Shown: in pieces, positions 1 through 20,339 of the stretch
Layout of the letters: the number at the start of each line of letters is the position of its first letter
Position numbering within the stretch: the first letter of the stretch is position 1
Source of the DNA: a virus
IMG/VR virus record: IMGVR_UViG_3300038318_000146
Span: 1-20,339 of that record
DNA length: 20,339 bases
Reading direction: 5' to 3' (one strand)
The notes under the pieces: generated by a model
The model's database searches: none
Told to the model about the DNA's origin: nothing
What the model saw: the letters and a program-made list of their open reading frames with translations, nothing else
Position numbers and translations under genes: made by a program

Positions 1-65
1 GTTTGCTTACGTCATGCCTGTTCCACGCGCACAGGCATCCATCTGATACATAGAGATTATCTCGC

Positions 66-81
66 AAGTATATATACTTAT
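66..81. promoter_or_regulatory. TATA-like palindrome AAGTATATATACTT; TATATATACTTAT recurs at 180-192
   Basis: 14-bp perfect palindrome at 66-79. The 13-mer at 69-81 is repeated exactly at 180-192. Resembles archaeal TATA boxes; direction and target are unclear. Confidence 0.4.
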
Positions 82-767
82 CTTTTCCTTGCATGAAAAA
101 CGATAAATCAACCTACATAACCCTAAAATGACAAACGTAACCCAAATTAAAGGATTCATACACACATGTCTATACCTTATATATATACTTATGTTTACTT
201 CACATCACCTTTAAATACCTTTATACAAAAGTAAACCAAACATAGTATACAATGAAAGTATCACCACAATACAAGCGATTTAAGCACTCTCAATTAATGG
301 GTGATACTTTTACCCTACCTGATGTGAGATCGTCGATTATACGCAATCTACAAGGGTGTAACCAACAACAAAATACGGCTAATCTATGGAGATTAAAAAA
401 ACAGACACAAAACAAAGGGAATGTGAATCAAAAAACGGATAGATTAACATCTGTTTATGAACGCGCGTTATGGTCAAATCTTCATCTCACAATTGAGATG
501 ATAAAACACTTCCTGGTTTTTTACCCATATGAGCATAAATACCATAATAAAACATTAATGAACTCTTTTAGTTATCTATGTTCATATGTATACATCAATG
601 TTGAAATATGGTTACTAATGAAAAGATACATACAACTATGGATACATATAGACACCCAGGAGAGGAAGGCGTGGCGTGGCTTACCGAGTTGGGCGTTTTC
701 TTGGGTATTTGGGGAGTTTTTGAAATTCAAATCAAGTTCTGCAAGTTTAGAAAAACAAAGCGATTTC

Positions 768-820
768 CTTCGAGTAAAACATGCAAATTAATGACTATAC
801 TATCACGGTGGTATGTTTAT
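768..820 (+). repeat. Bipartite conserved motif, copy 1 (CTTCGAGTAAAACAT-N20-TCACGGTGGTATGTTTAT)
   Basis: Box A (768-782) is identical to 3277-3291. Box B (803-820) matches 3312-3329 at 17/18. The spacer is exactly 20 nt in both copies but unrelated in sequence. Confidence 0.85.
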
Positions 821-1438
821 ACCTTTTTTGCAAGTTATACCTCTAAAACCTATCAAAACTGCATGTTTCCGGCATGATTTTTTGATTGTGGCGTGGGTTG
901 TCACATAGGTTTCTGCTACTGTTTCCTACATGACATTCGGGGTAAGAAGTATCGCGTAAGAAAATAGTCACACACAATGACGCACGTAACACACACTATC
1001 TTCCTTACAAGTTAAATCAACTTTCATTCAATGTAAGAGAAGTAACGAAACCAAAAGGTATAAATATTCACGCGACAACTTAAGATATAGGACACCACGG
1101 AGAACAACGTTCACATGACTTACCATGCAATTCCTTACAAAGAAATCTCCTTCACGTTCATCCGTGATGTTACTACTTTCTACGAGGTGATTACACAAAA
1201 TCTGATTCGTAATGTCATTGCATCTCCTTGTCGGTTGAATTCGGCTGTGCCTCACTTCCTCATGGTTCGGGATTTATTACACGTTTTGGATGGCATCAAT
1301 CCGTGTAATTCCAATACAATATAACATCGTTACAGTTAAAGATACGCATAAATATTCTCATTAATCCTCCTTTTTTCTCCTGGTAACACATCGAAAAGTC
1401 AAAGTTTTTTTAAAGTTTTTTTAAAAAAGGTAAGAGTA

Positions 1439-2089
1439 TTAATCCAAAGTTTTTTTCGGATTCTTCTTTAACTCTTCTATTTCATCTTCAAAGAGTGCAA
1501 ACACCTCATGCACTTCACGATTCTTAATACTGTCATCTGCAAAATCTACTTCATCATGGGTGCTCGTAGTGTCCTTACCGTAGAGTTCTATGCGTGTTTC
1601 GGTGAGACGTCTATTGAAATCTCTCTTCTCTTCTTTACTCATCCAGCGTGGACGCAAGAGTTGAAGTCCCTTGTCAGCAATGGTAATATCAAACTCGCTG
1701 CCGATCATGATGTCGATCAGTTCACCGGAAATGTATTTCCACACGCGGCACTCTTCCATAATTACTTCAAGCAGGTCACTCTTTGCAATCGCTTTACGCT
1801 TGTAAGTAATATCTCTACGCGCAATGTAGAAGAGAACTTTAGAATTATACATGAAGATGTGCCGGAACATCAATGCAATCGTGCTTGGATTGAGATCTCT
1901 ATGATAAACCCCAAAAAAGATGTAGGGCGATGGACGGATAAATTCAAACCAACCTAAATCTTCCAGCATCCGCACCATATCGGGCCCTTTACGCTCTTCT
2001 ACAAACGCCTTGAGTGCATCAACTGATTCCTGGTCAAGTGTAGGTTCATCTTCAATTACCTTACGATGTTTCATACTTAGGATTGTCAT
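1439..2089 (-). CDS. Hypothetical protein (~216 aa); likely start is ATG 2089 rather than GTG 2095
   Basis: Long ORF with natural charged composition and viral codon usage (CGT, AAG). A minus-strand TTTATA box (2113-2118) lies 23 nt upstream of ATG 2089. No family recognised. Confidence 0.75.
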   Translation of the reverse strand: MTILSMKHRKVIEDEPTLDQESVDALKAFVEERKGPDMVRMLEDLGWFEFIRPSPYIFFGVYHRDLNPSTIALMFRHIFMYNSKVLFYIARRDITYKRKAIAKSDLLEVIMEECRVWKYISGELIDIMIGSEFDITIADKGLQLLRPRWMSKEEKRDFNRRLTETRIELYGKDTTSTHDEVDFADDSIKNREVHEVFALFEDEIEELKKNPKKTLD

Positions 2090-2110
2090 ACTCACATGTT
2101 TGTTTGTGCA

Positions 2111-2147
2111 TTTATAAAGTTATTCTGTTATGCAAAAACTATTTATA
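2111..2147. promoter_or_regulatory. Back-to-back divergent archaeal promoters
   Basis: Minus-strand TTTATA at 2113-2118. Plus-strand AAAAAC-TATTTATA at 2134-2147. Each lies 22-23 nt from an ATG, the geometry expected for leaderless transcripts. Confidence 0.7.
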
Positions 2148-2169
2148 CTTACATGATATATACACGGGT

Positions 2170-2775
2170 ATGCCAACCAAAACATACCTTATCCCGAAGA
2201 GTAATTTGAGAGTCTTTGAACAGGGCTTTCAGCGAATGAACGAACTTGCATCAATCTTTGCAGCAGAGCCATCTGAAATGCGTGTTGTAAGAGAGATTGA
2301 ACTGCCTACAAGTAATGGAACCACCAAAGCATCGGTGCGTATGGTTGAAATCGAAGCGATTATCAAGGCGATTGAGCCCGATGTTATTCAATTGCTCGAT
2401 TCCAATGCGTTCAAAAACATCTGTAAAATGCAGGGCGAATCTGTAGAAGTTACAATAGAAACCCAAAAAGAAATTGAAGTGCGGGACACAAGCGCACTTG
2501 TAGTCACTGAAATGAAACCTTCAGAATGGCAGGGTCAGGTAGGAAATATGTTAACTCTGACGGCTGATGTAAAGAGCATGGAAGTGATCCACAATCAGTA
2601 TGCGGATGCTTACCTCTACATTATGACTGATGAGCAGGGTAACATATTCAAGTGGTATGCAACACAGCAAAAACTTGAACCTGGACGGCGTTACAACCTG
2701 CGTGGGAAAGTCAAGGGACATGAAACATATGAAGGCATCAAGGAAACCCTGATTACGCGCGTGAGGGTGAAGTAA
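2170..2775 (+). CDS. Phage protein with C-terminal OB-fold-like domain (start ATG 2170, MPTKTY)
   Basis: The C-terminus (GQVGNMLTL...YLYIMTDEQGNIFKWYA...LRGKVKGHETYEGIKETLITRV) matches a pattern I recognise from uncharacterised phage OB-fold proteins. The ORF-track extension from 2083 overlaps the promoter and is probably not translated. Confidence 0.7.
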   Translation: MPTKTYLIPKSNLRVFEQGFQRMNELASIFAAEPSEMRVVREIELPTSNGTTKASVRMVEIEAIIKAIEPDVIQLLDSNAFKNICKMQGESVEVTIETQKEIEVRDTSALVVTEMKPSEWQGQVGNMLTLTADVKSMEVIHNQYADAYLYIMTDEQGNIFKWYATQQKLEPGRRYNLRGKVKGHETYEGIKETLITRVRVK

Positions 2776-3006
2776 ATGTCTCCAAAGTTAGAACTACGTA
2801 AGACAAAGGATGTAACCATTGAATACTCGAATGGAGTGCGCGCTACCTACTCCATTCCCAAGAGTCTTGAGGGTGACGACATCCTTATTTACATCATGCT
2901 TGCCTTTGGAAACAAGCGTATGAGTGAGCAAAAGAACTTTGACCACGGTAAATACATTGATTTGCGAAACAACAAAGCGCGTGTAGTTGAAATGTCAAAT
3001 CAATAA
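2776..3006 (+). CDS. Hypothetical protein (76 aa)
   Basis: Starts immediately after the previous stop codon; plausible composition. Confidence 0.65.
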   Translation: MSPKLELRKTKDVTIEYSNGVRATYSIPKSLEGDDILIYIMLAFGNKRMSEQKNFDHGKYIDLRNNKARVVEMSNQ

Positions 3007-3053
3007 CTATTTTATACCCTTTCACCAAACCTCTTATTCAGAGGTTGTTTAGT

Positions 3054-3254
3054 TTGGCAGATTTTAGAAAGGAAGGAGAAGCGAGTAAGAAATATATCAA
3101 TGGTGAAGAGTTTGTTGAAATCAACGTAGAGAACAAAAAACTCTATGTAAGTTATGAGGATCTTCTGCACCTCATTAATGTAGATTCACAGAGTGACAAG
3201 GGACACAAAATTGTGAACGTCTACAAGAATCAGAATAAACATCTCTACCTGTAA
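3054..3254 (+). CDS. Hypothetical protein (~66 aa; TTG start)
   Basis: SD-like GAGGT at 3041-3045 precedes in-frame TTG 3054. TATA-like TTTTATA near 3010-3016. T-run follows the stop. Confidence 0.55.
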   Translation: MADFRKEGEASKKYINGEEFVEINVENKKLYVSYEDLLHLINVDSQSDKGHKIVNVYKNQNKHLYL

Positions 3255-3276
3255 CCTTTTTTAAATCTCTTCAATT

Positions 3277-3329
3277 CTTCGAGTAAAACATCACTTTTCA
3301 GACACTACTTTTCACGGTGGTATATTTAT
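3277..3329 (+). repeat. Bipartite conserved motif, copy 2
   Basis: CTTCGAGTAAAACAT-N20-TCACGGTGGTATATTTAT; see copy 1 at 768-820. Confidence 0.85.
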
Positions 3330-3384
3330 TCATCCTAGCAGAGATAGGTCTGGAATTTGTATGTTTCTATATAAAGAGATAGGC

Positions 3385-3416
3385 TGACATACTCCCACGA
3401 CTAAAGTCGTGGGCTT
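3385..3416 (-). mobile_element. Orphan IS200/IS605-family (TnpB-type) right-end remnant
   Basis: Perfect hairpin CCCACGACT-AA-AGTCGTGGG at 3394-3413. The minus strand reads AAGCCCACGACTTTAGTCGTGGGAGTATGTCA, which matches my recollection of tnpB-element right ends. No tnpA or tnpB in the window. Confidence 0.6.
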
Positions 3417-3455
3417 TTTGCTGATATGATCGTAAAATTATCTTGAAGATAAAAC

Positions 3456-3473
3456 CGAAACCTTTAAATACTA
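3456..3473 (+). promoter_or_regulatory. BRE/TATA promoter CGAAACCTTTAAATACTA
   Basis: Matches the promoter upstream of terS (4867-4884) at 16/18. No convincing ORF downstream. Confidence 0.6.
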
Positions 3474-3629
3474 TTAAAGACAATAAATAAAATAGCAAAG
3501 GAATATTATATTATACTATAGCCAGTGCTATCGATTTTTACAAAATCTGCGAATAATGACTATATTCTTACCCTTTTTTTTTCGTTATCAATTCCGTTGT
3601 TTTGTGATATTACATTTCTTGTAGGAGAC

Positions 3630-3930
3630 AGTGTAATGATATTATTACACGTAATTATATTTTGATATTCATTACTCGTAATGCATATCATTCTGATCTT
3701 CCTTACACGTAAGGGAATAGTGTAATGATATTATAATTATCCTTACACGTAAGGATATTATGTACATATTATAATGTACATATGTACTTATGAAATTGCA
3801 TTTCATGTAATGACCATCTTACATGATTCTTACACGTGTAAGGAATATAATAATATATTTTTAAATCCCACCCCACCCGCGCTTCGCGCTCCTCCCCCGC
3901 CCTGCGGGGGCAGTATGTACTGTACATAAC
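3630..3930. other. Putative replication origin (iteron-like palindromes, AT-rich tract, GC-rich hairpins)
   Basis: Non-coding. 16-bp direct repeat AGTGTAATGATATTAT (3630-3645, 3719-3734). CCTTACACGTAAGG twice (3701-3714, 3741-3754). Palindrome CTTACACGTGTAAG (3829-3842). GC hairpins at 3879-3889 and 3894-3910. Five GTAC sites. Confidence 0.55.
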
Positions 3931-3940
3931 AATCTATTTT

Positions 3941-3955
3941 CAAAATAATTAAATA
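3941..3955 (+). promoter_or_regulatory. TATA-like promoter (CAAAATA-ATTAAATA) for the 3980 operon
   Basis: ATTAAATA at 3948-3955 ends 24 nt upstream of ATG 3980. Confidence 0.55.
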
Positions 3956-3979
3956 CTATACTTCCTTACACTATACTCA

Positions 3980-4159
3980 ATGGCTATAACAACTTGTAAG
4001 GTATGCGGTAACGCATATGAAACCACAGAAGAGGATGCTAACATTCCTCTTTCATGCGCAGGGGAAAAAGATAGGATCTGTAACAGTTGCTACCTGGAAC
4101 AGATTTGGCAGAATGAGACATTGCATACGTATTGTGTAGGTGAAGAGGATAGGAATTAA
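3980..4159 (+). CDS. Small zinc-finger protein (59 aa; not in ORF track)
   Basis: Hand translation MAITTCKVCGNAYETTEEDANIPLSCAGEKDRICNSCYLEQIWQNETLHTYCVGEEDRN* with two CxxC pairs; TATA box upstream. Confidence 0.75.
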   Translation: MAITTCKVCGNAYETTEEDANIPLSCAGEKDRICNSCYLEQIWQNETLHTYCVGEEDRN

Positions 4160-4172
4160 GGAGTGATGAGTA

Positions 4173-4484
4173 ATGAATGAACCACTATTTTGTGAATGTT
4201 GTGGACAGTCTTTAGAAGAACTACGTAAGGAAATAGAAGAGAATGGTGTTCCAAGAGTAGCGGGCAGTAAACAACTGAAATGTGGTAAGCATTACCTCAC
4301 AGAACGCGGTGATGTTGAGTCTACCGGTAGTTACATGGACTACTGTAGTGATTGTGGCTCAAAACTCGAATATGAGGATTACAAGTTAATCTACGAATCA
4401 CATCCGTGGGGATCAACTACTGCTACTGAAACGTTGATTGGTGGTTACAGATGTCATGCGTGTGGGTTTGAGACAGAGGTGTAA
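4173..4484 (+). CDS. Zinc-ribbon protein (103 aa)
   Basis: CECCG, CGKH, CSDCG and CHACG motifs; SD GGAGTGA upstream. Confidence 0.8.
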   Translation: MNEPLFCECCGQSLEELRKEIEENGVPRVAGSKQLKCGKHYLTERGDVESTGSYMDYCSDCGSKLEYEDYKLIYESHPWGSTTATETLIGGYRCHACGFETEV

Positions 4485-4487
4485 GGA

Positions 4488-4658
4488 ATGAAAGTCGGTG
4501 AATTAATCAAGGAATTAAAAAAGTATGAATCTGAAATGGAGGTTAGATATTTTTATCTTGATTCATTTGGACGTATAGAAGGCGAGATAATTACTGAAAT
4601 TGAAATATTGTGTCCAGATGAATCAGATAATTATGAAGAATTTGTATTAATTTCTTAA
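4488..4658 (+). CDS. Small MKVxELI-type phage protein (56 aa; not in ORF track)
   Basis: MKVGELIKELKKYESEMEVRYFYLDSFGRIEGEIITEIEILCPDESDNYEEFVLIS*; AAGGA precedes the ATG. Confidence 0.7.
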   Translation: MKVGELIKELKKYESEMEVRYFYLDSFGRIEGEIITEIEILCPDESDNYEEFVLIS

Positions 4659-4673
4659 AGGATGATGATTAAA

Positions 4674-4826
4674 ATGAAGGTTAAAGAATTAATTGAGAAG
4701 TTACAGATGTATGATCAGGAAAGTATTGTAAGAACAGAACATGAAGGCGAATACTGTGGTGCTCATATATTTGACATTATAGTAAGAAATGATGAAGATT
4801 TTGGTAAATTTATTATGATTATTTAA
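4674..4826 (+). CDS. Small MKVxELI-type phage protein, paralog (50 aa; not in ORF track)
   Basis: MKVKELIEKLQMYDQESIVRTEHEGEYCGAHIFDIIVRNDEDFGKFIMII*; N-terminus similar to the 4488 ORF. Confidence 0.7.
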   Translation: MKVKELIEKLQMYDQESIVRTEHEGEYCGAHIFDIIVRNDEDFGKFIMII

Positions 4827-4866
4827 TCTTTTCTTACACTTTTCTTAACTTTTTCTCACTTTTATA
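4827..4866 (+). terminator. Pyrimidine/oligo-T archaeal-type terminator
   Basis: Four CTTTT(T) units directly after the stop codon and before the terS promoter. Confidence 0.5.
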
Positions 4867-4884
4867 CGAAACATTTAAATAGTA
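4867..4884 (+). promoter_or_regulatory. BRE/TATA promoter for the packaging operon (CGAAACATTTAAATAGTA)
   Basis: Canonical TTTAAATA preceded by a purine-rich BRE; near-identical copy at 3456. Confidence 0.7.
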
Positions 4885-4941
4885 GTATTTTCAGATATTA
4901 TACTATCTATTTTATATTAACTATTTTTCGAGGTGTCTTAC

Positions 4942-5430
4942 ATGAAACAGGGTGTAAAAGTTGGAGACAAGATTGTTTCCAATAAAAATGTAAAGGGTTG
5001 TGTGTTTTGTCAGAATCCAGATTTGAGTGCAGCAGTTGACCCAATTCTTTTTACGGCAAGTATTCCCATCAATGAACTGAAGAGTAAACTTGAAGCGGAT
5101 GGTATTTTTGTTGATGTTGCTGATCTCAAGTTACATCGTGAGCATATCTTTTTTGAGTATGATGAGAGTGCTGAATCCGATTTAGATATTGAGATTCAGA
5201 AGATTAAGGACACGGAAAATGTCGATGTTATTACAGAGGAACTTGCTAAGATTAACCTACTTGAACGTAGAATGGTTTTAGAGGGTAAGGAAAATAGTCC
5301 TACTCATGCAAAACTCTTACGTGAGAAGCGTGAACTTCTTTTGCTGAAAGCGCGTCTTGATGGTGAGATTGTTGATAAAGTTGAACACATTGTTCCTGCC
5401 TGGGTGCAGTATATTGAAGAAGAGAAATAA
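4942..5430 (+). CDS. terS: Terminase small subunit (start ATG 4942)
   Basis: Lies directly upstream of TerL with a TAATG stop/start overlap. N-terminal CVFC followed by helical and coiled segments. SD GAGGTG at 4930-4935. Confidence 0.7.
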   Translation: MKQGVKVGDKIVSNKNVKGCVFCQNPDLSAAVDPILFTASIPINELKSKLEADGIFVDVADLKLHREHIFFEYDESAESDLDIEIQKIKDTENVDVITEELAKINLLERRMVLEGKENSPTHAKLLREKRELLLLKARLDGEIVDKVEHIVPAWVQYIEEEK

Positions 5431-6905
5431 TGTCAAATATTGTTTATCATGGTAAACATCTTACTCTTTTTAACATTGCAAAATACATGCTTGGTTACGA
5501 GAAAATAACTAAAGATGTTCATAAAGAGTGGTGTGATAACCTTGAAGAAGTTATTAAGACTCGCAAACGTATTATGCGGTTAAAACCGCGTGGAACTTAC
5601 AAGACTACTATCTATGATGTTTCTTTTGTTATTGATCGTCTGCTTGATGATTACGTGAAACATGATGGTAAATTCACCTTACGTATTCTCATTACATCTG
5701 CAACCAACGATTTAGCAGAGCAGATTCTTTCTGAAATCAAAGAACAATTAAAGACTAATGAAAATTTGAAACAATTTTTTGCAGATTTCGGCAATGAAAA
5801 TATTATTGTCAAGGACAATCAGCAGGAAGTGGTTTTATATCCGCGTATTGTTAAGAAAGAACCAAATCTTAAAGCGCGTGGCGCTCTTGCTGCATTAACA
5901 TCAGAGCATTATGATATAATTATACTCGATGATGTGGTTAATAATGAAGATCGTGAATCTGCAACTATTAGAGAACAAAAGAAACGATGGTATAAAGATT
6001 TAATCTCTATTTTGGAGCCTGATGGTCTTTTAATGGTCATAGGCACGAGGTGGAGCGACAGTGAAATTTACGGCGAAATTATCGAGCAAAATCCAAAAAT
6101 ACCTGAATTTATGCGTTATGATATTGAGATTGATTCTATCATTGATGCTACAGGTAAACCAAAGTATCCATCCATCTACAACGAACAAAAGATTCAAGCA
6201 TTACGTATCGAAAAGGGTGCAGTAGAGTTTTCAAGTCAGTATTTAAATCAACCATTACCATCTGAAACACAGTTATTTAACATTGAAAATATGCATTATT
6301 ACACTGAACTGAAACTCCCACAGGAACGCGCACAGAATCCCTATTTCAAGGATTGTAGGCATGTTATTTACGTTGATCCTGCACTCGGTAATGAAAATGA
6401 TTATTGTGTAATTGTTGTGGGTGCAATTAAGGATCATGTTCTTTACGTAAGAGATTGTTGGTTAAGTAATACGTCACCGCCTAATGTCTCTATTGAAAAA
6501 ATGGTGTATTATTACAATTTTTATAATTGTGAAGAACTTGGCATTGAAACAAATGGTTTCCAGAGTCTTATTTCACAATTCCTCAAAGATCGTAATGATA
6601 AAATCAAAGACATGCGTAAGCGCATGAAGATTAAAGAAATTAAGAATCAGAAGAGAAAGCGGATTCGTATTGAGTCTGTTGAACCGTTTGTTACATCGGG
6701 AAAAGTCTTGTTCCGTGATGATTGGACAGAAGCGTATCCTGAGTTAATTAATCAATTAGTACGGTATCCGGTTCACAAACACGATGATGCCCCCGATGCG
6801 CTTGAAGGGCTTGTGCGAATGACAATCAATAGAGGTTCAGCATTAATAGACAAAGGAACACGCAGTAAACGTAAATTCATGATTGGAATAAATAGGAGAC
6901 ACTAA
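5430..6905 (+). CDS. terL: Terminase large subunit
   Basis: Walker A-like KPRGTYKTT, Walker B IILDDV, coupling motif IGTRW, and RNase H-like nuclease residues YVDPA, GIETNGFQ and HDDAPDALEG. Confidence 0.95.
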   Translation: MSNIVYHGKHLTLFNIAKYMLGYEKITKDVHKEWCDNLEEVIKTRKRIMRLKPRGTYKTTIYDVSFVIDRLLDDYVKHDGKFTLRILITSATNDLAEQILSEIKEQLKTNENLKQFFADFGNENIIVKDNQQEVVLYPRIVKKEPNLKARGALAALTSEHYDIIILDDVVNNEDRESATIREQKKRWYKDLISILEPDGLLMVIGTRWSDSEIYGEIIEQNPKIPEFMRYDIEIDSIIDATGKPKYPSIYNEQKIQALRIEKGAVEFSSQYLNQPLPSETQLFNIENMHYYTELKLPQERAQNPYFKDCRHVIYVDPALGNENDYCVIVVGAIKDHVLYVRDCWLSNTSPPNVSIEKMVYYYNFYNCEELGIETNGFQSLISQFLKDRNDKIKDMRKRMKIKEIKNQKRKRIRIESVEPFVTSGKVLFRDDWTEAYPELINQLVRYPVHKHDDAPDALEGLVRMTINRGSALIDKGTRSKRKFMIGINRRH

Positions 6906-6906
6906 T

Positions 6907-8268
6907 ATGGATAATGAAAATGCATCAATAGATTTAGAGCAGAAAAAATCTAAAATTGTTAAGGTTTTTGCATCGACTGGAATAGAGCGTAAGGATACTG
7001 TATATAAAGCAGGTGCTTACAGGAATTTTGATACAACTAATAGATTCAACTTGTATCGACAACTCTCGCTTACAAGTCCTCATGTGTTCATTCCGCTTCA
7101 GAAACTTGCCCTTACACTTGTAAAAGGTATCAGGTTTGAAGGAAAATCATCTGTTGTAAAGAATTTTGAAAAGTGGTCCGATAGAATCAATTTTGAGGAG
7201 AAAACACAAACTCTTGCACGATTACTATGTAGGGATGGAACTTACGTAGGACTTTATAATAATGTCAAGAATCCTGACAAAATGGGATTTGAACCCCTCC
7301 TTATGTCACAAACCACCATTGTTCCAAATGGAGTAACAAAGGGTAGTGCAGACACTACATTTATTCTTACACCACCTGTTAATCGCTTTTATGTCAATGA
7401 AATGGGTAATTTAAATGATTTAGAGGTAGGTTCTTACCGTCCAAATCAGGTAATGTATGGTTCATTCTGTGCGAATGATTACACGTTCAGAGATATTTTA
7501 GGTAGAGAAACGTATGGTATCTATGGCACTTCTCTGATTACGCCTATTGAGGATCTTATCTATAAATACTTAGATTTGGTTGAAGGTTACACTAATTACA
7601 TTAAAAAGTATGGTATTGGACGTTACTTTATTGACTACCGTATTCTTGGTGATATGCTTGCTTCCGGTGATATTTCAATGGTAGAAGCACAGGAAATCAT
7701 GCAGGAATTGAGCGATGAGCATCAGTATATTGCAGAGAATCAGGATATTATTGGTGCAGGATTTGATATTAAACAGTTAGATTCAGGTGGAAGTAACATC
7801 AATGTTACGGGATTCAAAGAATCGCTTGAAACCGATATTCAGGTTGGACTATTGCAGGCTCCTCTTACAATGGGTAGAGCAGAAGGAACTACGTATGCAG
7901 CGGGATATGTTTCCGAAGCAGATAGGTTAGTTGTGCTCGAAGGGTTACAAAAGAAGATTATGAGTATCCTGAATGATGAAGGTGGAATTGTCAAACAACG
8001 CGCGGTTGCAATGGGTAAGAATCCCGATGATATTAAAGTAGTCTTTGAAGAGTTATCAAAACCTGCTGTGCAGCCGGGTGATTTACTTGATGCTTACACG
8101 ATGTCTGTTATTAATAAACCTGAACTGCGTATATCGCTTGGATTCCCAAAAGATATGATTGAGAAAGATGAGCGTGATACTGGAGATAATACCATAGAAC
8201 TCTTGAAGCGTGGAAGAAAGAGTAGAAAACCTACTGATAATGGAATGAAATATCCTAGTGAAGAATAA
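6907..8268 (+). CDS. Portal protein
   Basis: 453 aa, immediately after terL and before a gp7-like gene. The segment IQVGLLQAPLTMGRAEGTTYAAG resembles the portal-family motif. Confidence 0.75.
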   Translation: MDNENASIDLEQKKSKIVKVFASTGIERKDTVYKAGAYRNFDTTNRFNLYRQLSLTSPHVFIPLQKLALTLVKGIRFEGKSSVVKNFEKWSDRINFEEKTQTLARLLCRDGTYVGLYNNVKNPDKMGFEPLLMSQTTIVPNGVTKGSADTTFILTPPVNRFYVNEMGNLNDLEVGSYRPNQVMYGSFCANDYTFRDILGRETYGIYGTSLITPIEDLIYKYLDLVEGYTNYIKKYGIGRYFIDYRILGDMLASGDISMVEAQEIMQELSDEHQYIAENQDIIGAGFDIKQLDSGGSNINVTGFKESLETDIQVGLLQAPLTMGRAEGTTYAAGYVSEADRLVVLEGLQKKIMSILNDEGGIVKQRAVAMGKNPDDIKVVFEELSKPAVQPGDLLDAYTMSVINKPELRISLGFPKDMIEKDERDTGDNTIELLKRGRKSRKPTDNGMKYPSEE

Positions 8269-8318
8269 CATATAACAACCTTTTTAATGTTGTTACAGGA
8301 AATAAAATAGTGATATAC

Positions 8319-9071
8319 ATGGAGTTGAATGTTGTTTATAATGAGGATTGTTTAGAAGGGATGAATCGGATTGAAGATAAGTCAGTTGATATGATTCTTT
8401 GCGATCTTCCTTATGGGACTACTCAAAACAAGTGGGATAGTGTTATACCCCTTGATTTATTGTGGGAACAATATAAAAGAATTATAAAAGATAATGGTGC
8501 TATTGTTCTTACAGGAAGTCAACCATTTACTTCATTGTTGGGCGCATCCAATATTAAAATGTTAAAATATTCATGGGTTTGGAAAAAAACATCAGTAACA
8601 GGTCATTTGAATGCAAAAAGAATGCCTATGAAAAATCATGAAGAAATATTAGTATTTTATCAAAAACAACCAACATATAATCCACAAAATGTAATTGATT
8701 TTAATAAGGTTGTTAAACGTGGTAATAACGGTAATTGTTATGGAGACAGTGGTAAGGTTAATTTTCAAGAAAAAACTAATTATCCACGTTCAATTTTAGA
8801 ATTTAAAAGTGTTGGTAAAACTATTCATCCAACCCAAAAACCTGTTGATCTCTTTGAATACTTAATCAAAACTTATACAAATGAAGGTGATACTGTTTTA
8901 GATAATTGTATGGGTAGCGGCACTACTGCAATCGCTTGTATGAACACGAATAGGAATTACATTGGGTTTGAATTAGATAAAGGGTATTATGATATTATTC
9001 TTGAAAGGATTAAGAATCATAAACCTGATGTAATTCAAGAGAGTAAACAAGGATTAGAAGCATGGTTTTAA
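8319..9071 (+). CDS. Orphan DNA methyltransferase, N4-C/N6-A beta class
   Basis: NEDCLEGM...MILCDLPYG (motif IV), HPTQKP, VLDNCMGSGTT (motif I), IGFELD. No cognate endonuclease nearby. Confidence 0.93.
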   Translation: MELNVVYNEDCLEGMNRIEDKSVDMILCDLPYGTTQNKWDSVIPLDLLWEQYKRIIKDNGAIVLTGSQPFTSLLGASNIKMLKYSWVWKKTSVTGHLNAKRMPMKNHEEILVFYQKQPTYNPQNVIDFNKVVKRGNNGNCYGDSGKVNFQEKTNYPRSILEFKSVGKTIHPTQKPVDLFEYLIKTYTNEGDTVLDNCMGSGTTAIACMNTNRNYIGFELDKGYYDIILERIKNHKPDVIQESKQGLEAWF

Positions 9072-9952
9072 GTTATTACAACGAAAGAAAGGTAATTCAG
9101 CAAGAAACTCGTATGAGTAGAACCCTGAATACCTTTTTTACTCGTTCTATTACAAGTATTCCAAACAAGTATCAAATCAATGATGCACTTGAACGTGCAT
9201 TGATTACAGAGTTGAACCGTCCTGTTTCGCGTGTAAAAGTTTCCAATAATATTTATGATGTTCTTACACTTGGTATAACAGAGGTAGAAAAGAGTGATTA
9301 TCAAGTGTATGCAGCAGAAGATGTAGTTGATGAGTATCGTGATATCGCAATGATAGAATATCTTATTGCTGTGCTCTTTTGGTCAAGTGGAAAGAATATC
9401 ATGCGCGATGTTTCTAATCGTTTCTATGCTACTTACACGGTAGATGAAATTGCTAAAATGACAGTGCATCAGGTTCAACAGCGATTACTCAATGTTTACA
9501 ATGATTCATTTGCACATCGCACAGGAATTGTTGCAAGGACACTTGTTAATGATATTTACAATTATGCAACAACGCAGACATATATTGATAATGGGATAAA
9601 TTATTTTCAGTTCCAGGCAGTAATTGATCATAGAACATCAGATATATGTCGCATGTTACACGGTTCTATTTTTCCTGCAAGTGTAGCACAATACTATCGT
9701 CCACCACTTCATTACAGGTGCAGGTCACGATTAATCGCACTTCAGGGGAACACAGTAAGGAATACAGGCATGATGTATGATAATCGTAATTTCTCTACCC
9801 TTTATGATGAAAACATGCGTTCTTACACTAGTAGCGCAATCACACCCACTGTTATTAATCAGGAATTACAGAGAATGAATACATTTAGGCAACAGTGGGT
9901 TTTGCCTGATGAATTATTATTTGAAGATTATTCTTACGTAAGAGGAATTTAA
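9062..9952 (+). CDS. Head morphogenesis protein, SPP1 gp7 / Mu gpF family
   Basis: ARTLVNDIYN...FQAVIDHRTSDICRMLHG...PPLHYRCRS pattern. The start could alternatively be ATG 9113. Confidence 0.88.
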   Translation: MVLSYYNERKVIQQETRMSRTLNTFFTRSITSIPNKYQINDALERALITELNRPVSRVKVSNNIYDVLTLGITEVEKSDYQVYAAEDVVDEYRDIAMIEYLIAVLFWSSGKNIMRDVSNRFYATYTVDEIAKMTVHQVQQRLLNVYNDSFAHRTGIVARTLVNDIYNYATTQTYIDNGINYFQFQAVIDHRTSDICRMLHGSIFPASVAQYYRPPLHYRCRSRLIALQGNTVRNTGMMYDNRNFSTLYDENMRSYTSSAITPTVINQELQRMNTFRQQWVLPDELLFEDYSYVRGI

Positions 9953-9953
9953 A

Positions 9954-11456
9954 ATGGATTATGAAATACCGTTAGAAGATGAAGTTGGATACCTCAATGA
10001 TGAAGAGTTAGTGCAGCGAATCAATGAACTGTGCCTTGATGTTTATGGTGAAGAATATTTTGAAATCTTTGGATTTGAAGAATATACGCGAGAACAGCGC
10101 ATATATCAGATGAAATATTTACAGCGTAAGAGTGATATTCTAGTCAAAGATTTATCAAGTAATCGTGAGGGATATAACTTCCTTGATTTGTGGCGTGAAT
10201 ATTGGAATACGCGCGTTGTGCTTAATTCTGATACTTGTGACATCTATGGGTTTGTAGCACTCTCACAACTCTTTAATCATGTGCGCGTTGAACGTGGTGT
10301 AAAGGATGATTTGCGCCTTCATGCGTGTGTTATAATGCCTTCCGGTATGGCAAAGAGTGAATTTAATGATATACTTGCTGAATTTACAGATATAGCGGAT
10401 AAAACATACTATTCTGTAGGTGAATTTAAAATTAATAAATTGATTGGAGAAATCAATAAGAAGATTGTTTCCAATAATATGCGTATCAATGCATTTAGTA
10501 AGAAAGATAGAGGTTGGGTTGATCCGATTGAACCCGGTGTGCTTGCGTCCTTTGATTTTGTGGTGTTTGATGAGGGTGAAGCGGTCCTTGACCATAAGAA
10601 GATTCGCATTCAGGCTATACTTGATAAGACCATGAATCGTATCGGTTCAAAGGGTAATATGATTACTTCTACAGATAACCGTATTCACTCGAATCCTGCC
10701 TGTTCTATTGTGATTACAAGTTATCATCTTGATACGTATACTCATCTGTTCAAGAAAGGATTATTCCCGCGCATGATTGTCTACGTGCAGCCGGAAGATC
10801 CTATCAAACGCACAAAGACTTCAGAGTATATTGTAAGTGCTATTCCTTCCTTTGTAGATGATATTTCTGAGGCAGAAAAGAAGCGTAAGGACAAAAAGAG
10901 GTTACAAGATAAACTGCGTAAGAAACTGAAGGAAGAAGTAGAGAATCTACAGAACATGCATAAGGATACTGAAACTATCTATATGCGCGCGGGTGTAGAT
11001 GAGATTATCAACGAATACATTACAGAATTACGCAATATTGTTCCGGGGTTGAATCCTGAACAAATTGAAGCGTGGGAATCAATGGTGTCGCGTGTATCAA
11101 TTAATTTCATTAAAGTGGCTGCACTCTTCGCTATGATGAACTATCGTAATTATATTGATAGAGAGGATGCACACAATGCCGCACGTTTATTATTCCCTGC
11201 CATGCGTTCAGTAGCGTTCTATATCATTTCTAACAACACAGGACGCAACGAGAAGTTAAACAGGCTTGTTATGCGCTTACGTCGGGAATATATCGGTATG
11301 CGCTACACAAAAGAAGAATGGCAAAAAGTGTTCTTCAAGAATTTTGGTGCTGGAGAAGGTTCTTCTGAAAAACTCATTGCATTACTCATAGAAAGTGGAA
11401 AGATGCGTGTATTAAAGAACAAGGAAGAAGATACCACTGTATACATGCTATCTTAA
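9954..11456 (+). CDS. Divergent MCM-like AAA+ helicase
   Basis: Walker A MPSGMAKSE (MCM-type AKS), IEPGVLASFDFVVFDEGE (MCM-like Walker B region), GLFPRM arginine finger, sensor-2-like SRVSINFIKVAALFA...DAHNAARL, probable C-terminal winged helix. Confidence 0.7.
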   Translation: MDYEIPLEDEVGYLNDEELVQRINELCLDVYGEEYFEIFGFEEYTREQRIYQMKYLQRKSDILVKDLSSNREGYNFLDLWREYWNTRVVLNSDTCDIYGFVALSQLFNHVRVERGVKDDLRLHACVIMPSGMAKSEFNDILAEFTDIADKTYYSVGEFKINKLIGEINKKIVSNNMRINAFSKKDRGWVDPIEPGVLASFDFVVFDEGEAVLDHKKIRIQAILDKTMNRIGSKGNMITSTDNRIHSNPACSIVITSYHLDTYTHLFKKGLFPRMIVYVQPEDPIKRTKTSEYIVSAIPSFVDDISEAEKKRKDKKRLQDKLRKKLKEEVENLQNMHKDTETIYMRAGVDEIINEYITELRNIVPGLNPEQIEAWESMVSRVSINFIKVAALFAMMNYRNYIDREDAHNAARLLFPAMRSVAFYIISNNTGRNEKLNRLVMRLRREYIGMRYTKEEWQKVFFKNFGAGEGSSEKLIALLIESGKMRVLKNKEEDTTVYMLS

Positions 11457-11481
11457 ATCAAATCTTTTTTATAGTTGAACT

Positions 11482-11500
11482 CACCAATAACATATTGGTG
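11482..11500 (+). promoter_or_regulatory. Hairpin over the putative SD of the SSB gene
   Basis: CACCAATA-ACA-TATTGGTG is a perfect 8-bp stem whose 3' arm contains GGTG. A T-run/TATA-like TTTTTATA lies at 11466-11473. Confidence 0.5.
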
Positions 11501-11506
11501 CTTAGA

Positions 11507-12613
11507 TTGGCATTGAAAAGTAAGAAAGACAAGTCCACCGATGTGGATGAGAGCATTGTAGCAAGAATCAATGAGATTGCAGAAAGAGCCGGTGAACGTC
11601 CCGATGTTATTATGGCAGAGTATAAGAAACGCTTTGCTGAATACATGAAGCGGGATGGTATTACCGCGTCTAAGGCAAGTATTGTTACCATTAAATCGAT
11701 TGTTGGTTCCTACAACGCTGCATTACGTTCTAATATGTCACCGATTAAGGGTTTCTTCTTTGGTTACACTCGACCACGTAATGTCACAGAGAAGGCAAAC
11801 AAAGACGCTGAAGAGCAGATTACAATGTATCAGAAGATGTTTGGTGATGAGTGGAAGGAAAACGCTATCACCGATGGTCTGATTGATGTAGATGGTAATC
11901 TGCTTTACACTAAGAAGAATACTACTACATTTCAGTCTTTCTTGATTGGTAAGAAAATTCCAAAGGTTCAGATGGAGAATAGAGCATTTGGATTCTTTGA
12001 AATGCCTAATTCTGGTGAGGTTAAACCGGGAATTGTGTATGTAAAAGACCCTGCAAACTTTGTTCCTGAATTTGGCAAGGTCTATATGTTCAAGGGAACG
12101 TGCAAGGATGAGAATAAAGACATCGTAAACATCTCTACTGGTATTAACACATCTAAACTTGTTGAACTTGATGATGACTTTGATTACGATGAATTTGTTA
12201 CACTTGTAGAGGATTCACTTGGTGATAATTGTGCTGCTTTTGAAGATGTATATGACGTTGCGAATCAGGTAGTAAATGGAGAGTATAAGGAGCAGAAGTT
12301 CTTACTTGCAGAGGTAATCATTTCCAAGATTAGTATCTTTGATACTTTCGCATATGTTGAAGTGACGCCTCTTGATGATGGATTTGAGGGCAATGTTACA
12401 CTTTCTTGTGAATTGAATACAGTTGCAGGTCTTTGTGAGCAGGCAGTAGGCATTATTTGTTTCAAGCCTTACTTCAATAAGAAGGGTGAAGCAAGTGGTA
12501 ATCTGTTTGGTTTCGTCACCGATCCTAAATTCTCTCGCCCTGAAGATTCGTATGAGATTGCAGAGGATGTAGAGACTGTTGATGCACCTGTTGAGGATGA
12601 CGATTTCCTCTAA
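11507..12613 (+). CDS. Putative single-stranded DNA-binding protein (RPA/OB-fold-like); probable TTG start at 11507
   Basis: RPA-like N-terminal helical region (INEIAERAGERPDVIMAEYKKRF), beta-rich body, strongly acidic tail ending EDDDFL, and position in the replication module. Confidence 0.6.
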   Translation: MALKSKKDKSTDVDESIVARINEIAERAGERPDVIMAEYKKRFAEYMKRDGITASKASIVTIKSIVGSYNAALRSNMSPIKGFFFGYTRPRNVTEKANKDAEEQITMYQKMFGDEWKENAITDGLIDVDGNLLYTKKNTTTFQSFLIGKKIPKVQMENRAFGFFEMPNSGEVKPGIVYVKDPANFVPEFGKVYMFKGTCKDENKDIVNISTGINTSKLVELDDDFDYDEFVTLVEDSLGDNCAAFEDVYDVANQVVNGEYKEQKFLLAEVIISKISIFDTFAYVEVTPLDDGFEGNVTLSCELNTVAGLCEQAVGIICFKPYFNKKGEASGNLFGFVTDPKFSRPEDSYEIAEDVETVDAPVEDDDFL

Positions 12614-12631
12614 TCTTTTTAGGTGATTATT

Positions 12632-12841
12632 ATGGATTATATTACAGCGTTAAAGACTATTGGCGCTTTTGCGTTTATTGCAGTATGCATTGCACTCCTT
12701 TTCATATGGTTTGCTGCATTTTGCTATATTGCGTATGTGATGGTGGGTATGATTGGTATTACAGGAATTTGGCAGACTGTTTGTGGCATTGTGCTTGGTC
12801 TGTTTGTTGCATCGCTTCCTACCGTGTTTGCTCGTAAGTAA
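12632..12841 (+). CDS. Small membrane protein with two predicted TM helices
   Basis: Two long hydrophobic stretches and a basic C-terminus; SD AGGTGA at 12621-12626. Confidence 0.75.
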   Translation: MDYITALKTIGAFAFIAVCIALLFIWFAAFCYIAYVMVGMIGITGIWQTVCGIVLGLFVASLPTVFARK

Positions 12842-12852
12842 GAGGAATGATT

Positions 12853-13692
12853 ATGGCACTTGGTAAAAGGTCTTTAGATAAAGCAGTAGAAGAGATACAG
12901 CAGAAGGAAGATCCTACTGCATCATTCTCCTATGATGATGCAATTCTTTCTCTTCAGAGTAAAGACATTATTTCGATTTATGGAGACAAAGGCACAGGTA
13001 AGACAACTACTACTTACGGTTTAATCGCTCCAGGTTCAAGTGTAAAAGTTTTATCGTTTGATACTAACAGTGTCTTACCAATGGAACTTGATTATATCAA
13101 GAATCAGAATCTTAATATTGAAGTGCTTAATTCTCTTCGACCATATGATCGTTCAACGGCAGAAGATATGTTACGCACTTCGGAAATTGTTTGTAAATGG
13201 AATGCATATTTACTTGATTATATTAAAGATAAAGATGAAAAAAATAATACTGAAACCGATTGGATTGTTGTAGATGGTATCGAACAGTATACAGAGATTT
13301 GTGAGAATGCGGGACGTTTTGAGTTAAAAATAGATAAGTATCAGGGTGTTCCCAATCCTACAGTTTGGAAGATTCGTAACATGCATATTGATAACCTACA
13401 TGATAAGTGTGTTGCAACTGCAAAGGTTGGCGTTATCTACATTATGTATCCCAAGACTGATACATCACTTGTAAGAATGGGTCAGGTTATTGAATCTGAA
13501 CGGACACCAAAATGGGTTAGTAAAGTAATGAAAGAGTCTCAAATAAAGATTCATACAACGAGTGAATTTGTTAAAGAAAATGCTCGTTACTTTGCAATTG
13601 TTGAATCGAGTAAGAAGGAGAAGAAGTATCCTCCAGGTAAGTATGATGTTACCGGGACAACTCTGTATAAACTAATTAATGGAAAGGAGTGA
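12853..13692 (+). CDS. P-loop ATPase, RecA superfamily (AAA_24 / Sak4-like recombination protein)
   Basis: Walker A GDKGTGKT, Walker B WIVVDG, and W..RN motif (WKIRN); lies next to the SSB. Confidence 0.7.
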   Translation: MALGKRSLDKAVEEIQQKEDPTASFSYDDAILSLQSKDIISIYGDKGTGKTTTTYGLIAPGSSVKVLSFDTNSVLPMELDYIKNQNLNIEVLNSLRPYDRSTAEDMLRTSEIVCKWNAYLLDYIKDKDEKNNTETDWIVVDGIEQYTEICENAGRFELKIDKYQGVPNPTVWKIRNMHIDNLHDKCVATAKVGVIYIMYPKTDTSLVRMGQVIESERTPKWVSKVMKESQIKIHTTSEFVKENARYFAIVESSKKEKKYPPGKYDVTGTTLYKLINGKE

Positions 13693-13697
13693 TTATA

Positions 13698-14480
13698 ATG
13701 CATGTTTCTGTTAATACCCTGAAGAATTTTATCAACGTGCTTGGAATTGCGATGAATGGTGATATGGTTATTACACGTAAGCCCAATGAAAATATCATTG
13801 CGAGTGTAACCAACACTGAGAAGCGAGTAATGATTACTGCCTTTATTGCAAATGGTAAGCAGGTTGAATATGATGTTGACGAGTCTGTTGAGATGTGCAT
13901 CAATGAACTTGACTTCAGGAAGCGGTATCTTGCAAACTTCGATGAAGAGTATGTTGGTGTTGTTACAACTGACGATTTGATTGTTCTATCTGACGATAAA
14001 CTAACGGTTAATGTTCCACAGATTGATTACGAGTATGCCTCACGGAGTATTCCGGGTAAGAGTATCGAGGACATTAAATCATCTATTCCTCCGCGTGAGA
14101 TTGTTATTGCGTTTGATGCAGACGACATCCAGAAGTTTATCAAGGTTGCAAAGAATCTTAATGAAACCATTGTGCGATTTACTATTCCTGTAGAGGGAGA
14201 ATATATCAATCTAAGCACTGATAAGCGTTCTAAACTCGAAGTTCATGCGGATATTGATAACAAGTATGGTGAGGAGTTTACTGTTGAATTTGATATCAAT
14301 GCCCTTGAAGATTCGTTTGCAGAGGCACAGTTAGATATTACGATGGGATTTGTCACTGAACAGACAAAGGATCAGTATGGTAATGATGTTCTCTACCCTG
14401 TTACGTTTGATTACATTACGGGTAAGAACACGGAAATTGATGTCTCTGGTTTACTTATTCCTCACAAAATTACGTGGTGA
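13698..14480 (+). CDS. DNA polymerase sliding clamp (PCNA / gp45-like)
   Basis: About 260 aa and acidic, with a two-domain alpha/beta repeat pattern (TLKNFINVL...; DIQKFIKVAKNL...; EFDINALED); directly upstream of the clamp loader. Confidence 0.8.
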   Translation: MHVSVNTLKNFINVLGIAMNGDMVITRKPNENIIASVTNTEKRVMITAFIANGKQVEYDVDESVEMCINELDFRKRYLANFDEEYVGVVTTDDLIVLSDDKLTVNVPQIDYEYASRSIPGKSIEDIKSSIPPREIVIAFDADDIQKFIKVAKNLNETIVRFTIPVEGEYINLSTDKRSKLEVHADIDNKYGEEFTVEFDINALEDSFAEAQLDITMGFVTEQTKDQYGNDVLYPVTFDYITGKNTEIDVSGLLIPHKITW

Positions 14481-14485
14481 TGTGA

Positions 14486-15412
14486 ATGATTACCAACAAA
14501 CTTTTTGTGGAGAAATATCGCCCACAAACGTTTGAGGATTACATTGGTAATGATACCACTGTAATTGCTGGATTACGCAAAGTTGTAAGGGAGAATCCAT
14601 TTTCTCTTCCTAATTTGATTTTTGAATCGTCGGCGGGAACAGGTAAGACTACACTTGCCAAAATCATTATCAATGAACTTGGTGCTGACAAACTGTATCT
14701 AAATGCATCAGATGAGCGTGGTATTGATACGGTGCGTGAAAAGGTTAAAGCATTTGCTTCTACTGTATCATTCAAGTCTGATGTGCCTAAGATTGTGCAT
14801 CTCGATGAAGCAGATGGTTTAACCGCTGATGCACAGAATATTCTCCGTAACATTATGGAAGAGTATTCTTCTCGTTGTCGATTCATCCTTACGTGTAATG
14901 TAATTTCAAAGATTATTGAACCACTCCGTTCTAGGTGTAAGGTTGTATCTTTTGGTAAACCTGCACGTAATGAGATTCTTACACGATTAAGACACATCTG
15001 CACCGAAGAGGACATTACCATTGACGATATAAGTCTCAATGAGATTATTGATGTCAATTACCCTGATATTCGCTCGATGGTGAAGTCTCTTGATATTTAC
15101 AAGAATCTTGGTGAATTAGACACTAAGAAGAATATCAATGTTGCAGATGAACTTTACACGTTAATCAAGGGTAGGAAAATCACTGAAGCACGTAAACTGT
15201 GGAATAGTAACACGGTTGATTACCGGAGCATTACATTCCAAATCTACCTGAAAGTGTGGAATGATGATTCTCTTTCTGCCTCTGACAAGATTTCTGCCAT
15301 TGAAATTGTAGCAGAATCAGATTACAGAATGGTTTATGGTGCTAATGCAGAGATTACCTTTGCAAACATGGCCTTTAAACTCATGCGTATTCTTGGTAAG
15401 AGAGGTGCGTAA
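14486..15412 (+). CDS. rfcS: Clamp loader AAA+ subunit (RFC small / T4 gp44-like)
   Basis: VEKYRPQTF, Walker A SAGTGKTT, LNASDERGIDTVR, Walker B LDEAD, LRSRC (SRC motif). Confidence 0.95.
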   Translation: MITNKLFVEKYRPQTFEDYIGNDTTVIAGLRKVVRENPFSLPNLIFESSAGTGKTTLAKIIINELGADKLYLNASDERGIDTVREKVKAFASTVSFKSDVPKIVHLDEADGLTADAQNILRNIMEEYSSRCRFILTCNVISKIIEPLRSRCKVVSFGKPARNEILTRLRHICTEEDITIDDISLNEIIDVNYPDIRSMVKSLDIYKNLGELDTKKNINVADELYTLIKGRKITEARKLWNSNTVDYRSITFQIYLKVWNDDSLSASDKISAIEIVAESDYRMVYGANAEITFANMAFKLMRILGKRGA

Positions 15413-15654
15413 TGGATAACAAATCAACCATTAAACTCATCAAGAAACATGGTAAGAGTTATAGTGGTAAAACCAATCTTATTAATTTTCTCGAAGGTAA
15501 ACATATCACACGCAAGGAAGCGATAAGTGCTTATTGTTACGATTGTCAGGGATATTGTGAAGATGGTAGAGTAGAGTGTGAGCAGTTACAGTGTCCTTTG
15601 TATTCTTACAGTCAGTTCAACAAATACAACATTAACAAGAGTGATAAAGAATGA
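15412..15654 (+). CDS. Small Cys-rich phage protein (AISAYCYDC...C...CPLY family)
   Basis: CxxC...C...CPL pattern common in uncharacterised phage proteins; overlaps its neighbours. Confidence 0.75.
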   Translation: MDNKSTIKLIKKHGKSYSGKTNLINFLEGKHITRKEAISAYCYDCQGYCEDGRVECEQLQCPLYSYSQFNKYNINKSDKE

Positions 15655-16202
15655 TTCTGGTAGACTATCAGATTAAACAGTGTATTGACTATGGAAACCT
15701 GATTATTACACCATTTGATGAAGAGAGTGTAAATCCCAATTCATATGACTTACACCTTTCAAATCAGTTCAAATATTACATTAATAACGGGCAGATGATT
15801 GATCCGTATGATAGGAATACAATTCTCTACGGACATGAAGTAATTGAAGGTAACACCTTTACAATTCAACCTGGAATGTTTGTGCTTGCTGTTTCACAAG
15901 AGACTATTGCCTTACCTAAGAACATTGCAGCAGCATGTGAAGGTAAATCATCTCTTGCTCGCCTGGGTCTTACCATTCATCAAACTGGAGGATGGATTGA
16001 TGCAGGTTTCGGTGGAACTCTTACGTTTGAACTCTACAATGTAAATAATCGTTCCATTCGTCTTTACAGTGGTATGCCAATTGCACAGTTAGTATTCTTC
16101 GAGGGTGAAACGTGTAGGGTAGGATATAATGAGAAATCATCTTCCAAATACAAGAATCAGACAGGTGCAACTCTTTCACGGTATCATTTGACTAAGGTGT
16201 AA
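15651..16202 (+). CDS. dcd: dCTP deaminase
   Basis: NPNSYDLHL, EGKSSLARLGL, IDAGFGGTLTFELYN, IAQLVF, KYKNQ. Confidence 0.93.
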   Translation: MILVDYQIKQCIDYGNLIITPFDEESVNPNSYDLHLSNQFKYYINNGQMIDPYDRNTILYGHEVIEGNTFTIQPGMFVLAVSQETIALPKNIAAACEGKSSLARLGLTIHQTGGWIDAGFGGTLTFELYNVNNRSIRLYSGMPIAQLVFFEGETCRVGYNEKSSSKYKNQTGATLSRYHLTKV

Positions 16203-16207
16203 TAAGA

Positions 16208-16498
16208 ATGAAACTTCTTTTTAATTACTCTGACTTTCACAAGTTCCCTCTCGATGCATGTTTCTCTACCTTACGCTTACTCCTCAATGACAATTTCAAT
16301 GGTGTCTACAAAGATGAGAATGGTAAACTCATTGCAGTCTTTGATTACAATGAAACAGAACGTGAGCAACGTATCATCCGTTCTGCATCAGGTTTTCTTG
16401 AAAATTATGGTTACGATTTAAAGCATCATACAGAGATTGTTGAATCGGTAGAGAACCTTGAATTTGTCACTAAAACGTGCGGTGTAGACTATGAGTAA
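16208..16498 (+). CDS. Hypothetical protein (96 aa)
   Basis: Operonic position; its stop overlaps the next gene's start. Confidence 0.7.
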   Translation: MKLLFNYSDFHKFPLDACFSTLRLLLNDNFNGVYKDENGKLIAVFDYNETEREQRIIRSASGFLENYGYDLKHHTEIVESVENLEFVTKTCGVDYE

Positions 16499-17441
16499 GA
16501 TTGATAAAATATATTCATCAAAATATTCACGTAGTTATACTAAAGATGAACTAGTGGCGATGAATAAATTATCTCTAGAAGAGAAGATAAAATTAACTAA
16601 TGATATTATAGATGAATTTTATACAGTAACTAATGGTTTAATGTATGTTTCTTTCAGTGGTGGTAAAGATTCTACTGTAATGGCTGATATTATTCTGAAA
16701 AGGTATCCCGATACACCTTTAGTTTTCTGTAATACGGGTTTGGAATATCCAGAAATTGTAGAATTTGTAAAACGTAGACAGAATGTAGTGTTTCTTAAAC
16801 CATCAAAACCATTTCATAAAGTATTAGAAGAACATGGTTATCCGGTTATTAGTAAGGAACAATCGCGTTATATTGAGGATGTGCAAAATAAAAGAAATAA
16901 TTGGGAAAGAAGATTAACAGGTAATAGTTTTGTTATTTCTAAAAAATGGAGATATTTAGTTGATGCACCTTTCAAAATATCTGAAAAGTGTTGTTTATAT
17001 CTCAAAAAAAATCCAATGAAAAAATATGAACATGAAACAAAGAGACAACCTCTGATTGGTGTAATGTTTAATGATAGTAATCTGCGTTTAAAATATATGT
17101 TAGAACAGGGTTTAATTCGTAATAATTCACGATTACAATGCACACCATTAGGTTTCTGGTCAGAGCAGGATATTTTAGAATACTTAGCAACATATAATCT
17201 TGATTACGCTTCAGTGTATGGTGATTTAACAAAGGAAAACGGTATATATAAATTATCAGGAGTACAACATACAGGTTGTATGTTCTGTATGTTTGGGGTT
17301 CATCTTGAGAAGGGCGAGAACAAGTTTCAACGAATGAAGAAAACACATCCTAAACAATGGGAATTTTGTATACATAAGTTAGGATTGGGTGAAATCCTTG
17401 ATTACATTGGTGTTGACTACGGTAAAGATAAATTCTGGTAG
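16491..17441 (+). CDS. PAPS-reductase-family PP-loop protein 1 (Fe-S motif)
   Basis: SFSGGKDS PP-loop, FCNTGLEYPE, KCC, TGCMFC. Confidence 0.9.
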   Translation: MSKIDKIYSSKYSRSYTKDELVAMNKLSLEEKIKLTNDIIDEFYTVTNGLMYVSFSGGKDSTVMADIILKRYPDTPLVFCNTGLEYPEIVEFVKRRQNVVFLKPSKPFHKVLEEHGYPVISKEQSRYIEDVQNKRNNWERRLTGNSFVISKKWRYLVDAPFKISEKCCLYLKKNPMKKYEHETKRQPLIGVMFNDSNLRLKYMLEQGLIRNNSRLQCTPLGFWSEQDILEYLATYNLDYASVYGDLTKENGIYKLSGVQHTGCMFCMFGVHLEKGENKFQRMKKTHPKQWEFCIHKLGLGEILDYIGVDYGKDKFW

Positions 17442-17450
17442 AGGTGCATT

Positions 17451-17939
17451 ATGAGTAAGATGGATGTGCATTATTCCTCAAAGGATATGGAATGGGAAAC
17501 TCCGCGTGATTTATTCGATGCATTGAACGACGAATTTAATTTTACGCTTGATCCGTGTGCAACATCACAGAACACGAAGTGTTACAAGTTCTTCACCATT
17601 GAAGATAATGGACTTCACAAAGATTGGAGTAAAGATATAGTCTTTATGAATCCACCTTACGGTAAGGAAATACCACGATGGGTAGAGAAGGCATATAATG
17701 AAGCATTATGTGGTGCTACCGTTGTTTGTCTTATTCCTGCTCGCACTGATACATCATATTGGCATAAATACATCATGCTTGCTGATGAGATTAGATTTAT
17801 CAGTGGTAGAGTTAAATTTACTAATCCTACTCATCGTAAACCTATGGCAGCACCATTTCCATCCTGCATTGTAGTATTTGGTGAACGTATGCGTAATGGA
17901 TTAACGAGTAAGGAGTGTATTAAATGCCGTTCAATTTAA
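17451..17939 (+). CDS. Phage N6-adenine DNA methyltransferase (phage Dam family)
   Basis: WETP..LF..L..EF.FTLDPCA, VFMNPPYG, LIPARTDTSYWH, IRFISGRVKF, APFPS. Confidence 0.93.
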   Translation: MSKMDVHYSSKDMEWETPRDLFDALNDEFNFTLDPCATSQNTKCYKFFTIEDNGLHKDWSKDIVFMNPPYGKEIPRWVEKAYNEALCGATVVCLIPARTDTSYWHKYIMLADEIRFISGRVKFTNPTHRKPMAAPFPSCIVVFGERMRNGLTSKECIKCRSI

Positions 17940-17940
17940 T
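17920..17940 (+). repeat. 21-bp direct repeat, copy 1 (TTAAATGCCGTTCAATTTAAT)
   Basis: Exact match to 18734-18754. Confidence 0.95.
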
Positions 17941-17958
17941 ACGTAATGGTGATTGATT

Positions 17959-18732
17959 ATGTTACGTGAAACAACATTTGAAGGTGTAATTGACAAGGAA
18001 TTAGTTGCAATAGAGCGTATTAAACAGTATGAACCAGAAGAAGGGTATTACGTTGCATTTAGTGGTGGTAAAGATAGTATTGTAGTTTATGATTTGGTGA
18101 AACGTGCAGGTGTTAAACATGATGTTCATTTTAGTGCGACTACAGTTGATCCACCTGAAGTTGTCAAATTCATAAAAACATATTATCCAGAAGTTGATTG
18201 GATTCGTCCTAAAAAATCAATGTTTCAAATAATTGTTAAACATATGATGTTACCTAAAGGTAATATGAGATTTTGTTGTCACGAATTAAAAGAAATTGGC
18301 GGCAAAGGAAGAACTGTTGTTCTTGGGGTGCGAAGAGAAGAATCAGTGAGGAGAAGAAACAGATTGGTATATGATGAATCTAAACGCCAAAAAGGAAAAA
18401 TGTTTCTTAATCCGATAGTTGATTGGTCTGAAGATGAAGTGTGGGAGTATATACATAAATATAATATACCTTATCCATGTTTATATGATGAAGGTTATAA
18501 ACGGATAGGTTGTATTTTATGCCCATTACAAAATATCAAAGGGAAAGAAAGAGATAAAGAACGGTATCCTAAATATTATAATGCTTATTTACTCGCTATA
18601 AAAAGAATGTTAAAAAAAAGAGAAGAAATTGGTAAACCGTTTAGAAATGGTAAAACACCGGAAGAAGTAATGAATTGGTGGATATATGGTAATAAAAAAC
18701 AAATAATCGAGTGTGAAAATGCATGGTGGTGA
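17959..18732 (+). CDS. PAPS-reductase-family PP-loop protein 2 (Fe-S motif); start ATG 17959
   Basis: AFSGGKDS, RFCC..LKE, LGVRREES..R, NPIVDWS..EVW.YI, LYDEGYKRIGCILCP; SD GGTGA at 17948-17952. Confidence 0.92.
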   Translation: MLRETTFEGVIDKELVAIERIKQYEPEEGYYVAFSGGKDSIVVYDLVKRAGVKHDVHFSATTVDPPEVVKFIKTYYPEVDWIRPKKSMFQIIVKHMMLPKGNMRFCCHELKEIGGKGRTVVLGVRREESVRRRNRLVYDESKRQKGKMFLNPIVDWSEDEVWEYIHKYNIPYPCLYDEGYKRIGCILCPLQNIKGKERDKERYPKYYNAYLLAIKRMLKKREEIGKPFRNGKTPEEVMNWWIYGNKKQIIECENAWW

Positions 18733-18733
18733 T

Positions 18734-18754
18734 TTAAATGCCGTTCAATTTAAT
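18734..18754 (+). repeat. 21-bp direct repeat, copy 2
   Basis: Exact match to 17920-17940; contains the start of the 18738 gene. Confidence 0.95.
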
Positions 18755-19244
18755 GAAGCGTATCATCAGTAAGGAGCAAATCTACCCTTCACAACTTGTA
18801 GGAAAGGAATACATGCTTCTCCGTATCTTTTCACAGGATGTAATGTATTTGGAGGAAGCGGATAAACTTAATCAATATTTATTCAAGATCAATCCATCTA
18901 TCTTCCGTGGATTACTTCTCCTACACGTTCAACAATTGAATCATATGCCTACCTGGATTCGTAAGGATAAGGTGAAGAAGGACAAGTTGGATACACTACT
19001 TGATGATTATTACGAGAAAACATCAAGTGCGCTTGATATGAGTAAGAAAGAGTTTGATGAGTATTCACCTCTTATTAAGATGCATATCAGTGACAAAGAT
19101 AACATGAAAACATTCCTTGCAGAAATGCAAGCAGATGAACAAATGTTTAAGAAACAGAAGGTTGCACTCGTAATGCCTGATAAAACACGCATTGAACAAT
19201 CGAAGAAGTCACATCAATGCAATTCACTTGATTACTTCTTTTAA
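18738..19244 (+). CDS. Clamp loader A subunit, T4 gp62-like
   Basis: YMLLRIFS...ADKLNQY...WIRKDKVK...YY aligns by eye with short gp62 homologues (NxxLS...N...WLRKDK...YY). C-terminal clamp-binding-like SLDYFF. Directly upstream of PolB. Confidence 0.75.
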   Translation: MPFNLMKRIISKEQIYPSQLVGKEYMLLRIFSQDVMYLEEADKLNQYLFKINPSIFRGLLLLHVQQLNHMPTWIRKDKVKKDKLDTLLDDYYEKTSSALDMSKKEFDEYSPLIKMHISDKDNMKTFLAEMQADEQMFKKQKVALVMPDKTRIEQSKKSHQCNSLDYFF

Positions 19245-19273
19245 CTCTTTTTTTCATTTCAGTAAGTTTATAA
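19245..19273 (+). promoter_or_regulatory. Oligo-T terminator followed by the TATA box (TTTATAA, 19267-19273) of polB
   Basis: A T-run follows the stop codon. The TATA box ends 24 nt before ATG 19298, and no SD is present. Confidence 0.6.
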
Positions 19274-19297
19274 CCATACAAACTATAATCATTACAC

Positions 19298-20339
19298 ATG
19301 ATTATAACCGAATCGATAGGGGATTCTATTATCATTCGTGGTCGAGATGAACACGGTGAGCGTTATGAGCAACGTATCAATCGCTTTCAACCCTATTTTT
19401 ACATTCCACGGCAGACTGTTGTAGGTGAAACTTATTATTCTCTGTTTGGAGAGACATTACAGCGTATTACGTGCGTTAATCAAAAGGACTTCAAATCATC
19501 GAGAAAACTGCATGAAATAACGTATGAAGGTGATGTGCCCCCTACTATTAGATACCTGATTGATAATTACTACCAAAAAGGTATTGAAAGTGAGGTGATT
19601 AGGGTATGTTTTTTTGATATTGAGACGGATGGAATACCCAATATCACGAAGGCAGACACTATGATTACTTCCATTGCTGCCTATGACAACTTCCGTAATC
19701 TCTATTATTGTTTTACAGTTGCACCTGATGGAGTAGTCAGTAAGGACAAATACACTCGTAAGATTCATTTTGATGGAAATGAAGTTGAAGCGCGTGTATT
19801 TATGTTTGCTACTGAAAAGGAAATGCTTAATAAATTTCTTGCATTGGTGCAACAACTTGATTTTGATCTCTTCCTTGCATGGAATGGTGATAGATTTGAT
19901 TATCCTTACCTATTTAACCGCATGAAAGCGTTGAAAATTAATCCACGTTTGTTATCTCCCATTAAACAGATGGGTAAGGGTTATGGTGACATTGTAGACA
20001 AACCACGCTGTAGGATTTGGTTAGATTTAATGGTGTGCTACAAGAAACTGTCTACACAGGAAATGGAATCATACTCCCTGGATTACATATCACGTTATGA
20101 ATTGGGTGCAGGTAAGATTGAGCATCAAGAAAAGTTTGAGGACTTTTGGCGCAATAATCTTGACAAGTTCATCGAGTATAATATCAAAGATGTCTACCTC
20201 ATGGTAAAGATCGAAGAGTCAAAGGGCATTGTCAAATATTTTGATACTATTCGTCGCTTTACTTTTTGCAGTTGGTATGATGTATTCTACAATAGTAAGG
20301 TACTTGATTGTTTCTTTTTACTCAAGGCTAAAGAGTATG
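19298..20339 (+). CDS. polB: Family B DNA polymerase, N-terminal and 3'-5' exonuclease part (truncated by the window end; not in ORF track)
   Basis: Hand-translated open frame from ATG 19298 to the end: FQPYFY, ExoI FFDIET, ExoII AWNGDRFDYPYL, SYSLDYI, ExoIII YNIKDV. Confidence 0.95.
   Translation, partial: MIITESIGDSIIIRGRDEHGERYEQRINRFQPYFYIPRQTVVGETYYSLFGETLQRITCVNQKDFKSSRKLHEITYEGDVPPTIRYLIDNYYQKGIESEVIRVCFFDIETDGIPNITKADTMITSIAAYDNFRNLYYCFTVAPDGVVSKDKYTRKIHFDGNEVEARVFMFATEKEMLNKFLALVQQLDFDLFLAWNGDRFDYPYLFNRMKALKINPRLLSPIKQMGKGYGDIVDKPRCRIWLDLMVCYKKLSTQEMESYSLDYISRYELGAGKIEHQEKFEDFWRNNLDKFIEYNIKDVYLMVKIEESKGIVKYFDTIRRFTFCSWYDVFYNSKVLDCFFLLKAKEY

Follow-up and report, generated by a model that had tools for sequence, protein, structure and literature searches.

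A group of uncultured tailed viruses of archaeal type, from methane-producing habitats, that has purged the tetranucleotide GTAC from its genomes retains it, in modules whose copy number varies, at a non-coding locus close to promoter-like elements, where GTAC itself is probably a functional binding signal. The organisation of the locus suggests iteron-type sites, i.e., predicted protein-binding sites that would control an operon of ~29 kb and/or the start of replication, a reading to which we give about even chances. The window analysed here is a whole linear IMG/VR contig of 20,339 bp, for which CheckV estimates 29% of a genome. On the same reading, the five GTAC sites that cluster in it would be what is left, in reduced form, of a conserved family of GTAC-repeat modules. 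The occurrence of GTAC in several unit types and at two loci, against the background of the purge and in regular arrays, points to a cis-acting element with a GTAC/NGTACN core, and the position of the locus suggests control of a packaging/replication operon, of replication initiation, or of both.

The GTAC purge and its local exemption

The window contains exactly eight GTAC sites (3762, 3776, 3784, 3917, 3922, 6759, 17262, and 20300), five of which lie within 164 bp (P ~3e-6, simulation with 8 random sites). All coordinates given in the earlier note are thus confirmed, and the depletion that it had described is borne out by computed expectations of 56-95 sites: 66.6 from a zero-order model, 55.8 +/- 7.7 from dinucleotide shuffles of the window (more than 8 sites in 100/100 shuffles), while a maximal-order Markov model predicts 95 (z = -11.7). 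Within the non-coding 725-bp stretch at 3255-3979, five GTAC sites are observed versus 4.3 expected from the local Markov model, because this stretch is rich in GTA and TAC trinucleotides, whereas the remaining 19.6 kb of the window holds three sites versus 91 expected. The cluster in the window is therefore an exemption from the purge and not an enrichment. The residual lone site at 6759..6762 lies inside the large terminase gene (TerL), and the sites at 17262 and 20300 are also intragenic; such leftovers in coding regions vary between relatives.

Other short palindromes are purged from the window as well. There is no AGCT (67 expected by zero order and 23.5 by the Markov model, z -6.0), and there are 7 CTAG (67 and 24, respectively), 2 GGCC (21 expected), 33 GATC (67 and 93), and 15 CTNAG sites (67 and 36), while CTGCAG and GCATGC have 0 sites each. 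This composition-aware depletion, the hallmark by which restriction/methylation-site avoidance is recognised, is found in the window and in three near-complete relatives (G001-G003), in which AGCT stands at 0.01-0.04 and GTAC at 0.10-0.22 of expectation. In the same long genomes, CTGCAG is absent (13-20 expected by the Markov model) and GCATGC occurs 0-1 times (8-12 expected). Among the purged words, GTAC alone is clustered. When the loci of nine relatives are pooled (5.6 kb of sequences that are related to one another), GTAC occurs 123 times versus 14 expected by zero order, while the ratios of observed to expected sites are 0/14 for AGCT, 4/14 for CTAG, and 8/14 for GATC. Since these other words are low within the locus and GTAC is not, the DNA of the locus appears to be native and the exemption GTAC-specific; the persistence of the purge of other words further argues that GTAC itself is under positive constraint there. 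A foreign origin of the locus was ruled out on the same ground. It should be noted that TTAA is also nearly absent at the locus (6 observed in nine relatives versus 46 expected by the Markov model and 93 by zero order, in a very AT-rich region), unlike its mild depletion genome-wide.

The control region and its counterparts in related viruses

The five clustered GTAC sites of the window belong to the main non-coding control region, 560 bp long (locus A), that extends from a terminator-like hairpin to the first gene of the ~29-kb operon. The hairpin (3394..3425, plus strand; 8 bp with six G-C pairs, followed by a T-run) marks the left border and the end of the upstream unit. A search of Rfam with positions 3200-4100 gave a single sub-threshold match, which falls on this hairpin, and a tRNA search found none, which leaves a reading as an att site without support. 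In one contig from a fermentation metagenome (run X2), 48 bp that include the hairpin (3384-3431) are missing. Next follows promoter PA1 (3455..3474, plus strand), a 20-nt element, CCGAAACCTTTAAATACTAT, which we take, on the established archaeal promoter consensus, to comprise a BRE (CGAAAC) and a TATA box (TTTAAATA). T-runs downstream of PA1 (T5 at 3536-3540 and T9 at 3575-3583) suggest a short transcript. PA1-type 20-mers occur three to four times per genome and always face transcription units (at locus A, at a second locus termed locus B, and before the small terminase gene, TerS); their consensus is (A/C)CGAAAC(A/C)TTTA(A/T)ATA(C/G)TA(T/G). At loci A and B the promoter is followed by a predicted short transcript, conserved and possibly structured, that ends at T-runs, and these transcripts are candidate small RNAs. 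The third BRE/TATA promoter in the window (4866..4885, plus strand) lies directly before the putative small terminase gene, which implies that the terminase genes are driven separately from the GTAC locus.

Between PA1 and the operon, the region is filled with repeats and palindromes whose hairpin z-scores range from -3.3 to -4.5. A field of TTAC/GTAA palindromes (3630..3755) contains TTACACGTAA at 3645, 3703, and 3743, flanked as (T)CCTTACACGTAAGG(A) at 3700-3714 and 3741-3755, and two AGTGTAATGATATTAT repeats (3630-3645 and 3719-3734); AGTGTAATGAT repeats accompany these palindromes upstream of the first three GTAC sites. This trio (3762/3776/3784; 3756..3787) is made up of two 14-nt direct repeats (TATTATGTACATAT, TATAATGTACATAT) and a GTAC; the 12-bp palindrome GTACATATGTAC (3776-3787) lies within it. 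Both of the closest locus variants (L003 and G002) keep the trio, which has hairpin potential (z = -3.3) and appears from its sequence to be the reduced counterpart of the tandem arrays of relatives. Two further palindromes follow, TTATGAAAT-TGC-ATTTCATGTAA at 3788..3810 and TTCTTACACGTGTAAGGAA at 3827..3845, and then a pure A/T tract of ~22 bp (3844..3866), which might act as an unwinding element or else be DNA upstream of a promoter; a similar tract lies after the last module in array-type relatives.

To the right of the A/T tract, a GC-rich element (3867..3913; z = -4.2) forms two hairpins, GCGC-TTC-GCGC (3879-3889) and CCCCCGC-CCT-GCGGGGG (3894-3910). In a genome of 36% GC, this double hairpin is found only in the reduced variant of the locus (window, L003, and G002). 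The window and L003 share GCGC-TTC-GCGC as first stem, whereas G002 (L013, ~110-160) has GGCC-TTC-GGCC, i.e., the change is compensatory and affects both arms. A piece of 40-50 bp at the GC hairpins has 2-10x the summed depth of its flanks in four metagenome runs, with loose ends into unrelated sequence, which implies that comparable DNA must occur elsewhere in the communities; it could be a repeat element, a match due to low complexity, or DNA shared with a host. The right GTAC pair, TATGTAC-T-GTACATA (3914..3928, GTAC at 3917 and 3922), lies ~60 bp upstream of the predicted PA2 start. It is unique to the window, and L003 and G002 keep one site each. The earlier note had read this sequence and GTACATATGTAC as palindromes, correctly in both cases. 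Promoter PA2 (3949..3971, plus strand) is weak, with a TATA-like box (TTAAATAC, 3949-3956) 31 nt ahead of the ATG at 3980, so its mRNA would be leaderless or nearly so. A CCTTACAC half-site, TTCCTTACAC, lies between this TATA box and the start (3962-3971), a position that would be typical of repressor binding; on archaeal promoter geometry, PA2 is a predicted promoter, possibly under repressor control.

A terminase-based scan yielded 16 related viral contigs with TerL 82-95% identical, among them one complete genome (G002, 69.4 kb, which assembles as a circle with a 113-bp terminal overlap) and two near-complete genomes (G001, 64.7 kb; G003, 62.0 kb). The purge is common to all related contigs found. 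The earlier note had listed the lack of a GTAC cluster at the homologous locus in relatives among the results that would speak against it; such a cluster is present in 13/13 relatives whose contigs cover it, mostly as far larger arrays. Tandem arrays occur in 10 of the 13, with 11-27 GTAC sites at the locus and depletion in the remainder of each contig; L009 has the most, 27 GTAC sites in 662 bp, and G001 and L008, for example, have 19 each. The array units, GTACA(TA)GTACTT, are represented by GTACAGTACTT (11 bp) and GTACATAGTACTT (13 bp), so that each array is a directional series of alternating TGTACA and AGTACT hexamers. Three to five array modules are present per locus, spaced ~100-115 bp apart and with two to five units per array, and in every relative each GTAC array is directly followed by the palindrome TTATGAAAT-N3-ATTTCATGTAA (second arm ATTTCAT). 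Loci with ~90-95% identical flanks differ in unit number by whole units, a change in length that, by analogy, is typical of iterons and operator arrays. Indeed, the arrays have the features by which iterons are recognised, namely short direct repeats of near-helical period in non-coding DNA (in the relatives; in the window, two 14-nt direct repeats). GTAC occurs in at least five sequence contexts at two loci, including TATWATGTACATAT, GTACATAGTACTT, GTACAGTACTT, TTTGTACAT (12-bp period), and CACTTGTAC-N8-GTAC, which indicates that the shared element is the tetramer/hexamer core and not one expanding unit.

The reduced locus type (window, L003, and G002) has only 4-5 GTAC sites, ordered as one module with three GTAC, the GC-rich double hairpin, and then one or two GTAC. 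These viruses get by with so few sites that large arrays must be dispensable. One landfill data set holds both array-type and reduced-type loci. The palindromic pairs described in the earlier note exist in the window, but they are peculiar to the reduced variant and not the general layout, since the relatives carry directional tandem arrays. GTAC positions are no visibly better conserved than adjacent non-GTAC positions, and ~5 units are decayed; the substitution rates (0.102 for GTAC versus 0.093 for other columns) are unreliable because arrays of unequal length misalign. Within IMG/VR, the exact array is confined to this virus group. Distant relatives (TerL 45-49% identical) share the gene order and have different purge profiles: one has no AGCT, one is chiefly low in GATC, and L053 has 0 CTAG, 1 GTAC of 79 expected, and 1 AGCT of 30 expected. 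No GTAC arrays were found near the terminase of these distant relatives, even in GTAC-purging L053 (within 10 kb), which argues that the arrays are recent and lineage specific.

The earlier note had proposed that GTAC is avoided everywhere except at one locus. GTAC is indeed purged genome-wide and kept specifically at locus A. It is also found at locus B, ~15 kb from locus A across small genes of mixed orientation and outside the window (G002, 15.3-16.2 kb; G003, 40.2-41.0 kb; G001, 62.2-63.1 kb). Locus B repeats the layout of locus A, beginning with a promoter and a predicted short transcript, rich in GC and with T-runs; then come a GC hairpin, CCTTACAC, a GTAC pair, TTATGAAAT, TTAC/GTAA repeats, and the first gene. 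The hairpin that precedes the GTAC pair, GCGCTTCGCGCTCC, is related to the GC hairpins of locus A, and TTAC/GTAA motifs cluster at locus B of the relatives as well. In G001, eight GTAC sites with ~12-bp spacing take the place of the pair. The first gene past locus B encodes a 122-aa protein with a sub-threshold winged-helix (wHTH) match.

Operon genes, methyltransferases, and the probable host

The operon downstream of locus A comprises genes for zinc-ribbon proteins, terminase, portal, methyltransferase, and replisome, and in G002 a one-directional gene block of 29 kb begins at the locus. Its first genes in the window (all on the plus strand) encode four small Cys-rich, zinc-ribbon-like proteins (3980-4159, 4173-4484, 4488-4658, and 4662-4826), whose zinc-ribbon matches are weak and which are candidate DNA-binding regulators. 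They are followed on the same strand by the putative small terminase TerS (4933-5430), TerL (5430-6905; 491 aa, uninterrupted), a probable portal (6907-8268, assigned by position only, with no family match), and an N6/N4 methyltransferase (8310-9071) between the presumed portal and a Mu F-like gene. Farther plus-strand genes encode a DUF3987 protein, an AAA_24 ATPase, an RFC/gp44-like clamp loader, a dCTP deaminase, two PAPS-reductase-family proteins flanking a Dam-like methyltransferase, and a family-B polymerase. In L013/G002, L014, and L015/G003, TerL is ~840 aa long and contains a LAGLIDADG_3 domain (proteins P0136 and P0137); this insert near residue 170 is probably an intein or a homing-endonuclease insertion.

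The two viral methyltransferases are of the CcrM-like and phage N6A types, and both look adenine-specific; GTm6AC is possible as a target of these enzymes but not indicated. Over >90% of its length, the methyltransferase at 8310-9071 is 65-68% identical to annotated DNA methyltransferases of Bacillus, and such a high similarity, unusual for a virus with archaeal hallmarks, suggests a recent gene transfer across domains. Searches of Pfam and PHROGs with 30 flanking and accessory ORFs of the window and G002 returned no DNA-binding family above threshold, and no RHH, ParR, or ParA-type genes were recognised in the regions scanned. A comparison of gene presence and absence between array-type and reduced-type genomes found no gene that co-varies with the arrays.

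The best match of TerL is that of the ANME-1 virus ANMV-1 (32.5% identity, E = 2e-76), compared with ≤25% for bacterial phages, and a nucleotide search against isolate phages gave no match. L053, whose TerL is 49% identical, encodes a histone-fold protein (12797-13021) and an MT-A70 methyltransferase. The viruses come from fermentation, landfill, digester, wastewater, and bioreactor metagenomes. Within this context, the TerL match to ANMV-1, the BRE/TATA promoters, the histone-fold gene of the distant relative, and the habitats indicate that the host is probably an archaeon. The sole TerL match in genome collections, a 1.3-kb contig in a Cloacimonadota MAG, is probably mis-binned and says nothing about the host.

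Possible functions and comparison with known systems

On the reading favoured here, the GTAC units would be bound cooperatively by a sequence-specific protein of viral or host origin, and that the assembly of this protein on the array would control the firing of the operon and/or the initiation of replication nearby. On one side of the locus is a BRE/TATA promoter followed by a predicted short transcript, and on the other the weak promoter of the ~29-kb operon. The need for the binding signal would outweigh the selection that purges GTAC together with AGCT, CTAG, GGCC, and other palindromes. Against a simple operator stands the distance of most arrays from the nearest gene start, which at 190-650 bp is far. 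The viruses present a paradox: they have added up to 27 restriction-type sites at one locus while ~90-97% of such sites have been removed elsewhere. It is possible that the array is protected, either by the bound protein or by methylation. Alternatively, the pressure behind the purge may be something other than plain cutting of unmethylated GTAC (the virus may, for instance, avoid host methylation that would lay it open to methyl-dependent restriction in another host), or the benefit of the array may simply exceed its cost.

Other explanations of the locus have to be weighed against cooperative protein binding. The arrays, inverted repeats, and A/T tract could form a replication origin in which methylation of GTAC by the host or the virus gates initiation, so that the methylated infecting genome is told from unmethylated progeny DNA, as by GATC/Dam/SeqA at oriC; we regard this as doubtful. 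The locus does have iteron-like arrays with a period of 11-13 bp, palindromes that may fold into hairpins, and a tract of A/T only, and it heads the operon of replication genes. Its strong adjoining promoter could provide transcriptional/R-loop activation of the kind seen at T4 origins. We also take TTATGAAAT / CTTACATGAAAT to resemble the Methanothermobacter mini-ORB, but no ORB repeats adjoining orc1/cdc6, the arrangement of archaeal ORB/Orc1 origins, were found. Cdc6_C and MCM gave no match in the window or in the three near-complete relatives (archaeal control genomes do match), nor do the complete relatives have Orc1/Cdc6, MCM, or Rep. In G002 the minimum of cumulative GC skew coincides with the locus; however, the skew tracks the orientation of the genes, its minimum in G001 is at locus B, and the layout of locus A is itself duplicated at locus B. 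Neither the gene content nor the skew singles out the locus as the origin proposed in the earlier note, and the lysis/latency switch that it had offered as a second possibility has no support, as no integrase was found; the temperate reading was dropped on the lack of a tyrosine integrase in the three near-complete relatives. Precedents for methylation at such sites come from orphan GTAC methyltransferases and haloarchaeal CTAG clusters (PMC10609329, PMC11033074). Persistent orphan methyltransferases that place m4C at GTAC are reported from several methanogen lineages, including the Methanoregula/Methanospirillum group, and from Nitrososphaerales, and methylation is known at GTAC, AGCT, CTNAG, and GATC in the Methanospirillum/Methanoregula group and at GTAC/CTAG/GATC in Methanocaldococcus (PMC10609329, PMC11033074). 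The match between the purged words and these methanogen motifs is suggestive only. An array of host-methylated GTAC (m4C) might also serve as an epigenetic sensor that times replication/packaging, with a regulator, an initiator, or the terminase reading the methylated (infecting) or unmethylated (progeny) state; this is unlikely.

A P1-type pac site for headful packaging, in which hexamer clusters flank the region cleaved by terminase, possibly under methylation control, is also improbable here. The window has three TGTAC(A/T) hexamers on the left and two on the right, ~130 bp apart, in a P1-like geometry, with TerS and TerL downstream of the locus and transcribed in its direction. The Mu F / SPP1 gp7-family gene suggests headful packaging, to which this family is linked, the circular assembly of G002 (113-bp overlap) is consistent with a permuted genome, and four contigs terminate within the locus. 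However, contig ends at tandem repeats are normal assembly behaviour, the locus is between 1.5 and 3.5 kb away from TerL and the genes that separate them vary, a promoter of its own serves the terminase pair, and the same motifs occur at locus B, far from the terminase. Clusters within or at the small-terminase gene, as in a pac site, were not found, with at least four genes and a separate promoter in between. It is likewise improbable that the arrays have no function, either as a slippage-prone minisatellite that outpaces the purge or as recently acquired foreign DNA. Copy number does vary by whole units, some lineages are nearly unit-free, and the GTAC count at the locus in the window equals the local Markov expectation; in pL6 plasmids, a clustered residue of the purged word CTAG has been explained by recently acquired foreign DNA (PMC11431627). 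Here, however, several unit types unrelated to one another contain GTAC, two loci retain it, the cluster recurs in 13/13 relatives from many independent samples, the remaining purged words stay depleted at the locus, and its promoter and palindrome motifs are common to the rest of the genome.

Cooperative binding to GTAC iterons would have its closest parallels in the MetJ met-boxes, the omega heptads of pSM19035, the 11-bp iterons of ParR/parC, and the 11-bp repeats of F55 in SSV1, all of which are bound cooperatively by small dimeric proteins at head-to-tail, partly palindromic units of 6-13 bp that vary in number and lie in promoter regions. The GTAC arrays resemble these sites in their head-to-tail, partly palindromic units in a promoter region, but they are larger and lie farther from the gene start. 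In phage P1, pac is inside the small-terminase gene, and its cleavage is controlled by hexamer methylation. The viral locus shares with P1 pac (TGATCA/G) two groups of palindromic hexamers (here TGTAC(A/T)), ~100-130 bp apart, near terminase genes; unlike P1 pac, it lies 1-3.5 kb upstream with genes in between, has a GTAC and not a GATC core, and in relatives comprises 3-5 arrays instead of two groups. The P1 site is described as having seven hexanucleotide repeats and being under the control of adenine methylation (PMC11260489, citing Sternberg & Coulby 1990).

GATC is clustered at the E. coli oriC, where Dam and SeqA act on it. Like this cluster and like haloarchaeal CTAG, the viral GTAC is a methylatable 4-bp palindrome concentrated at one regulatory locus, and like CTAG in haloarchaea (PMC10609329), it is under-represented elsewhere in the genome; in the latter case, under-represented methylated CTAG has been reported to cluster upstream of orc genes (PMC10609329). 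Unlike both, the viral sites are regular tandem iterons instead of scattered sites, and they lie in a genome without Orc1/Cdc6. Several palindromes of 4-6 bp are strongly depleted or absent in HF1-group haloviruses too, which lack CTAG and GATC, with HRTV-7 also without AGCT (PMC7230728). Between genes, at strategic points, these haloviruses also have long, conserved, AT-rich repeats that act as promoters (PMC7230728). Arrays of an avoided word, such as the up to 27 copies of GTAC at one locus here, are a difference from the HF1 group in so far as a search of that paper found none mentioned (PMC7230728).

Palindrome avoidance and iterons are each commonplace, but it is unusual for an avoided word to form the core of the iteron. 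Every close relative in which the locus was covered shows this pattern, which singles out one among several purged words. Known themes (site avoidance, iterons, and clusters of methylatable sites) appear in a new combination in an uncultured virus group of archaeal type. If methylation is read at the GTAC sites, epigenetic timing of the Dam/SeqA or P1-pac kind would extend to archaeal viruses, and a methylation sensor, if true, would be without precedent among archaeal viruses as a developmental switch gated by methylation. The GTAC locus provides a falsifiable handle on cis-regulation in uncultured viruses, in a region where almost no adjacent gene is of known function. Whether the paradox is resolved by a protein that shields the array, by methylation, or by selection unrelated to restriction would inform our understanding of virus-host conflict in methanogenic communities.

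Follow-up and report, generated by a model that had tools for sequence, protein, structure and literature searches.

The window analysed here, that is, the whole stretch of 20,339 nucleotides from the virus record, carries at 8310-9071 (+ strand) the gene of a DNA methyltransferase (MTase) of 253 amino acids, with an alternative start ATG at 8319. The protein was assigned to the beta-class N6/N4 DNA MTases based on Pfam family PF01555 (N6_N4_Mtase; E 1e-30, residues 26-231; 107.7 bits against a Pfam cut-off of 26.7) and phrog_67 (E 1.5e-85). The order of its motifs, DLPY towards the N-terminus and MGSGTT towards the C-terminus, reflects the arrangement in this class, in which the catalytic (D/S)PPY-type motif precedes the AdoMet motif of the FxGxG type. 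Relatives in the PDB are M.MboIIA, DpnA, CcrM and RsrI, and residues 4-234 share about 64% identity with MTases of Staphylococcus, Bacillus and Enterococcus phages. The gene is flanked by those of the portal protein, for which no match was found in the phage collection, and of a MuF-like head morphogenesis protein (9062-9952, +; Pfam PF04233, E 1e-10), the start of which overlaps the MTase end. No nuclease is adjacent, indicating an orphan MTase, and the same portal-MuF slot in relatives holds zero, one or three MTase copies, again with no nuclease.

The C-terminus of the MTase (window positions 9024-9071, +) reads PDVIQESKQGLEAWF followed by the stop, ending in SKQGLEAWF. The fold ends at approximately residues 234-238, with about 16 residues beyond it; alignments with the solved relatives M.MboIIA, DpnA and CcrM end at residues 227-239, and the majority of the 120 best MTase homologues end a few residues past ...ERI..HK. 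As the Pfam and PDB alignments and most homologues stop at the fold, the last 16 or so residues are a true extension, which confirms the extension past the fold ending SKQGLEAWF that a sequence-only reading of this DNA had pointed out. From the fold end, a variable linker, HKPDVIQESKQ (9018-9050, +), leads to the terminal motif G-L-E-A-W-F (9051-9068, +; stop codon at 9069-9071), a candidate clamp-interacting peptide. Among relatives, with both flanks constant, the linker differs by substitutions and by an insertion of four residues (HKPDVKPD...), and in one case it is replaced entirely by HKMNCVTYDSKP. Across the 18 tail-bearing homologues and three paralogues of the relative L004, G, L, W and F of the motif were invariant and E nearly so (K in the homologue P0089), and the x position was T, A, L, S, I or Q. 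The terminal motif stays constant while the linker before it changes in both sequence and length, which, as judged from the alignment, is the pattern of a short linear motif. AF2 modelling of the MTase alone (16-sequence alignment) led to a mean pLDDT of 52, with residues 212-253 below 50, at which the packing of the tail is unreadable.

A C-terminus of the form ...G-L-(E/K)-x-W-F was detected on 18 of the 120 best MTase homologues; the other 102, which come from bacteria and from phages of Bacillus, Staphylococcus and Geobacillus, do not extend past the fold. All tail-bearing MTases with retrievable context lie in the portal-MTase-MuF slot of this virus group, and a clamp gene was found with them wherever the contig was long enough. 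In L004, which has three tandem MTase paralogues, GLExWF is present in all of them, once behind a completely different linker. The orphan beta-class MTase has thus been extended by a tail specific to this virus lineage, and MTase homologues from outside the lineage are without it. The second, Dam-type MTase in the window (17451-17939) has no comparable tail. The host of this virus group is hinted at by a single contig of 1.3 kb, which is binned to a Cloacimonadota MAG.

From its sequence, the MTase motif is best classified as T4 type, small-Leu-acidic-x-aromatic-aromatic at the very C-terminus, and not as the canonical PIP box Qxx(L/I/M)xx(F/W)(F/Y/L). GLEAWF matches T4 892-SLDFLF-897 in type by eye, with weak BLOSUM similarity to the T4 peptide, and it is an extreme-terminal peptide outside the fold in a genome that also encodes a clamp. 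The likeness to SLDFL-type clamp tails is one of type, and it is shared by the orthologues of the cognate family-B DNA polymerase (PolB), which end in G(I/V)ERFW. The additional proposal of a PIP box had to be given up: a canonical box has Gln three residues before the aliphatic residue, but in QGLEAWF the Q stands two before L, and it is replaced by P in many tail-bearing relatives (SSPGLExWF and SKPGLEQWF variants). What does agree with a PIP box is the aliphatic position 4 and the aromatic pair at positions 7-8, as L249, W252 and F253 are invariant. The bacterial beta-clamp consensus is QL(S/D)LF or QLxLxL, to which QGLEAWF showed no fit by inspection. In T4, the clamp peptide SLDFLF of gp43 sits in a hydrophobic pocket, with basic residues facing its acidic side chain (PMC12746103, PMC3012046), and the clamp epitope of gp55 likewise behaves as a terminal motif behind a variable linker (PMC2988020).

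The proposed docking partner is encoded at 13698-14480 (+) by an ORF of 260 aa with no match in Pfam or PHROGs. It lies directly upstream of, and adjoins, the gene of a clamp loader ATPase of the gp44/RFC-small type (14486-15412, +; phrog_168, E 1e-75; Pfam AAA, Gp44_lid and Rep_fac_C). A profile of 14 relatives of the ORF matched gp45 of T4 (1czd, E 6e-5) and of RB69 (1b77), and its AF2 model (pLDDT 92.3) led by Foldseek to PCNAs at TM 0.70-0.74 and E 1e-12. From the profile, the predicted fold and the adjacent loader, the ORF is assigned as a sliding clamp of the gp45/PCNA type with its two-domain fold, in line with the clamp that the sequence-only reading had placed there. Longer contigs with distant relatives of this clamp were sought in order to read the PolB tails on them: the relative P0124 as query found nothing in viral or metagenome contigs, and P0122, P0125, P0126, P0129 and P0134 led to contigs that were short or uninformative.

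Similar C-termini were observed on other proteins of this virus. The window runs out within the gene of the family-B (gp43-type) DNA polymerase (19298-20339, +; N-terminal 347 aa; Pfam DNA_pol_B_exo1), the end of which lies outside the window; its full-length orthologues (774 aa, 89-98% identical) end in ...HELDG(I/V)ERFW, with the tail G(I/V)ERFW just after a conserved (I/M)GW. At the same place, cyanophage gp43 ends in ISSFFS and the PolB of Halorubrum tailed virus 25 (HRTV-25) in a canonical PIP box, QTGLGAFV, and by homology with the T4, RB69, cyanophage and HRTV-25 polymerases we infer that the PolB tail would be a clamp-binding peptide as well. Directly upstream of PolB, a protein of 168 aa (18738-19244, +) ends in NSLDYFF, as noticed before and now confirmed from the ORF translation; neither Pfam and PHROGs nor the Atlas and the PDB, the latter searched with the single sequence and with a profile, yielded a match, so that the label 'gp62-like' (T4 clamp-loader subunit) of the sequence-only reading found no support in these searches. 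A 35%-identical homologue from a distant relative (L148) ends in GLSRWFD. In distant T4-like loci, the genes that precede PolB look MazG-like by eye and were rejected by alignment as homologues of the 168-aa protein, and the 'co-variation' of tails at these loci is therefore a parallel case and not orthology. The first of two PAPS-reductase-family enzymes (16491-17441, +; Pfam PF01507) ends in GKDKFW; most of 120 homologues end in ...GV(K/D)Y, and six residues, GKD(K/T)FW or GKNDFW, are added only in this lineage. The second enzyme (17953-18732, +; PF01507 at residues 33-191 of 259) ends in ...ENAWW. In a distant relative with a 36%-identical clamp, the loader is accompanied by a D12-class MTase whose extension of 40 residues ends in GWW. 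Comparison of the C-termini showed the same kind of tail on PolB, the 168-aa protein, PAPS-reductase-like enzyme 1 and the MTase.

Polymerase-like C-termini are more frequent than chance would give. In a complete 69-kb relative (G001), 4 of 99 ORFs end in [FW][FW] (0.33 expected, P ~4e-4), all four in the replication and DNA-modification block. The 6-residue motif, a pattern defined after the tails had been seen, occurs four times in the 20,815 residues of this genome, each time C-terminal and in the replication block. When the PolB tail GIERFW served as fixed query, the best other C-termini of G001 were those of PAPS-reductase-like enzyme 1 and the MTase, and the expected number reaching the MTase score was 0.17 of 98 C-termini. 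The relation of GLEAWF to GIERFW is a likeness of type, not identity (BLOSUM p 1.8e-3 per 6-mer).

On the basis of these sequence comparisons, we consider it probable that the MTase tail docks on the viral sliding clamp. The enzyme would be an orphan anti-restriction MTase, taken up from among beta-class MTases of the kind found in Firmicutes phages, that gained a flexible linker some 11 residues long together with the C-terminal peptide G-L-E-x-W-F-COOH, which would mimic the G(I/V)ERFW-COOH of the virus's own family-B polymerase. The tail would most likely enter the hydrophobic pocket of the gp45/PCNA-type clamp, as T4 gp43 does with SLDFLF, and would thereby bind the same clamp site as the PolB tail. 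At or behind the fork, the clamp-tethered MTase could scan and methylate new viral DNA before host restriction cuts, and docking would in this way couple methylation to replication. The earlier suggestion that the MTase may ride the clamp is supported in part, by the lineage-specific tail, the real clamp and the PolB-like end, but not with regard to the PIP class. More speculatively, and with some doubt on our side, this virus group may tether its DNA-modification kit to its own clamp via polymerase-like tails, the kit comprising PAPS-reductase-family enzymes and swappable MTase cassettes (0 to 3 per genome, with different target-recognition domains). Anti-restriction modification would in that case be tied physically to replication. 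The tail would then be a portable adaptor, needed by any enzyme that is captured, and clamp-less temperate phage relatives would have a host-clamp motif instead.

The constancy of the tail has to be read together with the start of the MuF gene, an overlap missed in the sequence-only reading that confounds arguments from conservation. The translation initiation region of MuF (9049-9064, +) reads gcATGGTTTTAA and lies inside the tail codons, with AAGGA (9049-9053) as the likely ribosome-binding site 8 nt upstream of the start ATG (9062-9064). The codon of the x position is always NNA, by which this ATG is kept, and the tail DNA TTA GAA NNA TGG TTT TAA is invariant except for NN, the sole synonymous change being at Gly; a synonymous-site comparison comprised 8 distinct DNA sequences, too few to split protein- from DNA-level constraint. 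Across relatives, the N- and C-terminal parts of the MTase are near-identical and the middle is hypervariable, near-zero DNA variation is also seen in MTase codons 224-238, and the tandem copies of L004 carry a duplicated MuF start. Owing to this overlap and to a recombining cassette with near-identical ends, tail conservation alone proves little, and the invariant tail may reflect recombination flanks instead of selection on the protein. The tail might accordingly be a by-product of gene packing without a role as a peptide, the MTase reading through the ribosome-binding site and start of MuF to the first stop, and its constancy would come from the MuF initiation region and from a flank for cassette exchange, with codons 224-238 pointing to homogenisation of the MTase end at the DNA level. 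We regard this as unlikely, though to be taken seriously: it leaves unexplained the likeness to the tails of PolB, the 168-aa protein and PAPS-reductase-like enzyme 1, none of which ends inside a downstream start in the window, and by chance no more than about 0.17 such C-termini would be expected per genome. Moreover, MuF residues 2-3 are not conserved (MVL versus VIIV in the MTase-less relative L086, where MuF starts from GTG at the portal stop), so that TGG TTT is not required by MuF, and the TTA GAA spacer is invariant although no part in initiation is apparent for it. We also considered a -1 frameshift that would join MTase and MuF into one product, but dismissed it because inspection of the overlap showed none of the usual slippery heptamers.

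It is also conceivable, although we hold it to be quite improbable, that the tail docks on a hub other than the viral clamp, namely a host clamp (archaeal PCNA or bacterial beta-clamp), a viral SSB or helicase, or portal/MuF for packaging and injection. The latter would suit the place of the gene between portal and MuF, but packaging of the polymerase and the PAPS-reductase-like enzymes via the same tail seems unlikely. A host clamp would be suggested by KQGLEAWF lying a single residue from archaeal PIP boxes like QTGLGAFV of HRTV-25; however, a canonical PIP box is disfavoured by the lack of conservation of the Q, the bacterial QL(S/D)LF motif does not fit, and the virus encodes a clamp and loader of its own. 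In addition, the same kind of tail is found on the polymerase, in a family for which clamp binding is an established role. A purely structural part of the MTase, folding back on the catalytic core or mediating dimerisation, is in our opinion very improbable. Some beta-class MTases are dimers, and AF2 placed a short helix at residues 248-252 with very low confidence, but close homologues with 60-70% identity work without the tail, the linker varies in length and sequence, and the same tail occurs on unrelated folds.

Docking on the viral clamp would liken the MTase to the gp45 clients of T4/RB69 (gp43, gp55 and gp33), in which the protein ends, behind a variable linker, in a short peptide of hydrophobic and acidic character, and where such peptides are shared by the polymerase and the other clients of a single trimeric clamp that the virus encodes (PMC2988020, PMC12746103, PMC3012046). 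As in T4/RB69, the clamp is a gp45 relative and the loader gp44-like. Whereas the clients in T4 are the polymerase, RNase H, ligase and late-transcription factors, the putative clients here are a restriction-type MTase and PAPS-reductase-like proteins, and unlike the T4/RB69 peptides, the candidate motif here ends in Trp-Phe or Phe-Trp. A DNA methyltransferase with a clamp-binding peptide is known in DNMT1, which is recruited by PCNA to newly replicated DNA (PMC1934996, PMC9690074). The two enzymes differ in that DNMT1, a large C5-cytosine MTase, acts in epigenetics and bears a canonical PIP box (PBD) in its N-terminal part, whereas the viral MTase is small, belongs to the beta-class N6/N4 enzymes, has its T4-type tail at the C-terminus and presumably serves anti-restriction; homology is limited to the AdoMet fold. 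None of the literature searched was found to describe a phage or restriction-type MTase with a tail that docks on a clamp. The activity of the plasmid MTases M.EcoGIX/M.BceJIII depends on association with the replication machinery, and they co-purify with Pol I (PMC7736820). Like the viral MTase they are enzymes of mobile elements, but they differ in enzyme class and partner. To our knowledge, no clamp peptide has been described on them.

If the proposed docking holds true, protective methylation would be coupled to the replication fork independently of free diffusion, as a viral and independently evolved counterpart of DNMT1-PCNA, which would help to explain how new DNA is protected from host restriction in fast-replicating viruses. 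DNA-modifying enzymes would then join the known clients of phage clamps, and a C-terminus copying the polymerase tail would serve as the sequence rule for finding such enzymes. Among known MTases, the orphan enzymes of Firmicutes phages (phrog_67; Bacillus phage PK-3, Staphylococcus phage O1-69) and M.MboIIA/DpnA share the beta-class fold, DLPY and MGSGTT with the viral MTase, at 55-65% identity over residues 4-234, but end at the fold, with no GLExWF tail among those listed. The archaeal C-terminal PIP boxes, as in HRTV-25, whose PolB is, of the named relatives, the one closest to the PolB of this virus (28% identity), share with the MTase tail the extreme C-terminal position, the G-L core and the aromatic pair. 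Unlike in these boxes, the Gln of the MTase tail is one residue out of register and is P in many relatives, and an acidic residue follows Leu, as in T4.

The DNA methyltransferase (MTase; 8310-9071) lies between the portal gene (6907-8268) and that of a MuF-like head protein (9062-9952) in the window, a 20.3-kb fragment (completeness ~29%) from the record of an uncultured tailed virus, in which every listed gene is on the + strand. The enzyme belongs to the beta class of N6/N4 MTases (Pfam PF01555 over residues 26-231; phrog_67, E 1.5e-85), and 'orphan', as the sequence-only reading had called it, is a fair label because a nuclease gene is absent from the neighbouring positions. Its nearest named homologues (55-65% identity) come from phages of Staphylococcus, Bacillus, Enterococcus, Brochothrix and Geobacillus, with the match mostly confined to MTase residues 4-241, and the alignment to the solved relatives M.MboIIA, DpnA, CcrM and RsrI ends by residues 227-239. 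Translation of 9024-9071 led to PDVIQESKQGLEAWF followed by a stop codon. Among the best 120 database homologues, 102 end soon after ...ERI..HK and 18 carry the terminal sequence ...HKP(D/T/N/V)(V/I)IQ(E/D)S(K/S)(Q/P)-G-L-(E/K)-x-W-F. As these 102 homologues end at the fold and the solved relatives align no further, the extension that had been noticed beyond it is real. The second MTase, of the Dam family (17451-17939, PF05869), ends ...KCRSI without an aromatic tail; the motif is carried by some, not all, modification enzymes of the virus.

Independently of how well the MTase tail is conserved, a similar tail is found on the family-B polymerase (PolB; 19298 onward), whose C-terminus lies beyond the window and was deduced from orthologues of 774 aa full length with 89-98% identity over the window part. 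These end ...HELDG(I/V)ERFW, after a conserved (I/M)GW at the close of the polymerase. In the same position, the gp43 of a T4-like cyanophage ends ...ITISSFFS, and a canonical PIP box, ...QTGLGAFV, is the end of the Halorubrum tailed virus 25 PolB, to which the window PolB is closest among named relatives (28% identity). The clamp peptide of T4 polymerase, 892-SLDFLF-897, forms a one-turn helix and occupies a hydrophobic pocket between both domains of a gp45 subunit (PMC12746103), and in RB69 acidic groups of the clamp peptide meet basic pocket residues (PMC3012046). Aligned from the C-terminus, the tails read G-I-E-R-F-W in PolB, G-L-E-A-W-F in the MTase, S-L-D-Y-F-F in the 168-aa protein directly before PolB (18738-19244), G-K-D-K-F-W in PAPS-reductase-like enzyme 1 (16491-17441) and S-L-D-F-L-F in T4 gp43. 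The 168-aa protein had been called gp62-like in the sequence-only reading, a label for which Pfam, PHROG, PDB (single sequence and profile) and Atlas searches gave no match. Tail statistics were obtained with the complete close relative G001 (69,364 bp, terminal repeats; 99 ORFs called, 20,815 residues); two further close relatives are 90-93% complete. Four of the 99 ORFs end in [FW][FW], compared to 0.33 expected (P ~4e-4), and these are exactly PolB, the MTase, the 168-aa protein and PAPS-reductase-like enzyme 1. The pattern [GS][LIVMK][DE]x[FW][FW], which was set after the fact, occurs four times in the 20,815 residues, always C-terminally. With the PolB tail as fixed query, PAPS-reductase-like enzyme 1 ranked first among the other C-termini, at p 1.5e-4 per 6-mer, and the MTase second, at p 1.8e-3, with 0.17 of 98 C-termini expected to match the score of the latter.

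A candidate partner is encoded at 13698-14480. For this 260-aa protein, which truly starts at codon 4 of the ORF as listed, Pfam, PHROG and phage-BLAST searches each gave no match, and an exhaustive search led to only 14 relatives. The profile built from them matches T4 gp45 (1czd, E 6e-5) and RB69 gp45, an AF2 model (pLDDT 92.3, pTM 0.88) found PCNAs at TM 0.70-0.74 in Foldseek, and a gp44-like clamp loader (14486-15412; phrog_168, E 1e-75; Gp44_lid) is encoded directly downstream, itself followed by a dCTP deaminase-like protein (15651-16202). Therefore, from profile match, model and loader adjacency, the protein is a gp45/PCNA-type sliding clamp.

In all tail-bearing MTases the G, L, W and F and their placement at the extreme C-terminus are invariant, while E is replaced by K in one cluster and T, A, L, S, I or Q is found at x. 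Many relatives have Pro in place of the Gln which the sequence-only reading had compared with that of a PIP box, and a canonical PIP box fails on this, its defining residue. The bacterial beta-clamp motif was also considered and does not fit. The linker is variable: some relatives have a 4-residue insertion, and one paralogue has an entirely different sequence. Docking peptides typically show such a constant end after a linker that varies. The clamp epitope of T4 gp55 has been described likewise (PMC2988020).

The tail might instead be a by-product of MuF overlap and cassette recombination. The MuF start falls within it (gcATGGTTTTAA), AAGGA from its Gln-Gly codons is at ribosome-binding-site distance from the MuF ATG, and the x codon is NNA in all cases, whereby this ATG is kept. 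MTase variants are nearly identical in the N-terminal ~70 and C-terminal ~80 residues and hypervariable in the middle, where the target-recognition domain is located; DNA variation over codons 224-238 is nearly nil, third positions included, and synonymous change in the tail is limited to the Gly codon (8 distinct DNA sequences compared). The behaviour of the MTase is that of a cassette, its slot holding no copy in one relative (G003/L086), one in most and three in tandem in another (L004), with a duplicated MuF-start stub, MVLSYYNEIK, after each internal copy. The tandem paralogues (L004:4883-7228; 61-75% identical to the window MTase, the third split into two ORFs) look like a cassette array swapping or stacking methylation specificities. 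Overlap, cassette homogeneity and copy number with duplicated stubs weaken tail conservation as an argument, and as only the Gly codon varies synonymously among the eight sequences, conservation alone cannot decide the role of the tail. A by-product is nevertheless unlikely, since the ends of the 168-aa protein and PAPS-reductase-like enzyme 1 in the window, and of PolB in G001, are outside any downstream gene start, so that overlap cannot explain the tail which they share. Docking on a hub other than the viral clamp, for instance on the host clamp or, for encapsidation, on portal/MuF, appears quite improbable, and a structural or dimerisation element highly so. The AF2 model of the MTase reached a mean pLDDT of 52, a confidence too low to place the tail. 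The best-supported explanation is that the MTase tail is probably a T4-type clamp-interacting peptide copying the polymerase tail. Through such a peptide, an anti-restriction MTase would be anchored on the viral clamp; a tail of the same kind may be expected to bind there, and the bound enzyme could then methylate at the fork.

Further tails were observed in relatives. Homologues of PAPS-reductase-like enzyme 1 (P0135-P0254) mostly end ...GV(K/D)Y, to which GKD(K/T)FW or GKNDFW is added in the virus lineage of the window; a second family member is encoded at 17953-18732. Another group of this family adds R(V/R)N(S/N)LF(G), and two of its temperate-siphophage-like contigs (L154, L155) encode a DnaB helicase, or SSB plus Sipho_Gp157, one with a CI-type repressor and neither with a clamp gene in view. 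To read this tail as a host beta-clamp motif would be no more than a guess. In a distant relative (L148) with the gene order of the window and a 36% identical clamp, a D12-class adenine MTase (L148:8063-9339) adjoins the loader and has a 40-residue extension ending ...DHGWW, and the homologue of the 168-aa protein ends GLSRWFD. In distant T4-like loci (L105-L125), PolB ends (I/V)NKFF(I/T)F(N/D/E), e.g. INKFFIFN, and the protein directly upstream, by eye presumably MazG-like, ends (N/D)LKQF(F/L)x, e.g. NLKQFF(N/E); judged by these ends, it may be a further client from outside the replisome whose tail resembles that of the polymerase. The 372-aa protein (11495-12613) between the DUF3987/primase-like gene (9954-11456) and the AAA_24 ATPase (12847-13692) has an SSB-like acidic end, ...VEDDDFL, and a PD-(D/E)XK nuclease of G001 (L138:4698-5384, - strand) ends ...TQDDFL. 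Both DDFL-type ends may reflect a second shared docking tail.

It is textbook knowledge that T4 proteins carry clamp-docking peptides, and so is DNMT1-PCNA. The literature searched gave no report of a phage MTase, or of one of the restriction type, with a clamp-docking tail.

Hints to the host are mixed, and the label 'archaeal virus' was therefore not adopted. Among named viruses, the polymerase has its nearest relatives in a haloarchaeal tailed virus and in T4-like cyanophages. G001 encodes a 211-aa nuclease of ERCC4 (XPF/Mus81) type (L138:2918-3553, - strand), a domain unusual in phages, which ends ...ETIEALNFL, hydrophobic yet not of the GLExWF type, and a 1053-aa protein ending ...CACGYSRCG, which, from the look of its end, may be an anaerobic ribonucleotide reductase. 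A 1.3-kb contig (JAKQQL010000246.1) with a terminase 93% identical to that of the window was binned in a Candidatus Cloacimonadota MAG, a weak hint to host or habitat. The large terminase itself has 491 aa in the window (5430-6905) versus 840 aa in G001 (L139:7676-10198, - strand), and as the additional part contains a LAGLIDADG domain, an intein or the insertion of a homing endonuclease is likely.

Follow-up and report, generated by a model that had tools for sequence, protein, structure and literature searches.

A PAPS-reductase-family gene between duplicated copies of a gene-overlap junction, probably gained and lost recurrently in a variable island of an uncultured tailed virus

A single PAPS-reductase-family gene in the replication module of an uncultured tailed virus lies between two exact copies of a 21-nt gene junction, and this unit is probably an accessory gene that has been recurrently gained and lost in a hypervariable island without a dedicated recombinase. 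The stretch analysed here (the window) is 20,339 nt long and represents the entire 20.3-kb IMG/VR virus record, whose completeness is estimated at 29%. The virus belongs to anaerobic digesters and landfill, and its host is probably archaeal, a methanogen. The initial annotation of this DNA had described a recent, integron-like gene capture by a mechanism that targets gene starts. A real and recurrent insertion or deletion at a duplicated junction stood up to our analysis, whereas the recent, integron-like and start-targeting parts of that description did not. The features of the region are as follows.

16208..16498, plus strand: orf96, the conserved left anchor of the variable island (gene maps of relatives)
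16490..16522, plus strand: left copy of an older, degenerate 33-nt repeat, with 12 nt exact, TATGAGTAAGAT (repeat scan)
16491..17441, plus strand: PAPS1, a second PAPS-reductase-family gene (Pfam; gene maps)
17450..17482, plus strand: right copy of the older 33-nt repeat, the true Dam start (repeat scan)
17451..17939, plus strand: Dam-type DNA N6-adenine methyltransferase (PF05869, E 5e-33; phrog_111, E 6e-59)
17920..17940, plus strand: direct repeat copy 1, the Dam stop/next-gene start junction (sequence comparison)
17924..17956, plus strand: relic 10-codon ORF, MPFNLIRNGD* (reading of the sequence, carrier alignment)
17948..17952, plus strand: GGTGA, Shine-Dalgarno-like motif of PAPS2 inside the relic ORF (read directly; invariant in the carrier alignment)
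17959..18732, plus strand: PAPS2, the cassette gene, a PAPS-reductase-family PP-loop enzyme with SGGKDS (PF01507, E 2e-25; phrog_424, E 2e-42)
18734..18754, plus strand: direct repeat copy 2, with the working start of the next gene (sequence comparison)
18738..19244, plus strand: conserved 168-aa protein upstream of PolB, called gp62-like in the initial annotation (no family match)

The 21-mer (TTAAATGCCGTTCAATTTAAT) occurs at 17920-17940 and 18734-18754 without a mismatch. Searching with up to three mismatches, we found no third copy in the window, and the number of chance copies expected from 100 shuffles of the window was 0; if two mismatches are allowed, the direct repeat lengthens to 26 nt. 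Together with one copy, the single gene between the repeats forms a unit of 814 bp. Copy 1 holds the final five codons and the stop of Dam (C-terminus KCRSI*) and is identical in sequence to the single empty-site copy of the nearest relatives. An AAGGAG is found 8 nt 5' of the ATG at 17924, and the last codons of the cassette, TGG TGG TGA (18724-18732), provide a GGTGA upstream of the copy-2 ATG at 18738. These observations agree in every detail with the initial annotation, including the 17924-17956 mini-ORF and the reading that the repeat encodes both the Dam end and the next-gene start, so preserving both neighbours. The annotation had also predicted that deleting one unit would restore an overlap of Dam with the next gene. 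Removing one repeat unit in silico indeed brought back an overlap of 16 nt, and this Dam/next-gene overlap, as found at the empty site, accounts for exactly 16 of the 21 repeat nucleotides. The gp62-like label of the next gene found no such support, since the 168-aa protein gave no sequence match in Pfam, PHROG, NCBIfam or PDB, and its AlphaFold model, built with 7 close sequences, was too poor for use (pLDDT 45).

Within the cassette, PAPS_reduct (PF01507) is the sole Pfam domain. The relic ORF in front of it consists of the duplicated next-gene start joined to 18 nt that accompany the cassette, and its stop (17956) falls 2 nt before the cassette ATG at 17959. All 7 carriers compared retain its start, its frame and the TGA placed 2 nt ahead of the cassette ATG, with residues of the peptide varying among them (P/L, R/Y and D/V). 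The GGTGA inside it is located 6 nt before the PAPS2 ATG, and the relic ORF thus placed probably maintains translational coupling between the cassette and the gene upstream, judging from its conservation among carriers. The 39-nt leader is 85-97% identical between cassette alleles, and third codon positions are 80-100% identical over the first 25 PAPS2 codons and 61-65% identical between deep alleles over the remainder of the gene; leader types are shuffled relative to PAPS2 gene bodies. This conservation of the leader and 5' end would fit a constrained translation-initiation or coupling region, and would also fit frequent short-patch recombination at the junction. Sigma-70-like sites were not in excess and no terminator was found at the cassette, in a scan that covers bacterial signals while the host is probably archaeal. 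At its other end, PAPS2 shares with the radical-SAM gene described below a C-terminal tail in WW*; both tails are lineage-specific and missing in distant homologues.

About 20 related loci were found by using the downstream protein, the cassette protein, Dam and the alternative neighbour of the cassette as queries, and they derive from anaerobic-digester, fermentation, wastewater and landfill metagenomes. A megablast of 16000-20339 against GenBank phages gave no match, distant blastn matches were limited to Dam and the PAPS genes and came from unrelated Staphylococcus, Clostridium and Geobacillus phages, and a scan of genome contigs returned only distant PAPS-reductase homologues (identity <=51%). 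The empty site, with one repeat copy and the 16-nt Dam/next-gene overlap, was seen in at least eight distinct related contigs (loci L001, L004, L006, L007, L009, L012, L014, L016 and L017). In the other carriers, the left neighbour of the cassette is either Dam or a gene of 1014 nt for a 337-aa radical-SAM protein (rSAM; phrog_9298, E 1e-58). Gene maps gave the following orders.

orf96-Dam-next gene (empty): L001/L008, L004/L010, L009, L012, L014, L016
PAPS1b-orf96-Dam-next gene (empty): L006, L007
PAPS1b-orf96-PAPS1-Dam-next gene (empty): L017
orf96-Dam-PAPS2-next gene: L005/L019
orf96-rSAM-PAPS2-next gene: L002, L003, L011, L013, L018
orf96-PAPS1-Dam-PAPS2-next gene: the window itself

The remaining arrangement, rSAM without the cassette, came from contigs of public runs. 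In a sister sample (run X8), a contig joins 16500 to 18723 with 994 nt between; as 10 + 994 + 10 = 1014 nt is the length of the rSAM gene, this contig carries rSAM followed by the next gene, with the cassette absent. In two wastewater runs (X2 and X3), the termini of contigs carry the empty-site junction and the start of rSAM, next to contigs that cover the cassette. Dam and rSAM are therefore each found both with and without the cassette, which makes up all four possible combinations, and the empty and alternative alleles that the initial annotation called for do exist in relatives of this single-gene unit. Two further candidates were set aside as haplotypes because of weak support: a joint of 17440 to 17949 in X3 (side 29, depth 4), and apparent skips near 18588-18735 in X2 and X3.

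The repeat-flanked cassette is old. Six other carriers (L002, L003, L005, L011, L013 and L018) keep both repeat copies, which differ at 2-5 of the 21 positions, and PAPS2 falls into three deeply separated alleles, those of the window, of L005 and of the rSAM group, the window allele being 77-80% identical in nucleotides to the others. Backbone genes are mostly 82-89% identical, with the fastest, orf80, at 79-82%. Since the repeats have diverged in the other carriers and the alleles are deep, the arrangement predates the divergence of these viruses, contrary to the recent capture first suggested. Two alleles from elsewhere, P0002 and P0003 (the second named Methanoculleus sp.), are closer, with 93-95% identity to the PAPS2 of the window.

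Recurrence could be counted on a tree of the adjacent gene, made without the repeat sequence. Cassette presence changes six times on the maximum-likelihood tree and at least four times if only strongly supported clades are used and polytomies are resolved favourably, so that precise loss or gain has taken place several times; the left neighbour (Dam or rSAM) changes two to four times on the same tree. The 5' ends of the next gene are near-identical with and without the cassette in four separate lineages. Either of two routes would explain this recurrence: repeated precise deletion between the repeats together with ordinary homologous recombination in the long flanks, or crossovers within the 21-nt patch. 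By the second route, a crossover between an empty Dam genome and an rSAM genome bearing the cassette would yield, as reciprocal products, Dam with the cassette and rSAM without it.

The cassette is one of several exchanged genes. The island between orf96 and the 168-aa gene is a hypervariable set of DNA-modification genes within the replication module, and it marks a hotspot of exchange for Dam, a second methyltransferase, three PAPS-reductase-type genes and the radical-SAM gene. On its left side, the orf96 stop overlaps the ATG of whatever gene comes next, and PAPS1, Dam and the radical-SAM gene all begin with MSK. PAPS1 is missing from most relatives, and PAPS1b, 57% identical to it, occupies another junction (dcd|orf96) in L006, L007 and L017. 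PAPS1 shows the same start duplication as PAPS2 in an older form: the left 33-nt copy is made up of the first 11 codons of PAPS1 and duplicates the orf96-stop/Dam-start overlap, PAPS1 residues 1-11 (MSKIDKIYSSK) copy the MSKMDVHYSSK of Dam, and homology between PAPS1 and PAPS1b begins only at residue 20. A resemblance between the end of orf96 and an internal PAPS1 site (GGTGTAGACTA and GGTGTTGACTA) was rejected as no better than the many chance repeats of the window.

We then compared repeat length with gene overlap at other insertions, using the overlap of alignment blocks in the empty genome and inspection by eye; an exact-match score of flanking repeats over all indels of three 90-100% complete relatives (G001-G003, 62-69 kb) was uninformative, as older repeats are degenerate. 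At the PAPS2 site a 16-nt overlap of the neighbours corresponds to the 21-nt repeat, and at the PAPS1 site the 8-nt orf96/Dam overlap corresponds to a degenerate 33-nt repeat in which 12 nt are exact. No real repeat was found at the methyltransferase Y191 (1-nt overlap, TAATG), at PAPS1b (5-nt spacer) or at the methyltransferase at 8310-9071 (5-nt spacer; missing in G003). In two small-ORF indels of relatives (235 nt in G001 and 139 nt in G002), the beginning of the gene that follows is duplicated, either as the ATG with the first codons or as the SD-ATG region. The start-duplicating pattern thus recurs beyond PAPS2, as had been suspected for the gene at 16491. A duplicated repeat therefore appears where the signals of both neighbours interleave, a link that covers five insertions and two small ones only. 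In the rSAM context the repeat reaches about 32 nt (ATGGTGGTGA plus the 21-mer) while rSAM and the next gene do not overlap, and therefore necessity does not fix the repeat length exactly. A mechanism that targets gene starts is not needed for this pattern, because selection for intact neighbours after staggered illegitimate joining suffices, and the three other insertions, with no overlap or 1 nt, lack a repeat.

These observations suggest the following explanation. In the unoccupied state, Dam and the next gene overlap by 16 nt and have one ribosome-binding region in common, so that a gene placed between them spares both only with the overlap present on either side. The 21-nt repeat would then be the junction duplicated by illegitimate (staggered) joining and subsequently kept by selection, rather than a footprint left by a dedicated recombinase. 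The insertion is old, and the repeat would afterwards have served both as a substrate for precise repeat-by-repeat deletion and as a short homology patch for recombination between cassette-bearing and cassette-free genomes with either left neighbour. Deletion and short-homology exchange together would lead to recurrent gain and loss of the cassette, and the duplicated ATG now opens the 10-codon relic ORF, which holds the GGTGA of the cassette and probably couples the latter to the upstream gene.

The two copies in the window are identical to each other, unlike those of every other carrier, and therefore require an extra event, either a recent re-insertion through the repeat or gene conversion. 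A real possibility, to which we give rather less than even weight, is that an empty genome similar to L006 or L017 recently re-acquired the cassette by recombination inside the 21-nt junction, through a double crossover or through single-crossover integration of a looped-out copy, which would regenerate two identical copies. In agreement with this, both copies match the allele present at the empty site in L006, L007 and L017, the nearest relatives (about 95% backbone identity), none of which has the cassette, while the copies of other carriers are diverged. The flanks of the window match L006 up to both repeat edges, and over its first ~120 nt the cassette shares 92-100% identity with L005, compared with about 85-89% for the backbone. 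However, repeat-by-repeat deletion in the relatives predicts the same flanks with no donor needed, and the divergence of allele bodies (77-80% in nucleotides) is similar to that of fast-evolving backbone genes, as vertical descent predicts. Taken together, the sequences favour a fairly recent event in the window lineage, which may have been re-insertion through the repeat or inter-copy conversion, while the flanks by themselves would be accounted for equally well by recent deletion in the relatives.

Somewhat unlikely, in our view, is a history of loss only, in which one ancient insertion left the window in the ancestral occupied state, all empty sites arose by precise deletion, and homologous recombination of the ordinary kind, acting in the long genes on either side, reassorted Dam and rSAM. 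In favour of this history, deletion across a pair of 21-nt direct repeats needs only a simple mechanism, the four haplotype combinations all follow from such events, and the cassette and its repeats are old. On the other hand, at least four independent deletions would be required, as well as gene conversion to make the copies of the window identical. Base composition also speaks against it: GC3 is 0.19 for PAPS2 and 0.21 for PAPS1 compared with 0.30-0.40 for neighbouring genes, which marks both as imports and the empty state as the deeper ancestor.

Recombination through short patches has precedents. Phage recombinases generate mosaics via relaxed or short-homology recombination (De Paepe et al, 2014; PMC3945230), and phage annealases recombine short, diverged homologies (PMC3945230; Sak4 annealase, PMC5928155). 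The exchange described here resembles this relaxed-homology mosaicism in proceeding via short, partly diverged patches, and the window has a weak match to AAA_24 (Sak4 family) at 12847-13692, with a Pfam score below threshold; a role of this protein in cassette exchange is conjecture. In the published assays the homologies extended over hundreds of bp and included perfect stretches of 11-298 bp (PMC3945230), unlike the 21-nt patch that this virus would use. A more general idea, that in this virus group the short SD-start/stop junctions of tightly coupled genes act as portable recombination linkers at which promoter-less accessory cassettes are inserted, excised and moved from one junction to another by annealing-type recombination of the virus, is in our judgement improbable. 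If true, such junctions would be a functionally integrase-free analogue of the integron, and linker exchange would perhaps be fast enough to switch DNA-modification genes on and off at the level of the population.

That a DNA-modification gene is reversibly excised in a programmed manner (phase variation) within single virus populations is very unlikely. Perfect 21-nt repeats would permit excision, and occupied and empty junctions do occur in the same metagenomes (X2 and X3), but the two forms sit on diverged strains with contig identities of 90-99% rather than on one clone. In the source run, a single, independently assembled Logan contig of the occupied form covers 15400-20339 unbroken at depth 216, in contigs where rare variants would be invisible.

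We give hardly any credence to a dedicated integron-like or homing-like system, in which a recombinase or nuclease would recognise the junction and move promoter-less cassettes to gene starts. It would account for the start-duplicating pattern at four junctions and for a promoter-less cassette with translation signals kept on both sides. However, no tyrosine or serine recombinase, integrase or resolvase was found in the three near-complete relatives (G001-G003), where PF00589 gave no match while all control genomes scored, and no IntI-type recombinase was present among the window ORFs scanned. In line with the initial annotation, the cassette encodes a PAPS_reduct domain protein and neither a transposase nor an integrase, and it has no terminal inverted repeats; only weak 10-12-nt inverted pairs, at least 70 nt apart, were seen, none of them at the cassette ends. 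We could not find an attC-like inverted repeat or hairpin at the cassette 3' end either. A search for other genes between the same repeats returned neither an alternative cassette nor an array at the site, the gene family being the same in 7 of 7 carriers. The four repeats share nothing beyond SD/ATG features, other insertions lack repeats, and an IMG/VR pattern scan with the 18-nt repeat core found a related context in this virus group only, the other matches being unrelated and single. No homing endonuclease ORF was found in 16208-19244. Elsewhere in the relatives there is an unrelated LAGLIDADG-type intein.

The chance that the structure is an assembly artefact, from a collapsed or chimeric repeat, is negligible: the general risk of misassembly at repeats in metagenomes is all that speaks for it, and the occupied structure is not an artefact because a single source-run contig crosses the region at depth 216, the same repeat-cassette-repeat architecture being found in the six other carriers, which come from other samples.

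Among known systems, the repeat-flanked indels of mosaic phages come closest. In mycobacteriophage LRRHood, 29-bp repeats flank 1.35 kb and are single-copy in relatives, Island3 gp68 holds a copy of the C-terminus of its neighbour, and the authors left open whether such indels are gains or losses (Pope et al, 2011; PMC3029335). Here, too, short direct repeats that are single-copy in related genomes lie at a gene end/start around a gene-sized segment, with no mobility genes, and an inserted gene can likewise hold a copy of the terminus of its neighbour. The LRRHood type differs from the present case, in which the repeat coincides exactly with the overlap of a translationally coupled gene pair, the haplotypes are numerous enough for recurrence to be counted, the left neighbour alternates as well, and the virus is from methanogenic habitats and probably archaeal. 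A second comparison is the insertion with long target duplication of restriction-modification genes (Nobusato et al, 2000; Furuta et al, 2010, PMC2853133), a class with repeats of >30 bp, restriction and modification genes in the insert and cellular chromosomes as targets; the inserts are foreign, often low in GC and devoid of transposase or integrase, and the mechanism is unknown (PMC2853133). Common to both are a low-GC gene of DNA-modification type, a duplicated target, the absence of transposase and integrase, and repeats that can overlap the 3' end of a flanking gene. In contrast to that class, the genome here is viral, one gene for a PP-loop enzyme makes up the whole insert, and the duplication measures 21 nt exactly, 26 nt with two mismatches, and about 32 nt only beside rSAM.

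Other classes fit less well. Morons, a concept reportedly due to Hendrix and colleagues, are extra genes between genes that are adjacent in relatives, and classical morons have their own promoter and terminator. PAPS2 is moron-like as an extra accessory gene in such a position with an atypical base composition, and, as far as a promoter and terminator scan for bacterial signals can tell, seems to differ from a classical moron in relying on the SD and start signals of the operon. It resembles an integron cassette in outcome only, in that a promoter-less unit of one gene either occupies a fixed site or is missing from it; unlike in integrons, there is no IntI, attI/attC, array or alternative cassette. 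It differs from a transposon or IS in having neither transposase nor terminal inverted repeats, and no endonuclease ORF lies in or beside the mobile segment, as would be the case in homing.

Our analysis does not reveal a new mobility mechanism; the cassette is a well-documented, ordinary product of recombination in a fast-changing gene island. What is new is a well-resolved further case of a known repeat-flanked indel event with countable recurrence, since the haplotypes (empty, occupied and with two left neighbours) are enough for counting it. The locus offers a clear natural illustration of how a compact viral operon with translationally coupled genes gains and sheds accessory genes with its neighbours unbroken. 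As a hotspot for the exchange of DNA-modification enzymes in a probable methanogen virus, the island is useful for studying virus-host arms races in archaea.

Synonymous sites at 17920 to 18110 in the window, a stretch made up of the leader of the PAPS-reductase family cassette gene (PAPS2, 17959-18732) and its initial ~150 nt, vary much less than those in the remainder of the gene. Conservation at these sites was 80-100% in the 5' part, versus 61-65% between the deep PAPS2 alleles (those of the window, L005 and the group with a radical-SAM gene, rSAM, as left neighbour) over the rest. Leader types were also shuffled relative to gene bodies. Taken together, synonymous conservation and leader shuffling suggest that the 5' region of PAPS2 is either under constraint as an element or a hotspot of recombination. 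Within the gene, a run of eight A (18612-18619) is read as if it were A7 in the 95% identical protein allele P0003, and the last ~40 residues are frameshifted. This homopolymer difference is due to an error in sequencing or else inactivates the gene naturally. NCBI names P0003 Methanoculleus sp., which hints at a methanogen host.

The GC3 of PAPS2 (0.19) and of the second PAPS-reductase gene, PAPS1 (16491-17441; 0.21), was much lower than that of their neighbours (0.30-0.40). AGCT and GGCC were absent from both genes, as from the remaining genome. Across 15400-19300 of the window and the related metagenomic loci L001-L018, gene ends consisting of Trp-stop or similar (TGGTGA, TGGTAG, AAGGTGTAA) are common, so that the ribosome-binding motif of each following gene, GGTG(A), is contributed by the last codons of the one before it. 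Proteins ending in Trp include PAPS1, its homologue at the dcd/orf96 junction (PAPS1b), PAPS2, rSAM and PolB. At the left of this region, a 31-nt repeat with 74% identity (15372-15402 and 15428-15458, 56 nt apart) may have been left by an ancient duplication of a junction; the C-terminus of the gp44-like clamp loader (FKLMRILGKRG) is similar to IKLIKKHGKSY, residues 6-16 of the ORF that follows.

Other insertions and deletions were found in the relatives. The terminase large subunit gene (5430-6905) carries a ~1.06 kb in-frame insertion in G001 (65638-66705) and G002 (21934-22984), directly after the DD of '...IILDDV' (window equivalent ~5935-5947), that is absent from the window and G003. Its first residue is Cys, its end reads '...GQCN|T' and a LAGLIDADG-like 'FLGFFIADGS' lies in between, features by which it resembles an intein carrying a homing endonuclease. 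The N6_N4 DNA methyltransferase gene (8310-9071), which has no flanking direct repeat, is cleanly missing in G003, where 12 nt replace it and the neighbouring genes do not overlap. Two small-ORF indels among minus-strand genes (235 nt, G001:14681-14917; 139 nt, G002:39039-39179) have 12-14-nt degenerate repeats at both sides, which span the ATG and first three codons of the downstream gene (ATGRTTACWGA) or its SD-ATG region.

The variable island of DNA-modification genes has accepted another gene in L001 (3871-4446), a 191-aa DNA methyltransferase (phrog_757) between gp44 and orf80. The existence of PAPS-reductase/Dam fusions is indicated by phrog_33262. In the distant virus L020 (2643-4684), homologues of rSAM (33% identical) and PAPS2 (60% identical) are separated by two small ORFs, and this linkage suggests that the two enzymes act together.
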